Below, piece by piece: positions 1 through 64,000 of a stretch of DNA of 64,000 nt (its first letter is position 1; each line of letters opens with the position of its first letter). The notes under the pieces are model-generated. The model made no database searches. It was not told the origin of the DNA and worked only from the letters and a program-made list of their open reading frames with translations. The stretch lies in NCBI GenBank assembly GCA_038885755.1, contig JAVZZH010000002.1:160001-224000 (forward strand), written 5' to 3'. The translations under genes and the position numbers were made by a program. Source of the DNA: Candidatus Caldarchaeum sp. Lineage in GTDB: Archaea; Thermoproteota; Nitrososphaeria_A; Caldarchaeales; Caldarchaeaceae.

Positions 1-208
1 TCTTGTGAAAGTTAAGCAGTTCAGGCCGGACTATTCCCTCACACCACGTCAAGAACAGGCATTGCTTCATGCTTTCCTAAAAGGCTACTTCGAAAGCCCC
101 CGGCCGGCGTCGGTCAACAAGTTCGCGGAAGACTTCGGAGTCTCAACCCCCACATACACAGAGCTCCTACGCAAGGCTTTGGCTAAGCTTGTCGTTGCCC
201 ACATGTGA
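1..208 (+). CDS. Bat/HTH_10-type transcriptional regulator, C-terminal part (5' end outside window)
   Basis: LTPRQEQALLHAFLKGYFESPRPASVNKFAEDFGVS matches the archaeal HTH_10 pattern (LTxRQ...A..xGYF..PR...lA..lGvS); stop overlaps the GTG of the next gene. Confidence 0.8.
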   Translation, partial: LVKVKQFRPDYSLTPRQEQALLHAFLKGYFESPRPASVNKFAEDFGVSTPTYTELLRKALAKLVVAHM

Positions 209-1167
209 GGATTGAGTTGGAGACGGTGGCGTGCGAAAACCTCGTCAAAACCTTCACCGCGTCGGAGAAGAAGGGGTTTTTCAAGGGCTCGAGAAGAACC
301 GTGAAAGCTGTTGACGACGTCTCGCTGAGAATACAAAGGGGGGAGGTGTTCGGCCTAGTGGGGCCTAACGGCGCCGGCAAAACCACAACCATCAAGATCC
401 TCTCAACCCTGCTCATACCCGACAGCGGGAGGGCTTGGGTCAACGGGTTCGATGTTTTGACCGAAGCGGACAAGGTCCGTGAAGTCCTAGGCTTGGTTTT
501 ATCGCCTGACAAAGGGTTCTACGCGCGGCTGACAGGTGTTGAGAACTTGTCCTACTACGGCAGGCTGTACGGCTTGGATAGAAAAAGCTCACTGGACAGA
601 GCCAAGGAGCTTGTTGAACTAGTCGGCTTGGGTGAAGACGGTTTTAGAATGTATGACGAGTACAGCCTAGGGATGAAGGCGAAGCTGAGCATAGCCAAGT
701 CGCTGATACACGACCCTCCGGTAATCTTTCTCGACGAGCCGACCATCGGCCTAGACCCTCTGTCAGCACGTAAGATAAGACAGTTGATAAGCACTCTAGC
801 TAGGCGGGGAAAAACGATACTTCTCACATCGCATAACATGTGGGAAGTGGAGAGCCTCTCCTCCACCGTGGCTGTGATAAACAACGGCCGGGTGGCTGCA
901 GTTGGAGCGCCCAACGAGCTTAAGCAAATTCTCGGACTCACGTACACGATCGAGGTGGAGGTTTTGGGCAACGCCGGGCTTGAATCGGAGTGGCGTGTCG
1001 AGATGGGTGAGAGGGGCTATCCTGTCGTAAGGGTGGAGAGCCAGAGACCCAGCGAGGACCTAGTGATGATCGTTGACAAAGTCCGTTCTCAAGGTCTTCA
1101 GGTCGGTTTTGTGAAAGTCCACGAACCGAGCATGGAGGAAGTGTTTACGAAAGTGGTCTCCGGATGA
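205..1167 (+). CDS. ABC-2 type (drug/peptide export) ATP-binding protein
   Basis: Walker A GPNGAGKTT, signature YSLGM, Walker B IFLDEPT, H-loop LTSH; followed by two permeases. Confidence 0.95.
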   Translation: MRIELETVACENLVKTFTASEKKGFFKGSRRTVKAVDDVSLRIQRGEVFGLVGPNGAGKTTTIKILSTLLIPDSGRAWVNGFDVLTEADKVREVLGLVLSPDKGFYARLTGVENLSYYGRLYGLDRKSSLDRAKELVELVGLGEDGFRMYDEYSLGMKAKLSIAKSLIHDPPVIFLDEPTIGLDPLSARKIRQLISTLARRGKTILLTSHNMWEVESLSSTVAVINNGRVAAVGAPNELKQILGLTYTIEVEVLGNAGLESEWRVEMGERGYPVVRVESQRPSEDLVMIVDKVRSQGLQVGFVKVHEPSMEEVFTKVVSG

Positions 1168-1940
1168 AGCTGCTTAACAAGTTTCTCGCAGTGCTTGAGG
1201 CCGAGCTGAAAGCCTACGTGCGAGAGGCAGGGCCTCTGGTGTTCATGTCTTCCTTCCCCTTCTTCTTCTCATCCATCACATTCAGCGTCGGCTCTGTTTT
1301 AAGCGAGGGGAAAGCGACACCGCAAGACTGGTTTTACCAGCTAATCGGGTTCTCTGTAATGACCATATCGATAACGATGACCAGCGCATCGGCTTGGTAC
1401 TTCAGGCGAGGAGTTTTGACTGGAAGACTTGAATACCTCATGGCGGCGCCCGTAAACCCGATCAACACGGTGATGGCGGCTTCTCTCGCTCATGTAATCG
1501 TCGGGTTGCTAAGCTTCATGGTTGTAGGGTTCATAGGCGTAATCATGGTTTACGGAGCAGCGCGTCTGGTAAACCTAGCGGCAGCCCTCCTGCTGATCTT
1601 CCTAGCCTTGCTTCCCGTGGTCGGGATAAACTTAATCGTGGGAACACTTACGATAATCTTCAAGGAACCTGAACCTGTATCGGGTACGGTGAACGCGGTC
1701 GTAGCGGCCACGTCAGGCTTCGTTTACCCCATCACGCTTCTACCAGCCGTTCTACAGTTAATCGGGAAAACACTACCATACTTCCACGTGGTTGAAGCCG
1801 CAAGGTCCATGATAACACACCACGTTGAAGCAGCACAGCTAACCAACATACTCCTACTCCTGACCTACCTAGCTCTCGGTCTAGCCGTTTACAGGCTAGG
1901 TGAAAACCATTATGCTAGAAAAGTCGGCATACATCAGTAA
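1164..1940 (+). CDS. ABC-2 type transporter permease
   Basis: About 6 hydrophobic segments, GRLEYLMAAPV and SGFVYPITLLP motifs; ATGA overlap with the ATPase. Confidence 0.9.
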   Translation: MKLLNKFLAVLEAELKAYVREAGPLVFMSSFPFFFSSITFSVGSVLSEGKATPQDWFYQLIGFSVMTISITMTSASAWYFRRGVLTGRLEYLMAAPVNPINTVMAASLAHVIVGLLSFMVVGFIGVIMVYGAARLVNLAAALLLIFLALLPVVGINLIVGTLTIIFKEPEPVSGTVNAVVAATSGFVYPITLLPAVLQLIGKTLPYFHVVEAARSMITHHVEAAQLTNILLLLTYLALGLAVYRLGENHYARKVGIHQ

Positions 1941-2712
1941 GATAGCTGCAGAGGTTGAAAGAGGGCTGAAAACCTATGCAAGGTACGGTGCGTGGCTTGC
2001 ATCAGACGTCATACAGTGGCCTTTCTGGACAGTTTTCTTCTTCCTATCGATTATGATGTATTCACCGGACCTGCTGTCGTCGAAACCGTTGATAAACATC
2101 CTTTCATGGAGCTTTTTCGCATTCGTGTTCGTCTCGTCGTTCCTGTGGGCTGCAAGCTCCGTCGTCATGGAAGTCCAGCAAGGTATAATTGAGCAGCTTA
2201 TACTCGCGAAGACATCCCTGCGTCTCCACCTCGTGGGAAGAACCGTGATAACAGTCCTAGACATCCTCGTGGGCGGCGTCATTCTACTGCTGTTGTCATC
2301 CCTCATCTTCGGGGCGGAGCTAACGATAATTCATCCCACGCTCTTCATAGCTTCGACAGCCATAGCCTTCATCTTCTTTCTCTCATTCACCTCCGTTTTA
2401 ACAGCCTTACTCATCGCAGTGAGGTCTCCTTGGATCGTCGTGTCCATCATGCAGTTCATAATCCCCTTCTCCAGCGGCGGAATCCCTGTACAGCTACTCC
2501 CACGGGAAGCCGCCAGAATAGTCCTACTCTCCCCCTTCTTCTACGTCATACATCCAATAGTAGCTTCAGCGACAAACTCCTTCTACATCCCGGCCGAGAA
2601 CTTAATCGCTGCATCGGCGGTCCTCACAGCCATCATGTTCTTTGCAAGCATCTACATCGAAAGAACACTGATAAACAGAACCCTTAAAAAAGGAAAGTTC
2701 ACAGTGTTCTGA
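1912..2712 (+). CDS. ABC-2 type transporter permease (second subunit)
   Basis: Hydrophobic, EVQQGIIEQLILA and SGGIPVQLLP motifs; ATG 1912 preferred, ORF open from 1900. Confidence 0.85.
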   Translation: MLEKSAYISKIAAEVERGLKTYARYGAWLASDVIQWPFWTVFFFLSIMMYSPDLLSSKPLINILSWSFFAFVFVSSFLWAASSVVMEVQQGIIEQLILAKTSLRLHLVGRTVITVLDILVGGVILLLLSSLIFGAELTIIHPTLFIASTAIAFIFFLSFTSVLTALLIAVRSPWIVVSIMQFIIPFSSGGIPVQLLPREAARIVLLSPFFYVIHPIVASATNSFYIPAENLIAASAVLTAIMFFASIYIERTLINRTLKKGKFTVF

Positions 2713-2844
2713 ATCTTTCGTTCAAGAGCTAAAAGCTTACATCAGGAATGATTGAGTAGGTCGAGCTTGAAGCCGCAGGAAAGCAGTCTGTTGAAAATAA
2801 TTGCTCTTGAAGGTGGATGCTGGGATGCCGGTATGTCTGATAGG

Positions 2845-3153
2845 CGACCACGCTGCTCAACGGGTTCAACAAGCCCGACGAGGGCCGGATAAAGCTCAAC
2901 TCCCTGCTGCTGAACAAAACACCGCCTTTCAAGAGAGCTAAACACATATGACGAGTTTTTCAGCTACTCTGCACGCATGACCGTCGCGGAAAACCTCATG
3001 GTCGTCGAGATGAACGAGGGCAAGGCCCGGGAACTGCTCGAACCCGTGCAGCTCAGCCACTTAATATGCCTCAACCTTTCGGGCGGGCAGCAAAAACTTC
3101 TTGAATTCGCCCGAAACCTGATGATGAGCCCTTAGATAGCCTTGATGGACGAA
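2845..3153 (+). pseudogene. Degraded LivG/LivF-like branched-chain amino acid ABC ATPase fragment
   Basis: Manual translation gives TTLLNGFNKPDEGRIKL, then RMTVAENLMV...NLSGGQQKLLEFARNLMMSP*IALMDE with in-frame TAG at 3133-3135 and no Walker A. Confidence 0.75.
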
Positions 3154-3705
3154 GGCGCCCAAGGATGCAAGAAAATCAGCTACGAAGTTGTTGAACAGCT
3201 TGGTTGGAGGACTGCATCATCCAGCTCACCGCCTACGGCGAGTGGCGAGGCATCAACGAATTCCATACGCTGGGTCTGGTTGAAAGCCTTCCCGTGATGG
3301 TTGCCGCAGAGCCTGAGGCGGGAGGGCCTCTTTACCGCTCGATGATGCAGCCTAGGGAAACCCTAGTAGGGACAGAGACCGAGAAATGTGTCGCTTTCTC
3401 GATAGCGGGAAGCATCACAGGCCCTCAGAGCTGTGAAGGCTTCTCGTCTCCGAGGAGTATGTTCTTCAGGCTCAGAGCCTCACCGCCACCTCGGGAGGAA
3501 TACTGGCGGAAGCATCCTCAGCCGCAGGCGTCGCTGCCGTCAAGAAGCTCAGGGAGGAGGGAAGGACGACATCGTGGTGTGTGTTCTGACCTCGACGGGG
3601 CTGAAGGGCCTCGGAAACAGGAAACGACAGTTGGCTGAAATCCCGACCATAGAGCCTGTCTGGAGCGAGCTACAACGTGTCCTGAAACATACGTATGGAG
3701 GCTAG
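3154..3705 (+). pseudogene. Degraded threonine synthase-like (PLP fold II) C-terminal fragment
   Basis: GCKKISYEVVEQLGW, GLVESLPVMVAAEP, AFSIAG and IVVCVLTSTGLK fall in different frames; they parallel GMKTVAYEIAEQ and VLVIVTGFGCK of the intact gene at 27363-28484. Confidence 0.75.
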
Positions 3706-3708
3706 GGT

Positions 3709-4755
3709 TTATTCGACAACGTCCTTAAAAACCCATGAAAGGTCTGGCCTGCGCGCTCTTTCGCTGACCCTCTCGTTCAAAGCATGCACAAGCACGGGAA
3801 GAGCTATCGTGGCGTCGCAGAAACACTGAACAGCATATCCTTCGGATGACTCCTTACCCCAGCTCTTACCCTCCTCCAACGTAGCTCCAGACAACCCACC
3901 CCATTGAGGGCTGTCGGTCGTTATCTGGACAGCGAAACGGTGAGGCCTCGTCCTGAAGGCGTCGCCACTCTCGAGGATGTCCACAGCCACTGCGGACAGC
4001 TGTATAAAATCTTTAGGGACGCCGCCGCCTATGAAGACCGCAGCACTGTTCCTGAAAGCCTCCTTTATCCTAACCAGCTGCTCATAGTCCTTAAAATGGT
4101 CTAAAACCAGCCTGAAACTAGGCCTTCTATGCTTGTTGATTAAGTAAGCCACGCCGTATCCGCTGTCTTCTATCGCAGGGCTGAAGACCGGGACACGCGA
4201 CCTGTAGGCCGCCTGCACTATGCCCTTGATGTTTCTGTCGTCAAGCCATTTGCCGAAGAGGTGGAGAAACTCCGCTGAAGACATAGGATCCCGACCGTCA
4301 AGCGTAAGCATAAAGTCGGCAATCAGTTCCTCCATCTTGATGTATTCTTTCTCCTTCACGAAAACGTCGTGAAACCTGTATATTCCGTTCCGACGCAGAA
4401 AGTCGTCGTCTATGAACTGCGTGCCCACGTAGTAGTTGAAACCCATGGCTGCGATAAGGTCCTCGGATATGTTGGCCCCGGTCGAGACAACCACGTCGAC
4501 AAACCTGTTCTCGATAAGCCATTTCACAAGCTTCCACTGACCCGTCGTGCTGAGCGAGCCGGCGTAGCCGAGCATGATTACTGTGTCGTCAGTCTTCAGA
4601 GCAGCCTCCCACACATCGGCAGCGAGGCCGAGGTTGCGTCCTTGAAAACCAGTATCCCTCATATCCTTCAAAAGCTGTGAGATAGTTTTCTCACCGATCT
4701 CAACAGCCTTTAACGGGTCCTTCAGCAAGTTCTCAACACTTCTCTCCACAATCAT
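3709..4755 (-). CDS. dys: Deoxyhypusine synthase family protein
   Basis: TGFQGRNLG, VSTGAN, IGGGVPKDF, GGLSGATLEEGKSWGK (catalytic Lys motif) and CDATIALP. Confidence 0.9.
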   Translation of the reverse strand: MIVERSVENLLKDPLKAVEIGEKTISQLLKDMRDTGFQGRNLGLAADVWEAALKTDDTVIMLGYAGSLSTTGQWKLVKWLIENRFVDVVVSTGANISEDLIAAMGFNYYVGTQFIDDDFLRRNGIYRFHDVFVKEKEYIKMEELIADFMLTLDGRDPMSSAEFLHLFGKWLDDRNIKGIVQAAYRSRVPVFSPAIEDSGYGVAYLINKHRRPSFRLVLDHFKDYEQLVRIKEAFRNSAAVFIGGGVPKDFIQLSAVAVDILESGDAFRTRPHRFAVQITTDSPQWGGLSGATLEEGKSWGKESSEGYAVQCFCDATIALPVLVHALNERVSERARRPDLSWVFKDVVE

Positions 4756-4795
4756 GCTAGTTTTAGTTGATTAGATTCTTTATAATTGTATCTTT

Positions 4796-5347
4796 TTAGC
4801 GGCGGCGACGCTGCTTGGCAAGCATGATTGCTTTCTCAGCGGCTTCAGCAGGGTCTTCGACGTAGACTGCGGCGATGTGCTTCCGGTGGTCGAGGTATCC
4901 GTCGGGATGCGTCTGCTTGAGAAGGTCTGATGGATAACCCGTCCCCGTAAGGATTACTAAAGGTATACGATATACGTATGCCAGATGCGCTTCGACTATA
5001 GTGCCCGACCCTCCGCCGAGGACGACGAAGCTGTCGCTGCTTCTCACGAGCCCGATGCTCCGTGCTTGGAAGGTCTGACCGCTGCGGTAGACTATTGTGT
5101 TGTAAGGGTTGTAGCGCGGGTTCGACTCGTCTATCTGCTCGTCCTCGTATGGGATGACGCCGACGGTTATGCCGCCGCGTTTGAAAAACTCCTCGCATAC
5201 AACACGCATCAAGCCGCCGTCTCCGCCCGTCAGCAAAACAACATCATCACGGTAGTCGGCGAGCCTGACAGCAAACCTCCTCGCCTTCTCAACGGCCTGA
5301 GTATGAGGGTTCTTGTCGCTCGAGCAGCCGACGCCTATCTGAAGCAT
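4796..5347 (-). CDS. LOG/TIGR00725-like Rossmann-fold nucleotide-binding protein
   Basis: LLTGGDGGLM, GGITVGVIP, RSIGLVRSSD and GGGSGTIVE motifs. Confidence 0.85.
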   Translation of the reverse strand: MLQIGVGCSSDKNPHTQAVEKARRFAVRLADYRDDVVLLTGGDGGLMRVVCEEFFKRGGITVGVIPYEDEQIDESNPRYNPYNTIVYRSGQTFQARSIGLVRSSDSFVVLGGGSGTIVEAHLAYVYRIPLVILTGTGYPSDLLKQTHPDGYLDHRKHIAAVYVEDPAEAAEKAIMLAKQRRRR

Positions 5348-5790
5348 GTAGGTTAAGCGTTAACCCGTTTATATAAGGGAGCGCCCTCCGAGCAACACGC
5401 CGGAACAACCTCAACGTTGTTCTCCACGAATTCTCGGCCTTGGGAGACTATTGACCGGCCTTCAAGCTTCGAGCATTCTCAGCCGCCTCAGCCATACATA
5501 AGAACAGAAACGGTTGAGACCGCTAAACGTCATTCGTAAACTATAATCTGCCAAAACTCGGGCTTAAGGCGAGAATACTGGGATGGCGCGGTTTTGCGGG
5601 AACGGTCAAACAAGTGGGATTCATAGATTTGGCGGGAATAAGCCTATTGGAAGACGTAAAAGCTGGAGTGATGGCGGGGCTCAACGACAGGTGCGAAAGG
5701 CATTCGAGTATGGCCGACGGGATGCTTTGGGATAGCATAATGTGCTTACGCTTGTTTTCAGCTCCACGGTTTGTTTTACACATGTTTTAA

Positions 5791-6465
5791 TTGGTGCTAG
5801 GAGTGTGGTTCGGCGTGGTTTCTGTGTTCCTGGGCGTTGACTTGGCTGGCAGCCCTAAGAGGCCTTCTGGGATGGCTTTGCTGGATGAGGGGTTGGGTTG
5901 CAGGACGTGGGTTTGTTTCACTGACGACGAGATAGTCGCTGATGTTGATTCGGTGAAGCCTGTTGTGGTGGCTGTTGATGCTCCGCTCGGCCTTCCCCGT
6001 GGGAGGGAGAGTTTGGAGAAGCGGGGGCCGCCGCACTTCAGGGTGTGCGACATAGAGCTTCGACGCAGGGGGATAAAGTTCTTCCCGATAACCATCGGCC
6101 CCATGCGTATGCTGACAGCACGGGGGATGAAGCTTGCAGCAGCTTTGAGGCAGAAGGGGGTGAAGGTCTATGAATCGTATCCCGGCGGTGTGCAGGACGT
6201 TCTCAGGCTGCCGAGGAAGCAGCGGGGTGTCTCCAAGCTCGTGAAAGGCCTGAGGAGGCTTGGGGTGAAAGGCTTGTCCACAGACATCTCTGGCGATGAA
6301 GCGGACGCGGCGACGTGCGCTCTGGCAGCATATCTTTGGTGGAGAGGGGTGTGCGAGGAGCTTGGAGACCCGGACGAGGGTGTGATAATACTGCCGAAGC
6401 CTACGGTGGTTCGGGAGGTTCTGGCGCCTCGCTGTAAACGGGCGGCCAAGAAGAACTCTTCCTAG
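5791..6465 (+). CDS. DUF429 family (RNase H-like fold, predicted nuclease); true start may be a few codons downstream
   Basis: GVDLAG, VAVDAPL, R..DIEL, VYESYP and DEADAATCA motifs. Confidence 0.8.
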   Translation: MVLGVWFGVVSVFLGVDLAGSPKRPSGMALLDEGLGCRTWVCFTDDEIVADVDSVKPVVVAVDAPLGLPRGRESLEKRGPPHFRVCDIELRRRGIKFFPITIGPMRMLTARGMKLAAALRQKGVKVYESYPGGVQDVLRLPRKQRGVSKLVKGLRRLGVKGLSTDISGDEADAATCALAAYLWWRGVCEELGDPDEGVIILPKPTVVREVLAPRCKRAAKKNSS

Positions 6466-7432
6466 CATCCTGCTCCGCTATCCGTCTCTCAACCTCGTTT
6501 CTCACGGGTTCGAGCCAAGGCGGGAGGACAAGCCTGCTTCCAAGGGTTTCACGCGGCTCGTCGACATCGTATCCGGGCCCTACGGTGGCGACCTCCATCA
6601 AGTTTCCGAACGGGTCTCTGAAGTAGAGAGAGCGGAACCAAAACCTGTCAACTATGCCCGAGTTCCTGACGTGAGCCATGTTTAGCCTCCGCTGAATTGT
6701 TTTCTGCTCTTCCTCGGACATGACTGACAGGGCTATGTGATGAATTGAGCCACGGCCCACGTAGCCGTATTCGGCTGAAGAGTCTACAACATAGCGGAGG
6801 AAAACGTCATCATCGTTTTTCACCGTGAGCCAGACGCGTCCGTCAACATCCTTAACCACCTTCATCTCCCTCAGCTGAAGAAATTTCTCGAGAAACCTTT
6901 GTAAAACACCTGCGTCGATAGCCAGCGGAGTGCAGTGGTCAAACCACATAATCCTCATCTCTGCGTCAACCGCTCCAACCATGTCGGAATCACGGAAAAC
7001 CTCTTCAACGTATTCCATGTCTAAGCCTTCGTCAACCGCTGTGAGCTCGAGCAGAGTGTTGTCAGGGTCGCGGAAGTATATCGAGACACGGCCGCCGTAA
7101 ACGCGGGGTCCTATTGTTTTTACACCGTTCCCCCTAAGCCATCCAAACCATCTGGCAAGCGTTTCAACGGATTTAACCCGGTAAGCCAGATGATGCGGTG
7201 AACCCAGCCCCGGATAACCGTAGGGCGCGTCAGTCCATTCGAAAAAGGTTATCGCGCTTCCCGTAGGCTTGTCCGGGTTTGCGTAGAAAGCATGCCTATG
7301 ATAGATGTCGTCTTGGTTGACGGAAAGCTTGACCTGCCTTAAGCCGAGAACCTCTGTGTAAAACCTGTAGTTTACATGGTAGTTGGAGGCGACTAGGGTG
7401 ATGTGGTGAAGGCCTTGGACAAGACTCTCCAT
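6401..7432 (-). CDS. VOC-family ring-cleaving dioxygenase/glyoxalase (MhqO/PcpA-like)
   Basis: GLHHITL, VKLSVNQDD, ITFFEW, HHIAL, DRFWFRSLYFRDPFGNLMEVAT and GYDVDEP. Confidence 0.9.
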   Translation of the reverse strand: MESLVQGLHHITLVASNYHVNYRFYTEVLGLRQVKLSVNQDDIYHRHAFYANPDKPTGSAITFFEWTDAPYGYPGLGSPHHLAYRVKSVETLARWFGWLRGNGVKTIGPRVYGGRVSIYFRDPDNTLLELTAVDEGLDMEYVEEVFRDSDMVGAVDAEMRIMWFDHCTPLAIDAGVLQRFLEKFLQLREMKVVKDVDGRVWLTVKNDDDVFLRYVVDSSAEYGYVGRGSIHHIALSVMSEEEQKTIQRRLNMAHVRNSGIVDRFWFRSLYFRDPFGNLMEVATVGPGYDVDEPRETLGSRLVLPPWLEPVRNEVERRIAEQDARKSSSWPPVYSEAPEPPEPP

Positions 7433-7487
7433 GCCCGAGGCCAGCTAACAGCTGTAATTTATGTCGTGCAGCCCTACAACAAGCCGT

Positions 7488-8786
7488 TTACCCCGATATT
7501 TTCCCCGCAGCCGGCTTAACAATCCGCTTCGCTAGCTGATGGATGGCCACCGACACAGCGACGGAGACTGCGAAAGACGGGATGGATGCCCCGGTTGATG
7601 GGGCCAGCTGGACTATGGCCACGTAGACAGCTATTCCTGAAACCCAAGCTATCATGCTTCCGGCTTTCAAGCCGCTTCTTCTGTAGAACTCCTCAATCGA
7701 CGGCGGGTTGGCTCTCCTGTTTATGAAGAACTCGGAAGCCATGACGCCGAGAAGCGGGACGAAGAGGGAGCCGATTAACAGCAGGAACCACTCATACTGC
7801 ATCAGCGGGACGGCGAGAGCTAGGACAGCTCCTGCAGCGGCTGTGAAAGCGGCGAAAACCCACTGAGGCGTCTTGGTGAAAATGTTCTGGAAGGAGACAG
7901 CCGATGAGTAGATGTCCGCGAAGCCGTTATCCGTCTCGTCAACCAGTATCAGCAGCAGGGCTGCGTTTCCGAGGAATAGAGCACCTACTGCCGAGATTAT
8001 GTCGTTGATTCCCAGCACTGCTACGAGAGCTGCTCCGAGGAAGTAGAACCAAGTGTTTGATACGGTGTATCCTGTGAGCGTTCCGAGGAAGCTTCCCGAC
8101 TGCTTCGCGGAGAACCTGTTGTAGTCTGAGACGAGAGGCCACCATGATATCGGCATGGCTACGACGAGGTCGAGGGCGAGTAGTATTGGGATTGCTTCGG
8201 GGCTACGTGCTGTAAACCATGCACCGAAGCCGGGCGAGCTGACCACCATGTATGTTATCCAGATGGATGAGGCGTAGACAAGCCATATAGCAACCTTTTC
8301 AAGCCATTTCCTCACGACGACGAGAGGCCCTCCAATGGCGAGAAACATACACCACAGGCTGAACAAAATCACCCAGATTGGGAAGCTGAGGCTGCCGAAA
8401 AGCCAGCCGGTCAAAACCGAGGCAGCCTGAGCCATGATCATTATCTCGAACCCAGTCCATCCAATCAGCTGGACTATGTTGAGAACGGTCGGGATGTAGC
8501 TTCCCCTCAACCCTAGCACAGGCCTTAGGCTGACCATGGTTGGGACGCCGTACCTGCTGCCTACGGCGCCGGCGACGGCCAGCATCAGGCTGCCGATGAC
8601 AGAGCCTGCTACAGCCACGGCCAACACCTCAACCAAGCTGAGCGATGACAGGAAAGAACCCGCAACCATAACCAGTAATCCTACGCCAAGGCTTGACCAT
8701 AGGACGAAATAGTCGACGAACCTGAGCTGACGCGCCTCCTGCGGAACAGGATCAGGGCCCCACTCGGGCGGAAGCCTTATCTTCAT
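7488..8786 (-). CDS. cytX: NCS1-family permease, CytX-like (putative hydroxymethylpyrimidine/thiamine precursor transporter)
   Basis: About 12 TM segments, LNIVQLIGWTGFEI, AMPISWWPLVSDYNRF, DETDNGFADIYS; ATG 8786 lies about 27-32 bp downstream of a TTTATA box. Confidence 0.75.
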   Translation of the reverse strand: MKIRLPPEWGPDPVPQEARQLRFVDYFVLWSSLGVGLLVMVAGSFLSSLSLVEVLAVAVAGSVIGSLMLAVAGAVGSRYGVPTMVSLRPVLGLRGSYIPTVLNIVQLIGWTGFEIMIMAQAASVLTGWLFGSLSFPIWVILFSLWCMFLAIGGPLVVVRKWLEKVAIWLVYASSIWITYMVVSSPGFGAWFTARSPEAIPILLALDLVVAMPISWWPLVSDYNRFSAKQSGSFLGTLTGYTVSNTWFYFLGAALVAVLGINDIISAVGALFLGNAALLLILVDETDNGFADIYSSAVSFQNIFTKTPQWVFAAFTAAAGAVLALAVPLMQYEWFLLLIGSLFVPLLGVMASEFFINRRANPPSIEEFYRRSGLKAGSMIAWVSGIAVYVAIVQLAPSTGASIPSFAVSVAVSVAIHQLAKRIVKPAAGKISG

Positions 8787-8812
8787 GAGACTGACGGTAT
8801 CCGCATCCACAA

Positions 8813-8840
8813 TATAAACCACTATATAACCAAGTTATAT
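8813..8840 (-). promoter_or_regulatory. TATA box plus perfect palindrome ATATAAC-CAA-GTTATAT (candidate operator)
   Basis: 7-3-7 inverted repeat at 8824-8840 directly upstream of minus-strand TTTATA (8818-8813). Confidence 0.6.
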
Positions 8841-9113
8841 TCTCAGAAACAATACACCTGAAGAAAACCAAACCTCAACCATCTAGAAAGCCTAGGATGG
8901 ATAAACTTGTCGTCAAGCAGGAAACAACCGCTTACCGAGCATGCGAGAGATTTTCTACTTCTCGACGGAGCTATCACCACGGCGGCGGACCTCCCGATTC
9001 TCTATCAAACGGGTAAAAAGTCGCGGGCTGTTTCTATGAGGCTACAGCACAACCCCATCCACCATAGAGGCTTGCCTTTTCCTGAAACAGGGTCTGGAAA
9101 GGATCTTAACGAG

Positions 9114-9536
9114 TTATGACTTTTTGTTCTCGTTTAAATTGATTACAGCGAGTCCTTTTTCAGTCAAGCTGTATTTATAGGGTTTGCCGGACCGGGATAC
9201 GAGACCCATTTCGTAAAGATTCTTCATAACACGAGCTGAATGCTCCCGGCTCAGGTTCAGGCTTCGGCTGATATCACTTGATATCACACTCCCCTTCTCC
9301 CTTATAAGCCGCAGGGCCGCCAAAGCCGATTCGTGCAGCACCGGCATCTCGTCGCTTTTCCCAGTGTTGTCGGGGTTTGATGGAGGCGGCTGGGTTCGAC
9401 GGGGTTGCTGTGATGCAGCGTGATTTTCTTTTCCATGTGTGATATCACGGTTTGCCACAGCCCGTCTGTAGAGGAAGATGAAAACCGCTGTCTGCGTCAT
9501 GAAAAGAATGGTGAAAACAGCCGTTAAAGCCTCCAA
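9114..9536 (-). CDS. Membrane-anchored winged-helix (MarR-like) DNA-binding protein
   Basis: N-terminal TM (ALTAVFTILFMTQTAVFIFLY), low-complexity P/Q linker, then wHTH (ISRSLNLSREHSARVMKNLYEMGLVSR...YSLTEKG); TTG start 9 bp after the upstream stop. Confidence 0.8.
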   Translation of the reverse strand: MEALTAVFTILFMTQTAVFIFLYRRAVANRDITHGKENHAASQQPRRTQPPPSNPDNTGKSDEMPVLHESALAALRLIREKGSVISSDISRSLNLSREHSARVMKNLYEMGLVSRSGKPYKYSLTEKGLAVINLNENKKS

Positions 9537-9996
9537 ACCACCCTTCAACCCTCCAGAGAGACTAGAAACTCCTTCACAGCTTCCCAGTCTCTGTCCTCGA
9601 AGGCTTCGCTGAGCCTGAAAAACCACTGGTATTCGGGGAGCTTGACAACTCCCAGATAGCTTAGGAGAATAAGCGTGAACAAGGCTTTTGAGACGTTGCG
9701 CAACGCCTGCTTCTTGGTCCTCACGAACGATCCTTTCGTGACGCCGCGTAGCGCGGCTCGCTGTTCGGCTGTTAGCATCACGCCATCACGTTGCGACATC
9801 ACGTCGAATACAAGGGTTTCCGCCTGTTTCTTGGTTAGGCTGGATTTCTTAACTAGTTCTTGGAAGACCTTGTCTTCGGCTATTTTACGTATTGTCTCGG
9901 CGATTTTTTCGCCGTCGGGGATTTTCCTGTCCAACTCCTTCCACGGAATACAGTTTTGTAAACCGCGGTATATTTGCATCACGCCGCATCACGCCG
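9269..9996. repeat. Cluster of GTGATATCAC-like decamers, several in 10-bp tandem phase
   Basis: TGATATCAC at 9269 and 9279; GTGAT at 9410 and 9420; perfect GTGATATCAC at 9439; GTGACGCCGC at 9738; CATCACG at 9776, 9784 and 9797; GCATCACGCC at 9976 and 9986. Confidence 0.75.
9545..9934 (-). CDS. Helical hypothetical protein, possibly HTH-like (ORF open to 9982)
   Basis: SSLTKKQAETL...RAALRGVTKGSFVRTKKQALRNVSKALFTLILLSYLG resembles a sigma70-region-4/Tfx-like HTH followed by a hydrophobic helix; co-oriented with the wHTH gene. Confidence 0.7.
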   Translation of the reverse strand: MDRKIPDGEKIAETIRKIAEDKVFQELVKKSSLTKKQAETLVFDVMSQRDGVMLTAEQRAALRGVTKGSFVRTKKQALRNVSKALFTLILLSYLGVVKLPEYQWFFRLSEAFEDRDWEAVKEFLVSLEG

Positions 9997-10066
9997 GGAA
10001 CACCTACAGCAGAGATCTCTAAGTAATACGCCAACTATTAATAACGAGCTGATCTCTTCCTGTGTC

Positions 10067-10447
10067 ATGGCTGTGGTTAAAAACGCCAGCAGCGTGGGTT
10101 CACAAGAGGTTGAGAAGGCCAAGCTCGCGTTCATCCAGTGGCTTATTGACTCGCGCGACGGCTCCAGCAACATTTACCTGAGAAAGTTCACGGTCAAGCC
10201 CGGCGGGGAGATTCCTTCTCACAGCCATCCGGACATGGAGCACGTTCAGTATGTGTTGCGGGGCGAGTATGAGGTTTCTCTGGATGGCGTGGTTCACAGA
10301 GTTAAGGCGGGCGATGTTCTCTTCATCCCAGCCAACACCGTCCACAGCTACAGGAACACAGGCGGCGAGGATGCGGAGTTTCTCTGCATAATAACAAGCA
10401 AGCCATACAGCACGATTTGGGGAGAAAAACCAGCTCCACGCTGTTGA
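10067..10447 (+). CDS. Cupin domain protein
   Basis: PSHSHPDMEHVQYVLRG and GDVLFIPANTVHSY cupin metal motifs. Confidence 0.9.
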   Translation: MAVVKNASSVGSQEVEKAKLAFIQWLIDSRDGSSNIYLRKFTVKPGGEIPSHSHPDMEHVQYVLRGEYEVSLDGVVHRVKAGDVLFIPANTVHSYRNTGGEDAEFLCIITSKPYSTIWGEKPAPRC

Positions 10448-10504
10448 GCAGCCGCCGTCTACCGGCGCTAATTATAAAAACACGCAGTCAACAATTGACT
10501 CAAA

Positions 10505-11869
10505 ATGGCTAGCGGAAAGGCCCTTTCAGCGACCATCATCTTTTTGCTGTTGATGTCGGTTCAAGCTCAGGAGACAGGTGTTCAGGTGGTTAGAGAGGCC
10601 TTGAGAAGCGACCTAGCTTACGCCCGAGGCCTCGTGGAAGACGACGGTAGGGTTTCTCGTGTCTTCGACCCCTCCGGTTCTCTGAGGGGGCACGTTCTTG
10701 TCGGCTCCATGGTTGCGATGATACACGTCGGCATGGGCGACCCCGAGTCTCTTGCCCTGCTCAACAGGCTGGCTGACAGCATTAACAGCAGAGTTGAGTC
10801 GGAGGACGGGTTGGACCTAGGTTTTGAAGCGGGGACTCTGCCGGACGCCGACAACTACCTCACTCATGTTCTGACGGCTGATTTTCTGTCGGCGCATTAT
10901 GGCCTTACAAGGAATGCGAGGAGCAGGGAAAACATGCTTAAGGTTGCCGAAAGCCTAGAGCAGCGGTTTGGCTGGACGCCGGCGTTGTCTAAAGCCGCAT
11001 ACCTCACGCTGTCCTCACGCGTCTCTTATCTCTCCGGCAGCAAGCCGCAGGCTGCAGACATGGAGACCGCTCTAAACGAATTCTCTACACACTTTATGGA
11101 CGTGATTAGTTTCTCGGCAAGAGGGTTCGAAGGTCTGACGACATCGCTTTACCAGCTCTCGCTGCTTTTGGATGCCGCTGCCAAGGCTGGGTTGACGGCT
11201 CCGGAGGAGCTTGCGGCGCTATGGGCTGTTCATGTAGACTATGTCGTCAACGCCTCCGAATCCGTTCCAATCACTCCTGAAAACTATCCGAGGCTTTTAG
11301 GGGCTTTGACCTCTTTGACGTATGCTTCGGAGGTCCGTGGATTTGCGAACTCGAGTCTTGCTGCGGAGCATGCTCTCCGGCTGGCCGGGCGTGTTTCGGC
11401 GATGTGGCGTTCAGGCGGTAGAATTCTTCTGTTGCCCGTGAATGTTTTCGATGTTTACCAGTTCGACCCTGTCGTGCCGGTGAGCGAGATGGTTGCCGAG
11501 GTTCAGAGGGGGGTTAGGCCTGTTATGGCTGACCTGAGGTTTCCGACGCTTCTGCTTGTTCTCGAAAGGTCTGCAGGGCTTACGTCTGAGCTTAAGGAGG
11601 TTGTGTCGTTGGCGGTCGGGAAAGTAGCTGTCGTGGACGGTTATTTTCCTCTGTTTGACAAGGGCGTGGTGAAGTCTGAGGAGTTCGTGAACAGGTGGTG
11701 GCGTGTCAGCCTGCTGTCGACTTACTTGGCTTTCATGCGCGCCCCAGCAGCCCTTCAACGAAACGCCACGGCGGAAATCTTCTTCGACTTACATCCCAGC
11801 TTCCTCGCCTTCCTGACCATACTGCTGGCAGCTGCCTTTCTCCGCAGAACGGGCATGCTGAGGTGGTAG
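10505..11869 (+). CDS. Secreted, membrane-anchored helical hypothetical protein
   Basis: Signal peptide (ALSATIIFLLLMSVQA), C-terminal TM plus basic tail, 454-aa ORF. Confidence 0.7.
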   Translation: MASGKALSATIIFLLLMSVQAQETGVQVVREALRSDLAYARGLVEDDGRVSRVFDPSGSLRGHVLVGSMVAMIHVGMGDPESLALLNRLADSINSRVESEDGLDLGFEAGTLPDADNYLTHVLTADFLSAHYGLTRNARSRENMLKVAESLEQRFGWTPALSKAAYLTLSSRVSYLSGSKPQAADMETALNEFSTHFMDVISFSARGFEGLTTSLYQLSLLLDAAAKAGLTAPEELAALWAVHVDYVVNASESVPITPENYPRLLGALTSLTYASEVRGFANSSLAAEHALRLAGRVSAMWRSGGRILLLPVNVFDVYQFDPVVPVSEMVAEVQRGVRPVMADLRFPTLLLVLERSAGLTSELKEVVSLAVGKVAVVDGYFPLFDKGVVKSEEFVNRWWRVSLLSTYLAFMRAPAALQRNATAEIFFDLHPSFLAFLTILLAAAFLRRTGMLRW

Positions 11870-11871
11870 GG

Positions 11872-13053
11872 GTGGCTGAGCCGTCGCCGAAAACAGGGGT
11901 CGCCGTCCTCTTCGCTGGAGCCTTGTTGTCCTCAGCTGGTTTTCTGATGGATTATGGTGCTTTGAGCGGCTGGTTCACGTTTCTCTCAGGCTGGTTCGCC
12001 AAGCTCGCCAACATTCTGCAGTTCGACATAGGGCCCGCCGCCATGGGTTTTGGTTTGGGCTGGCTTGTCAGCGGAATGAATCCCATGAGAAAATGGTATC
12101 TCTACGCTGTTGTTGCGGGTCTTCTGGTTTCCACCACTTCGTTCACGGCCTCGGTTTTTCTGCCTCTTGATGTTTACATCGTGTCCGCGTTGATTCTTTC
12201 CCTCACTTGGGCCGTGGGGCCCGCTCTCCTGACCTCAGGTGTTCTCGCCGCTATCGTTGTAAACAAACGCGTTTCGAAGCATGGTGTGAAGCCGTTGCCC
12301 AACCCGCATGAGGACCGGCTGGACGTAGTGGTCCTCCTCGGCCTCTACATCCCCCTGCTGCCCATAATGACTTCCCAAGCCTTCTACCTCAGATATCTCC
12401 TTCCAGCGGTTGTCGCGTGGGTTTTATGGCACTTCCTCGCAGACCGGTTGACGGTTTACCTTCTCGCCCGCCGGGCGAGGGGCAGCGTTCAGCTGGTCGC
12501 CGTAGAGCCTCCGTCGCCCGAGGAGACGACGCTCATGAACGTTGTTTCACGGTCATACTACCCCATGGCCTTCGGCATCGGAGTTACGACAACCGTCTCC
12601 AGCATCCTCGACCTCCTCAACATCCAGCTGTTCGGCGGAGACCCCTTCGCAGCAACAGCAGGAGCCGCGCTGGCCTCTATAGCAGCAATAGCCGCGGGCG
12701 CTCTCTACGTGGGCCCCGTCCTCTGGCTCTTCGAAGACCTCGGAATCAGAGAATTTGACAGAGCCAAGCGTGTAATGAAGCTTCCCGGAATCCACAGTCT
12801 GGCCGATGAGATGGTTGAGATATACACCTTCATCTTCTCGCCCATCGGGTTCACGTTCGCCGTGGCTGACGGAGACTTGCTTCTAGCCTTCGTCCTGCTC
12901 GGGCTTGTCTTCCACCTTCTCCTAACAATCTCCATGACAGCCACCTACCTCTACCTAAAGTTCTCAGCCAAATCTCATCTGCACAGCGTCTTGACTAGGC
13001 TGGCTGGTAAAGGCCTCATAAACACACCTCCTCCAAACGTGATGGGGGCTTGA
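11872..13053 (+). CDS. Multi-pass membrane hypothetical protein
   Basis: About 9-10 hydrophobic segments; GTG 11872 follows a GAGGTG SD-like sequence. Confidence 0.7.
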   Translation: MAEPSPKTGVAVLFAGALLSSAGFLMDYGALSGWFTFLSGWFAKLANILQFDIGPAAMGFGLGWLVSGMNPMRKWYLYAVVAGLLVSTTSFTASVFLPLDVYIVSALILSLTWAVGPALLTSGVLAAIVVNKRVSKHGVKPLPNPHEDRLDVVVLLGLYIPLLPIMTSQAFYLRYLLPAVVAWVLWHFLADRLTVYLLARRARGSVQLVAVEPPSPEETTLMNVVSRSYYPMAFGIGVTTTVSSILDLLNIQLFGGDPFAATAGAALASIAAIAAGALYVGPVLWLFEDLGIREFDRAKRVMKLPGIHSLADEMVEIYTFIFSPIGFTFAVADGDLLLAFVLLGLVFHLLLTISMTATYLYLKFSAKSHLHSVLTRLAGKGLINTPPPNVMGA

Positions 13054-13973
13054 CGCAGCTTCTATTCGAGGGCTGCTACGTGGTTGACGCGTTCGGCGAC
13101 ATTTACGCCGTCAAGGGCCTCGTCCACCCGCCTGGAAGGGTTTACGGTATTCCGAGGATTGTTGAGGGGGTCAAGGTCAAGGATTTCAGCCGGGCGTTTG
13201 ACTACGTTGTGCGGAAGAGGCCTGAGTATCTCTTCGACGACCCTTACACGGGAAGGGTTGTTGTGGCTGTTCCCGAAAGCATGATATCACGCAGGCTCCT
13301 TCCCTCGAGAACAATTAAGGGCCCTTCAAAGCATGTCGAGGCGGCGATGAAGCTGGCGGACCAGCTTGCCGGCTGCGGCGTCGAGTTCGGGTTCACAGGC
13401 TCCCTCCTGACAGGATACGTGGACGAAAAATCCGACGTCGACATGGTTGTTTACAGGGAGGGGAGAAAGGCCTACGAAGTGTTTAAGAAGCTGAGGTGTG
13501 AAGGTGCTACGAGGCCAGCGGCTGGCGAAAGCTTGGACAGGCTGCTGGAAAGCCGGAGGGACTCGGCGAGGGCTCTGGACATGATGGAGGCGGAGAGACG
13601 TAAAGTTTTGACAGGGGTGTTCGACGACCTCCTTTACACCGTTAAGATTGTTCCCGAAAGCTTCTGGGAGACATGGCAGGACACTAGGTGTGAACCGGTC
13701 CAGCAGTATGAATGCGTGGTTGAGGTTGTTGACGACTCGAATGCTTTCTATACGCCGGGCAGGTATGGAGTAAGGGTTGTTGACGGGGACGACGTCGGAC
13801 GCGACGTAAGGGAGATGATTTTCTTCAGAAGCAGGTTCGCCGAAATGGCTGCAGCCGGCGACGTTTTAAAAGTCAGGGCTTTGCTCGAAAAAGTCTCAAC
13901 AAACACAGGTTCTTATCTAAGGCTTAACGTCGGAGTCAACCGGGAGGACTACATTCTCAGGTGGCAGGTCTGA
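13050..13973 (+). CDS. COG1665-like predicted nucleotidyltransferase (paralog 1)
   Basis: AVKGLVHPPGR, FGFTGSLL...SDVDMVVY (Pol-beta GS..DxD), FYTPGRY, C-terminal OB-like region. Confidence 0.75.
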   Translation: MTQLLFEGCYVVDAFGDIYAVKGLVHPPGRVYGIPRIVEGVKVKDFSRAFDYVVRKRPEYLFDDPYTGRVVVAVPESMISRRLLPSRTIKGPSKHVEAAMKLADQLAGCGVEFGFTGSLLTGYVDEKSDVDMVVYREGRKAYEVFKKLRCEGATRPAAGESLDRLLESRRDSARALDMMEAERRKVLTGVFDDLLYTVKIVPESFWETWQDTRCEPVQQYECVVEVVDDSNAFYTPGRYGVRVVDGDDVGRDVREMIFFRSRFAEMAAAGDVLKVRALLEKVSTNTGSYLRLNVGVNREDYILRWQV

Positions 13974-15001
13974 AGAAGCTGAGGGATGAGAGACACGTGT
14001 ACAGGGACCATGACTTCGTCGAGACCGTTGACGGCTGGTTGTTTGGAGTGGTCTCCGACATACATCCACCCGGCCGCATTCTCTCCTACCTCAAATACGT
14101 ACCGGGTGAAGGTGTGTGGTCCCGTGGAGGTGTTGCCTACAGGAGGGTTTTAACCAGCTACACAACCCGTGAGCTGGCTCAGGTTCTTGACATGGTTCGC
14201 CGAGCAAGGCCCCAGTACATCTACCACGACCCTATGACAGGAGAGGACTTCACCTACGTGCCGGCCGAACTGGTCAAAAAACACTACCGATGCGAGGAAA
14301 AGCTGCAGCAGATTCTACGCAGCCCGTCGACGACGCTCGAGGGGACGTGTGCAAAGCTGGTCGGGAAGCTTTCCGCGAGGTCGGGTGTTGAGACATGTTT
14401 CTTCGGTGTTTCAGGCTCTTTACTCCTCGGGCTGCACAACCCGGCAGCCGACATAGACTTGGTTGTTTACGGTGGACGGAACTTCAGAAGAGTTGTCGAC
14501 GCCGCCCAACACACACAGACTGCTCAGCACGTAAGCGAGATGAGAAAAATGCTCGTGCGAAACTTCCTGAAAAAGTATCCGCTTGCTGTGGATGATGCGG
14601 AAAGGCTTGCGGCGAGATGTTTGACTCGCGGGTTTTTCGACGGAGTTCCTTTCTCCCTGCATGCGGTACGGCTTCTCGAAGAGATAACGTCGGGGTATGG
14701 CGCGCTTCGGTATAGCGATGCTGGAATCAGGAGGACAACCATGAGGGTTGTGAACGCTTCGGAGGGGGTTTTCACGCCAGCTGTTTACAGAGTTGAAGAC
14801 TTGGGCGGCGTGGGGGTGGAGAGGCTTCTCTGCTACGACACGACTTTCGCAGGCCTCTTCATGGAGGGAGACTTGGTCGAGGCCGTAGGCAAGCTGGAGA
14901 AAGTCCAAGACATCGCCGGCGGAGTAGATTACTACAGCCTTCTCGTTGGGTCTGTCAAGACAGCCGGAGTCGAGTACGTCAGGCTCTTAAAAACAGCTTA
15001 A
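13961..15001 (+). CDS. COG1665-like predicted nucleotidyltransferase (paralog 2)
   Basis: RDHDFVET, HPPGRILSYLKY, FGVSGSLLLG...ADIDLVVYG, FTPAVY and VEAVGKLEKV. Confidence 0.8.
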   Translation: MAGLKKLRDERHVYRDHDFVETVDGWLFGVVSDIHPPGRILSYLKYVPGEGVWSRGGVAYRRVLTSYTTRELAQVLDMVRRARPQYIYHDPMTGEDFTYVPAELVKKHYRCEEKLQQILRSPSTTLEGTCAKLVGKLSARSGVETCFFGVSGSLLLGLHNPAADIDLVVYGGRNFRRVVDAAQHTQTAQHVSEMRKMLVRNFLKKYPLAVDDAERLAARCLTRGFFDGVPFSLHAVRLLEEITSGYGALRYSDAGIRRTTMRVVNASEGVFTPAVYRVEDLGGVGVERLLCYDTTFAGLFMEGDLVEAVGKLEKVQDIAGGVDYYSLLVGSVKTAGVEYVRLLKTA

Positions 15002-16532
15002 CCCTGTCGCTGACCGCCTTCTGCACCCACGGAGGCGTCCAAAGCGCCATGGTCCGGACGTATCCGGGTTTGAGAGACCTCCTCACGGTCTCTAAGCTGC
15101 CTGCTCTAGCGTAGCCCTCCACGACGTCCGCCGCCAGCAAGCCTGCCTCCTCAGCGTCCAAGTAGTGGCCGGGGTAGAAGACGAGCTCCATTAAATCCCA
15201 AGCCGGGTCTCCGTCCGTGGAAGCCTGCTCGACATCCGTGACGAAAATCTCTCCCTCACTGGATTTTATGAACGACTCTGGCTTGCAGTCGCCCAGCCTC
15301 ACGCCTCTGCCGTGGATCTGGGCGAGGGTTTCGCCGACCTGCCTTGCGAAGAACCTCCGGTCCGGGCTTTTGCTGAGCCAAGCCGCGATGAGGTTCTGGC
15401 CTTCTACGTATGAAGTGTATAGGATTTTGCCGTTCCAGTTGACGTGGATTATCTCGGGAGTTCTGAACCCTAGGTTGCGTAGGTGGTTGAGGTAGTAGAT
15501 TTCCTTGGCCATGCGCGTGGAGGGGTTTATCGAGAAGTCTTTGACCCAGGCCGTCCAAAGCCTAGCGGCGACCCATTTCACGTCTGTCCAGCTCAGGTAG
15601 CGTTTGGCGAAGAGCTTGACGGAGTCGGCCTCTATGACGTAGGTGGAGTTGAAAAGTCCTCCAACCCGCCTAACCTTGGCCTCGACACCTCCATAAAACT
15701 CCCTCACAAAATCCAGCATGTCGAGCTGTTTCGACAGCGGCTGAAGCCCACGGGCCGTGGCTAGGTAGACGTACTGCTCAGGGTCGGGTAGGTGATGCGG
15801 ATGTGCTGGAAGACCTACGTCGAAGACGAGGAACGAGAAAGCCTTCGAGAGTTTGAGTATGTTGATCTTCTTCAACTGCTCCAGCCCGGTCAGGATGGGG
15901 ATGGTTCCGAAGTTTCGCACCGCATCCATGCTCAGCGCGTAGTATCCGTTCCTCCTAGCCAAAACGCCCTCGCCCACAAGCTTCTCAGCAGCCTCCTCAA
16001 ACCCCCTAACAGCATCGGTGCAGTTTCCGAGGACTTCGACGAGCTCGGCTCTCATCAACGGAAACACTTCAACGAGCCTCCTGAGCTTCTCGTACAGGAA
16101 GTACCGGACGTCGATTAAAAAGTTGGCGGCAGCAAGCTTATGCTCAGAGACGAGGTCTTTCAGCAGCTGCGTGATGACCTCCTTCTTGTAGGTTATTTCG
16201 AGGCTTCGGAGGAAGCTCTCTCCCCGGATGGGCTGGTACGGGGTTAGGAGCCTGTGGGCCAGCGTCTCTGCGTACGCTGCTTTGAGCACGTCGTCCTCGA
16301 AGGCTTTGGCGTCAACCATGTAGACCCTGTGGCCGTTGCTCCGCAGCACCCTGACACCCTGCCTAAGCCTTCTGAGAACCACGTGGAGCTCGGAGGTCTT
16401 CCCTAAATGGATGTAGAAGGCGGCCTCAACACCTTCAGCGGCTCCTCGGCCGGTCAAAACATCGTCAAGCCTTGGCAGCGACACCGCCTCTCGATACAGC
16501 AAGCCGTGGAAAAAGTGTTTCTCCCACGCCAA
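14979..16532 (-). CDS. Atypical kinase (Kdo/RIO/Bud32-like) with large N-terminal domain
   Basis: C-terminal kinase fold: FAKRY, E..YL, GFRTPEI, IHGRGVRLGDCKPESF, TDVEQ, AWDLME. Confidence 0.75.
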   Translation of the reverse strand: MAWEKHFFHGLLYREAVSLPRLDDVLTGRGAAEGVEAAFYIHLGKTSELHVVLRRLRQGVRVLRSNGHRVYMVDAKAFEDDVLKAAYAETLAHRLLTPYQPIRGESFLRSLEITYKKEVITQLLKDLVSEHKLAAANFLIDVRYFLYEKLRRLVEVFPLMRAELVEVLGNCTDAVRGFEEAAEKLVGEGVLARRNGYYALSMDAVRNFGTIPILTGLEQLKKINILKLSKAFSFLVFDVGLPAHPHHLPDPEQYVYLATARGLQPLSKQLDMLDFVREFYGGVEAKVRRVGGLFNSTYVIEADSVKLFAKRYLSWTDVKWVAARLWTAWVKDFSINPSTRMAKEIYYLNHLRNLGFRTPEIIHVNWNGKILYTSYVEGQNLIAAWLSKSPDRRFFARQVGETLAQIHGRGVRLGDCKPESFIKSSEGEIFVTDVEQASTDGDPAWDLMELVFYPGHYLDAEEAGLLAADVVEGYARAGSLETVRRSLKPGYVRTMALWTPPWVQKAVSDRVKLFLRA

Positions 16533-16568
16533 TACATTAAATTATCGCCCGTGAAATGTTGAAACAGT

Positions 16569-17903
16569 TTGAAGCCGGACGCCAGACTTCACACAAGGCT
16601 TGTTAGGCTTGCCCTGAGGCTAGGGGCTACGGACGCCGCCTTGTCGACTTACGAGACTTCCCGACAAATGATAAGGTTCGCGAACAACCGGATAACGGTT
16701 TCTAAGAGCGGGCTGGTCGAGACCGCTGAGATATACGTCAGCGTGAAAGGCAGGAGGGCGGTGCGTTCGACGACGGAGGTTTCGGAGAAGGCGTTGACGG
16801 AGATGGTTAAGCAGGCTGTCGCGACCGCTAAGGCTTCGCCCGAGCCTGATGTCTACGCACCTCTCCCCGAAGGGCCTTTCAAGTACGACAGGAGGCTTCT
16901 CAAGCCTTCGGCTGAGGCTCTGGCTCCCGAGAAGCTTGTCGAGTTTGTCGAGGCGGCTGTCAACGGTGGGCTTGAGAACGGCTGTCAACGGGTCGCCGGC
17001 AGCCTTGTCTACAGCCGCGGGAGAGTTAGGCTGACTACGAGCGGCGGGGTTGAGGCTGTGGCCTCGAGCACGGGACTGGAGGTTTCGGTGAGAGTTTTTG
17101 CAGCGGACGACGCCACGGGCCACTTCGTCTCGGTGGCGGCTGACAGCAGGGATTTCAAGCCGTACGAGGCGGGCTTGAGGGCGGGTGAGGTTGCGAAGAT
17201 GGCTCTCAACCCGGTTGAAGGCGAGGCGGGTGTTTACGAGGGGCTGCTTGGCCCGATGACCTTCGCCCACATCCTCGAGCAGGTTGGCACGTGGGCCTCG
17301 GCGTTCTACGTAGACGGAGAGATGTCCTTCCTCACAGGCTTGCTGGGCCAGAAAGCTGCCTCAGACATTTTGAGCCTGTGGGACGACCCTACGCTCGCGG
17401 GCAGCTATGGAGCAACGCCCTTCGACGCCGAAGGAGTTCCGACGAAGCGGAACACCATAATCGAGGACGGTGTTCTCAAGACCTATCTGCACAACAGCAC
17501 GACGGCGAAAAAGTTCAACACGTCAACCACCGCAAACGCAGGCCTCATAACCCCCCATCCGTTCAACCTCGTCTGCAAGACAGGAGACAAGCCGCTCGAC
17601 AAACTCGTCTCATCAATCGACAACGGTATATGGATAACCAACGACTGGTACCTCAGGTATCAAAACTACAGGACTGGAGAGTTTTCGACGATACCGAGGG
17701 ATGGGCTGTTCCTAGTCAGGAACGGGGGTGTTGAGGGGTCTTTGAAGGGCTTGAGGCTCAGCGACAACATCCTCAGCATCTTGAGAGGTGTTAGGGCCTT
17801 GGGGCGCGAAGGCTATTGGATTAAGTGGTGGGAGGTCGAGGTTCCTACATACTCTCCCGCAGCAGTGGTTGAGAAGCTCAACTTCACCAAGTCAGCGTTC
17901 TAA
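16569..17903 (+). CDS. TldD/PmbA family protein (PmbA/TldE-like, no HExxxH)
   Basis: IRFANN, DDPT, PFDAEGVPT, IIEDGVLKTYL, TANAG, GEFS; AHILEQV replaces HExxGH. Confidence 0.9.
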   Translation: MKPDARLHTRLVRLALRLGATDAALSTYETSRQMIRFANNRITVSKSGLVETAEIYVSVKGRRAVRSTTEVSEKALTEMVKQAVATAKASPEPDVYAPLPEGPFKYDRRLLKPSAEALAPEKLVEFVEAAVNGGLENGCQRVAGSLVYSRGRVRLTTSGGVEAVASSTGLEVSVRVFAADDATGHFVSVAADSRDFKPYEAGLRAGEVAKMALNPVEGEAGVYEGLLGPMTFAHILEQVGTWASAFYVDGEMSFLTGLLGQKAASDILSLWDDPTLAGSYGATPFDAEGVPTKRNTIIEDGVLKTYLHNSTTAKKFNTSTTANAGLITPHPFNLVCKTGDKPLDKLVSSIDNGIWITNDWYLRYQNYRTGEFSTIPRDGLFLVRNGGVEGSLKGLRLSDNILSILRGVRALGREGYWIKWWEVEVPTYSPAAVVEKLNFTKSAF

Positions 17904-18133
17904 ACCCCAATCCTCCCCACAGCCCTTCACGTTCTCTCTAGAAAACCCCACGTCGATGACGGCTGGCAAAAGCTAGCTGTCAACACCGACGTACACAATC
18001 ATCTCATCGCGTCTAAAGCTGAAGACACCTATCTTCAAGACCTTTAGCCGTGTTTGCCTGTTCGAGAACAACCGAGGCCGTTGACTCCTTCAACCTCGCA
18101 TGCAGAAGCGGTGTTTTCCCGACCCGCTTACCC

Positions 18134-19492
18134 TTAACTCGTCTGGATTCTAATTTTGTTGATTAGGTAGGTTGTTTTTTCCTCAGCGGCTTCTATGTAC
18201 TGGTTTGTCGGGTCTTGGATGATGGATGGGTCTCTCCCCCGTTGCTTCAGTTGTTGACGGAGCCATTCGAGGCCTTTCTCCGCCGCTTCCGCAGCCAGTC
18301 TGTAGCCGTCCTCTACGCCGTGTTTTCGCAGCGTTAGCTGGATGGCTTCCAGCGATGCCTGCTTGTTTGCTTCTACTTCTTTCCTCATGGCTGCGGCGTC
18401 GACGTACAGCTCTTCAAGGCCTTTGTGTGTGTTTTTTACGCCGAGGAGGCTGAGAGCCAGCGCTGCTCCGTAGAACCTCTTTATTATCGAGTCGGAGAGG
18501 TCTCGGTGGAGTCTCGAGGACAGAAGCCTTGTGGACATGTAGTTTAGCATGGCCGTTGAGAGGTCGAGCGCTCCCTCAGCGTTCTCGAGCGTGAGCGGGT
18601 TTCTTTTCTGCGGCATGGTTGACGAATGTATTTGTTCGACGTGTTTGGAGAAGGCGAGGAGGCCTAGGCTTCCGAGCATCCAGAGGTCTCTGCAGAGGTT
18701 TGAGATTATCGAGCTCGTAAGCGCCACGGTGCCGAGTATCTCGGACATCCTCTCGTGAGGCAGTGTCTGTGTTGGGGCGGGGTTGTGTTCAAGGCCTAGG
18801 CTGTTGATGAATTCCTCCGAAAAACTCGTCCAGTCGACTTCCGGGTATGTGGTCTTCAAGGCTGAGAGGTCTCCGACAGCTCCGCCGAGCTTGGCCTGAG
18901 GTTTGAGGTTCTTGAGCTTTTTTGTCAGGGAGGCGAGCCTGTAGGCGTAGTTGGCCAAGTAGCTTCCGAAGGTTGTTGGAACGGCTGGCTGGCCGTGTGT
19001 TCTGGCGAGGAAGGGCGTCGACTTGTGTGTCTCCGCTAGGGTTGTTAGTTTCTCCACGAGCTTCAGCAGTTCTGGGATGTATGTTTGAGCGATGAAGCTG
19101 CCTACTGCGAGCGAGTATGCGATGTTGTTCACGTCTTCCGATGTTAGGCCGAAGTGTATGAACGGCTTCAACTCGGCAAGCCCAAGCTGTTCAAGCTTTT
19201 TCTCAAGGTATGCAGCAGCTGCCACAACGTCGTGGCCGAGCCTCTTCTCGAGATGCTTGACCTCCGCCGCCTCCTCCAACGATAGCCCCTGTACGTCATG
19301 CTCCAGCCGCTCCAGACCGGACAACACTCCTCTCCAACCCACCGCTTTGAGGAAAGACCGCAGATACCTCACCTCAACATACAGCCTGTTTCTGATGAGG
19401 GCGTATTCGCTGAAGTAGCTGCTGCACTCGCCTACAATCTCCCTGTAGCGTCCGTCTATCGGGGTTAACGCTTCAAGCGGGTCAAAACCCAT
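18134..19492 (-). CDS. purB: Adenylosuccinate lyase
   Basis: LTPIDGRY, HFGLTSED, ARTHGQPAVPTTFG and SSTMPQKRNP; in an operon with purA and guaB. Confidence 0.95.
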   Translation of the reverse strand: MGFDPLEALTPIDGRYREIVGECSSYFSEYALIRNRLYVEVRYLRSFLKAVGWRGVLSGLERLEHDVQGLSLEEAAEVKHLEKRLGHDVVAAAAYLEKKLEQLGLAELKPFIHFGLTSEDVNNIAYSLAVGSFIAQTYIPELLKLVEKLTTLAETHKSTPFLARTHGQPAVPTTFGSYLANYAYRLASLTKKLKNLKPQAKLGGAVGDLSALKTTYPEVDWTSFSEEFINSLGLEHNPAPTQTLPHERMSEILGTVALTSSIISNLCRDLWMLGSLGLLAFSKHVEQIHSSTMPQKRNPLTLENAEGALDLSTAMLNYMSTRLLSSRLHRDLSDSIIKRFYGAALALSLLGVKNTHKGLEELYVDAAAMRKEVEANKQASLEAIQLTLRKHGVEDGYRLAAEAAEKGLEWLRQQLKQRGRDPSIIQDPTNQYIEAAEEKTTYLINKIRIQTS

Positions 19493-19498
19493 CCATCT

Positions 19499-20746
19499 TC
19501 AACCCCTTACTACAACCATGCTGTTTTCCTCGCCAACCGATGCAAGGGATATCTTCACCGAAAGCGTCTTCTCCAGCCAGCCGAGGTATTCTCGGACGGG
19601 AGAAGGAAGCTCCTCCCATCCTTTCCTGACAGCCTCAACCCAGCCGTCTCTACCCACGCTCCAGCCCTTGAACTCGGCGTACACAGGCTCCACCCTGTTT
19701 AGAAGATGCTTGGACTCTGCGAAGCTCTCGCTCTCCACGCCGTCGACCCTGTATCCTACGCAGGCCTTGACCGTTGGAAGACCGTCTAGAACGTCCAGTT
19801 TGGTCACGGCTATTTCGGAGACGTCGTTCAGCATGCATGCATACTTGAGAGCCGGGATGTCGAGCCAGCCGACTCTGCGTGGCCTTCCAGTCGTCGTCCC
19901 GTACTCGCCGCCAGCCTCCCGTATCCACTCTGCCAGCTCGCCAATGATCTCGCTGGGGAACGGGCCTGCGCCAACCCTTGTCGTATAAGCCTTGATCACG
20001 CCTATTATCTTTCCGACTCTTGAGAGCGGGATTCCGGAGCTCACGCAGCCGGCTGCCGCAACCGTGTTCGAAGACGTGACATATGGGTAGGTGCCGTGGT
20101 CGATGTCGAGCAGCACTCCCTGAGCACCCTCAAGCACAACCCTTCCGCCTGAAGCGACGACTTCGTTGAGGTATGTCTCCGCGTCTCCCACGTAAGGCAA
20201 TAGTCTTTCCCGTAGGCGTGCAGCATCAACCTCGACCTCAACTCTATGGAGTTGTTTGAGGAACTGGAGCTTGCGAGCCAGCAGCTCTTCATCCATCACG
20301 TCGCCGGCCCTAACCCCCACCCTCAGCATCTTGTCGGCGTAGGCCGGGCCTATGCCGCGGAGGGTTGTGCCGATGGCTGCGCCTCCCCTGTTTTCCTCCA
20401 AGCGTTTGTCGAGCTCTCTGTGGATGGGTAGGATGATTTGGCACGCCCGGCTGACCAGCGGCTTTGCGGAGTGGCCGAGCTGGTTGAGCAGCTTTGTCTC
20501 CCTCTCGAAGGCGTCTGGGTCGAGGACGCAGCCCGCCGATACGACGGGTTTAGCTCCAGCCAGACATCCTGCGGGAAGCATGTTGAACTTGTATCGCTGT
20601 CCTCCGACCACTACGGTGTGCCCGGCGTTCGCCCCTCCCTGAAACCTGACGACGGCGTCAGCCCCCTTCGATAAAATGTGCGAAACCTTTCCCTTGCCCT
20701 CGTCGCCCCACTGGAGGCCTATGATAATGTCCGCCCTGCCGGTCAT
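19499..20746 (-). CDS. purA: Adenylosuccinate synthetase
   Basis: GLQWGDEGKGK, GGANAGHT, GTTLRGIGPAY, EGAQG and EYGTTTGRPRRVGW. Confidence 0.97.
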   Translation of the reverse strand: MTGRADIIIGLQWGDEGKGKVSHILSKGADAVVRFQGGANAGHTVVVGGQRYKFNMLPAGCLAGAKPVVSAGCVLDPDAFERETKLLNQLGHSAKPLVSRACQIILPIHRELDKRLEENRGGAAIGTTLRGIGPAYADKMLRVGVRAGDVMDEELLARKLQFLKQLHRVEVEVDAARLRERLLPYVGDAETYLNEVVASGGRVVLEGAQGVLLDIDHGTYPYVTSSNTVAAAGCVSSGIPLSRVGKIIGVIKAYTTRVGAGPFPSEIIGELAEWIREAGGEYGTTTGRPRRVGWLDIPALKYACMLNDVSEIAVTKLDVLDGLPTVKACVGYRVDGVESESFAESKHLLNRVEPVYAEFKGWSVGRDGWVEAVRKGWEELPSPVREYLGWLEKTLSVKISLASVGEENSMVVVRG

Positions 20747-22194
20747 ATTGCTTCGACGTCGTGCGGCAGGCTTTCCCTGAGGCCTGCCTCGGTCATGCGG
20801 ATGAAGACGGCGTTGCGTTGAAGCTCCTTGATGCTGTAGGCTCCTAGATAGCTTAGGCCTGACCTGAGGCCTGCGACGAGCTGGCGTATGACGTCTGAGG
20901 CGGACCCTTTGTAGGGAACGTAGGCTTCCACGCCTTCCGCCATGAAGCTGTAATCTGACGCGTCTTGAAGTATGTCGTCCTCTCCAGCACGGCTGTCTTT
21001 CGCAAGCATGGCGTAGAAAGAAGCCATCCCACGGTAAATCTTCATCTTCCGGCCGTTTCTGACAACCACCGCTCCCGGGCTCTCGTCCGTTCCAGCCAAC
21101 AACCTCCCAATCATCACCGTAGAAGCCCCTGCAGCCAAAGCCTTCACCACGTCGGCGCTAGACCTAATTCCTCCGTCCGCTATCACGGGAACACCCATGG
21201 CTTCAGCGGCCTCGGCACAGTCCATCACAGCCGTGAGCTGCGGAACGCCGACCCCTGCGACGATGCGTGTAGTGCAGACCGAGCCGGGCCCGACCCCGAC
21301 TTTCACCGCTGAAGCCCCTGCAGCCGCCAAGTCCTCAACTCCTTCAGCCGTGGCGACGTTGCCCGCAACCACCTCAACGTCACCGCCTAAGGACTGGTGG
21401 ATTTTTCGGAGAGTTCGTATGACCATCTCGGTGTGGCCGTGGGCCACGTCTATAACCAGAACATCGGCTCCAGCCGCCGTGAGCGCTTCAGCCCTGTCCA
21501 CAGCATCCTCCTTCACTCCGACGGCCGCGGCGACCATCAACCTTCCCTTCGAATCCCTTGACGCATGCGGGTACATCAGCTTCTTCACGATGTCGGCGCT
21601 CGTCACGAGGCCTTTGACATGGTTTTCGGAATCGACCAGTGGAAGCTTCTCAACCTTATGCCTCATGAAGATCTGCTTGGCTTCTTCGAGCGTTATGTCC
21701 GGCCTAGCTGTTACGACTCTGTCGGCGGGCGTCATGCATTCAGCCACCTTTGCTTCCCTAGGCCTGAACAGGAGGTCTCGCCTCGTCAGCATTCCAAGAA
21801 GCTTCCTCGACTGGTTGACGACTATCAAGCCGCTGACGTTCCTGAGCCTCATCAGCTCCTCGGCCTCGGCGACGGTTGCTTCAGGCCCTATCGTGTAGGG
21901 CTCTTCTATGGCTATGTTCTCGGCACGCTTGACGGCTTTGACCAGCTGAACCTGCTGCTCCACCGTGTTGAACCGGTGTAATACGCCTATCCCGCCCTCA
22001 CGAGCCATCGCAATAGCCATCTCAGCCTCCGTCACCGTGTCCATCGCAGCCGAAACAACAGGAATCTCGAGCTCGATCCTCTTCGTGAAAAACGTCCTCG
22101 TAGAAACCTCTCTGCGGGAGCGTATCGCAGACCTTTTAGGGACGAGCAGAACATCGTCGAAGGTCAAACCCACACGGTCCAATACCTTGGGCAA
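20743..22194 (-). CDS. guaB: IMP dehydrogenase with CBS pair
   Basis: [37 protein letters not shown] and YRGMAS. Confidence 0.97.
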
Positions 22195-22311
22195 AAAATC
22201 CCAATTGGTAATGAAGATTATTATTTCTTATTAAACATTTCGAGACAGGCTTGCGGCATGATAAAACTTAAAGCCCGAGCGCCGTCTTTATATTGCTGGG
22301 GTTAGCCGAGA

Positions 22312-22440
22312 ATGTCTAAGGGGCCTTTCAAGTGTCCCTACTGCGATTCCGTCTTCAAGACCGAGGCGGAGCTTTCCAAGCACATAGACCGGATACACAT
22401 AGGGAGCGGCTTGCTGGAAGGCGACAGGACGAAGTGGTGA
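22312..22440 (+). CDS. Small C2H2 zinc-finger protein (42 aa, below the ORF-track cutoff)
   Basis: MSKGPFKCPYCDSVFKTEAELSKHIDRIHIGSGLLEGDRTKW* has F-x-C-x2-C-x3-F-x5-L-x2-H-x4-H spacing; TTTATA at 22287-22292. Confidence 0.85.
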   Translation: MSKGPFKCPYCDSVFKTEAELSKHIDRIHIGSGLLEGDRTKW

Positions 22441-22444
22441 TCGG

Positions 22445-23791
22445 ATGGAGAGGTACGTCGAGCTCTTCGATTACATCGAGAGGAATAAGTCTAAGTATCT
22501 TGACTGGGCCGCTCAGCTGATAAGCCATCCAAGCGTCTCAGCCCACCGGAGCGGGTTGAAGGAATGCGCTGAAGCCGTCGCCGGGCTCATGGATGATGCA
22601 GGGCTGAGGCCAAGCGTTCACGAGCTTGAGAACAGCGGCCCCGTCGTTCTCGGCACCCTGAACTCCGAAGCCCATGCAACGCTGCTTCTCTATAACCACT
22701 ACGACGTCCAGCCGGCCGACCCTGTTGAAAAATGGACTACTCCACCTTTCTCCCCAACAGTCAGGAACGGTAAGCTGTACGGCCGCGGGTCCGCAGACAA
22801 CAAGGGAAACATAGCTGCGAGGCTTGCGGCCGTCGACGCCTTGCTCGGCGTCTTGGGAGAAGTGCCCGTGAACCTGAAGATGCTTGTGGAGGGCGGTGAG
22901 GAGGTGGGGAGCCCGGGTCTCGAGGACTTTGTCGCTAGGGAGAGGGACAGGCTGTTCGCCGACGGCTGCGTCTGGGAGTACGGCTACAGGAACAAGAGAG
23001 GAGCTCCCGTCGTCTACTTAGGGGTGAAGGGTATGCTGTACGTCGAGCTGGAGGCTGCGGGAAGCGGTAAAGAGGTTCACTCGTCGTGGGGAGCTGTGGT
23101 GGAAAACCCTGCATGGAGGCTCGTCCAAGCACTAAACACGGTCAGGGCGCCCGACGGCACGGTGCTCATCGAAGGCTTCTACCAAGACGTCGACTACAGC
23201 GGCGAGGAGCTGCTAAACAACCTCAGCCTAGAAGACTTCGACCCACCCAGCAGCCTCCTCCAGCGGAAGGAGGGAAAGCTCTTGAAAACACTCCTCCTAG
23301 AGCCTACGGTCAACATAAACGGGCTGTCGTCAGGCTATCAGGGCCCTGGAAGCAAGACTATAATCCCCGCCACGGCGTCTGCGAAGCTCGACTTCAGGCT
23401 CGTTCCCAGGCAGGACCCGGTTGTGGTCAGCCGACGTCTCGTTGAACACTTGCGCAGGAACGGCTATGGAGACCTGAGGATAAAGGTGCTGCAGTCGTAT
23501 CCAGCGGCTAGGACAAGCCCCGACAGCTTCATGGCTAGGCTCGTCGCAGACACGGCCCGTGATGCTTACGGCGTCGATCCCGTTGTGATACCTTCAGGCG
23601 CTGCGTCGGGCCCGATGTACGTCGTGACAGACGTCTTGGGCATACCTTGCGTGTCGACGGGAGTAGGGTACCACGGCTCGTCTGTCCACGGCCCCGACGA
23701 AAACATCCGAGTCGACGACTTTGTCGCAGGCGTCAAGCACATGGCGCTAGTGATGCTCAGCTTCCACCGCTACCTGCATCTAAGCGAGTAG
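22445..23791 (+). CDS. M20 family metallopeptidase (dipeptidase/ArgE-DapE-like)
   Basis: YNHYDVQP, GRGSADNKG, EGGEEVGS and HGPDENI. Confidence 0.92.
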   Translation: MERYVELFDYIERNKSKYLDWAAQLISHPSVSAHRSGLKECAEAVAGLMDDAGLRPSVHELENSGPVVLGTLNSEAHATLLLYNHYDVQPADPVEKWTTPPFSPTVRNGKLYGRGSADNKGNIAARLAAVDALLGVLGEVPVNLKMLVEGGEEVGSPGLEDFVARERDRLFADGCVWEYGYRNKRGAPVVYLGVKGMLYVELEAAGSGKEVHSSWGAVVENPAWRLVQALNTVRAPDGTVLIEGFYQDVDYSGEELLNNLSLEDFDPPSSLLQRKEGKLLKTLLLEPTVNINGLSSGYQGPGSKTIIPATASAKLDFRLVPRQDPVVVSRRLVEHLRRNGYGDLRIKVLQSYPAARTSPDSFMARLVADTARDAYGVDPVVIPSGAASGPMYVVTDVLGIPCVSTGVGYHGSSVHGPDENIRVDDFVAGVKHMALVMLSFHRYLHLSE

Positions 23792-24898
23792 AAGCTCCAC
23801 AGCCCTTCTGTAAACCTGAGCGGCTTTGACGAGCTCCGAAACAGACACCTTCTCCCCGAAGGTGTGGGCCAGCGAAAGAGGGCCGGGCCCGAGGATTACT
23901 CCCTCAACCTTCCTAACCCGAGCCATTCTGTTCAAGTCGGCCACCGCTCTGAACCCCGTCAAAACCGGCTTGAACCCAGCCTCCCTCACGGCCTTCTTAC
24001 AGGCTTCGACCACACGGCTCCGTTCGTCAACCACATACTCGGGGATGAAAGCCGTCAAGCTGGCTCGGGAGGGGTTCAGCCGTTTCTTGAAAAACTCCAG
24101 AACCCGGTCAGGCCGTTGCCCGACAGTCCTGACGTCTATTGTTATTTTCGCGGTTTCGGGTATCACGTTGGGCTTCAGCCCGCCCATGAACATGGTAGCC
24201 GCAGCCGTCGCCCTGCCGACATAACGGCGCACCGGCCCGAAGCCTTTCTCCATCTCAGCGACCTTCAACACAGCCCTCGCTGCTCTATCAACCGCGTTGA
24301 CTCCTTTCTCGGGCAGGGCTGCATGAGAGGGCTTGCCGTGGAACTCGGCGGTTATCTCGACTCTTCCGCGGCTTGCCACGCATATCTCCATGGACGTCGG
24401 CTCCCCGACGACGACGTAGTCGACTTTCTCCAGCTCTTTCATCGTCGACAGGGTTCCGAGGCCGCCGACCTCCTCATCGGCCACAGCCATCAAAACAACA
24501 CGACCCGACAGCCGCTCAGACCTCGTCAGAGAAGCCAAGGCGGCGAGCATCGAGGCCAAGCACCCCTTCGCGTCAACCGAGCCCCTGCCGCAGAGAAAAC
24601 CATCCCTCACACCCGTCTCGAAAGGATGGAAAGGCCATCTCTCCGGAGAGCCTGCTGGAACCGTGTCGAGATGGGAGTTGAGGACGACGGTTGGGCCGTC
24701 GCCCCAGTCTGCTTCCACGACAGCAGAAGCTCTGGAGGATGAATGGACCACCAGCCGGGCCTTCAGACCCTGCTCCGCAGCCCTCTCAGCGAAAAAGCTG
24801 GCCGCCTCCCTCTCCCTCCCCGGAGGGTTCTCCGTGTTAATCGCCACTAGCTTGGCTCCAAGGCCTTCGATAAAGCCTCTGCACCAAGACTCGGCCAC
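23780..24898 (-). CDS. M20 family deacylase (ArgE/DapE/LysK-like)
   Basis: NSHLDTVP, GRGSVDAKG, DEEVGG, VGEPT and AHTFGE; GTG 24898 chosen because the upstream part of the ORF overlaps the Zn-ribbon gene. Confidence 0.88.
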   Translation of the reverse strand: MAESWCRGFIEGLGAKLVAINTENPPGREREAASFFAERAAEQGLKARLVVHSSSRASAVVEADWGDGPTVVLNSHLDTVPAGSPERWPFHPFETGVRDGFLCGRGSVDAKGCLASMLAALASLTRSERLSGRVVLMAVADEEVGGLGTLSTMKELEKVDYVVVGEPTSMEICVASRGRVEITAEFHGKPSHAALPEKGVNAVDRAARAVLKVAEMEKGFGPVRRYVGRATAAATMFMGGLKPNVIPETAKITIDVRTVGQRPDRVLEFFKKRLNPSRASLTAFIPEYVVDERSRVVEACKKAVREAGFKPVLTGFRAVADLNRMARVRKVEGVILGPGPLSLAHTFGEKVSVSELVKAAQVYRRAVELLLA

Positions 24899-24924
24899 AA
24901 ACACCGCGGCTGCAGGGGCTGTAA

Positions 24925-25131
24925 TTAAACCTCTATCCTGACGTATCTGCTCGTGGCTGTCGGCTTCTTCTTCCTCGGGCTGTTCCTGAGGAGGATGCCG
25001 CAGTAGGGGCATCGGACTCCGTCGGTAAGGTGGTAGACCCTGCAGCGGGAGCAGTACTTGTAGCCGTTGGCGTAGCTTCTGCGAGCCGAAGTCTTCTGAA
25101 CGACGAGGGTTTTCTGCACCATTTTCACCAT
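24925..25131 (-). CDS. Small basic Zn-ribbon protein
   Basis: CSRC-x10-CPYC followed by the basic tail LRNSPRKKK. Confidence 0.75.
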   Translation of the reverse strand: MVKMVQKTLVVQKTSARRSYANGYKYCSRCRVYHLTDGVRCPYCGILLRNSPRKKKPTATSRYVRIEV

Positions 25132-25235
25132 TTTCCAACCTCCAGTTTTACATTTAATAGTTCCGTAAGTTGTTTATATATATTAAAGCTTGGACTTGGA
25201 ATCATATATAAATTTTAGACAGTATTTGATAAACC

Positions 25236-26276
25236 ATGCCCTACGCAAGAAGAGTACAGCGAGTAGGGTCCGGAACCCTAACAGTCTCACTCCCCCGACG
25301 ATGGGTGGAGAAGACCGGCCTGAAGCCGGGCGACGTAGTCTCGATAGTCGAGCTCTCCGACAGCGTGCTCAAGCTGGAGACCAAGCCGACGAGGACGCCT
25401 CAACACACAGTCTTCACGCTTGACGTCAGCAAGATAAAGGACAGCAAGCTTCTCAGCAGGCTTTTGATAGGAGCCTATCTCCAAGGCTTCGAGGAGATGA
25501 ACATCATAGGAGGAGACGGTATATCGGAGGAGATGCAGGCAGCGGTTTCGTCAACCGTAGACCTCCTGCCGGGCGTCGAGATAGTGGAGCAGTCGTTCAG
25601 GAAGATAGTAATCCAGTCGTTCCTAGACCCGAGCAAATTCCCAGTATCCGGCATAATCAAACGGATGCAGGTGATGCTCACGATAGGGATCAACAACTTG
25701 GCCGAGGCTTTGAAGGAGGGACGGCCGGAGGTTCTGGCGGAGGTGGAGAAGATGGAGACCAAGGTCGACGAGCTCTACTTCCTCTGCATCAGGCAGATAT
25801 TCTTCAGCGTGAAGAGAGAGGTTTGGGGGGAGGAGGCTTCAGACCCCTACATAGGCGCGATAGGCGACAGGCTTGTCGTAAGGGCTTTGGAGGAGATAGC
25901 GGACTCGTTGAAGCTGGCTGCTGACGAGGTGAACACCCTCATCGCTAAGGAGCTTCCGAAATCAGGCGTCAACAAGCTTGTCAAGCTCCTCGAATCGATC
26001 CAAGTCGTTTTCGGCAAAACCATGAAAGCCTTCCTCTCACTCGACATCCAGCTCGCCAACGAGATAATCGAGATAACTACGCAGGAGTATGGTGAGGAGA
26101 TGTCGTTGAACGAAGTGTTCCCGCAGAACATCCACAACGTCGACCAGATGATAAGCCTGAGGAACTTTGTCTACAACGTAGTAAACATCGCCAGGAACTG
26201 TAAGATAATCGCCGAGGTCACGCTCAACAGGTTTGTCAGAACGCCTTCAAAGCTGATAACGATGGAGAAGGTTTAG
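25236..26276 (+). CDS. phoU: Phosphate uptake regulator, AbrB-PhoU-PhoU architecture
   Basis: RRVQRVGSGTLTVSLPRRW (AbrB), LIGAYLQG, ETKVDELY and RALEEIAD. Confidence 0.85.
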   Translation: MPYARRVQRVGSGTLTVSLPRRWVEKTGLKPGDVVSIVELSDSVLKLETKPTRTPQHTVFTLDVSKIKDSKLLSRLLIGAYLQGFEEMNIIGGDGISEEMQAAVSSTVDLLPGVEIVEQSFRKIVIQSFLDPSKFPVSGIIKRMQVMLTIGINNLAEALKEGRPEVLAEVEKMETKVDELYFLCIRQIFFSVKREVWGEEASDPYIGAIGDRLVVRALEEIADSLKLAADEVNTLIAKELPKSGVNKLVKLLESIQVVFGKTMKAFLSLDIQLANEIIEITTQEYGEEMSLNEVFPQNIHNVDQMISLRNFVYNVVNIARNCKIIAEVTLNRFVRTPSKLITMEKV

Positions 26277-27362
26277 CGCTACTGCTAGGGCCACGGCTGC
26301 CGCGAGGGCTTGAAGCGTGATGGACATCCCGTAAGCGTCCAGCAAGAACCCGGCCAGAGGCGGGCCTACTATGAACGAGACTCCTATGAAGGTTTCGAAA
26401 ACCCCGATGAGGAAGATGCTTCGGGGCCCGCCTCTCTTTGAAACGGCTTGAAGCGTCGCGATGTAGGATACTGAGACCGACAGCCCTAGGAAGACCAGAA
26501 AGAGCAGGTAGGCTGTGAAGCTGGCCGGGTGGATAGATGCGAGCAGGCATGAAACGCCTAGGATGACGCTCGACCCGATGAGAAGCTGCTTTGCGATTCC
26601 TGACCCGGCCTTACTCAAGAAGTAGGAGATGGACATCCTCGAAAGCATGTGGAAGAAAAACAGGACGCCTACTTCGAACTCTGTAAACCCGTTCAGCACG
26701 AGAAACCCCGGCAGCACCGAGTAAGCTGAGGAGAGCACGAAGTAGTAGGGTATGGCGAGCACTATGGGTTTTGCGAGAGTCTTGAGGCTGATGTTCTTCT
26801 CCTCCTCGAACGTGTTGTTGGCTATTTTCAACCTTGTGAAGACTAGGCTTGCCATGATTGAGACGACGACCATGGATGCGAACAAGAGCTTCAACCCAGC
26901 CAAGAACGCTACTATGCCGGCTAGGAGGCTGCCCAGAAGAAAACCGCCGGTGATTGCTGAAACAAAGACGCTGAAGGCCCTGAACCTGTGTGTTTTCTCG
27001 TACGAGGTTGCGATTATCGACTCGCCGCATGGGAAAAAGAAGAACATCGCCGCTCCCATGACGAGCTGTGCAGCCATAACCATCAGAAGGTTGTCGGCCA
27101 GCCACATGAGCGTGTGTGATACAGCCAACAGCACGGCTGAAAGCGGCAGGGGCTTGTTCCAGTTAATCCTCAAAATTATCACAGCGGTCATGGGTGAGAG
27201 GAAAACGTAGACGATGTTCCTAGCGAAGCCTGTTAGAAGACCTGTGTCTGTGTAGGAAGCCTGCAGCATTACAGCTTGGACGGGCGACATCTGCATCATG
27301 GCGGAGATCGAGGCGCCTGTCAGCAGCGTCCCAGCCAGAAGCACTTTTAGGTTCCGGTCCAC
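26247..27362 (-). CDS. MFS transporter
   Basis: About 12 hydrophobic segments, GFLLGSLLAG and VGPPLAGFLLD. Confidence 0.85.
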   Translation of the reverse strand: MDRNLKVLLAGTLLTGASISAMMQMSPVQAVMLQASYTDTGLLTGFARNIVYVFLSPMTAVIILRINWNKPLPLSAVLLAVSHTLMWLADNLLMVMAAQLVMGAAMFFFFPCGESIIATSYEKTHRFRAFSVFVSAITGGFLLGSLLAGIVAFLAGLKLLFASMVVVSIMASLVFTRLKIANNTFEEEKNISLKTLAKPIVLAIPYYFVLSSAYSVLPGFLVLNGFTEFEVGVLFFFHMLSRMSISYFLSKAGSGIAKQLLIGSSVILGVSCLLASIHPASFTAYLLFLVFLGLSVSVSYIATLQAVSKRGGPRSIFLIGVFETFIGVSFIVGPPLAGFLLDAYGMSITLQALAAAVALAVALNLLHRYQL

Positions 27363-28484
27363 CTACTCCACCAGCTGCATGTGCTGCATGGCCTTACATC
27401 CAAAGCCTGTGACGATTACCAAGACTTTCTCACCCGAGTAAAGTAGTTCGTCAATCCTGTTGCGTATGGCTGCGTAAGCGACTGCTGCTGAAGGCTCTGC
27501 GTAGACTCCCGACAGCCCCAGCTGCTTCAAAGCCTTCCGTATGTCTTCGTCCGACACGACGTCGACGTCGCCGCCCACGGCCTTGAGCTCTTCAACCATC
27601 TGGCGGAGCCTCGGAGGGTTTTCGAGCGTCAACGCATCGGCTATGGATGGTTTTTCACCCCGTTTGCCTAGCTTTACTCCCTTGAACGCTTCGTAGAGAG
27701 GTGGGCGGTAGGTTGTCTGGACAGCGGTCAGCTTAGGTATTCTGTCGATCAGGCCTGCTTCCAGCAGGTCCCTAAAACCCTTAACCAACCCCAGCAGCAG
27801 GGTTCCAGCAGACACGGGAAGATAAACCCTGTCAGGCAGATCCCATCTAGACTGTTCAGCTATCTCGTAGGCAACGGTCTTCATCCCCTCTATGAAGTAA
27901 GGGCTCCAAGCATGGCCGACGTAGACAAGCCCGCGCTCGACGGCATCCCTCTGAGCAGCCTCAGACACATCCTCCCTAGAGCCCTTGACGACGAAAAGCT
28001 CCGCGCCGTAAGCCCTTACTTGAAGAGCCTTCTCAACGGCTATGTTTTCGCCGCAGTAAACCCTGCAGACGAGTCCTGCGGCTGCGGAGTAGGCCGCTAT
28101 CGATGCTCCTGCGTTGCCTGAAGAGTCTTCACAGACTCCTTTAACGTCTTTGACGAGGTTTCTGAGGCTTGTGAAAAGCGCCGCCGAGCCTCTGTCTTTG
28201 AAAGACCCTGTGGGGGCTTTATACTCGAGCTTCATGAGGATGTTGGGTGAGATGGTCCGGCACACGGGGGTGAGGCCCTCGCCCAGAGTTAGGATGCTGG
28301 ACCTCATGCTGGGCGGCAGCATTTCCCGGTATCGCCACATGCTGTGGATGGTTTTCCTTATCTTGGACGGCTTGAACTCTGTCTCGTGGACGAGTTCTCC
28401 AGGTCCTCCGCAGCTGGGGCATCGCCATTCGACGAAGGGCTGCAGAAGCCTTCCGCAGAAGTAGCAGACTACCTCCTCCCTCAA
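27363..28484 (-). CDS. thrC: Threonine synthase-like PLP enzyme
   Basis: N-terminal CxxC/CxxC, LGEGLTP, PTGSFKDRG, DSSGNAGAS, EGMKTVAYE and EPSAA. Confidence 0.85.
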   Translation of the reverse strand: MREEVVCYFCGRLLQPFVEWRCPSCGGPGELVHETEFKPSKIRKTIHSMWRYREMLPPSMRSSILTLGEGLTPVCRTISPNILMKLEYKAPTGSFKDRGSAALFTSLRNLVKDVKGVCEDSSGNAGASIAAYSAAAGLVCRVYCGENIAVEKALQVRAYGAELFVVKGSREDVSEAAQRDAVERGLVYVGHAWSPYFIEGMKTVAYEIAEQSRWDLPDRVYLPVSAGTLLLGLVKGFRDLLEAGLIDRIPKLTAVQTTYRPPLYEAFKGVKLGKRGEKPSIADALTLENPPRLRQMVEELKAVGGDVDVVSDEDIRKALKQLGLSGVYAEPSAAVAYAAIRNRIDELLYSGEKVLVIVTGFGCKAMQHMQLVE

Positions 28485-28563
28485 CGAAGCTCCACAACAA
28501 CTGTCAACAGCTATTATTTTCCCTTTCTACCTGATACAACAACCAAACATATTAAATCGAGGG

Positions 28564-29664
28564 GTGGTGGTTGTTGTCGTGAAAAAGCCCTCGACGATAC
28601 AGCTCGTGCTGGCGGCGGCGGTTGTTTCGTGGGGGTTGAGCGTCTACCTCCACCACCCCGGCGTGGAGGGAAACGTCTACAGCGACGTGGCTTCTTTTTG
28701 GTGGCGTGAATCATACCTCAGGGATGGCTTGATTCCGTGCATCCAGTACTTCTTCGAATATCCACCCGCATCCTGTTTCATACTCTACGCCGCTCGGCTG
28801 GCAGGCGGGCCTTCTCTAGAGTCATACTACATGGCTTTCTCGGCGCTCAGCCTTCCCGCCTACCTGCTGCTATCATGGGCTTTGACTCGTTTAGCAGGAC
28901 GCGTCGGAGCCTTCTTCACCCTGATGCCCAGCATGGTTGTCTACGGTGTATACAACTTCGACCACTTCTTCACAGCGCTTCTGGCGGCATCGCTGGTCGT
29001 GTTCATGGAAGGCAGGCACAGGCTTGCCTACTTTCTGCTGGGAATGGCTTTCTCGGTAAAGCTCTTCACCGTCCTACTGCTTCCGGTCTATCTCATGGAG
29101 CGTGGAGGAAGGATGAGGAACTTCTTGGAGGGTTTAGGTTTCTTCGCCGTCGGAGCTTTGCCAGCCACGGCGCCGGTGCTGGCAACAAACCCTGCGTGGG
29201 TTGCTGAGTTCCTGAACTACCACATGAGTTGGGGGCTTGAGAACGCCTGGACTGTCTGGCTCTCCGCAGACCCGTTCTCGCCGTCGGCCAAAGTCGTGGG
29301 CTACATGACGGCAGCCATGCTTCTCCTCAGGTCCTACATCTCGCAAGCAGGCTTGACTATGAAGAGTTTCCTAGTCTTCTCGGCATGGCTGCTAGGCAGC
29401 CCAACCTTCACGCCTCAAATGGCTATCTGGCTTATACCCTTCGCAGCCGCAACCCCTAGGCTTTGGGTCTGGGTTCCGTTCTTCGAGACGGTCAACGCAG
29501 CGATCATCTACACATGGTTCACGACCAGCACGCCGACCTATCCATGGACCTTGCCGCAAACCATGTCGCTCCTCAGAGCCTCCGCGCTGGCCGCTATGTG
29601 GTTTACGGCCTACCGTAATCAGACAAGCCTACGTGCTTTTGCCGTGCTGGGTCGGGAAACATGA
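28564..29664 (+). CDS. GT-C superfamily (GT87-like) membrane glycosyltransferase
   Basis: YSDV, FFEYPP, YNFD, GMAFSVKLF and FTPQMAIWLIP in a polytopic membrane protein. Confidence 0.75.
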   Translation: MVVVVVKKPSTIQLVLAAAVVSWGLSVYLHHPGVEGNVYSDVASFWWRESYLRDGLIPCIQYFFEYPPASCFILYAARLAGGPSLESYYMAFSALSLPAYLLLSWALTRLAGRVGAFFTLMPSMVVYGVYNFDHFFTALLAASLVVFMEGRHRLAYFLLGMAFSVKLFTVLLLPVYLMERGGRMRNFLEGLGFFAVGALPATAPVLATNPAWVAEFLNYHMSWGLENAWTVWLSADPFSPSAKVVGYMTAAMLLLRSYISQAGLTMKSFLVFSAWLLGSPTFTPQMAIWLIPFAAATPRLWVWVPFFETVNAAIIYTWFTTSTPTYPWTLPQTMSLLRASALAAMWFTAYRNQTSLRAFAVLGRET

Positions 29665-30779
29665 ACAAAAAAGTTCTAGTCTACTTGTCGCTGCTGTCTG
29701 TGTTGCTGGCCGGCCATATGACAATCCCCCTCATAGGCCTTTATGCTGCAGTGGTTCTCGGCGCAGCACCATTCGTGATCGGATTCATCTACGGCGCGAC
29801 CACGATAACGGCCTTCGCTTACAGGCTGCCCTCAGCATGGATTGCCGGCAAAATAGGCGTGCGTAGAACCATGGCTGTGGGAATTTTTTCAACCACGTTG
29901 GCGTGCGTCGTGTACGGATTTTCCACATCACCATTTCACATGCTGGTGGGCAGCTTTTTGAGAGGTGTTGGTTCAGCCTTATTCTTCCCCACAGCTCTCT
30001 CAACCGTTTACGAGGAGGCGGGCGGTGATGGCCGGGATGCCAAAAACCTAGGATACATGCTGACGGCTCCTGCGACGGGGATGACGTTGGGGCCGGTCGT
30101 GGGAGCGGCGGTCTTGTCGGTCTCAAACCATCAAACCACCTTCTTCACAGCAGCCGCAATCTCTTCGGCCGGTCTGGTCGGCATGCTGTCGGCAAGAGAC
30201 TATGAACAGACGAGGGCAGGCATCAGGTCGTCATCCGTCTTGGAGAGAAAGTTCTTGCTCCTGCTGGCCTCGAGGTTCTTCATAAACTACATAACTGGAA
30301 CTGTGGCGGCTTTCGCTCCCTTGATGGCTAACATGGTGCTGGGCTACGCCGAGCCGGTGGTCATGCTGCTTTTCACAGCCGGAGCCGTGGCAAACCTCTC
30401 TTCCCGCATACTCATGGGTGCTTTTTCCAGCAGGCTCGGGGCCCACAACTATCTGCTAGTTGGCTCGCTCACTCTGTCCGTGTCCGCCTTGATTCTCAGC
30501 CTTCTGAACGAAGGATTGACGTGGGTTGGTATGGTTGCCTACGGCTTCGGTATGGGCGGCTTTGTGCTGGGAAGCGTCTACATGACTGGAAGGCTGCTGC
30601 CGCCGGAGGCTAGGACGATGGGCTTCGCCATGCTTACGTTAGCGATCGACGTTGGAAGCTCAGCAGGCAACTTCTTCTCCGGAATGATCCTGACGCTGGC
30701 CGGGTTCAGGGAGGTCTTCTTGGTCGCAGCTCTCTCCGGGTTTACGGGTGCTGCGGTCGACTTGGCCAGCCGACGATGA
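29661..30779 (+). CDS. MFS transporter
   Basis: About 12 TMs, motif-A-like AGKIGVRR and LGPVVGA. Confidence 0.88.
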   Translation: MNKKVLVYLSLLSVLLAGHMTIPLIGLYAAVVLGAAPFVIGFIYGATTITAFAYRLPSAWIAGKIGVRRTMAVGIFSTTLACVVYGFSTSPFHMLVGSFLRGVGSALFFPTALSTVYEEAGGDGRDAKNLGYMLTAPATGMTLGPVVGAAVLSVSNHQTTFFTAAAISSAGLVGMLSARDYEQTRAGIRSSSVLERKFLLLLASRFFINYITGTVAAFAPLMANMVLGYAEPVVMLLFTAGAVANLSSRILMGAFSSRLGAHNYLLVGSLTLSVSALILSLLNEGLTWVGMVAYGFGMGGFVLGSVYMTGRLLPPEARTMGFAMLTLAIDVGSSAGNFFSGMILTLAGFREVFLVAALSGFTGAAVDLASRR

Positions 30780-31458
30780 CCCTCGCCTTTAGAAAGACAT
30801 GGTCAAGCATTCTCTGCGTAAGCCTCCCCGTGCTGGTGTTCTGCCGGGACGGGTGGTAGGATGCGATTAGGAAGGGCAGAGCCCTTCCATACAGAAGGCC
30901 TTCAAGCCTGTAAACAACTCCATGCCTGAAAAGCAGCCGTTTTTTAGGCTTAAAATTCTCCCGCCTCAGCAGCCGGAGATACGTCGTGAAGGCCAGCCGG
31001 CCCAGCGCAACGCAGACCTTGACGTTCTGCAGGAGCCTAAGCTCCTCAGCCAAGTACTGGATGCAGTTGTTTATCTCGGCTGCCGTGGGCTTGTTGCGTG
31101 GCGGGGCGCATCTAACTACTGCTGTGATGTAGGCGTCTTTCAACACAAGGCCGTCGTCTCGGCTCAGGCTCCGGTCCTTGTTCGCGAACCCGGCTCGGTA
31201 GAGCGACTTGATTAAAGTGTCGCCGCTGGAGTCGCCTGTGAACATCCTACCGGTCCTGTTCCCGCCGTGAGCCGCTGGAGCAAGCCCTACAACCAGAAGC
31301 CTAGCATTAACATCACCGAACCCGGGCAGAGGCCTAGCCCAGTATCTCTCCGACCTATATCTTGGGGGAGGGTTTTCAGCAACTCTCTCACGGTTCTCCA
31401 CAAGCCTCGGGCAGAGCCTGCAGGAGATTATTCGGTTGTTCAGCTCCTCCAGAGTCAT
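30742..31458 (-). CDS. udgB: Uracil-DNA glycosylase family 5 (UdgB-like, Fe-S)
   Basis: CRLCPRL, GLAPAAHGGNRTGRMFTGD, RCAPP.NKP and YHPSRQNT. Confidence 0.9.
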   Translation of the reverse strand: MTLEELNNRIISCRLCPRLVENRERVAENPPPRYRSERYWARPLPGFGDVNARLLVVGLAPAAHGGNRTGRMFTGDSSGDTLIKSLYRAGFANKDRSLSRDDGLVLKDAYITAVVRCAPPRNKPTAAEINNCIQYLAEELRLLQNVKVCVALGRLAFTTYLRLLRRENFKPKKRLLFRHGVVYRLEGLLYGRALPFLIASYHPSRQNTSTGRLTQRMLDHVFLKARVIVGWPSRPQHP

Positions 31459-32108
31459 GTTCTCCGTAGAATTCCTCCCTCGCCGACGAACGGGTTGCTT
31501 CTCTTCTCCCAGCCCAGGGTTGTCGGAGGCCCGTGGCCGGGCAGGACTTGGACGTCGTCGGGTAGGGTGAAGAGCTTGTTGACGATGGAGTCGACTATCT
31601 TTGCTGTGTCTCCGCCGAAGGCGTCCGTCCTGCCTATCGAGCCTTGGAAGAGGGTGTCGCCGCTGAACAAGATGCCGTCCGTGTAGTAGCAGACGCTCCC
31701 CGGCGAGTGGCCCGGCGTGTGGATGACTTTCAGCCGGCATCCACCCACCTCGATAACCTGCCCTTCGACGACGTAGCCGTCAGGCTCCGCGGGCTCGGGT
31801 ATATCAATCCCTAGAAAACCCCTCGTCAACTCCCTGCTCCTCGCCAACAACTCCCTGTCGTCTGGATGAATGTAGAAGGGAACGCCCAAGCTCTGCTTCA
31901 AGTCCTCCACAGCCATCACGTGGTCGAAGTGGCAGTGGGTTGCGTAGACCGCCACGGGGTTAAGCCTGTATGCGTGAATGGTTTCGAGGATCTTCCAAGC
32001 GTCGTCGCCTGCGTCTATTATCACAGCCTTTTTCGTGTCCTCGTCGTAGGCTATGTAGGAGTTGCTCCGCAGGAGGCCGACCTCGTTGACGAAGTACTTG
32101 AGCTTCAA
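31455..32108 (-). CDS. MBL-fold metallo-hydrolase (glyoxalase II-like)
   Basis: THCHFDH, HTPGHSPG, FSGDTLF and PGHG. Confidence 0.92.
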   Translation of the reverse strand: MKLKYFVNEVGLLRSNSYIAYDEDTKKAVIIDAGDDAWKILETIHAYRLNPVAVYATHCHFDHVMAVEDLKQSLGVPFYIHPDDRELLARSRELTRGFLGIDIPEPAEPDGYVVEGQVIEVGGCRLKVIHTPGHSPGSVCYYTDGILFSGDTLFQGSIGRTDAFGGDTAKIVDSIVNKLFTLPDDVQVLPGHGPPTTLGWEKRSNPFVGEGGILRRT

Positions 32109-32130
32109 CCCGTTTCCCGTCCATCAACCG

Positions 32131-32928
32131 CTATATAGTTTTGAAAACACCTCTCTCGGTCAAGTAGAATGAGACGAGAGAGGCGGCCACTTTCTCGAAG
32201 ACGGGGTTGAAGACCTCCACACCCGGCCCGGCGTCCAAGTCCTCCGGTGGCCCGTGCTCCTGCTCGAACTTGTCCGTTTTCTTCCAAGTGTCGCAAGCAA
32301 CGTACACAGGCTTGTTCTGGTTTCTCGCAGCCAGAGCGAGCAGTCCAGCACCCAGCTTGCTCGAGAAAGAGCCGTCGGGGAACAACGCGTCAGCGCCCAC
32401 GACAACCGCATCCGAAAGACCGGCTGCGAGGAAGGCGGCGGCGTCAACACAGACAACCACTTTCTTCAAATCTTTCAAACCCGCCGCCGTTATCAAGCCC
32501 TCCCGCAGAGGCCTCGACTCGAGCACAAACACCTTCTCAACCCCGGCTGCTTTTTTAAGAATCTGGAGAACTGTTCCGCTGTGGCTAATCGTGCACACCG
32601 TCTTGTGCTGCCCTAGTTCTGCAGCGGCTGTCTCAACAAGCCTCTCAGCAATCCCTCGGTAGGTTTTCTCAACCTCTTCACAAGCCTTCAGAAGCTCGCC
32701 GGCCTCGAAACGCTTGACCCTGTTCAAGACCTCTACGCTGAAGCGGCGCACCAGAGGCATGGACGGCCTAGCGTTCTCAACCTCCTCAGCCAGCTTCAAA
32801 GCATCCAAGCTCAAGTCGCTGCTCTCAACAGCCAGCGCCCTGTACGCTTCTAAAACCTTCCAAGCAAGAGCCGTAGACCCGAGACGTCTCTCACGTCTGA
32901 TCTCGTCCACTATTCTGAAGGCCTTCAA
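32131..32928 (-). CDS. eIF-2B alpha/beta/delta-like protein (aIF-2B / sugar-phosphate isomerase family)
   Basis: ARPSM, TISHSGTV, ESRPLREG, VVVGAD and NPVFE. Confidence 0.85.
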   Translation of the reverse strand: MKAFRIVDEIRRERRLGSTALAWKVLEAYRALAVESSDLSLDALKLAEEVENARPSMPLVRRFSVEVLNRVKRFEAGELLKACEEVEKTYRGIAERLVETAAAELGQHKTVCTISHSGTVLQILKKAAGVEKVFVLESRPLREGLITAAGLKDLKKVVVCVDAAAFLAAGLSDAVVVGADALFPDGSFSSKLGAGLLALAARNQNKPVYVACDTWKKTDKFEQEHGPPEDLDAGPGVEVFNPVFEKVAASLVSFYLTERGVFKTI

Positions 32929-33947
32929 GGCGTGAGGATTATTTTGCCGAAGAAGGCGTCGGACTCCATCAGCCTGTGGGCTTCGGCGGCGTCCTTCAGC
33001 GGGAGGGTTTTGTGGATTACGGGCTTGAGCAGGCCTTTCTCGAAGAGCTGGAGCACGTGCGGGATTTCATGCTTGTTCCAGCTGTATGAGCCTAGGAGGC
33101 TGACCTGTCTCCGGTATGTCTGGCGTATGTTGACGGCTGCGTTCTCGCCTGTCGTGGCTCCGAAAAACACCATCCTGCCTCCCGGGCTGAGACACTTCAA
33201 AGCCTCGTCCCATACCGCTTGACCCGCATGCTCCACGACGATGTCAACGCCCTGCCCCCGCGTTATCTCGTTTACGGCTTGGCTTACGCTCTGCCTCCTC
33301 CTGTTCACCACGTAGTCGGCTCCGAGCTGGAGTGCTTTATCAGCCTTCCAGTCATCCCCGACGGTAGCTATGACAGTCGACCCGAAAAGCTTGCAGAGCT
33401 GAACAGCAGCCACGCCCACGCCGCTTCCAGCCCCCACCACGAGCACGGTCGAGCCAGGCGTCAGGCCCGCTCTCGAGACCAACGCATGCCAGACAGTCAT
33501 GTAGGCGACCATTATGCCGGCGGCCTCGTTCATGCTGAGTGTTTTGGGAACGGGGTGCAGGTTGGAGGCAGGGACGACTGTTTTCTCGGCGTACGTGCCG
33601 TCGGCTCCGAAGCCTAGGAGGCGGTGGCTTTCGCAGAGCGAGTCGTAGCCCTTCAGACAGAACCTGCACCTACCGCATGTGAGGGCGGGGTTTATGACCA
33701 CGCGGTCGCCCTTCGCAACGTTCGAAACCTCCTCGCCGACCTCCTCCACGACTCCAGCGCCGTCCCCGCCTATGATGCGTGGCAGCTGAGGCTTGTAGAC
33801 GCCGCTGCGTATCCAGATGTCTATCCTGTTCATCCCAGCTGCGTGAAGTCTTACAACAGCTTCTCCCCTGCCAGCCTGTCTATCGGGAACATCAACATAC
33901 TTCAGAACTTCAGGAGGGCCGTGATGCTCCAGAACCACAGCCTTCAT
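32925..33947 (-). CDS. Zn-binding MDR-family alcohol dehydrogenase/quinone oxidoreductase
   Basis: GxDGAG, structural Zn CGRCRFC...C, GAGSGVG and FGKIIL. Confidence 0.9.
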   Translation of the reverse strand: MKAVVLEHHGPPEVLKYVDVPDRQAGRGEAVVRLHAAGMNRIDIWIRSGVYKPQLPRIIGGDGAGVVEEVGEEVSNVAKGDRVVINPALTCGRCRFCLKGYDSLCESHRLLGFGADGTYAEKTVVPASNLHPVPKTLSMNEAAGIMVAYMTVWHALVSRAGLTPGSTVLVVGAGSGVGVAAVQLCKLFGSTVIATVGDDWKADKALQLGADYVVNRRRQSVSQAVNEITRGQGVDIVVEHAGQAVWDEALKCLSPGGRMVFFGATTGENAAVNIRQTYRRQVSLLGSYSWNKHEIPHVLQLFEKGLLKPVIHKTLPLKDAAEAHRLMESDAFFGKIILTP

Positions 33948-34035
33948 GAAGATTCATGGAAAACGCGTGGTTATAAGACTGTCTAGTGGTTTAGCATACA
34001 CTATTATTTTACGCCGGGCATGCGTGTCGGTGTTG

Positions 34036-35004
34036 ATGCGGCGGCCGCTGGTTTCTCTGGAGGATGTCGTGATGGTTTACAGGGTTAGGAGAGGGCTGCT
34101 CGGCTCGAGGATGGTTAGGGCTGTTGACGATGTCAGCCTTTCCGTCGACGAGGGGGAGGCTGTGGCGCTGGTGGGTGAGTCGGGGTGTGGGAAGACCACG
34201 GTCGGCAAGCTGAGCGTCAGGCTTCTCAAACCAACTTCCGGCCGCATATTCTACGACGGCGTCGACGTCTCCAACCTGCCTTCGGGAAAGCTGCAGAAGC
34301 TGAGGAGGGAGACGAGGATTATTTTCCAAGACCCCTACGCCAGCATCAACCCCTACATGACTGTGGGAGAAACCGTCGAGGAGCCGTTGACAACCCACGG
34401 AGTAAGAGACAAGCAGGAGAGGATGGAGCTTGTTCACAGGGCGCTTGAGGACGTCAGGCTTACTCCTCCGCAGGACTTTGCGGCCAAGTACCCCCACATG
34501 CTTTCCGGCGGCCAGCGCCAAAGAGTGGCGATCGCACGCGCGATCGTGCTCAAGCCCCGGTACATGGTGGCCGACGAGCCTGTGTCTATGGTCGACGCCT
34601 CCAGCAGGGCCGAGGTTCTGGAGGTTTTGAAAAGTCTCCAGACACGGCACCGTATAGCATTCCTCTACATCACCCACGACTTGGCTACGGCCCGCTACTT
34701 CTCCGACAGAATAGCCGTCATGTACCTCGGCAGGGTCGTGGAGATGGGCGGGGTTGAGGATGTTTTGGCGGATCCTCTTCACCCCTACACTCAAGCCCTC
34801 GTCGCATCTACCCCCGAGCCGGACCCGAGAAACAGGTTTGTCGAGAGGCCCGCGATAAAAGGCGAGCCTCCGTCGCCTCAGAACATTCCTTCAGGCTGCC
34901 GTTTTCATCCACGATGCCCGCAAGCCTTCAGCCGCTGCCCCCTAGAAGACCCTCTGCTCAGGGAGGTGGGCAGGGGCAGGTATGTGGCTTGTCATCTCTA
35001 CTGA
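34036..35004 (+). CDS. Oligopeptide/dipeptide ABC ATP-binding protein (DppF/AppF-like)
   Basis: GESGCGKTT, IFQDPY, LSGGQRQR, VADEP, HPYT and CRFHPRCP...ACHL. Confidence 0.95.
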   Translation: MRRPLVSLEDVVMVYRVRRGLLGSRMVRAVDDVSLSVDEGEAVALVGESGCGKTTVGKLSVRLLKPTSGRIFYDGVDVSNLPSGKLQKLRRETRIIFQDPYASINPYMTVGETVEEPLTTHGVRDKQERMELVHRALEDVRLTPPQDFAAKYPHMLSGGQRQRVAIARAIVLKPRYMVADEPVSMVDASSRAEVLEVLKSLQTRHRIAFLYITHDLATARYFSDRIAVMYLGRVVEMGGVEDVLADPLHPYTQALVASTPEPDPRNRFVERPAIKGEPPSPQNIPSGCRFHPRCPQAFSRCPLEDPLLREVGRGRYVACHLY

Positions 35005-35010
35005 TCATGG

Positions 35011-35688
35011 TCAGCCTGCGGCGTCGGACACGGGTTGCTGCGAGCCTTCGCCGGTCTTCTCCTGCTTTCTGGCTAGGTTTTTCAGAGCGTCTGACGTAGC
35101 GTACCCGGTGTAAAGTAGAGCCGCGCCCAGCACAGCCAAGCCTAGAGCAGTCCACGGAACCCGTTCAACCTCGACGACCCTAGCATCGACCACGGTAGCC
35201 AGCTTCTCGGACATAACCGTGTTCGTCTGGAAGTTGACGACGGTCTGGGTTTCGGTAATCCTCTGCGTGACCGTCGCAGTAACAGTCTGGGTGACGATTT
35301 TAGGCTTCAGAACCGACACGGTCAGTGTATAGGTTCCAGACTCGCCGAACCCACGAACCACGACGTAGTAGGGGCCTCTTTCAGCCGCAACATGCTCCAC
35401 GGCGTCCGTAGCACCAGGCCCTCGACGGCTCTGTTCAGCCAGTTCTCTCAACGGGTTCAGCAAATACAGGTCGAAGTCTTGGTTGGCGGCCATCCTCAAC
35501 ATGACCACAACAACATCACCCGGCTCTAGAACCACCTTGAAGAAGTGGATTTCACCCCGACCTAGGTAGAACGAGTACGTGCCGGGGGACAGCTCGAGGG
35601 CTGAGCTGAAACCAACTCCCGGAACCACAGGCTGAGCCGAGACAGAGGCCACGGCCAGAAGAGCTACAGCGAGTGGAATGATCTTCAT
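35011..35688 (-). CDS. Membrane-anchored PPC (pre-peptidase C-terminal) domain protein
   Basis: Signal peptide, DFDLYLLNP and GPYYVVV..GTYTLTV, Thr-rich linker, C-terminal TM. Confidence 0.75.
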   Translation of the reverse strand: MKIIPLAVALLAVASVSAQPVVPGVGFSSALELSPGTYSFYLGRGEIHFFKVVLEPGDVVVVMLRMAANQDFDLYLLNPLRELAEQSRRGPGATDAVEHVAAERGPYYVVVRGFGESGTYTLTVSVLKPKIVTQTVTATVTQRITETQTVVNFQTNTVMSEKLATVVDARVVEVERVPWTALGLAVLGAALLYTGYATSDALKNLARKQEKTGEGSQQPVSDAAG

Positions 35689-35785
35689 CTCGTCTTCTTC
35701 GTTTGAACGGCTTATAAGTTTTTAAACACGTGCGGCGAAGTATTTTTGGAAAAACTTATTTAGCCTATTCAAGCATTCAGACAGC

Positions 35786-37969
35786 ATGAGGACTTTATCC
35801 ATCCTGCTGCTGTCCATACTGATTGTCTCGTCTCTAACGGTTGTTGACGGGGCTGAGTGGGGCGAGGAGTTTGCGGAGAGGGGTCCTTCTGCGAAGCTCT
35901 TTCGTTCCTCCGAGTTTTTAGGCGAGCGTATTTCGGGCGGGGCTGCTTACCGTCTGGGAGCGGGGTTCAAGGAGCGCGAGTTTGAGGGTTTCCAGCCGCC
36001 AGCAGCCGAGGCGGCTAAGCCTCAGGGCCCGTTGATCAACATACCCTACAGGTCGCCGACAGCCAAGTTCAGCCGAAACGTCGTGATAACATACGACATA
36101 GGCAACAGGCCCTACCAGAACGAGCCACACATAGCCGTCAACCCCAGCAACCCCGACCACGTCGTCATGGTGTCCCACGACTTCGACGTCTCATGCGCAG
36201 TCTCCTACGTCAGCTTCGACGGCGGAGAGACTTGGCGAGGCCCCGGCATGCCTGCGCCCGGTCCAGAGGACAGCTTCTGCAGCGACCCTGTCGTGGCTTT
36301 CGGCAGGGATGGAACCGTTTACTACACGCTCCTGTCGATTGGAAGCAGGCCGCTGAGGATCGGCCGCCTGCTTTTTGAGACGGATGTTGCGAGCGTAGCT
36401 GTCTCGGTCTCCAAGGACGGTGGGTTGAGCTGGAGCTATCCCTACGTGGCTTCAAGAGGCCGTGTCCTGCCCGCAGCCGACAGGGCGGCCGTGCTTTTCC
36501 TCGACAAGCCGTGGATGGCTGTAGGGCCCGACAGAGCCGACCCAGCCAAGGACGCCATATACGTCACGTACACCGAGTTCAGGACAATCTACCCGTTCCT
36601 GGACTTCTACCCGTTCGTCGGAGAGCCGACCGTCGAGGTTTCGATAAAGCTGGTCAAGTCGACTGATGGAGGCGTGTCCTGGACGAGCCCCGTGGCTGTC
36701 AGCCCGGTGTTCAGCGGTCTGGCGGGAGACGAGGACGCCCGGCTTGTTCAGGGCAGCAACGTGCATGTCGCGAGGGATGGGACGGTCTACGTGGCTTACT
36801 ACGACTCGCTCGACGACGGCCCGTTCAAAGGATTGTTTACACCCATGGTTACTGTCTCGAGGGACGGAGGCCGAACTTGGTCAAAACCCTCCCCCGTCGT
36901 CCCCGGAGGCACCTGGGAGCAGCCTTTCTTCCTCACCCCGACCTACTTCCGCTCATGGGCCTCTATGTTTCCCGTGATTGGAACAAACCCCCAGAACACC
37001 AACGAGGTCTACATCGTCTTCGGCGCCATGGGCAGAGACCCCGGAGACCTGTCCGACGTCTACTTCTCGAGGTCGACTGACGGCGGAACCACCTGGTCTA
37101 GACCGCGGAGAATCAACGACGACCTAACCCTCCGCAACCAGTTCTTCCCAACCATGACTGTATCACCCAACGGCACAATCCACGTCATATGGGGGGACAT
37201 GCGGGACGACCCCGACAACTACCGCTATCACATCTACTACACGCGCTCCGGCAACAGGGGAGAGACCTTCATGGAGAACTCACGAGTGACCGACTACCCG
37301 TCCAACCCCGCATACGGTATAGCCAGCTTCGTCGGCGACTACTGGGGGATAACCGCCACGAACGACGACGTCTACATGGTTTGGACTGATTCGAGGGCCG
37401 GGTTCAGAGGAGCCCCCAACCAAGACATAGCGTTCGCCAGGCTGAGGCCCGTGAGGTCTCCCAGCATCTTCGTAAGCCCGCCGCAGGGCCCGGCCGGTCA
37501 GGTGATATCGATCGTCGGCGATGGTTTTGCAGCACGTCAGCACGAGGTTTTCATCGAGGTTGACGGTGTCGTGATTTCCTCGTTCCCAACCGATGGTGCT
37601 GGAAGGTTCACCGCAACGATCTTCGTGCCGGTTTCAGGCGAGGGAGCGCACACAATCAGGGCGATAGATGTTCTGGGCAACGTGGCTGAGTCCACCTACT
37701 ACACGAGCTTCGGCTTCAACAACATCAGAGACCAGCTCAGCGCGGTCAACGAGCAGCTGAGCCGGCGAATAGACCAAGTCCAGCAGGCCATGCCCAAAGA
37801 GGTTGACGTCAACAAGTTAGCCGACCTCGTAGCTGAGCGGTTAAGGCCTTCGCTTGCCCAGAGCCAGTCGAGCCAGATGGCTGAGATAGCCCTAGGAATA
37901 GCCGTCGTCGCAGTCGCGGTAGCCGCGGGCGCTATCGTCCTGCCCAGCAGAAGGGTGAAGACCAAATGA
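35786..37969 (+). CDS. Secreted BNR/Asp-box beta-propeller (sialidase-like) protein with Ig domain, coiled coil and TM anchor
   Basis: Asp-boxes SFDGGETW, SKDGGLSW, STDGGVSW, SRDGGRTW, STDGGTTW and SGNRGETF; NEPHIAVNP, SDPVVAF, FVGDYWG. Confidence 0.85.
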   Translation: MRTLSILLLSILIVSSLTVVDGAEWGEEFAERGPSAKLFRSSEFLGERISGGAAYRLGAGFKEREFEGFQPPAAEAAKPQGPLINIPYRSPTAKFSRNVVITYDIGNRPYQNEPHIAVNPSNPDHVVMVSHDFDVSCAVSYVSFDGGETWRGPGMPAPGPEDSFCSDPVVAFGRDGTVYYTLLSIGSRPLRIGRLLFETDVASVAVSVSKDGGLSWSYPYVASRGRVLPAADRAAVLFLDKPWMAVGPDRADPAKDAIYVTYTEFRTIYPFLDFYPFVGEPTVEVSIKLVKSTDGGVSWTSPVAVSPVFSGLAGDEDARLVQGSNVHVARDGTVYVAYYDSLDDGPFKGLFTPMVTVSRDGGRTWSKPSPVVPGGTWEQPFFLTPTYFRSWASMFPVIGTNPQNTNEVYIVFGAMGRDPGDLSDVYFSRSTDGGTTWSRPRRINDDLTLRNQFFPTMTVSPNGTIHVIWGDMRDDPDNYRYHIYYTRSGNRGETFMENSRVTDYPSNPAYGIASFVGDYWGITATNDDVYMVWTDSRAGFRGAPNQDIAFARLRPVRSPSIFVSPPQGPAGQVISIVGDGFAARQHEVFIEVDGVVISSFPTDGAGRFTATIFVPVSGEGAHTIRAIDVLGNVAESTYYTSFGFNNIRDQLSAVNEQLSRRIDQVQQAMPKEVDVNKLADLVAERLRPSLAQSQSSQMAEIALGIAVVAVAVAAGAIVLPSRRVKTK

Positions 37970-40491
37970 GGAAAACCGTAGCCGCAGCCATAGCTCTCGT
38001 GTTCGCGCTCACGCTGTTCACCCCGTCCCAAGCCCAGCAATACACCCCGCCACACGACAAGCCCGGCCCCGCAGTCGAAACCGTGAGGGTGAAGGCTTAC
38101 GCTGAGGAGATAGCTCCTCAGGCTCTCGAGAGGGGAGACATGGACATCTATCTCTACAGCATGCGGGTCTCTAGGCTGGCGGCTCTGGAGAGAAACCCCG
38201 ACATAACGATGGTGAGGGCGCCTTCTCTACTGCTCTCTCTCATCCTGAACCCGGCACCGGACCGGAGAGGCTTAAACCCCTTCAGCCTGAAGGAAGTTAG
38301 GCAGGCCTTCCAATATCTAGTTGACAGGGATTTCGTCGTCAGAGAGCTCTACCGAGGGCTGGCCACCCCCATGACCTCCCACCTAACCCCCTACGACTAC
38401 GACTACGCCCTCTTCTTCCAGCAGATCCTCGACGCGGGAATAAGGTACGACCCCGAGCGGGCCGACAGGCTGATCACCAACGCTCTGACGGGGGCTGGGG
38501 CTGTCAAGAGGGATGGGAAATGGTATTACGGAGACAAGCCGATAACCATCAAGTTCATCATAAGAACCGAGGACGAGCGGCGTGAGATAGGCGACCTAGT
38601 GGCTTCGGAGCTTGAGAAGACAGGGTTCACCGTCGAGCGGGTATACCTGCCTTTCGCTCAGGCAGTGGCGCGGGTATACACGACAGACCCTCAGGAGTTC
38701 CAGTGGCATGTTTACACCGAGGGATGGGGCAGGGGGGCTTTAGAGAAGTACGACACTTCGTCGGTCAACCAGTTCTGCGCCCCGTGGCTGGGCAACATGC
38801 CCGGCTGGCAGGAGCTCGGCTTCTGGCAGTACTCGAACCAGCTGCTCGACGACGTGGGCCAGAAGATCTTCAAGGGGCTGTACAGCGGCCGTGAGGAGAG
38901 GGACAGGCTGTACCTACAGGCCTTGCGGGAATGCATGTCGGAGTCTGTGAGGGTCTGGGTGGCCGTGGTCATGCAGAGCACTCCGCTGGCCAAGAACATG
39001 GCTGGAATTACAGAGGACTTGGCGGCTGGAGCCCGTGGGCTGTGGACGCTGAGGGAGGCGCACCTACCGGGTAAAGACGTGCTTAACGTGGGCCATCTAT
39101 GGGTTTGGACGCCGCGCTCCGTCTGGAACCCTGTCGGAGGCTTCGGCGACGTCTACAGCGCCGACCTCTGGAGAGCTGTCTCAGACCCATCGATAGCAAG
39201 ACATCCATTCACAGGCCTTCCAATCCCGTTCAGAGCACGGTACTCGGTCGAGACAGCCGGGCCGACAAGCACTCTCGCAGTTCCGGCGGATGCATTTACT
39301 TGGGATGCGGCGGCAAAAGCATGGAGGAACGTGCCCTCCGGGACACGGGCCGTGAGCAAGGTTGTCTTCGACTACTCCCTATACACCTCGTCAAAATGGC
39401 ATCACGGCATCCCCATAACCATGGCCGACGTGCTCTACAGGATCTACCAGACCTACGACCTAGCCTACGACGACGTCAAATCAAGAATCGAGTTCGCCAT
39501 CGCCTCCACCTCCAAACCCATCTTGGAGACATTCAAGGGCTTCAGAATACTCGACCAGAACAGGCTCGAGGTCTACGTCGACTACTGGAACTTCGAGCCG
39601 GACTACATAGCGGAGTACGCCGATGTCTTCGGCGGCGGGATGCCGTGGGAGCTCTTGGCTGTCTGCGACGACTTGGTGTTCAACCGAAGGCTGGCAACAT
39701 ACAGCGACACGGCTGCTGCAAGGTTCAGAGTAGACCAGCTCAACCTCGTGCTACGGGAGCATGTGAGCCTAGTAAGGCTGTCGCTCAACGACTTCATCTC
39801 GAAAACACAGTTCCCAGCCAACATATTCACGGTGAACGGAAAATCCTACGAAACACGGGAGGGCGCTCTGACGAGGTACAGGGCGCTGCTCAACTGGGTT
39901 AACACCAACAACCTAGCCGTCGTAAGCAACGGGCCCTACATCCTAGCAGTCTTCGACCCCGCCTCGCAGTACGCCGAGCTCAGAGCCTACAGAGACCCGT
40001 CTTACCCCTTCAAACCCGGCAAATGGTATTTCGGAACCGTCGACAAGCCAAGGCTGCAGAAAGTCGAGGGCTTCGTCGTCGTGGGCAGCGACTCCAAGAT
40101 TAGGCTGAGCACGGCGGGACGTGGAACGCTAAGCGTCTCCTACGTTGTGAAGGACTTGGCCACCGGCTCGTTGGTTGACTCGGGTGGTGGAAGGGCTGCT
40201 GGAGGGGTTTTCGAGATAAATCTGCCGGCTTCGAAGACCTCTCAGCTGTCTCCCGGATTTCTGGAGCTCACAGTCGTTGTTTTCAGCGACGAGGTGGCGC
40301 AGGCCTTCAGCTCCACCGAGCGGGTTGAGGTCAGGAGGGCCGCAGCCACTGAGACGAGGCCGACGCCCGCCCAGACAACCGTGGTCCAGACACCTGCCGA
40401 GCAGCCTCAGCAGCTACCCCTCGGCTTGATAATAGCCGTGGCAGGCGTCTTAGCAGTAGCCGTAGCCGTGTTCATCCTGAGAAGACGCTAG
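37966..40491 (+). CDS. Family-5 (peptide/oligosaccharide) ABC substrate-binding protein
   Basis: NPFSLKEVRQA, KWHHGIPITMADV, NGPYIL; signal peptide and C-terminal TM anchor. Confidence 0.9.
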   Translation: MRKTVAAAIALVFALTLFTPSQAQQYTPPHDKPGPAVETVRVKAYAEEIAPQALERGDMDIYLYSMRVSRLAALERNPDITMVRAPSLLLSLILNPAPDRRGLNPFSLKEVRQAFQYLVDRDFVVRELYRGLATPMTSHLTPYDYDYALFFQQILDAGIRYDPERADRLITNALTGAGAVKRDGKWYYGDKPITIKFIIRTEDERREIGDLVASELEKTGFTVERVYLPFAQAVARVYTTDPQEFQWHVYTEGWGRGALEKYDTSSVNQFCAPWLGNMPGWQELGFWQYSNQLLDDVGQKIFKGLYSGREERDRLYLQALRECMSESVRVWVAVVMQSTPLAKNMAGITEDLAAGARGLWTLREAHLPGKDVLNVGHLWVWTPRSVWNPVGGFGDVYSADLWRAVSDPSIARHPFTGLPIPFRARYSVETAGPTSTLAVPADAFTWDAAAKAWRNVPSGTRAVSKVVFDYSLYTSSKWHHGIPITMADVLYRIYQTYDLAYDDVKSRIEFAIASTSKPILETFKGFRILDQNRLEVYVDYWNFEPDYIAEYADVFGGGMPWELLAVCDDLVFNRRLATYSDTAAARFRVDQLNLVLREHVSLVRLSLNDFISKTQFPANIFTVNGKSYETREGALTRYRALLNWVNTNNLAVVSNGPYILAVFDPASQYAELRAYRDPSYPFKPGKWYFGTVDKPRLQKVEGFVVVGSDSKIRLSTAGRGTLSVSYVVKDLATGSLVDSGGGRAAGGVFEINLPASKTSQLSPGFLELTVVVFSDEVAQAFSSTERVEVRRAAATETRPTPAQTTVVQTPAEQPQQLPLGLIIAVAGVLAVAVAVFILRRR

Positions 40492-41228
40492 TCCTCCAGA
40501 GCCCTAATCAGAGAGTCGATGTGGCCGATAACCACGAGCATAACCTCCTGCGCGAACTGTTCCGCAGCGTTGCCGTAGTTCTCGACGCCGGGCGGGGCGT
40601 TCAGCTGCCAGTCAACCCACAGCGGACACCAAGCTATTATCTCCTGCCTCGATAAGCCGGTCAACGGAGGGAAGCGGTCGAGCCAGTCGAAGTAGAGGTC
40701 GAGGTTCGCCAGCACTTCGTCGACGGTGTTGACTAGGTTTGGGCTGCTCTTCAAAGCCAGCGCCCTCGTCTCGTTCCAGTACTGTCTAGCGCCCTCCCTG
40801 TCTCCCGGCGGCCCTGACCTGAGCCAGCTGACCAGCACTCTGTCGTTTTCGAGAAGCGTGAGAACGTTCTTCACACGCTCAACCCTGCTGCGGAGCTGGC
40901 TGAGCTCGCCGCTCACAGAAGCCAGCTGCGAAGAGGTTTCTCCAGCCTGTCTCTCCATCGACGTAAGCCTATCGCTGAGCTGTCTAGCCCTGTTTTCAGC
41001 GTTCTCGAGCAGCGTCTGCAGGCTCCTGTAGTCCGACTCCAGCCTAGAGAGCCTGTTGCTCGCCTCCGTCAGACGGTTCTGCAGCTGGGTGTTTTGTTCT
41101 CTCAAATCCTTCACAAGGCTCTGATACCGTGCGTCAATATCAGCCAGCACCATGCTGTAGTACGTCGCCGCCGCAGCCGCCCCCAGAAACAAGGACAGGA
41201 CAACGGCAACTGTCAGGACATACTTCAT
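40488..41228 (-). CDS. Membrane-anchored coiled-coil hypothetical protein
   Basis: N-terminal TM, about 100-aa heptad-rich segment, helical C-terminal domain. Confidence 0.75.
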   Translation of the reverse strand: MKYVLTVAVVLSLFLGAAAAATYYSMVLADIDARYQSLVKDLREQNTQLQNRLTEASNRLSRLESDYRSLQTLLENAENRARQLSDRLTSMERQAGETSSQLASVSGELSQLRSRVERVKNVLTLLENDRVLVSWLRSGPPGDREGARQYWNETRALALKSSPNLVNTVDEVLANLDLYFDWLDRFPPLTGLSRQEIIAWCPLWVDWQLNAPPGVENYGNAAEQFAQEVMLVVIGHIDSLIRALED

Positions 41229-41267
41229 TTACGCATATCACAAACCCTCCTGCTTATAATCCTTCTG

Positions 41268-42320
41268 TCAAACCCTAACCCTGGGGTCGAGGACGACTAT
41301 CAAGACCTCCACCACGAACCTAGCACCTATGTAGATGAGGGTGTACATGAATGTCAGAGCCACCACGAGACCCTCGTCGAAGGCTGAGACAGCTTCGTAG
41401 TATAGACGACCCATCCCAGGCCAGTTGAACACGGTCTCCGTGAGTATGGCTCCGCCTATCGACCCGGCTACTGCGAAGACGACGTTCGTGGCTATCGGAG
41501 GCGCTGCTGGCCTCAAGATGTACCGGCGGCGTATCAGGCTCTCGGGCAAGCCCTTGGCCTTCGCCACCTGAACAAAGTCTTCTTGAGCTATGTTGAGGAC
41601 TATCGTCCTGGAAACGTAGGCCCATCCGCCCACCACCACGACCACGAGCGTCGCCACGGGGAGGAATGCATGCCACAGCAGGTCGAGGACCTTGGCCAAC
41701 GGCTCGGCTGGAGGAGGTGCGCTGAAAAGCCCTCCTGCGGGGAAGATCCTCCAGTAGTAGTAAAAGACGAGGATCATCAAAATCCCCGTCCACCACGACG
41801 GGAGCGCGTAGGATGCGGCTGCGAGGTAGGCGAGCGACCTGTCGAACAAGCTTCCACGCCGATAGGCAGCCCTCATCCCTAAGTTGATTCCAACGGCTGC
41901 GCTAATGACCACCGCCGTCGTGACAAGCATAACCGTGTAGGGAACTCTCTCGAGTATGATGTCGGCGACTTTGCGGCTTCCAGCGAACGAGGTTATCGTC
42001 CTCGAGTACCCCAAGTCCAGCGTCAGGACACGGGCCACCATGGCGGGGATGCGTTCGAACCAAGGCCTGTTCAAGCCGTAGGACTCCTCCAGCTCCTTCC
42101 TGTACTGCAGCAGGGCGTTCTCCAGCTCGACTGGGTCTCGGATACGCTGTGAAAGCGTCTGTCTGACCGTCCTCAGCTCCTCGCTGACGTACGCCGACAA
42201 CATCCTGTCGCTCACTCCCGTTGCGCCCAAAACAACCACGACCATCACCAGAACGCTGACCAAAACCAAGCCAAGCGTCAGCGCCTTGACGGCTAGGGAA
42301 CGCCAGACGCCCATAACCAC
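41268..42320 (-). CDS. Peptide ABC permease (DppB-like)
   Basis: LDLGYS, ALPSWW, EDFVQVAKAKGL (EAA loop) and ETVFNWPGMG...DPRVR. Confidence 0.93.
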   Translation of the reverse strand: MVMGVWRSLAVKALTLGLVLVSVLVMVVVVLGATGVSDRMLSAYVSEELRTVRQTLSQRIRDPVELENALLQYRKELEESYGLNRPWFERIPAMVARVLTLDLGYSRTITSFAGSRKVADIILERVPYTVMLVTTAVVISAAVGINLGMRAAYRRGSLFDRSLAYLAAASYALPSWWTGILMILVFYYYWRIFPAGGLFSAPPPAEPLAKVLDLLWHAFLPVATLVVVVVGGWAYVSRTIVLNIAQEDFVQVAKAKGLPESLIRRRYILRPAAPPIATNVVFAVAGSIGGAILTETVFNWPGMGRLYYEAVSAFDEGLVVALTFMYTLIYIGARFVVEVLIVVLDPRVRV

Positions 42321-42412
42321 AGCATCCCGCGATTGTATATAACTTAAGCTATCTGCAACACCGCTGCGAATGATTGATGAAGCTCTTGGCCTGTGTTTCT
42401 AGCCGTAGGCGT

Positions 42413-43255
42413 TTATCCGGTGTATAGAGACCTCAGCTTCTTCAAGTCTGTTGCGTAGTCTCCGGCCTCGTCTTCAGGCGTTTCTATCACCATGGGCTTG
42501 TCTCTTACGGCTTTGTGGTTGATGAACGCTTTGAACCCTTGGTCGCCGATGTTTCCCTTGCCGATGTGCTCATGCCTGTCCAGCCCGCTGCCGAGACCGC
42601 CCTTCGAGTCGTTTAAATGAACAGCCTTAAGCCTCTCCAGCCCGACAACTTCATCAAACCTGGCCAACGTGGCGTCAACAGCTTCAACGCCGCGTATGTC
42701 GTAGCCGGCAGCCAGTAGGTGGCAGGTGTCGAGACAAACCCCAACCCTTTCTTGGTTCTCTACCTTGGAGAGGATCTTGGCTATGTCCTCAAACCTAGAG
42801 CCGCACGAGTTTTTCTGCCCAGCCATGTTCTCCAGGAGAACCAAGACCTTGTTGTCAACCTTGCCGAGCGCTGTGTTGACGGCGTCGGCCACAAGCTCAA
42901 CGCCTTTTTCTATCCCGGCTCCGAGATGGCTGCCGATGTGAACAACTAGGAGCTGAACGCCGAGCAGGCCGCATCTTTCCAGCTCAGCCGTCAACGACTT
43001 CACCGACTTCTCGTAAATCATTTTCTTAGGCGACGCTATGTTTGGAAGGTAGGGCATGTGGGCCATCGCAACCCTGAAGCCGGACCGCTGGAACTTTTTG
43101 ACAAACTCGTCGACGTCCTGCTGCTTCAGCCGGGTGTAGGTCCATCCCCGAGGGTTGCGTGTGAATATCTGGAAAGTCGTGCAGCCCAGCTCAACCGCCC
43201 TGTCCACCGCATAATGTATGGCGCCCGAGATAGAGACATGCGCTCCCAGAAGCAT
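42413..43255 (-). CDS. nfo: Endonuclease IV (AP endonuclease 2)
   Basis: GAHVS, FQIF, HMPYLPN, VVHIG, LLEN.AG, DTCH, HLNDS, DRHEHIG and IETP. Confidence 0.95.
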   Translation of the reverse strand: MLLGAHVSISGAIHYAVDRAVELGCTTFQIFTRNPRGWTYTRLKQQDVDEFVKKFQRSGFRVAMAHMPYLPNIASPKKMIYEKSVKSLTAELERCGLLGVQLLVVHIGSHLGAGIEKGVELVADAVNTALGKVDNKVLVLLENMAGQKNSCGSRFEDIAKILSKVENQERVGVCLDTCHLLAAGYDIRGVEAVDATLARFDEVVGLERLKAVHLNDSKGGLGSGLDRHEHIGKGNIGDQGFKAFINHKAVRDKPMVIETPEDEAGDYATDLKKLRSLYTG

Positions 43256-43350
43256 CGCCTTATCCAGCAGAGGTCACGCTTTAAAACTTTGCCCAAGCCA
43301 CGCCTTAAACACCTCATCTTTAATAGCTGTCCACACGTCAGACATCCAGC

Positions 43351-43686
43351 TTGAGCCACAGATGCCCGTTGTGCGGCACGCCCGTCAGCTGGTCGGAGAG
43401 ACAAGCCGGGCTGTACGCATGCCTTACCGTATGCGTGCCACTAGTCCCCTTCCCACGCCACCTAGTTGAGAAGCATCCCAGCTACTTGCAGGAGGCTAAA
43501 AGACTCGCCAGGCCTGTGATGTACACGGCCCTCTCGCTCGCCGCAGCCGCGGCGCTGCTTTTTGTCTCAGGCTTTTACGCGGCGTCAGCCCTAGCGGGGG
43601 CCGGGTGCGTCGTCTTGTTCATGGTTGGCTGGAATCGGAGGAGGAGGCTGATTCACCGCTTCCAGTCTTCTGCGACCGGTTTCTGA
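43351..43686 (+). CDS. Small membrane protein with putative C2H2-type Zn site
   Basis: CPLC...HLVEKH, then two hydrophobic helices and an RRRR tail. Confidence 0.6.
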   Translation: MSHRCPLCGTPVSWSERQAGLYACLTVCVPLVPFPRHLVEKHPSYLQEAKRLARPVMYTALSLAAAAALLFVSGFYAASALAGAGCVVLFMVGWNRRRRLIHRFQSSATGF

Positions 43687-44203
43687 CAGCGTCCCTGACG
43701 ATCAGGAAGACGTTCAAAACTATCAGCAGAAGCACGATTATAGGGCCTGCCGGGAAAAACATTTCACCCCTCAAGAATAGGCTCAGGAAGCCGATGCCAG
43801 TCCACGAAGGTATGCTCAACCCCGTCCACCTCCCCAGAATGTGGTCTGGAGGAACAGGCCCCCAGTAGTCGGCCACGGCGTTGGCGTCGCCTTTCGTGAT
43901 TATGCCTCCAGCCTCACGACCCACAGCCCTATGGACTATTATCGACGAGGACGAGCCTTTCTCGCCAGGCCTGTAGAACACTATCACGTCTCCGTTCCGT
44001 GGGTCGGCTTTAATCTCGGCAGGGTTTACGGGAGCGACGATGATGATGTCCCCGACCTCTATGACGGGCCTCATGCTTCCGCTCTTGACGACAAGCAGCG
44101 GGAAAGTTATCCCGAGGGCTGTGTGAAGCATCGACAGAACCACCAGTACCGTTGCAGCGGTAAAAACCACCCCGTAGGCTATGTTTCTTTTAGAGACCCG
44201 CAT
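43619..44203 (-). CDS. sec11: Signal peptidase I, archaeal/ER type (S26B)
   Basis: VKSGSMRP, GDII, IVHR and TKGDAN. Confidence 0.92.
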   Translation of the reverse strand: MRVSKRNIAYGVVFTAATVLVVLSMLHTALGITFPLLVVKSGSMRPVIEVGDIIIVAPVNPAEIKADPRNGDVIVFYRPGEKGSSSSIIVHRAVGREAGGIITKGDANAVADYWGPVPPDHILGRWTGLSIPSWTGIGFLSLFLRGEMFFPAGPIIVLLLIVLNVFLIVRDAVRNRSQKTGSGESASSSDSSQP

Positions 44204-44207
44204 CCCT

Positions 44208-46946
44208 TCAAACTCGTGGTGGACGGCTTCTCTTAAGTGTTGCAGGCCTTCTCTCAGGCTCGGCTACCTGCCTTCTCTGAGGAGCGGCCCTCTGCCTTCC
44301 TCCCCCCGGTCTAAGGCGCCCCCATCTGATTAAGCCGAAGACGGATGAGAAAGACACCGCTGCAGTCGCGGCCAGAACTACTCCCTGTAGCTGAGGTCTT
44401 TCCTCGACATGAATGATGGACAAACCCTTGTCCTGCTTCGACGAATATGTGGAGGTGTAGGTGTACCCGCCTATCTTCATTGTCCAGGTATAATCTCCGT
44501 CAGCTACGTAGATGATGGTTCTTCCCTCCTCGTCAGTCAAGCCTCTCTCAACAAGCTTATCACCCCGGCTGAGAGAAACCTCGGCTCCCTGGACGGGAAA
44601 TCCTTCAGGAGTCAAGATCCGTACGTCAACTCTGTAAACCTTAGTCCTGACGTTGAGGGTCGTGGACTGCGTTATGGAAAGGGACTGTGAATGGACAGCG
44701 GTGTCCTGGTAGACGACCTCCAGCGAGAAATCACCCCGGGGTAGCTTAAGCTCAGCCCTGCCAACGTTGTCTGTGAAGCTTTCGGAGATCTTTCTCGTGG
44801 ACTGGGAGGCGGATACGTAGGCCGTTGGAAGCGGTGTTCCGTCAGACTTGACTACTGTAAGCCTGAGATAGTAGACGGCTACAGGTATTCGAACGGTTTC
44901 CTCGTCCACTGAGAAAGATGCTTGACGGTCGTAGACAGAGACTCCTTTGTACTGTGCGGACACACGGTAGGCTCCGGCAGGTATGTTGACAAACCTAGCC
45001 TTTCCATCCGACACCTCTCCCGAAAACCTTGCAGGCCCTATGCTCAACTGAACGCTTCCGCTCTCGACGGGTTTAGCTTCGTCGTCAACCACCTCAACCA
45101 GCACATCTATTATTCCACGGGCCTTGATGGTTATCTCCCTGCTTCCCTCGATCCGTAGACTCTCTTCATGGACGGGGAGGCTCAGGTAGTTTACGGCCAG
45201 CCTGTAGTTTCCATGTGGAATGTTTCTTAAAGACGCTCGGCCGGTGGAGTTGCTGATCATAGTCTCTGAGATCCCTTCAGCGGTCAACGACAACTCGGCG
45301 TTCTCTATGTTCGCTTCGCCGTCGAAGTCCTGCACCCTAAACACGACGTTGTAAACCCTTGTCCTCACAACCACCTCCAAGTTGTTTGCGTTGAGAAGGA
45401 ACTCGAAGCCGTCGTTAACCACGACGTTGCGGAAGTTCACGACACCCCTGTACAGAACGGGTATAAGCCCGCTGACCGAGACCTCGCCGTTCTCGCCAGC
45501 GTTGTAAACACCCAGCACCACGTCGTCGTAAGTCCTAAGCTGCGCGGAGGCCGGGATTCCCTGGTTCACGTCGTTGGTTATTCTCAGCCTAACGGTATGG
45601 AGCGTGGGCCTGATGCTTATCCTAGCGTCGTCTGAGGTTACTTCCACTGTTCCGGAGCCAATTACGTATGGGCCTCGTGTTATCTCGTAAGTGTACCGGC
45701 CGGCGGGCATGTTATTCACGGAGGCAGCTGCGTTCATCGTGGTGCGTTCAACGCTGTAGCCCGGCATGCTGAGCCTTATGTTGACTGTCGACACCAGCCT
45801 CTCGCTAGGCGTTCCCACAGCATCCACTCTGAACGAGGCGTCGTAGAACCTTGCCCTGACACTGTTGTCCGCCGGAGCGTCGACCTCGCCCCTGAAAACC
45901 TCGTTGTCGCCCATTCTGACGACCAGCGTGTAAGCCCTAGACCTCACCAGGCCGAAGCCAAGCTCTCCGTTAGACGTGGTCGCAGGGTCTCCGTATTGAG
46001 TGTTCCCCCTGAAAAGCCTGCCTTCAAGGTTTATGCCTGTAATCAAGTCCACGCCGTCAGCGTCCAGCACCCTCACCCTGTATCTCACAAGGTCCGTTCT
46101 AGCAACATGGTCCACGACGCCGCTGCTAACCACGACGAACGTGGTTGTCTGGTAAACGGTTTCCCCACGGTAGACGACGTCCAGCGAATAGTCGCCTGCG
46201 GGTAGGCGGTCGATGAGGGCGCTGCCCGACGAGTCGGTGTCCGCCGATGCGAACCCTGTTGTGTTGCCTGTCGGCCTTATGCCGTGCCATACTTTTACAG
46301 TTGCTGACGGGACGGCGTTGCCTTCAAGGTCTTGAACTATCGCACGTATGGCGAACAGGTTGAGGGTTAGGGTTAGGGGTGAGCCGCCGTAGTTTCTGTT
46401 GAAAACACCAACGTCGTAGCCCCGGTAGGACGCGGATATTGTGTAGGTTGTGTTGGGCATCTGAGGAATAGCCGCCGACCCGTCGCCCCCCGTGACGGTC
46501 GTGTTCGTGTAGGAGCCGTATGAAACGCTGAGCCTTACGTTGGCCACCGGGTTGCCTAGCCCGGTTCTCACGTTAATCCGCATGGTCGTCGCGTTTACGT
46601 TCAGAGTGATCTGTGACGGGTTTGACGGGTTTCTTGCTGTGGCGTTGAAGCCGGGGATGTTGGCGACCGAAACCCCTCTGAATATTACTTGGAACGAGGT
46701 GCAGCTAGCCTTGCGGTTCAGAGTGTTGACCGATACTTGGCCGTTGGCGTCGGTAGGGGTAGGCCAGTCGGTTCCGTTTATCCTTAACACAGCCCATCTC
46801 AACGGCTGCGAGCCGTCAGCCGTCCTGATGGTGAACGTGACGCCTGTCTGGGCCTCTGCCTGAGGGAGGCTGGACAGGTAGAGGAAGCTTGACGCTAAGA
46901 TTGCCACGGTTAACAGAACGGCCTTGACTGCGGCGTGGAAACTCAT
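44208..46946 (-). CDS. Cell-surface protein with repeated carboxypeptidase-regulatory/Cna-B-like domains
   Basis: About 10 repeats of the type D..G.P...A.V...TD..G.A...lP.G.Y; signal peptide, C-terminal TM; AGGAGG before ATG 46946. Confidence 0.85.
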   Translation of the reverse strand: MSFHAAVKAVLLTVAILASSFLYLSSLPQAEAQTGVTFTIRTADGSQPLRWAVLRINGTDWPTPTDANGQVSVNTLNRKASCTSFQVIFRGVSVANIPGFNATARNPSNPSQITLNVNATTMRINVRTGLGNPVANVRLSVSYGSYTNTTVTGGDGSAAIPQMPNTTYTISASYRGYDVGVFNRNYGGSPLTLTLNLFAIRAIVQDLEGNAVPSATVKVWHGIRPTGNTTGFASADTDSSGSALIDRLPAGDYSLDVVYRGETVYQTTTFVVVSSGVVDHVARTDLVRYRVRVLDADGVDLITGINLEGRLFRGNTQYGDPATTSNGELGFGLVRSRAYTLVVRMGDNEVFRGEVDAPADNSVRARFYDASFRVDAVGTPSERLVSTVNIRLSMPGYSVERTTMNAAASVNNMPAGRYTYEITRGPYVIGSGTVEVTSDDARISIRPTLHTVRLRITNDVNQGIPASAQLRTYDDVVLGVYNAGENGEVSVSGLIPVLYRGVVNFRNVVVNDGFEFLLNANNLEVVVRTRVYNVVFRVQDFDGEANIENAELSLTAEGISETMISNSTGRASLRNIPHGNYRLAVNYLSLPVHEESLRIEGSREITIKARGIIDVLVEVVDDEAKPVESGSVQLSIGPARFSGEVSDGKARFVNIPAGAYRVSAQYKGVSVYDRQASFSVDEETVRIPVAVYYLRLTVVKSDGTPLPTAYVSASQSTRKISESFTDNVGRAELKLPRGDFSLEVVYQDTAVHSQSLSITQSTTLNVRTKVYRVDVRILTPEGFPVQGAEVSLSRGDKLVERGLTDEEGRTIIYVADGDYTWTMKIGGYTYTSTYSSKQDKGLSIIHVEERPQLQGVVLAATAAVSFSSVFGLIRWGRLRPGGGRQRAAPQRRQVAEPERRPATLKRSRPPRV

Positions 46947-47013
46947 GCGTTTAACCTCCTCTTGCTCAAATATATGCTGTAATGCTTCGAATGTTCTCAA
47001 GCTTTTCGAGGTC

Positions 47014-47547
47014 TTACTTGTAGGATGACGCTATCGTGTCCAGCGTCCACTTAACCGAGTTAACTATCTCCCTGAGCCTCTGCTCATCCCGGTAGTTTTT
47101 AACTATGAGCTCCCGGGCTGTGTCGCCGTCATAAACCACCTCGTAGCTTAAGACGTCGGACTGTACTAGTTTCCCCTCACTCGCCTTCTGGAGGTCAGCC
47201 TCCCGCATGCTGTCCAGAACCTTCCGCAGCAGAAAAGACGAGAAGGGCCTCATGTCCTGAGTCACGCGTATCTCGGGGTTGAAGACTATCCGGGCCTCCC
47301 GCTCCTTCAGCGACATCGTGGCAAGCAGGCTTCCCGACCTGCTTCTAATCATGCGGAGCCCCGCAGCCTCTTTCTCCGCAGCCTCCGGCGGATGGGCTTT
47401 CTTGAAGCTCTTTGCAGCCAGCTCCCTGTCCACTATCTCCAGCAGCATCCTGAGGCTGTCTATCTCGTGCTCGAGGTCGGCCATCCTCTGCTCCAAGAAA
47501 GTCTTGAGCTCGGCCAGCTTCTTCACCTCAGCGTCCTCGGTCTGCAA
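47014..47547 (-). CDS. Hypothetical protein with N-terminal coiled coil
   Basis: Heptad N-terminus, SFKKA, PFSSFLLRKVL and RLREIVNSVKWTL; co-oriented with the next genes. Confidence 0.75.
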   Translation of the reverse strand: MQTEDAEVKKLAELKTFLEQRMADLEHEIDSLRMLLEIVDRELAAKSFKKAHPPEAAEKEAAGLRMIRSRSGSLLATMSLKEREARIVFNPEIRVTQDMRPFSSFLLRKVLDSMREADLQKASEGKLVQSDVLSYEVVYDGDTARELIVKNYRDEQRLREIVNSVKWTLDTIASSYK

Positions 47548-47656
47548 CCCGTCGCCATAAACGGCTAAAGCTGTAAATAAGCCTTAGTCTGCCGGAACGA
47601 CGGCGCCCGAGAGACGGCATGATTAAATCGGCCTCTGCGGATATCTTGTGTGGAGC

Positions 47657-49315
47657 ATGTCTGAAATCAACGTGGATGTTTTGGTTGTCGGAAGCGGGGC
47701 TGCCGGTCTTGTCGGCGCTCTTGCTGCGAGGCATGCAGGTCTCCGGACTCTGGTTGTTGAGAAGACGGAGCTGGTTGGAGGTTCCAGCGCTATGTCGGGT
47801 GGAGGGCTGTGGATACCCGACAACCCTGTCTCGAAGAAGGCTGGTGTCAGCGATTCGTTCGAAGAGGCTTGGACCTACCTCAGCAACGTAGTTCCCGAGG
47901 CGGGTGAGGCTACGGCGCCCGAAAGAATCCGGGCCTTTTTGACGCATGGGCCTGAGATGGTTAAGTTCCTCCAAGACATGGGGTTCAAGTGGAGGGCTTC
48001 GGTCGGGTATCCAGACTATTACCCCGAGGCTCCCGGCGGCTCCGTCAAAGGCAGGTGCATAGAGGGCGCTGTGTTCGACGGCAGGAAGCTGGGCGAGTGG
48101 AGGAGTAGGCTCCGACGGTATCCCGGAGCGCCTCCGATACCCATCCACACGAACGAGGCTCGTCGGCTGTACCTAGCCAGAAGCACGACAGGGGTGGCTG
48201 CCTTCATACGTCTCGGCTTACGGCTAATCAGCTACACCATCACCGGACGCCACCCGCTGACCATGGGCGGCTCCCTCGTCGGCCAGCTCCTCTACCTCTG
48301 CCTCAAGCATGGAGTCGATGTCTGGATTGAATCTCCTCTCCAAGAACTGACCATGCATGACGGGCGTGTGGCCGGGGCTGTGGTGGTTCACGAGGGAACG
48401 CCTGTGAAGGTCTCAGCCAGGGGAGGCGTGCTGCTGGCCAGCGGAGGGTTCGAGCACAACCAGCAGATGCGTGAAAAGTTTCTGCCAAGCCCCACCAGCA
48501 AGGACTGGGCCGTCGGCGCCGTGGGCAACACCGGCGACTCGATCCAAGCGGCTGCAAAACTGGGCGCTAAGCTTGCTTTGATGGACAAGGCATGGGGAGG
48601 CCCCGTAGCGATCACGCCCGACGGAAAGCCTTCCTTCATCCTGGCTGAACGGTCCCTACCCTTCAGCATCATCGTCGACTCTAACGGGGAGAGGTTTATG
48701 AACGAGTCAGCTTCCTACGTCGACTGCTGGCACAGCATCTACAGACATAGTCGAAAAGTTCAGGCAATCCCCTCGTGGCTGGTCATAGACCACAAGCACC
48801 GCTCACGCTACCTGTTCGGCACGCTGATGCCGGGCCGGACGCCTGAGAAAGCCACCGGTCCCCGCTACCTTGTAAGGGCTAAAACAATCGAGGAGCTTGC
48901 GGGAAAGATCGGAGTCGACGAGAAAGGGCTTCTCAGGACCGTCGAGCGTTTCAACGAGATGGCTCGGAAGGGCTGGGACGAGGATTTCCGCAGAGGTGAA
49001 AGCGCTTACGACAGGTATTACTCCGACCCCAGTGTAAAGCCCAACCCCAACCTCGGCCCGCTCGAAAAACCACCGTTCTACGCCACAGCAATATATCCGG
49101 GAGAGCTTGGGACGTGCGGCGGCCTTCTAGCCGACGAAAATGCGAGGGTAATGCATGTGGACGGGCATCCCATCCCAGGCCTCTACGCAGCGGGAAACAC
49201 GGCGGCATCCATCTTCGGCGGAACATACCCGGGCCCTGGCTCGACGCTCGGGCCTGCATGCGTTTACGCATACATCGCAGCCAAACACATCGCTCAAACA
49301 CTCAAACAACGCTAG
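47657..49315 (+). CDS. 3-ketosteroid-delta1-dehydrogenase-like flavoprotein (FAD_binding_2)
   Basis: VVGSGAAG, GGSSAMSGGGLWIP, YPDYYPE, RFMNESASY, GLYAAGN and YPGPGSTLG. Confidence 0.85.
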   Translation: MSEINVDVLVVGSGAAGLVGALAARHAGLRTLVVEKTELVGGSSAMSGGGLWIPDNPVSKKAGVSDSFEEAWTYLSNVVPEAGEATAPERIRAFLTHGPEMVKFLQDMGFKWRASVGYPDYYPEAPGGSVKGRCIEGAVFDGRKLGEWRSRLRRYPGAPPIPIHTNEARRLYLARSTTGVAAFIRLGLRLISYTITGRHPLTMGGSLVGQLLYLCLKHGVDVWIESPLQELTMHDGRVAGAVVVHEGTPVKVSARGGVLLASGGFEHNQQMREKFLPSPTSKDWAVGAVGNTGDSIQAAAKLGAKLALMDKAWGGPVAITPDGKPSFILAERSLPFSIIVDSNGERFMNESASYVDCWHSIYRHSRKVQAIPSWLVIDHKHRSRYLFGTLMPGRTPEKATGPRYLVRAKTIEELAGKIGVDEKGLLRTVERFNEMARKGWDEDFRRGESAYDRYYSDPSVKPNPNLGPLEKPPFYATAIYPGELGTCGGLLADENARVMHVDGHPIPGLYAAGNTAASIFGGTYPGPGSTLGPACVYAYIAAKHIAQTLKQR

Positions 49316-49324
49316 CCTAGTTTT

Positions 49325-49879
49325 TCAGACCTTCAGCAAAGCCCGGAGGCCGCGGCTGCTGTAGAAAGACTGGGCGCTGTTAGCGCCGATAAAAACGGTG
49401 TCATACCGTCGCTCTCCATAAACCGCGCCTCCCAGCTTTCTAATCCTGTCAGGTGTTTTGAGCCAGCTCGACGTACGCGTGTCAAGAGCTACGAGCGTCT
49501 GAAGCCAGCGATACTGTTCCTCCGTCAGAACCTCGACACCCATCTCAGCAGCCATGTCAACAACATTACCCCTAGGACGGGCACCCTTACGAAGACGCAT
49601 CGCATCCCCGTCGTAGCAAAGACCCCTACGTCCCGGAGGGCTTTCAGCCGCACAGTCCATGAAAACAAACATGTCTGAAGACTCGTCATACGCAACCAAG
49701 CAAGGGCCGCCGCCCGTCCTCTCCATTTCATAGAGCGAAAACAGCTTATCAGGACTGCCCCTCAAAGCAGCTTCCGCAAGGGCCCAGTCAACACCTGCAA
49801 GACGAGGAGCCCAGGCTTCGAAACGCCGCCGCAGCAACTTAAGAAAACCATCCACCTGAGCAGGGGTGAGCGCTTTCAT
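49325..49879 (-). CDS. DUF4256 family protein
   Basis: SLYEMERTGG, DCAAESPPGRRGLCYD, LTEEQYR.LQ, TSSWLKTP and RGLRALLKV. Confidence 0.8.
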   Translation of the reverse strand: MKALTPAQVDGFLKLLRRRFEAWAPRLAGVDWALAEAALRGSPDKLFSLYEMERTGGGPCLVAYDESSDMFVFMDCAAESPPGRRGLCYDGDAMRLRKGARPRGNVVDMAAEMGVEVLTEEQYRWLQTLVALDTRTSSWLKTPDRIRKLGGAVYGERRYDTVFIGANSAQSFYSSRGLRALLKV

Positions 49880-50021
49880 GCCGCAACAGCCAAGCCCTTG
49901 TAGAAAAGCTTTCAAGACCATCAATGTGCGGCCCACGTATCCTTCCCCGCACATTATGTAATATACTCTTTGATGTTTTCGCTGTTTTCAGAAGTATGAG
50001 GGGAGTGTTTGGCTGGCGGCG

Positions 50022-50691
50022 TCAGCAGACCTCTCCTAGTAGGTATTGCTCCAGCCTCCGCTGTTTTCTTCTAATCGTGAAGACCACATGTTTATAGAAT
50101 GTCAGCCGATAACTTGAGGGAACGTAGAGACAATAGGCATCCTTCTTTGTGTAGTAAGTTCTCCCGTTCCGCGGGTCTTTCAAAGGTGTTCCATGTTTCG
50201 TGTTAAGCCGTGGCCCGTTCGTCTCTATCCCCAGAGAAGACAGCAGACGTCTGACGTATCCAAGCAGTCTCAAATCGCTGTTGTAGACCTTTATCATTCC
50301 GTTTTCAGCTATGCTTGCTTCGCTGTCGAAGAAACCTCTCAGGAAGGCTGATTTACATTCTCCGGAGTGTTCTATGAGTTTTTGATTTTCGCCAGCACTG
50401 AAGGCTTCCTCAACAGTTCGGAAAGGACTTTATCTCAACTACGTGTCGACTCTGACCATCTAGGTTTCGGAGGCTCTCTCCTCAACACAACCCCAAGACA
50501 TCTACTGAACTCTTCAGCGAACTCCATGTCAACCACATTAAAACCATTAAATACTTCGTGGTATTTTCGAGGCCGTTGTCTCCGCCATACGTATCCGTCT
50601 CCAGCAACCACGCCTATAACATACGCAGGCTCCTTAGACGGTTTCAGAAACCCTGAAGGTATCCTTACACCGTTGAGCGGGCTGTGAAGTC
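50022..50691 (-). pseudogene. Frameshifted, 5'-truncated double-motif LAGLIDADG endonuclease
   Basis: Minus strand reads GLHSPLNG...AYVIGVVAGDGY (motif 1), a stop and frameshifts, then AFLRGFFDSEA (motif 2), NSDLRLLGYVRRLLSSLGI and FTIRRKQRRL. Confidence 0.85.
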
Positions 50692-50796
50692 CGATAGTGT
50701 CCGGAGAACGTCTTAATAGTCTCCCAGCCGAGGAGGGTAGTTAGAAAGGATAGCGACATCTTCTCTTTTCAATACCTCCTTATCCGGACACTATCG
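50692..50796. mobile_element. 105-bp MITE-like element or internally deleted IS
   Basis: Perfect 14-bp terminal inverted repeat CGATAGTGTCCGGA (50692-50705) / TCCGGACACTATCG (50783-50796), extendable to 16/17; no target-site duplication visible. Confidence 0.65.
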
Positions 50797-51065
50797 TTAA
50801 CACCGATGCAAAAGCTTTCAAGAGAAAATGTTGAAGAGACAGAACAAGCTAGCCCCTAAGCTGATTGAGTTCTTGGGGAAAGACCCTGTTCAAAAACCAA
50901 CCAGAAGTCCAGCTAGCTGAGCTAGACATCGTCGAGGACTAATCCCTTCGGTAAGAGAAATATTATGCTTGATAAAATATGCTCCGCAGCCAGAGAATTT
51001 CGTGGTAGACCAATGCGAAGACTTCCCAAATACGAAATCTTAATATCTGTAGGGAGAGTTTTAGC

Positions 51066-51422
51066 GTGATGACGGTTCACGTATCCGGTTGGGCGGAGGA
51101 TCTGCTGGAGAGATACTTTGGCCAGTGCGGCCTCCTAGAGGAGGCTAGGAAGCAGATAGAGGGGCTGCCGCGCGAGCTATCTGAGAGGCTGGGCAGGGAT
51201 GTATCCTTCTGGGAGAATGTCCTCAGCAACCCCGGCTCAAATCTGCTCGAATGGGCTATTGAGAAGGTTGTCCGCCAAGCAGAGGAGAACGAGAGGCGAT
51301 TTGGTAAGAGCCTGTGCCACTACTTGGTAGAGGCGCTTTACAACCACTCTATCGCCAACTGGATTGCCGGCTATGTCAGTTTCGTAATTGACCTGGCAGA
51401 GGAAGACCCAAGTAAAACTTAG
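51066..51422 (+). CDS. Small helical hypothetical protein
   Basis: 118-aa ORF with TTAATA upstream; no motif recognised. Confidence 0.6.
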   Translation: MMTVHVSGWAEDLLERYFGQCGLLEEARKQIEGLPRELSERLGRDVSFWENVLSNPGSNLLEWAIEKVVRQAEENERRFGKSLCHYLVEALYNHSIANWIAGYVSFVIDLAEEDPSKT

Positions 51423-51498
51423 CACCGGTATGTGGATAACTCATTGTGATAGATAAAAATAAACCAATGTGTTGGGTTTTTGACGGCGGTGTTTTGAC

Positions 51499-52725
51499 AT
51501 GAGCATTCCTTCTATGAGGAGTGTAGAATTGGGCGGTCGCATGATTCTTGAGGGGCCCTTCTTGGAGCAGGTAGTGGCTGCATACCTCTTGAAGAATGGT
51601 AGAGAGGTTGTTTCAAGAATTGAGACCGGCGGCGTATCACATGACGTCCTAGTTAAGACATATAACGGTCATATTTTGTATGAGTGTACGGGTCAAAGAG
51701 AGATAACCGAGGGTAAGATAGATAAGTTTCACAGGGATGTTTTAACTCTGCACGATGTTTTAAAAGGAGAGGGTGGAATAGTGGAAGCAGTCTTTGCCGC
51801 CTCTGTACATGATGATGCATGGACACCCAGCGCAAGAAACGCCTTAGAACTGGTTAGGGAGAGTCTGAAGAAGAGGATAAAAGCCGAGCTCAAGGTAATT
51901 TCAGGCCTTGAATTACTTAAAGAGCTGTTTAAGAGCGGAGTCCTTGGACTAAGACTTGTTAAAGGTAAATTACACTTCGCAGGGCCTGAAGATTACGCAA
52001 TAAGATATGATGCAGACAGCAAACAATTCAAAATATCCTTTGCGCCCATAGAATTGTGGAGGTTTAGAGAACTACCCTATTCATTTCTACCCTCTTTTTA
52101 TTGGGAACAGCATTACAGAACAATATATGAGGAATCAGCCAAAGGTAAGGAAGAGCCGTTCACCATATGGACATACTACTACGATGAAGGCGTTAATTGG
52201 AGCTCATCTGGAGATATTGTTGAAGCATATGCCAAATATCTGAACCTGTCTTCACATGCTTACGTAATGGAAAGGGGAGATGATTACATTATTGAAGAAT
52301 ATACATCTGCAAGAAGAAATCGGTCCTATAATGTGTACATGTTCAGTAATGCATCTAACGTTGATTCTTCAGAGGCAGGTAAACTTATAGGAAAAGCCAT
52401 AAGACTTATAGACAAGATAAGAGTCGAGCGCAGTTATTTGATGGAGGAAAAATTTTCAGTATATATCTACTCGGCCACTGAAGATTGGAGCTTTAAAGCT
52501 TGGGGTGATTTGAAGAAAAATATCCCAGAACCGCTACGCGCTGACATAAGTGACATCAGACCAGTAAGGGGGAACGAGCTACTTTTAACACTACTCAATA
52601 GTGGTGTTCTAGGGTTGAGGTTTAAAACCAGAAATGAGGCAACACTTGTAGGGCCGGGAATAGATGCAGTAAGGATATCAAGGACAGACGCCGGAAGAGG
52701 GTTAACCATATCAAATGAGCCCTAG
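51499..52725 (+). CDS. Mrr-like PD-(D/E)xK restriction-endonuclease-fold protein with internal duplication
   Basis: FLEQVVAAYL...GG.SHDVLV...LYECT; repeated motif ISGLELLKELFKSGVLGLR / VRGNELLLTLLNSGVLGLR. Start could be 51541. Confidence 0.65.
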   Translation: MSIPSMRSVELGGRMILEGPFLEQVVAAYLLKNGREVVSRIETGGVSHDVLVKTYNGHILYECTGQREITEGKIDKFHRDVLTLHDVLKGEGGIVEAVFAASVHDDAWTPSARNALELVRESLKKRIKAELKVISGLELLKELFKSGVLGLRLVKGKLHFAGPEDYAIRYDADSKQFKISFAPIELWRFRELPYSFLPSFYWEQHYRTIYEESAKGKEEPFTIWTYYYDEGVNWSSSGDIVEAYAKYLNLSSHAYVMERGDDYIIEEYTSARRNRSYNVYMFSNASNVDSSEAGKLIGKAIRLIDKIRVERSYLMEEKFSVYIYSATEDWSFKAWGDLKKNIPEPLRADISDIRPVRGNELLLTLLNSGVLGLRFKTRNEATLVGPGIDAVRISRTDAGRGLTISNEP

Positions 52726-52739
52726 TGATGATATAATCG

Positions 52740-53558
52740 TTAATTTTTTCGGGCTGGCAATCTGTTTAGGGCTTTTTCAACCTCTTCTTCTCCCATCTCA
52801 TCACATAATCGCCATAGCTTTTTTATCAAATCTTTCCGTTTAGCTGACCTCTCTTTATACTGTATGAGGGCTTCTTCCTTTAGGGGGCCTAAGGCTAGCT
52901 GTATCCCCTCCCCGTTTTCCTCAACCCTCATTAAATAGCTCTCTCCGAGGAAGGGCCCGACTGCAGTATCTACTTCGCTTACAGCGTCAACTATGAATGT
53001 GGATAGAAGCCCCAAGTCCAGCTCCATAGTATAGCCCAGCATCCTTAGTAGTAGGATGCCTCCAGTCACAAACCCTGAGCCTATCACCGCGTAGCCGGGG
53101 TTGTCATGCACCGGTTCCGCCAAACCCTTACTATCAAATGTGTAGATTGAAGCCCTTCCAGAAGGTTCTATGGTGGGGTCTAATCCACACAACACCATCT
53201 GAAAGCCCGGATCTAACCCCATGTTTCTAAGCTCGCTAAACCTCCTTGCAAACCTATACTCCATCTCCCTCACCGCTTTCCTAAAGGCTGTAAACCTTAC
53301 CGGATACTCGTCCCTAGCGTACTTTAGCAGAATATCCTCAGCTACTTCAAACCCCCATTTCGCTAAAGACGGGTCGCCTGCACCTCCCGCTATAGCGACA
53401 GGCTTGTCCTCCATCAAAAAAATAGGATACACCTTCTTAACCTCATAAGATACGCCAATAGATGTTGTGGCTTTTGAGTCCGACGAGACCAAAACAGCTT
53501 CAGTTAATCCACCATCCTTTTTTTCAAAAGCCCATTTGAAAGCCAAGATTAGGGTCAT
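52740..53558 (-). CDS. Proteasome-beta/HslV-like Ntn-hydrolase with no propeptide
   Basis: M-TLILA, SSDSKAT, KKVYPI, AGGAGD, VLCGLD, IYTFDSKG, YAVIGSG and EVDTAVG parallel the T1/D17/K33/G47/S129/D166 layout. Confidence 0.75.
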   Translation of the reverse strand: MTLILAFKWAFEKKDGGLTEAVLVSSDSKATTSIGVSYEVKKVYPIFLMEDKPVAIAGGAGDPSLAKWGFEVAEDILLKYARDEYPVRFTAFRKAVREMEYRFARRFSELRNMGLDPGFQMVLCGLDPTIEPSGRASIYTFDSKGLAEPVHDNPGYAVIGSGFVTGGILLLRMLGYTMELDLGLLSTFIVDAVSEVDTAVGPFLGESYLMRVEENGEGIQLALGPLKEEALIQYKERSAKRKDLIKKLWRLCDEMGEEEVEKALNRLPARKN

Positions 53559-53989
53559 ACCGTCTAAAAATACCACCTTCACACAAATATCAGTCTATCG
53601 GGCCGAGCATATTAACTAAAATGTTGACCGTTCCAGCTCTGTTCACCACCGCTCCTCACCCATAGTTATCTGGGTTTCGCATAACCTTGAATATCAGAGT
53701 TCAGTTCTAGTAACCTCGATAAGTGAACAAGCAAACAGATTTCGCTTTGTCGCTCCTTTAAGCCCGTACGCTATCGATTACATCGAAAAAAGACCCAAAC
53801 ATAATGTTGAAGTTAGGGTCTCAACAAAATATATTGTATCAAATATATCCGCCTCTCATCTCCAAGAAATTCCAGTGTCTTCTCTTACACTACAGCTTAG
53901 GAGCGAGTAGTAGGCTTAAGCACAAGTTGACAGTATCAGAGGGTTTTGAAACAAACTTTAAGTGTAAGATTAAGCAAGCATTAACGGGC

Positions 53990-56900
53990 ATGCGTAAGGG
54001 CCCCTCTTTTGAATCTGTATTGATGATTGTTCTGCTGCTAACTCAGACAGTTCTCACTTCCATAGATGCTCAGCAGATAACCCAGGTGTCAAGGAGTGGC
54101 TGGCTTGAAGTACAGCAGCAAGAGCAGTTTGACTTCAGGATCAGGGCTGAGCCGTCGTCAGCCACAGTCGGGTCTCAAGTGCTTATAAAGGGGAGGATAT
54201 GTCCGACACCGTTGATAGACGAGGGCACCTATTTAAAAGCTGAGACAACAGTAACGAGGCCTGACGGCGGCTCAGATACTATGTTGGCGGGTCTGGGGAG
54301 GCCTCAGGACACATGTTCACAGGACCTGATAGTAGCACCTATAACGGCTAATATGGCGGGGACATGGTCCGTCTCTTCACGGGCCTACTGGCGGAGCGGC
54401 GGCAGCAGGATTGAAGTCACCAGCAACACCATAACATTCACTATTACGACAGTTGGCTTCACCATCTCATTGAGTGCGCTAGGGGTCGGCATCTACCAAG
54501 GAGAGTCAGGTCAGCTTACAGTGAACGTCGAATCCCCTTCACCCCAGCCATACGATGTAAGTCTGCTACTATCTGGCATACCGACGGGTGTATCAGCAAC
54601 CCTCAACCCTCAGACTGGTAGGCCGCCGTTCAGTTCTACGCTAAGACTGACAGTCAGTCAGAGCGCCGCCCCAGGAACCTATAGAGTCACAGTCACCGGA
54701 AACGGGGGAGGGCATACATCAAGCGCTAGCTTCGACCTCTTCATACATCAGCGCGTCCAGCAAGATCCGGCTTTAACTGATGTTGGAATCTCTGGCGCCG
54801 ATTATTCTGTTCCCCGGCAGCCGCCCACAACAGTATCTCCAGGCGGTAGGTTTAGAGCTTGGTACTGGGTTAACAACCCGAATAACCAGCGGGTCACGGT
54901 TGTCCTAGGCCTCAGCATAAGGGCGCCCAACGGTCAGGTATTCCACGACCCTTCGAATGACGTATCCTGCGAACTTGCTCCTCAGCAGGTGACTATATGC
55001 AACAGGTTCTTCACGGTGCCGTCCAACGCGCCTGCTGGAACATACGACGTCATCTACGGGCTATGGACCGCCGACAGGTCAAGACAGATAACCCAGGTGT
55101 CAAGGAGTGGCTGGCTTGTAGTACAGCAGGTTTCTTTCGATGTTCAGCCCAGGGTATGGAGTCCAACGGTGCAGGTTGGCTCCTCTGCAAGCCAGAGCTT
55201 CACGGTCTCAGCCAGCGGAGGAACCGTAACAGGGATAACAATCTCGAGGATATCCGGACCTAGCTGGATAACCATCAACCCGACCAGCTTAGGAGATATA
55301 GCAGCTGGACAGTCTAAGACGTTCACGTTAACTGTTTCACCTCCAAGTGGAGCCGGAGGGCAGCATCCTTACACCATAAGGATAAGCAGCACAAACGCAG
55401 GTAGCGTCGACATATCTGGAACAATAACAGTACAGCAGCAAGAGCAGTTTGACTTCAGGGTTAGGATCCCTGAGGCGACAAAGTACGTAGTGGCCGGCTC
55501 TGGAACTATTTACACTATTTGGGTTGACTTAGTAAGCGGGAGTGCTCAACAAGTAACTCTGAGTGTTTCAGGCCTGCCTTCTGGTGTTACCTATGCATTT
55601 GGCAGCTCTTCCGGAGGTCAGCTTTGGACGGGGGTGCCAGCCTTTAGTGTAGACCTATATATCAACACGCCCTCTTCCCTGCCCCCGGGTACCTACTCTT
55701 TCACCGTGACAGGGTCCGGAGGGGGGTTGACTAGGTCAGCCTCCGCATCTCTCGTAGTACAGGCCGGTACGCTTGATGGCAGAATAGTGAGTGTTAGTCC
55801 TACAAGCGTGACAGCTAATCCGGGTCAATCGGTCTCCTTTAACTTCGTGGTCGAAAACACGGGGAATGTGATCGCGGACTACCACGTATACTTCTCGGCC
55901 AGCAGTATCCTTGGATATGTTTCGGGTACCATAACCCTTAACCCGGGACAGCAGGGAACCATAACACTTACAGGTAACGTTCCTTCGGGAGCGGGGCCTG
56001 GCACGTATCAAGTTGATGTTTACTTCCAAATGGCCTACAGGGGGCAGGGATGGCAGAACGCTCAGCGGTGGGGAAGCGTGCAGATCACTGTGCAGGGACC
56101 GCAACCCGGCTACACCAAGGTAACGATTGTTAATAATGACGACGACCCCATAGATGTCCACCTCTACATAGATGGCCGGTGGAAGGGAAGCTATTTCGGA
56201 CGTGCGCCAGGCTCCAGTACCACAACGGACCCAATACCTGTTGAAGGTAATTCAAACCATGAGGTAAAGATTATCTGGCGGGACCCTGACACCTCAAGCC
56301 AGTACGAAAAGGCACAAACGGTATACGTATCTGAGGGGCAGACGCTGCACCTAACACTCACCATAGATCCTCATGCCCCGCCGCCAGCCCGGAAGCCTGA
56401 CCTGAGAATCACACGCGTGGATCTAAGTCCTTACAGGGAGGGCAATAGATACCTTCAGGGAGAAGCTTTATCCATATACCCCACGATAGTCAATGAGGGA
56501 AACGCCGACGCTAGCAACTTCAAGGTGAATTGGTACGTAGACGACGTTTTAATTCACAGCTGGCCCGGCTGGTCTCTCAGAGCAGGCGAAAGCGTCTCCT
56601 CGTTGGGTTTAAATTGGTCTGCCACACCCGGAACCCATGTTATACGCGTAGTCGTCGATCCTGACAACCTCATAGACGAGCTGGATGAAACGGATAATCA
56701 GATGAGTGTGACCATTCTTGTTGAACCGCAGCCGCAATGCGACTTCTCGATATCTGTCTCTCCAACTTCAGGAAGCGTCCAGCAAGGCCGGTCGATAACG
56801 TTTACGGTTACGGTTGGACTAGTGAGCGGCTCCTGCCAACCTGTAAGCCTGTCGCTAGCTGGACAGCACCCATCTATGACTTATTCCTTCGAACCAAGCA

Positions 56901-58504
56901 TAGGCACGCCTGCCTTCATCTCTAGGCTTACCATCACAACGTCCTCATCAACGCCGCCTAATCAGTATACATTAAACGTGGTTGGAACATCAGGAGGTCT
57001 CACGAGGTCAGCAACCATCGGGTTAAGCGTTACAACCCCTGAGCCAAAACACAAACTTAGGATAGCATTCCCCACAATCCCCGCAACTATCCAGACAAAC
57101 CTCTATGTGAACGGAGATTCTAGGAGGGTCTCAGGTGGAGAAACACTCGAACTTACGGTGAGAAAAGGTGAAAAGGTCACTCTACGGACAGACCCAGTTC
57201 CCGGGTATTATTCTGTTTCGTGGATATTTAAAGAACCCGACGACCTACCTCCATGGAATGGGGAAAAACCACTCGAGCTAATCGTAGATAAAGATTACAC
57301 CATCGCCTTCATCTACTCGAGCGTTGCTGAGGTCGAAGAAATTAAACGGGTAACAAAGGACACTATCATAACCGCATTAGGCACCGCAGACTCTATAAGA
57401 AGGATCATCGAGTTCGTTAGAGACGCGGGACTGAAATATGGTGAAGGGCGTATATCGCAAGCTGCTCTCATGGAAATGCTGAAAAACTACAAGTTATCGC
57501 TAAGAGTACCATACATAGGTACTGCGGTAGCCGTAGGATTCGACCTTCTCATGATTTACGAGGTTTGGGAAAGAGACGACCTAACTGTAGAGGACAAAAT
57601 TCTGCGTATAGAAGGCATTGTAGCGGGCAGGGTTGCCGCCATTTTATCCTCGGTAGGCTGCTTAATTGCAGTAGGGGCTGCTGCCGCAGCAGCAGGGGTT
57701 ACCGTTGGTCCAGGTGCAATCGTAGTTTCCGTATTCGGGTCAGCAGCATGCTCCTACATTTCTGAGAAAGTCGCTGATATAATACGTGGGGCTTGGCCGA
57801 GTGTTATGCAAACTATTTCCGCCGCATTTGAGTATATCAAATCTTTAATTCATGGAAGCCTAGACACAGCTCATGAATGGCTGGCGCTGCTATACAGGAG
57901 GTTGGTGCGAGTCTCTGCGGGATCAGATGTAAGGATTCTAGTCATCGACCAGCTAGGACGCAGAACTGGCGCAGCATACGAACAAGGTGTATGGAGGGTA
58001 TACGAGGAGATTCCTGGAGCGTACTATAGCGGTGTTGACTCACATCCGCAGACGATAATCCTAACACAGCTAGCCCAGACTCACCATCAATATGTGATCA
58101 AAGTGGTTGGCAATCAAGAAGGTGACTACAAACTCAACGTAACCGCGATAGGTATAGAGGCTAACCCATTCACATGGAGCAGTACTGGCAGTCTGAAGAG
58201 AGGAGAGCAAGACGTTTATACCATAAAGATCGCATTGGTTGAAGAAGCCAAAGAAGCAACCATCACAGAAACTCAAACAACCTCCACAGTCAATATGACA
58301 TTAACAAAGATGACTGTAGTAAAGTCCATGCCGGCAACGACGGAAACCACTCAGCCACTTACTACTCAAGTCATCACAACAATTGACGTTGGAACGTTGT
58401 TATACATCATCGGGCTCTCAATGGCCGTAACAGTGGTCCTAGCTATCCTCGGAAGAAGACGCGCGAGACGTAAGCCACAACTTATTAGAGTGCTTCCACC
58501 CTAG
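53990..58504 (+). CDS. Large mosaic cell-surface protein (Ig-like/NEW3/CARDB repeats, helical hydrophobic domain, Thr-rich stalk, TM anchor)
   Basis: Signal peptide, repeated DF...V.L.VSGLP.G...PG.Y...VTG.GGG modules, CARDB (KPDL...NEGNADA...VDPDNLIDELDETDN), C-terminal TM plus RRRARRK. Confidence 0.88.
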   Translation: MRKGPSFESVLMIVLLLTQTVLTSIDAQQITQVSRSGWLEVQQQEQFDFRIRAEPSSATVGSQVLIKGRICPTPLIDEGTYLKAETTVTRPDGGSDTMLAGLGRPQDTCSQDLIVAPITANMAGTWSVSSRAYWRSGGSRIEVTSNTITFTITTVGFTISLSALGVGIYQGESGQLTVNVESPSPQPYDVSLLLSGIPTGVSATLNPQTGRPPFSSTLRLTVSQSAAPGTYRVTVTGNGGGHTSSASFDLFIHQRVQQDPALTDVGISGADYSVPRQPPTTVSPGGRFRAWYWVNNPNNQRVTVVLGLSIRAPNGQVFHDPSNDVSCELAPQQVTICNRFFTVPSNAPAGTYDVIYGLWTADRSRQITQVSRSGWLVVQQVSFDVQPRVWSPTVQVGSSASQSFTVSASGGTVTGITISRISGPSWITINPTSLGDIAAGQSKTFTLTVSPPSGAGGQHPYTIRISSTNAGSVDISGTITVQQQEQFDFRVRIPEATKYVVAGSGTIYTIWVDLVSGSAQQVTLSVSGLPSGVTYAFGSSSGGQLWTGVPAFSVDLYINTPSSLPPGTYSFTVTGSGGGLTRSASASLVVQAGTLDGRIVSVSPTSVTANPGQSVSFNFVVENTGNVIADYHVYFSASSILGYVSGTITLNPGQQGTITLTGNVPSGAGPGTYQVDVYFQMAYRGQGWQNAQRWGSVQITVQGPQPGYTKVTIVNNDDDPIDVHLYIDGRWKGSYFGRAPGSSTTTDPIPVEGNSNHEVKIIWRDPDTSSQYEKAQTVYVSEGQTLHLTLTIDPHAPPPARKPDLRITRVDLSPYREGNRYLQGEALSIYPTIVNEGNADASNFKVNWYVDDVLIHSWPGWSLRAGESVSSLGLNWSATPGTHVIRVVVDPDNLIDELDETDNQMSVTILVEPQPQCDFSISVSPTSGSVQQGRSITFTVTVGLVSGSCQPVSLSLAGQHPSMTYSFEPSIGTPAFISRLTITTSSSTPPNQYTLNVVGTSGGLTRSATIGLSVTTPEPKHKLRIAFPTIPATIQTNLYVNGDSRRVSGGETLELTVRKGEKVTLRTDPVPGYYSVSWIFKEPDDLPPWNGEKPLELIVDKDYTIAFIYSSVAEVEEIKRVTKDTIITALGTADSIRRIIEFVRDAGLKYGEGRISQAALMEMLKNYKLSLRVPYIGTAVAVGFDLLMIYEVWERDDLTVEDKILRIEGIVAGRVAAILSSVGCLIAVGAAAAAAGVTVGPGAIVVSVFGSAACSYISEKVADIIRGAWPSVMQTISAAFEYIKSLIHGSLDTAHEWLALLYRRLVRVSAGSDVRILVIDQLGRRTGAAYEQGVWRVYEEIPGAYYSGVDSHPQTIILTQLAQTHHQYVIKVVGNQEGDYKLNVTAIGIEANPFTWSSTGSLKRGEQDVYTIKIALVEEAKEATITETQTTSTVNMTLTKMTVVKSMPATTETTQPLTTQVITTIDVGTLLYIIGLSMAVTVVLAILGRRRARRKPQLIRVLPP
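54074..55459 (+). repeat. Near-identical intragenic junction repeats
   Basis: 54074-54118 equals 55085-55129 (44/45 nt); 54109-54139 equals 55429-55459 (31/31 nt); shared core AGTACAGCAG. Confidence 0.9.
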
Positions 58505-58834
58505 CATGCTCAGGAGATATATCCTAGGAGAAAAGGGTCGAGGAGAAAACAACGAGCCTAACACCTTTTCTGGATAGAGTCTGCTAAACTGGGTGATAAA
58601 CGCTACCTGCTACGCCGGATGTTTGAGCTGCAGTGAAAGCCACTACCTCATACTCGGGACTAATATGTCGGAGAAAATATCGCCGAAGACACGCTTCTAC
58701 AGGCTATACCATGTGTTGTTGAAGCGTTTGGGCCTTCGATGCGAAGACTCCAGACGGCTCAATTGGGCAAGTTGGCAGTCTCACAGTTCCCCCTACAAAA
58801 GCTCAAGTGGAAGTTGCAGCGCATATCTTTTATA

Positions 58835-59110
58835 ATGGCAAATAGTAAGAGGGCCGTCATCTCCATTCTACTTCTCAAAACGATTACCCTATCCTTTTAT
58901 TCGCAAGTCGCGTTGGGACAAACGTCCCCAAGGCCACTTTCTGATGTTGCGAAAGTTTTCGCCCTACGAGGTGAGTCGACTAGCGTGATAGGTATAGCCG
59001 AGGCCCCTGACATGACATTCACTATAGTGATGGTGGGTAAACTGCCTTTACCTGTCGGGGCGGATAATAGTGTTCGAGGTAAAGATACAGTCTATGAAGT
59101 GGGTTTTTAG
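58835..59110 (+). CDS. Short secreted hypothetical protein or truncated remnant
   Basis: MANSKRAVISILLLKTITLSFYSQVALG resembles a signal peptide; the ORF ends after about 90 aa in AT-rich DNA. Confidence 0.35.
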   Translation: MANSKRAVISILLLKTITLSFYSQVALGQTSPRPLSDVAKVFALRGESTSVIGIAEAPDMTFTIVMVGKLPLPVGADNSVRGKDTVYEVGF

Positions 59111-59605
59111 CTGTTAATGTTAGAGAATTCTTAGATGCGAAATTTTATGTGATACAGGAAAATTGTATGAAGTATCTACTATTTTAACAGGGATAGCTGG
59201 CTCCCTTTACAAACGGGTAAACCCGGCTGTTTCCTTTCTCGAGTGGTGCAAAAAATAGCTGTTTGATTGAAACATACTTTATTGACTCCACGGCTGCTGC
59301 GAGCAGAGCAGCTTCAGCAGGTATTTCTCGCCGTCCCGCGTCAGGAGACACTTACCGGCCCTCCCCTCTCTCTGGAGAGTTGAGAGGCTGTACGGCTCTA
59401 TTAAATCCGTCTCACCGTAGACGGCGCCGAAGACGTCGCGAATCCCGACATTCTCAACCATTGCTTCAAACACAAGCTCAAGCTCATGACCGTTGGGTTT
59501 AACCACGCCCTTCACGTCTGAATGGGGTGCGTTGTTGGATTTAACCGGATGAGGCCTGACCTCATCACGGCCTTAACAGCTTAAAGCCTTCGGTTTCATG
59601 AAAGC

Positions 59606-59908
59606 ATGTGTATGAGCTACAGGAAGGGTAGGAGGCTCGAGTATGCTGTGAGAGACATTTTCAGGAGGAGGGGCTGGCTTGTTGTGAGGGCTGCCGCCTC
59701 CAAGCCCGTGGACCTTGTATGCATGAAGAAAGGCCGCACCGTTCTCGTGGAGTGCAAGTACAACCGGAGGTATGCTACGTGGCGGGAGGTCGAGCCGTTG
59801 GTCTCTCTCGCTAGGAAGGCGGGAGCCGAGCCCGTTGTCGCACTGGCGGTGAAGAGGGGGGAGCCGTCGCTCAGGTCTCTCGAAAGCTGGGATGTCTTCA
59901 AACCATAA
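59606..59908 (+). CDS. Hjc-like Holliday junction resolvase (PD-(D/E)xK)
   Basis: YRKGRRLE...GWLVVRAAAS..VDLV...VLVECK is the Hjc signature; shorter than typical Hjc. Confidence 0.8.
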   Translation: MCMSYRKGRRLEYAVRDIFRRRGWLVVRAAASKPVDLVCMKKGRTVLVECKYNRRYATWREVEPLVSLARKAGAEPVVALAVKRGEPSLRSLESWDVFKP

Positions 59909-62236
59909 ATGCGGCGGATGACTGCTTTGTACGGGATGCCGGTCTCATGGACGGTTCCCAGCCAGTCAAACCCGGCAATCAAATACACCGTGGTGTTTGA
60001 CGGGGAGAAGTTCACGTGCACGTGTCCAGACTATACGTTCAGGAGGAAGGATTGTAAGCATATCTATGCCGTCAAGCTCTCGGAGGGGTTGTTAAACACC
60101 GACATCCGGCCAGTCAAGCCTGCCAGAAAGTATGTCGAGCATCCCATGGTCAGGGAAGGCGCTGTTGAGGACAGGGATTACCAGAGGGCTATTGTGAGAG
60201 AGGCTTTGGAGGGCAACACGCTTGTCGTGCTGCCGACGGCTCTGGGGAAAACCGTCGTGGCCGAGCTTGTTGCAGCAGAGCTTCTGCACAGACATCCCGG
60301 CTCGAGGATAATGGTCATGGCTCCCACCAAGCCTCTCGCCCTCCAGCATAGAGACAGCTTCCTCAAACACCTCAAGCTTTCAGAGGATGAGGTGGCTGTT
60401 GCGACGGGTGAGACGAGGGACAGGGAGGCGCTGTGGAGAAGCCCTAGGGTAAGGGTTTTTCTCGCAACACCTCAGACGGTGTGGAACGATGTCAGGAATG
60501 GTCTGGTAGCGCTTGAGGAATACTCTCTGCTGGTCTTCGACGAGTGCCACAGGAGCAGGAGCAGGTACGCCTACACAAGGCTGGCGTCCGAATACGTCAG
60601 GAAGTGTCCGTGGCCGGTTATTCTAGCCCTGACAGCCAGCCCCGGAAGCGAGGAGGACAAGGTGATGGAGGTATGCAGAAACCTGCTGATAGAGAAGGTT
60701 GTATGGATGGGTGAGGAGGATGAGGAGGTTGCCGGATACATCCCCGGCGTCTCCGTCTCGTGGGAGAGGGTTGACCTGCCGCCCGAGTACGAGAAGGTCA
60801 GAAGTGCTGTGAAGAACATGATAGACGGCTTCGTCAAACAGCTCTACGGCTCGGGGATGTTCAAAACCCCCGCCGAAGCGGTCAACAGGAAGACTGTTGT
60901 ACAGTTCATGGGCAGGCTGAGGGCTGAGATAGACTCCGGCGTGAAAGGACGGAACATGCACTACATGGCGTTATGCTCGACCATCCTAAGCCTCTTCCAC
61001 GCTCAGGAGCTCGTGGAAAGCCAGCACATACACTCCCTCAGAAAATACCTCGAGGAGGTTTCAAGGTCGCCGCTCAGAAGCCACAGAATGCTGTCCGGAA
61101 CCCCTGAGTTCGCGGAGCTGGTGAGGCTTGCGGCCGGCGTGGAGGCCGACCATCCCAAGCTCGACAGGCTTGTCGAACTCACCGTCAAACATTTGACGGA
61201 GAAGCCGGGGGACAGGGTCATGGTTTTCGCAAACATAAGACACACGGCTGAAGTAATAGTGGCTAGGCTGAGGGAGAACGGCGTCGCCGCCGAGCTGTTC
61301 GTGGGAAAGGCCGAGGGCAAGGAAGGCCCCCGGATGACTCAGGAGGAGCAGAGAAGCATTCTTCAGAGGTTCAGAGAAGGCGGGATAAACGTTCTCGTCG
61401 CAACCTCCATCGGCGAGGAGGGCCTAGACATACCTGAATGCGGCTACGTAATCTTCTACGAGCCCGCCGTCTCAGGCATAAGATACGTTCAGAGACGCGG
61501 GAGGACGGGGAGAAAGCTTCCCGGAAAGGTGACAATCCTGCTGACCAGAAACACCGTGGACGAATACTACTTCAGAGAGGGTTATAGAAGAGCGAGGAGG
61601 ATGTCTCAGATACTGGAGAAGGTCTCGGCGAGGCTTGACGAGTTCAGGCTTTCCAGAAAAGGCCCCCGGCCTGAGCCGGGGCAGCCGTGGCCTTGGAGAA
61701 GAGCCGACACCCTCGAGATAGAGGTTCCCGAAACAGCTGCAAAGCCTGCTGCAGGCTACGCTGGAGTAGACGTGCCTGAGGTCAGGCCTGTGAAGAAAGG
61801 GCCGAGCAGCAGAGAGGTGTACCACTATGCGAGATACCTTTACAGGAAGCTTCTTGAGAAAGGTTTGGACGGGCTGTCCGAGGCTGAGGTCATGGCAGAC
61901 CCGGACCAGATGCCCGACACGATTAGAGCAGCCGTGAAACACCTAGAGCGAGACGGGCTGATAACCCGCGTCAACGGCAGGATAGTCGCCAGAGCCGTTG
62001 TCAGAAGCATCTCCGGACAAAGCATGGGAGAGATACACACAATCAGGGTTGAGAAGATATATCCCGGGTTCGCCGTGGTATGGGTTGACGACAGGTTTAA
62101 AGCACGTCTAGAGCCGGCAGCCTACAACGGACCGAGAGAGCTGATGAGAAAAGGCAGCCAGTTCAAGGCCAGAGTCCTGTTCAGAAGAGTGGACGGAGCG
62201 CTGAACATCTCTGTGCAGGACGTTGTCTCGGTCTAA
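59909..62236 (+). CDS. Hef/FANCM/Mph1-like SF2 helicase with N-terminal SWIM finger and no ERCC4 nuclease
   Basis: CTCPDY...CKHI (SWIM), RDYQ, LPTALGKT, APTKPLA.QH, DECH, LTASPG, HPK, ATSIGEEGLDI and QRRGRTGR. Confidence 0.9.
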   Translation: MRRMTALYGMPVSWTVPSQSNPAIKYTVVFDGEKFTCTCPDYTFRRKDCKHIYAVKLSEGLLNTDIRPVKPARKYVEHPMVREGAVEDRDYQRAIVREALEGNTLVVLPTALGKTVVAELVAAELLHRHPGSRIMVMAPTKPLALQHRDSFLKHLKLSEDEVAVATGETRDREALWRSPRVRVFLATPQTVWNDVRNGLVALEEYSLLVFDECHRSRSRYAYTRLASEYVRKCPWPVILALTASPGSEEDKVMEVCRNLLIEKVVWMGEEDEEVAGYIPGVSVSWERVDLPPEYEKVRSAVKNMIDGFVKQLYGSGMFKTPAEAVNRKTVVQFMGRLRAEIDSGVKGRNMHYMALCSTILSLFHAQELVESQHIHSLRKYLEEVSRSPLRSHRMLSGTPEFAELVRLAAGVEADHPKLDRLVELTVKHLTEKPGDRVMVFANIRHTAEVIVARLRENGVAAELFVGKAEGKEGPRMTQEEQRSILQRFREGGINVLVATSIGEEGLDIPECGYVIFYEPAVSGIRYVQRRGRTGRKLPGKVTILLTRNTVDEYYFREGYRRARRMSQILEKVSARLDEFRLSRKGPRPEPGQPWPWRRADTLEIEVPETAAKPAAGYAGVDVPEVRPVKKGPSSREVYHYARYLYRKLLEKGLDGLSEAEVMADPDQMPDTIRAAVKHLERDGLITRVNGRIVARAVVRSISGQSMGEIHTIRVEKIYPGFAVVWVDDRFKARLEPAAYNGPRELMRKGSQFKARVLFRRVDGALNISVQDVVSV

Positions 62237-62539
62237 ACCGCCCGCCCCGTCCACCACGGCGAAGACCCTGCCATCCCCGCCCGTCGGGAGATACAGCGGG
62301 AGAACGTTATAGACTCTGGCTGTTTCCTTCTCTTCCACACTCCATACGGCGTGAGTGTTTTTACACAACTGATTGACGGCGGCGTCGTCGAAGAATTTAG
62401 GCCTGTATTTGATGAACCGCTCCACATCCGTGGATATGATGCACGTGGATAAAACGGGATATGGCCTTTTTACCGAGCTGGAGAAAGCCCTTAGGAATGG
62501 CCACAACCGACTATATTCAGCCAGAGATGTGGATGAGCC

Positions 62540-63427
62540 ATGAGAGGTTTCGAGAGTTTTGTGAATGAAGCAGGGCGGGAAACCACGGTGGAAGAGGGCG
62601 ACAGGACGCAGAAGGAGGCCGAGCCATACCTAGCCGCAACTCTTTCCGCAGACCTGTGGAAAACCCTTCTGAATGTTCTCAAGCAGACCGATAATGCGTT
62701 GTTTATCCGACGAGCTGGATTCCACACCTACTTGTCCAAGCGGTTTTAGACAGTATCCGCGGAGAGGGGATTTTTCAGAGGGCATGCTTTTCGTCAGGGA
62801 AATGTATGATTTCCTGAAAAGCCTCGGCAACAACACACCCGTCAAATACGTTTACTCGTTAAGCCCGCATGGAGAAGGCTGTGATATATCTATCTCTGCC
62901 CAAGGAGATCTGTTGGGACACATTACTTTCTGCAGAGAGCTTGATAAGTCAGAGCCCCTGCCTATTCCTCAAGCAGAGGCTTCAACCAGCGTCAAGACGC
63001 TTAAACAGCTCCTGTCATCTTTCAGCGGAGCGATGGACGGGGTGAAGATAATCATGGGCGACGGCAGGCTGGGCCTGAAGGCGAAGACGGACGAGGGGAT
63101 AAGGGAGATGAGCATGCAGGGCGCCTGCGTGGGAAGCGACAGGGGCTACTTCAACGGTGGTTTGCTGGCCCTTCTCGTCAGACATCAGACACCAGCCCTC
63201 TAGGTAAAACCAGCTGAGGCCTTTCAGTTTCGAAGCCTGTGCTGACCAGCGCCGACGACTCCACAACGTTGCTAAGACTGCGTGTCTCTATCCTTATCCT
63301 TACTCTCACCGCAGCCTTTCTTCACCATTGTGAATATGTGGCCTATCTTCTTTCGCCTGATGAAGATGTGTCCAACCCTGCCTGTCAAAAGACGTACCCC
63401 ACATATGTTTGTCTGAGCCTTCTTTAA
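62540..63427 (+). pseudogene. Probable degraded PCNA-like sliding clamp
   Basis: Segments in broken frames: ATLSADLWKTLLNVLKQ; PSGFRQY...FVREMYDFLKSL; LPIP...SVKTLKQLL...DGVKI...LGLKAKTDEG; GYFNGGLLALLV; VAYLLSP. They follow PCNA order. Confidence 0.45.
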
Positions 63428-63528
63428 AGCTGTTTCCACAAAAGCTGGCGGATGGATTCCGAGCCACGGCGGCGAGGTCGAAGCTTTCCGGGAAAATGGT
63501 GAGGCCGTGTTTGCTGATGCTTTGTTAT

Positions 63529-64000
63529 TTAGAGTCTAAACCCCCAGACCGGCAGTATTTCCGGAAGCTTTCTTTCAAACTCTTCTCTCGTGCCCGAGAA
63601 CTTGTTCTGGCCGAGCTCAATCATGTAAACATAGTCGGCGACGGACAAGGCTTTGGTCACGTTCTGTTCAACCAGAAGTATAGTCTTACCCTCGTCCCTC
63701 AGCAGCTTTATGGTTTTGAAGACCTGTTCGAGAATCTTAGGCGAAAGCCCTGCGGAAGGCTCGTCCATTAGGACGAGGCTCGGGTTCGTTAGAAGTGTTT
63801 TCGCTATCTGCAGCAGCTTTTGCTGGCCTCCGCTTAGGTTTCCGGCCTTTTCGTTCTTTTTCTGCTCTAAACCCGGGAAACGGGAGTAGGTTTCTCTAAT
63901 CCTTTCCCTAACAAGGTTCTTGTTTCTTCTGAAAAGCCAAAGCCCTGCCATCAGGTTTTCATCTACGGTCAAGTGTGGAAAAACTCCGCTGTTTTGAGAT
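63529..64000 (-). CDS. livF: Branched-chain amino acid ABC ATPase (LivF-like), 5' end outside window
   Basis: VFPHLTVDENL, AGNLSGGQQKLL, LMDEPSAGLSP and LLVEQN. Confidence 0.9.
   Translation of the reverse strand, partial: SQNSGVFPHLTVDENLMAGLWLFRRNKNLVRERIRETYSRFPGLEQKKNEKAGNLSGGQQKLLQIAKTLLTNPSLVLMDEPSAGLSPKILEQVFKTIKLLRDEGKTILLVEQNVTKALSVADYVYMIELGQNKFSGTREEFERKLPEILPVWGFRL

Follow-up and report, generated by a model that had tools for sequence, protein, structure and literature searches.

A phased GTGAY site array accompanying a membrane-anchored winged-helix protein in Caldarchaeales and related archaea: a candidate operator and DNA-membrane tethering locus

An array of GTGAY/RTCAC sites runs through, and upstream of, a pair of small genes (ORF A and ORF B) in the genome of a Caldarchaeum species. 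The sites are under selection at the level of the DNA and co-occur with ORF B, which joins a transmembrane (TM) helix to a winged helix-turn-helix (wHTH) domain, and outside the host class the gene pair lies close to orc1/cdc6. From these observations, we infer a role in the cell for ORF B, which may bind the array, repress its own operon and pin origin-proximal DNA to the membrane. This is the explanation that we favor, tentatively and while rating it as not quite probable.

The site array in the host genome

The sequence analyzed (the window) is a 64-kb stretch of contig C2 of the 1.33-Mb host genome (G000). The A-B pair, which has a permease and a cupin gene as its neighbors in the window, and its sites are as follows.

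9114–9536, minus strand: ORF B, 140 aa, TTG start at 9536, picked by alignment with orthologues.
9545–9934, minus strand: ORF A, 129 aa, TTG start at 9934.
9269–9287, no strand assigned: two TGATATCAC sites (9269 and 9279), 10 bp apart, in the wHTH coding region of ORF B (VISSDIS).
9410–9424, no strand assigned: phased direct pair GTGATGCAGCGTGAT, in the variable linker of ORF B.
9439–9448, no strand assigned: perfect 10-bp palindrome GTGATATCAC, immediately after the TM helix of ORF B (RDIT).
9738–9742, no strand assigned: half-site GTCAC within ORF A (GVTKG), kept across the genus alignment.
9775–9802, no strand assigned: three ATCAC half-sites in ORF A (DVMSQRDGVM).
9976–9995, no strand assigned: GCATCACGCC twice (GGCGTGATGC twice on the minus strand), a phased direct pair that directly adjoins the TATA-like box upstream of ORF A.

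A first-pass annotation had counted 11 GTGAT/ATCAC half-sites here, and these are present between 9269 and 9992, GTGAT starting at 9410, 9420 and 9439 and ATCAC at 9273, 9283, 9444, 9777, 9785, 9798, 9978 and 9988. It expected one to two; the genome mean is 1.54 per kb, or 1.36 per 883 bp. The perfect palindrome at 9439 and the three 10-bp-phased pairs that it described were all located. The start of ORF A is most likely the TTG at 9934, because four orthologues have TAA among the apparent first codons, in the upstream extension of the frame; the pair at 9976–9995 is then upstream DNA, as had been claimed. This pair includes a minus-strand near-copy of GTGATGCAGCGTGAT (9978–9992), and three of the seven genomic copies of its 10-mer are in the locus. 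(We rejected the idea of restriction-modification sites, since the window shows no avoidance of GATATC: it has 12 copies, three of them at the locus.)

Several of these places are kept in relatives. The upstream pair persists as GTGAY-N5-GTGAY in 10 of the 11 genus loci that include upstream DNA and in two of four other loci of family f1, and f1 orthologues have either TGAYRTCA-N2-TGAYRTCA or GTGAY-N5-GTGAY at the place of 9269–9287. The TGAYRTCA of the GTGATATCAC place persists in loci of f1 and f4g7, at +479 to +488, and the place of 9775–9802 has GTGAT[AG]TCAC plus two to three more half-sites in orthologues.

How unusual is such a locus? In a control scan of all 512 pentamer pairs, 50 loci reached Poisson p<1e-6 and this one ranked 29th; therefore, the pentamer count by itself is unexceptional in the host genome. 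The structure of the sites, unlike their raw count, is exceptional. GTGAY-N5-GTGAY has three copies in the genome, all at the locus, and GTGAYRTCAC has two, one of them at the locus. TGAYRTCA has 55 copies, where 8-mer palindromes, each summed over four variants, have a median of 11; three are at the locus, while other 900-bp windows have at most one each. Reversed-pattern controls gave one to three matches per genome. Elsewhere in the genome, at least 10 GTGAT/ATCAC in one window were found only in two CRISPR arrays, whose repeat begins with GTGAT, and in one Thr-rich repetitive ORF. In five congeners, the in-locus share of GTGAY-N5-GTGAY was 3/4, 4/5, 3/8, 3/7 and 2/7, and over six genomes 7 of the 18 copies of the 10-mer palindrome lay in or adjoining the module. 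Thus, the single peak that the first-pass annotation had anticipated from a genome-wide count is found at this locus in each genome checked.

Farther away, other measures apply. The phased-pair pattern is not discriminating in four f5 genomes and one f31 genome, where 6 of 37 genomic matches are at the module (at least one per genome); half-site density within the f5 loci tells more, at 12–17 per kb in the module vs. 0.9–4.2. In f4g7, modules have 1.1–5.3 half-sites per kb and flanks 2.5–4.1. GC skew along contig C2 is noisy, with no turning point at the locus.

Selection on the sites and their link to ORF B

The sites had been said to go beyond what protein constraint explains, and in f1 they do so by a wide margin. 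When synonymous codons were permuted 1000 times in 13 f1 loci, ORF A had 51 GTGAY vs. 27.7±3.4 expected and 12 TGAYRTCA vs. 2.2±1.4, and ORF B had 85 GTGAY vs. 42.2±4.5 and 28 TGAYRTCA vs. 2.4±1.4. TGAYRTCA thus totaled 40 against 4.6 expected, and the observed values were reached in none of the 1000 permutations. The f4g7 coding regions have no GTGAY excess by the same test (2 vs. 2.8 in A, 8 vs. 9.3 in B).

Comparison of orthologues gave the outcome that the first-pass annotation had looked for, with the motif recurring at non-homologous codon positions and in both orientations. One 15-mer is found in either orientation and in different frames of the variable linker; in L002 and L006, the GTGATGCAGCGTGAT-type 15-mer has the other orientation and another frame, about 30 nt away. 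The places of the clusters differ among f1, f4g7 and other f4 genera, a pattern of turnover with retention, and some clusters lie 450–1400 bp upstream, within neighboring genes or at the 3′ end of B. The sites form a genuine cis-element array under DNA-level selection.

Which gene do the sites go with? In a zone from −250 to +900 relative to the ORF A start, TGAYRTCA occurs in every one of the 22 loci that have B, with 64 sites in total, and is absent from all 15 loci that have only A; the flanks have six copies in about 79 kb. B was found in 15/17 for f1, 31/35 for f4, 2/19 for f2 (weak matches to other proteins) and 1/4 for f3; a profile search of 17 f2/f3 genomes found full-length B in only one. 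The sites therefore go with ORF B and not with ORF A, and the evidence points to B rather than to "both products", as had been proposed. Sites within and upstream of ORF A are likewise gone where B is absent. Many of the sites are inside B itself, and to that extent the co-occurrence is built in.

The two proteins

The TM-linker-wHTH product that had been described is borne out for ORF B by Pfam, AF2 and hydropathy. The protein has a TM helix (residues 2–30), a disordered linker (33–63) and a wHTH (69–139) with recognition helix SREHSARVMKNL, followed in the model by one C-terminal helix. The wHTH matches HTH_27 at 35.8 bits (cut-off 22.2) and MarR at 27.2 bits (cut-off 24.6), the AF2 model has pLDDT 92–96 in the TM helix and about 92 in the wHTH, and the Kyte-Doolittle 19-residue mean reaches 2.06. 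Residues R97, E98, R102, K105, G111, R115, P119 and Y122 are near-invariant phylum-wide, and such a near-invariant reading head matches a conserved motif. Other lineages have a long form, made up of TM helix, coiled coil (as read from sequence) and wHTH, in which TrmB and MarR are above the Pfam cut-offs; the Caldarchaeales protein has lost the coiled coil. In Foldseek, the top match of the wHTH was AspA (5k5q_C, E 1.2e-4), tied with MarR proteins (E 4–9e-4). A complex prediction of ORF A with ORF B, run without controls, scored 0.00 and carries no weight for or against an interaction.

ORF A has a sigma70-region-4/LuxR-like HTH (residues 30–92), the last helix of which extends into a long hydrophobic helix, and then two C-terminal helices. 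The HTH-like product with a hydrophobic helix that had been noted is therefore real, but the helix is not of TM grade. (We judged ORF A not to be a membrane protein: its hydropathy peaks at 1.31, under the customary 1.6, and the helix lies within a confident globular model, pLDDT 90.9.) Structural matches are to sigma region 4, LuxR-type domains and EnfR 8hno (VIA Z 7.8–8.1). ORF A has no Pfam or NCBIfam family, 67 members of its family have no Pfam family in common (one matches Sigma70_r4), a profile search of PDB sequences with the ORF A alignment gave no match at E≤10, and the ESM Atlas returned only "hypothetical protein" clusters.

The promoter region of ORF A carries elements of its own.

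9970–9975, minus strand: AAATAT, candidate TATA box of ORF A; position and AAAWATA conserved in the genus alignment, function putative.
9945–9963, minus strand: GTTTACAAAACTGTATTCC, with core TACA-N4-TGTA at 9949–9960, between the candidate TATA box and the start codon.
10023–10029, no strand assigned: GTAATAC, forming the core of a palindrome similar to GGTAWTACC; it lies upstream of the repeats and is kept in loci of f1, f2 and f4.

Of 60 loci from across the phylum, 47 have a palindrome matching GTTTACAAAACTGTATTCC close to the start of ORF A, and in f2 it changes to GACA...TGTC along with the ORF A recognition helix. ORF A thus has a conserved palindrome of its own, distinct from the GTGAY sites. 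The GGTAWTACC-like element resembles the aCcr1-box of Sulfolobales, a likeness that we offer as a lead only. The conserved leader matches no known RNA family (Rfam, 8700–10200, E≤1). Contigs from one metatranscriptome run, from a related strain (85–95% identity), cover 9206–9970 and end near 9966–9968; coverage does not extend to the cupin gene or to the DNA downstream of ORF B. These RNA-library contigs, which show no start and may include DNA, give a weak hint that the operon is expressed.

Distribution and the cdc6 neighborhood

Among 301 sampled genomes of the phylum, 154 have the module, each in a single copy, and in many families every sampled member has it. The A-B pair and its GTGAY arrays are phylum-wide. 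ORF A followed by a TM, coiled-coil and wHTH protein is found in 12 of 12 distant loci, in four of four f5 loci and in f31 and f6 loci, all of which have GTGAY clusters at the A stop codon and the B promoter. Most half-sites in ORF A of f5 read GTGAT on the sense strand.

Distances to cdc6 were taken from the ORF A match to the Cdc6_C match in measurable genomes. They are 2.8–3.0 kb in all 19 f5 genomes and 2.5–5.9 kb in all 14 that belong to other families outside the host class; in all 33, ORF A and cdc6 are on the same strand, with cdc6 always downstream. In the host class, the distances are 11.3, 14.3, 14.4, 22.4, about 32 (three genomes), 61, 73 (host genome), 115, 124 and 152 kb. The location relative to cdc6, which the first-pass annotation had listed among its checks, thus supports its reading through the synteny with orc1/cdc6 outside the host class but not through the host genome. 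The intergenic DNA upstream of cdc6 in L065 has one half-site only.

Between B and cdc6, loci of f5, f14, f18 and f6 have a third small wHTH protein, "C"; it adjoins ORF A in f2g8 loci, which have no sites. In f2, the gene directly ahead of ORF A encodes a ParA-type ATPase. In the host genome and the other f1 and f4 loci, no ParA gene adjoins A-B; the only ParA-like tblastn match in the host genome is at C1:320717-321451, and neither ORF A nor ORF B matches a ParB-type Pfam family at E≤1.

What might the array do?

The GTGAY/RTCAC sites, as GTGAYRTCAC palindromes and direct pairs one helical turn apart, could be an array of ORF B binding sites. The N-terminal helix would fix ORF B in the membrane and leave the wHTH on the cytoplasmic side, and dimers or higher oligomers of ORF B would fill the clusters, which extend across about 0.7 kb within and around the operon. 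With the array full, the cluster abutting the BRE/TATA of ORF A would shut the operon off, a part presumably played in other lineages by the equivalent cluster at the ORF B promoter; such feedback would be typical of centromere-binding proteins. Occupancy of the array would also hold this stretch of the chromosome at the membrane. The ancestral place of the module was probably directly beside orc1/cdc6, so the tethered DNA would be origin-proximal, and the tether would serve origin positioning or segregation. ORF A would be a separate HTH protein with its own operator, TACA-N4-TGTA, at its promoter. The tethering reading of the first-pass annotation has thus gained a conserved cis array, cdc6 synteny elsewhere and a tether-like ORF B architecture, with B singled out in place of both products.

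Some observations sit less easily with a tether. The module is not beside cdc6 in the host class, the Caldarchaeales ORF B has no coiled coil, and f4g7 shows neither a GTGAY excess in the coding regions nor a raised half-site density in the modules. Bacterial tethers have sites scattered across hundreds of kb; here the sites are found only at ORF B's own gene, a pattern that fits simple autoregulation equally well. A palindrome of 8–10 bp is also short for a typical MarR-type dimer, such sites being more usual for RHH or bZIP readers.

Plain autoregulation is indeed a strong rival, possible even if we think it unlikely to be the whole account. On this view, the array would do no more than supply the operators through which ORF B, as a membrane-tethered transcription factor, exerts tight, cooperative negative feedback, and the anchor would serve signaling (for example, by proteolytic release); there would be no structural role in the chromosome, and closeness to cdc6 would reflect gene dosage or cell-cycle timing. 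One f1 cluster abuts the TATA-like box of ORF A, in distant lineages a cluster overlaps the region 15–20 nt downstream of the ORF B TTAAAT box, no regulon-like excess of sites is seen elsewhere (55 TGAYRTCA; reversed controls 1–3 per genome), and cdc6 synteny is loose in Caldarchaeales. On the other hand, a factor with its own gene as the only dense target needs another output, the clusters are more numerous and more remote than promoter occlusion requires, and the long coiled coil and the strict cdc6 synteny outside the host class (33/33) suggest a structural role.

It is improbable, in our judgment, that the array is read by another protein with which ORF B only co-varies (ORF A, protein C, Orc1/Cdc6 with diverged ORB-like elements, or some RHH protein), so that it would belong to the control of replication or the cell cycle. 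Points in favor are the likeness of short palindromes spaced by one turn to RHH operators, the place of protein C between B and cdc6 (f5, f14, f18 and f6), an upstream GGTAWTACC element like the RHH aCcr1-box, and the f2 ORF A directly following a ParA-type ATPase. However, f2 and f3 have ORF A (and cdc6, in the seven f2/f3 genomes checked) with TGAYRTCA in 0 of 15 loci, protein C stands beside ORF A in f2g8 where sites are absent, ORF A's own palindrome covaries with its recognition helix in f2, and the DNA upstream of cdc6 in L065 has a single half-site. That the motif works in mRNA, as a protein-binding or pairing element, is very improbable: the sense-strand bias of the f5 ORF A half-sites and, weakly, the RNA-library contigs over the operon would fit, but the sites are palindromic, in both orientations and phased by 10 bp, they also occur in the promoter, in far-upstream DNA and on the opposite strand of neighboring genes, and no Rfam family matches. 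Chance combined with amino-acid and codon constraints has a negligible claim; the middling pentamer rank (29th of 50 hot spots in the host genome) would agree with it, but the permutation tests, the uniqueness across genomes and the presence or absence of sites with B contradict it.

A wider reading can also be put forward, although we regard it as doubtful: A, B (perhaps C) and the GTGAY arrays could be an ancient origin-proximal centromere or anchor, an independently evolved archaeal counterpart of RacA/RocS/RicO. It would be common to Nitrososphaerota, Bathyarchaeia and their relatives, with a TM coiled-coil wHTH protein gripping a dense patch of sites beside oriC/cdc6 and thereby keeping the origin at the membrane or partitioning it there.

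Significance

To our knowledge, chromosome positioning and segregation in archaea outside Sulfolobales are largely unknown. As listed in the available part of a 2016 review (PMC5120986), SegAB is recorded from Crenarchaea and Euryarchaea only. If the ancient-anchor reading is true, the module is possibly the missing segregation device of lineages without a described SegAB-type system. In any case, it brings a ready-made, easily mutated cis-element. Family f5 consists of low-GC complete genomes, which we take to be those of ammonia oxidizers; if so, cultured relatives probably carry the module, and EMSA, ChIP-seq and imaging are feasible. Even if the locus does no more than regulate itself, a deeply conserved membrane-tethered transcription factor would be notable, as would binding sites pushed into coding sequence on loss of the intergenic spacer. 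In the openly searchable main texts of the literature, we found no published description of the module.

Comparison with known systems

Among the better-known arrangements, an iteron origin, with its repeats beside an initiator gene and an AT-rich unwinding element, has little in common with the locus, where Cdc6_C is 73 kb away and the sites are mostly in coding DNA of 53% GC. ParABS also has little in common with it, neither ORF A nor ORF B matching a ParB-type family (ParB/Srx domain) and no ParA-type ATPase adjoining the pair in the host genome. Among regulators, the ORF B wHTH is above the Pfam cut-offs for HTH_27 and MarR, and the long form above those for TrmB and MarR; unlike MarR, however, ORF B has no flanking dimerization helices, their place being taken by an N-terminal TM helix that is followed in some lineages by a coiled coil. 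Of the solved archaeal structures, the one nearest to the ORF A HTH is EnfR (VIA Z 7.8, rmsd 1.1 Å over 52 residues, 29% identity), with only the HTH part aligning and the C-terminal part differing. EnfR (TON_1525) of Thermococcus onnurineus (PDB 8hno) is described as a dimeric repressor that binds a promoter pseudo-palindrome (PMC10570040).

The archaeal segregation systems come closer. SegAB of Sulfolobales includes a small DNA-binding protein that recognizes palindromic sites at the operon encoding it, and a role in chromosome segregation is ascribed to the system (PMC5120986). In f2 loci, ORF A likewise comes directly after a ParA-type ATPase, whereas the host genome has no adjoining ParA, and SegB is not membrane-anchored. 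The SegAB gene order (segB directly downstream of, and overlapping, segA) is not seen in the host genome or the other f1 and f4 loci. AspA, the archaeal centromere-binding wHTH protein of the pNOB8 AspA-ParB-ParA system (PDB 5k5q, 4rs8), recognizes a palindrome ahead of its own gene and then spreads (PMC5120986). It is the top Foldseek match of the ORF B wHTH (TM 0.70–0.80 normalized to target), in a tie with MarR regulators. AspA has no TM helix, and ORF B has no adjoining ParB or ParA in the host genome, nor are parB and parA found downstream there; the AspA site is one 23-bp palindrome, in contrast to the array of 5-bp half-sites here.

Short phased repeat arrays that serve as both centromere and autoregulatory operator are known from the plasmid systems ParR/parC and omega (heptad WATCACW), the latter sharing ATCAC with the present sites. 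ParR and omega are RHH proteins with a partner motor (ParM, delta) and contiguous repeats at 7 or 11 bp, whereas ORF B is a membrane-anchored wHTH protein with no motor known.

The nearest functional likeness is to the bacterial tethers. In RacA/ram, RocS and RicO/ricS, a membrane anchor and a coiled coil are joined to a domain that binds DNA sequence-specifically, at origin-proximal sites, RocS using a winged HTH, as set out in a recent preprint (bioRxiv 10.64898/2026.03.06.710092). No sequence relationship between ORF B and these proteins was detected, and the domain order of ORF B is reversed. It has a true TM helix vs. an amphipathic helix or partner protein in the bacterial tethers, and its sites are on its own gene vs. 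over 600–700 kb, by that same account; the caldarchaeal form, unlike them, has no coiled coil. The long form of ORF B, on the other hand, is like them in joining TM helix, coiled coil and wHTH beside cdc6, a matter of functional class and not of homology. A DNA-binding domain, a self-association region and a membrane anchor are thus brought together in one protein, as TM helix and wHTH in the host genome and with an added long helical region in the distant, f5, f31 and f6 lineages.

Genes and products

Two neighbouring genes, ORF A and ORF B, lie on the minus strand at 9114-9996, with 8 nt between the ORF A stop and the ORF B start, a divergent cupin gene upstream and a purine/cytosine-type permease downstream. 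Going by the names of homologues, the organism belongs to Candidatus Caldarchaeum.

Features at the locus
9536-9114, minus strand: ORF B, 140 aa, TTG start picked by alignment
9982-9545, minus strand: ORF A as listed; start at TTG 9934 preferred from orthologue comparison, giving 129 aa
9945-9963: TACA-N4-TGTA, between a TATA-like box and the ORF A start
10023-10029: GTAATAC, a GGTAWTACC-like palindrome kept in relatives, with a TATTAATAA box at 10036-10044
8907-9119, plus strand: 70-aa ORF overlapping the ORF B 3' end on the opposite strand, without a Pfam match and probably not a gene

The first-pass annotation, made from sequence alone, had described one product as TM-linker-wHTH and the other as HTH-like with a hydrophobic helix, and both descriptions fit. 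ORF B has an N-terminal hydrophobic, predicted transmembrane helix followed by RR (mean Kyte-Doolittle hydropathy as high as 2.06, AF2 pLDDT 92-96), a disordered linker of ~30 residues, and a winged helix that clears the Pfam thresholds of both HTH_27 and MarR. ORF A has no family in Pfam or NCBIfam; in its model (pLDDT 90.9), residues 30-92 form a sigma-70-region-4/LuxR-like HTH, the final helix of which extends into a long hydrophobic helix. Among solved archaeal structures, EnfR, a repressor, comes nearest (rmsd 1.1 Å over 52 residues with 29% identity, Z 7.8).

Where does ORF A begin? Four orthologues have a TAA within the first "codons" of the listed frame and more distant families start later, so the true start is most likely TTG 9934. 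The public annotation of a close homologue (P0002) as 145 aa, covering the equivalent of 9935-9982, seems to take in a non-coding leader bearing a GTGAY pair. One ORF B orthologue (L004, G010:C110) has an in-frame TAG, which may reflect a pseudogene or an assembly error.

The site array

All the GTGAT/ATCAC sites previously named were found. The reported excess stands as a count, 11 half-sites against 1.36 expected per 883 bp at the genome-wide rate, but is weakened by an all-pentamer control, in which some pentamer pair reaches p<1e-6 at 50 loci of this genome (G000) and the locus ranks 29th. The remaining GTGAT/ATCAC peaks in G000 are one repetitive ORF and two CRISPR arrays (C3:23.2-24.3 kb and C6:8.6-10.5 kb), the latter explained by a common repeat that opens with GTGAT. 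Within the window, an AT-richer coding stretch at 51800-52800 has a local excess of ATATC/GATAT pentamers, in which no arrangement was seen.

What distinguishes the locus is the arrangement of its sites, not the half-site count. It holds all three G000 copies of the phased pair GTGAY-N5-GTGAY, one of the two copies of GTGAYRTCAC, and 3 of 55 copies of TGAYRTCA, every other 900-bp window having at most one. Across the whole genomes of five congeners, the module (both genes and their array) accounts for 3 of 4 phased pairs in G004, 4 of 5 in G003, 3 of 8 in G008, 3 of 7 in G009 and 2 of 7 in G012, a gathering in line with the single peak that had been anticipated. The 10-mer palindrome occurs in 2-6 copies per genome, 7 of 18 over six genomes being in or beside the module. 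Over the 19 kb from cdc6 to the module in G009, two module kilobases hold 11 and 8 half-sites, versus 0-5 elsewhere.

ORF A is near-universal and single-copy in the class (56/61, then 68/76 genomes). Across 12 aligned loci of family f1 (L005 and L007, cut by contig ends, were excluded; L015 was counted but unaligned), half-sites recur at five places.

Places of recurring half-sites in f1
1: upstream of ORF A, phased pair that adjoins an AAAWATA box
2: within ORF A, palindrome and 2-3 half-sites
3: ORF A GVTKG codons, GTCAC
4: ORF B, cluster immediately past the TM helix and within the variable linker
5: wHTH coding region of ORF B, phased pair of TGAYRTCA

At the fourth place, one 15-mer type appears in both orientations and in differing frames between species, so that, as had been predicted, the motif occupies non-homologous codon positions. 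The earlier claim that protein constraint does not explain the sites is likewise borne out by within-gene permutation of synonymous codons.

Synonymous-codon permutation, 13 f1 loci (related genomes, hence not independent), 1000 permutations
ORF A, GTGAY: observed 51, expected 27.7±3.4
ORF A, TGAYRTCA: observed 12, expected 2.2±1.4
ORF B, GTGAY: observed 85, expected 42.2±4.5
ORF B, TGAYRTCA: observed 28, expected 2.4±1.4

None of the 1000 permutations came up to the observed value for either gene or motif; at 60% protein identity, synonymous positions should be scrambled despite the kinship of these genomes. In the coding DNA of genus f4g7, GTGAY is not in excess (A, 2 vs 2.8 expected; B, 8 vs 9.3) and TGAYRTCA is (4 vs 0.8 and 3 vs 0.6); in other f4 genera and in f5, the excess is in ORF B (13 vs 5.8 and 34 vs 14.4).

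Upstream elements

TACA-N4-TGTA is present at 47/60 loci phylum-wide and is probably the operator of ORF A itself. In family f2 it is replaced by GACA...TGTC, and the ORF A recognition helix shifts alongside, from F/Y-x-R-T/S to Y-A-K/R-I/V; this covariation, a single evolutionary event, is at most suggestive of a tie between element and helix. In f1 the GGTAWTACC-like palindrome precedes the GTGAY repeats by ~45 bp; in f2 and f4 it is kept ahead of ORF A. It resembles the aCcr1-box, described in PMC9976878 as a 9-bp element of Sulfolobales cell-cycle RHH repressors, and by this analogy ORF A might be under cell-cycle control.

In three f2 genera (L021, L024, L029), a ParA-type ATPase (AAA_31, E 4.6e-50) and a small ORF of 103-115 aa with no Pfam family are found directly upstream of ORF A and on its strand, an arrangement that may be a partition cassette.

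Phylum-wide distribution and cdc6 synteny

Across the phylum, 154/301 sampled genomes carry one copy of an ORF A family member; presence is all-or-none by family, and the named members (Bathyarchaeia, Candidatus Hecatella, Nitrososphaerota) are all annotated hypothetical. All 12 distant loci, all four f5 loci, and the f31 and f6 loci have ORF A, a spacer of 120-530 bp, and then a longer ORF B of 200-240 aa (TM, long helical region, wHTH). In all these loci the spacer carries the half-sites again, as GTGAYRTCAC-A-N-RTCAC at the ORF A stop codon and, ~18 nt past a TTAAAT box and immediately before ORF B, GTGAT-N2-GTGAT ... ATCAC-N5-ATCAC. Caldarchaeales lack this spacer and have the sites within coding DNA, presumably as a compressed form of an ancestral intergenic array. 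Distant lineages have extra GTGAY clusters 450-1400 bp upstream of ORF A (L042, 998-1141; L048 and L051, 838-874 and 53-147), with which the array may extend over >2 kb. Some of these clusters are apparently inside neighbouring genes, judging from six-frame ORF lists alone.

Position relative to cdc6, marked by its Cdc6_C domain, differs by group: the ORF A match is close outside Caldarchaeales and 73 kb away in G000.

Distance from ORF A match to Cdc6_C
f5: 2.8-3.0 kb, 19/19 measurable genomes (omitting four whose one-contig record has ORF A at one end and cdc6 at the other)
f6, f14, f18, f31, f41: 2.5-5.9 kb, 14/14 genomes
Caldarchaeales: 11.3-152 kb, 12 measurable genomes (omitting 4 with cdc6 on a separate contig)

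Outside Caldarchaeales, cdc6 is always downstream and on the same strand. In four loci extended to cdc6, the stretch separating ORF B from cdc6 contains an AT-rich gap and one more small, wHTH-like gene. Its product, protein C (L065 2236-2625; L066 2377-2799; L067 2595-3008; L036 934-1380; G000 C4:115352-115735), is the third conserved small protein here, with a wHTH-like C-terminus and no Pfam family at threshold. It occupies this position in the extended f5, f14 and f18 loci, adjoins ORF A in f4 non-g7 and f2g8 loci, and is unlinked in G000.

Function of the module

Which protein reads the array? From -250 to +900 of the ORF A start (truncated L005, L007 and L037 excluded), TGAYRTCA is present in all 22 f1 and f4 loci having ORF B, with 64 sites in total, and in none of 15 f2/f3 loci, ORF A and its upstream DNA included; the flanks hold 6 sites over ~79 kb. 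ORF B itself was found in 15/17 of f1, 31/35 of f4, 2/19 of f2 (weak matches to longer proteins) and 1/4 of f3. When 17 f2/f3 genomes were searched with a profile, one full-length ORF B came up, in G028; the gene for it contains a variant site, GTGATCAC, along with six half-sites in ~480 bp. The wHTH reading head is near-invariant among 34 sequences phylum-wide (S-R-E-H-x-x-R-x-x-K plus a wing R...P-x-x-Y). Co-occurrence, reading head and wHTH chemistry together suggest that ORF B binds the GTGAY array; that a third party binds the sites instead is improbable.

Filled promoter-proximal clusters would then repress the operon and, given binding, the DNA would be kept at the membrane, since the predicted architecture of ORF B is membrane-anchored. 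The main rival, plain autoregulation by a membrane-tethered factor, is a less likely account, though a more serious one than third-party binding. Several features point towards a structural role, as a centromere or tether: the clusters are numerous, they shift place between lineages but are retained, the long form of ORF B has an apparent coiled coil, and outside Caldarchaeales the genes are syntenic with cdc6. The module is best regarded as a candidate centromere/operator array read, at its own locus, by a membrane-anchored protein.

No description of the module was found in the literature searched, and for either family the annotations go no further than "hypothetical" or "winged helix DNA-binding protein". 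The proposed structural role resembles that of bacterial RacA/RocS/RicO (10.64898/2026.03.06.710092) or of archaeal AspA/SegB (PMC5120986).
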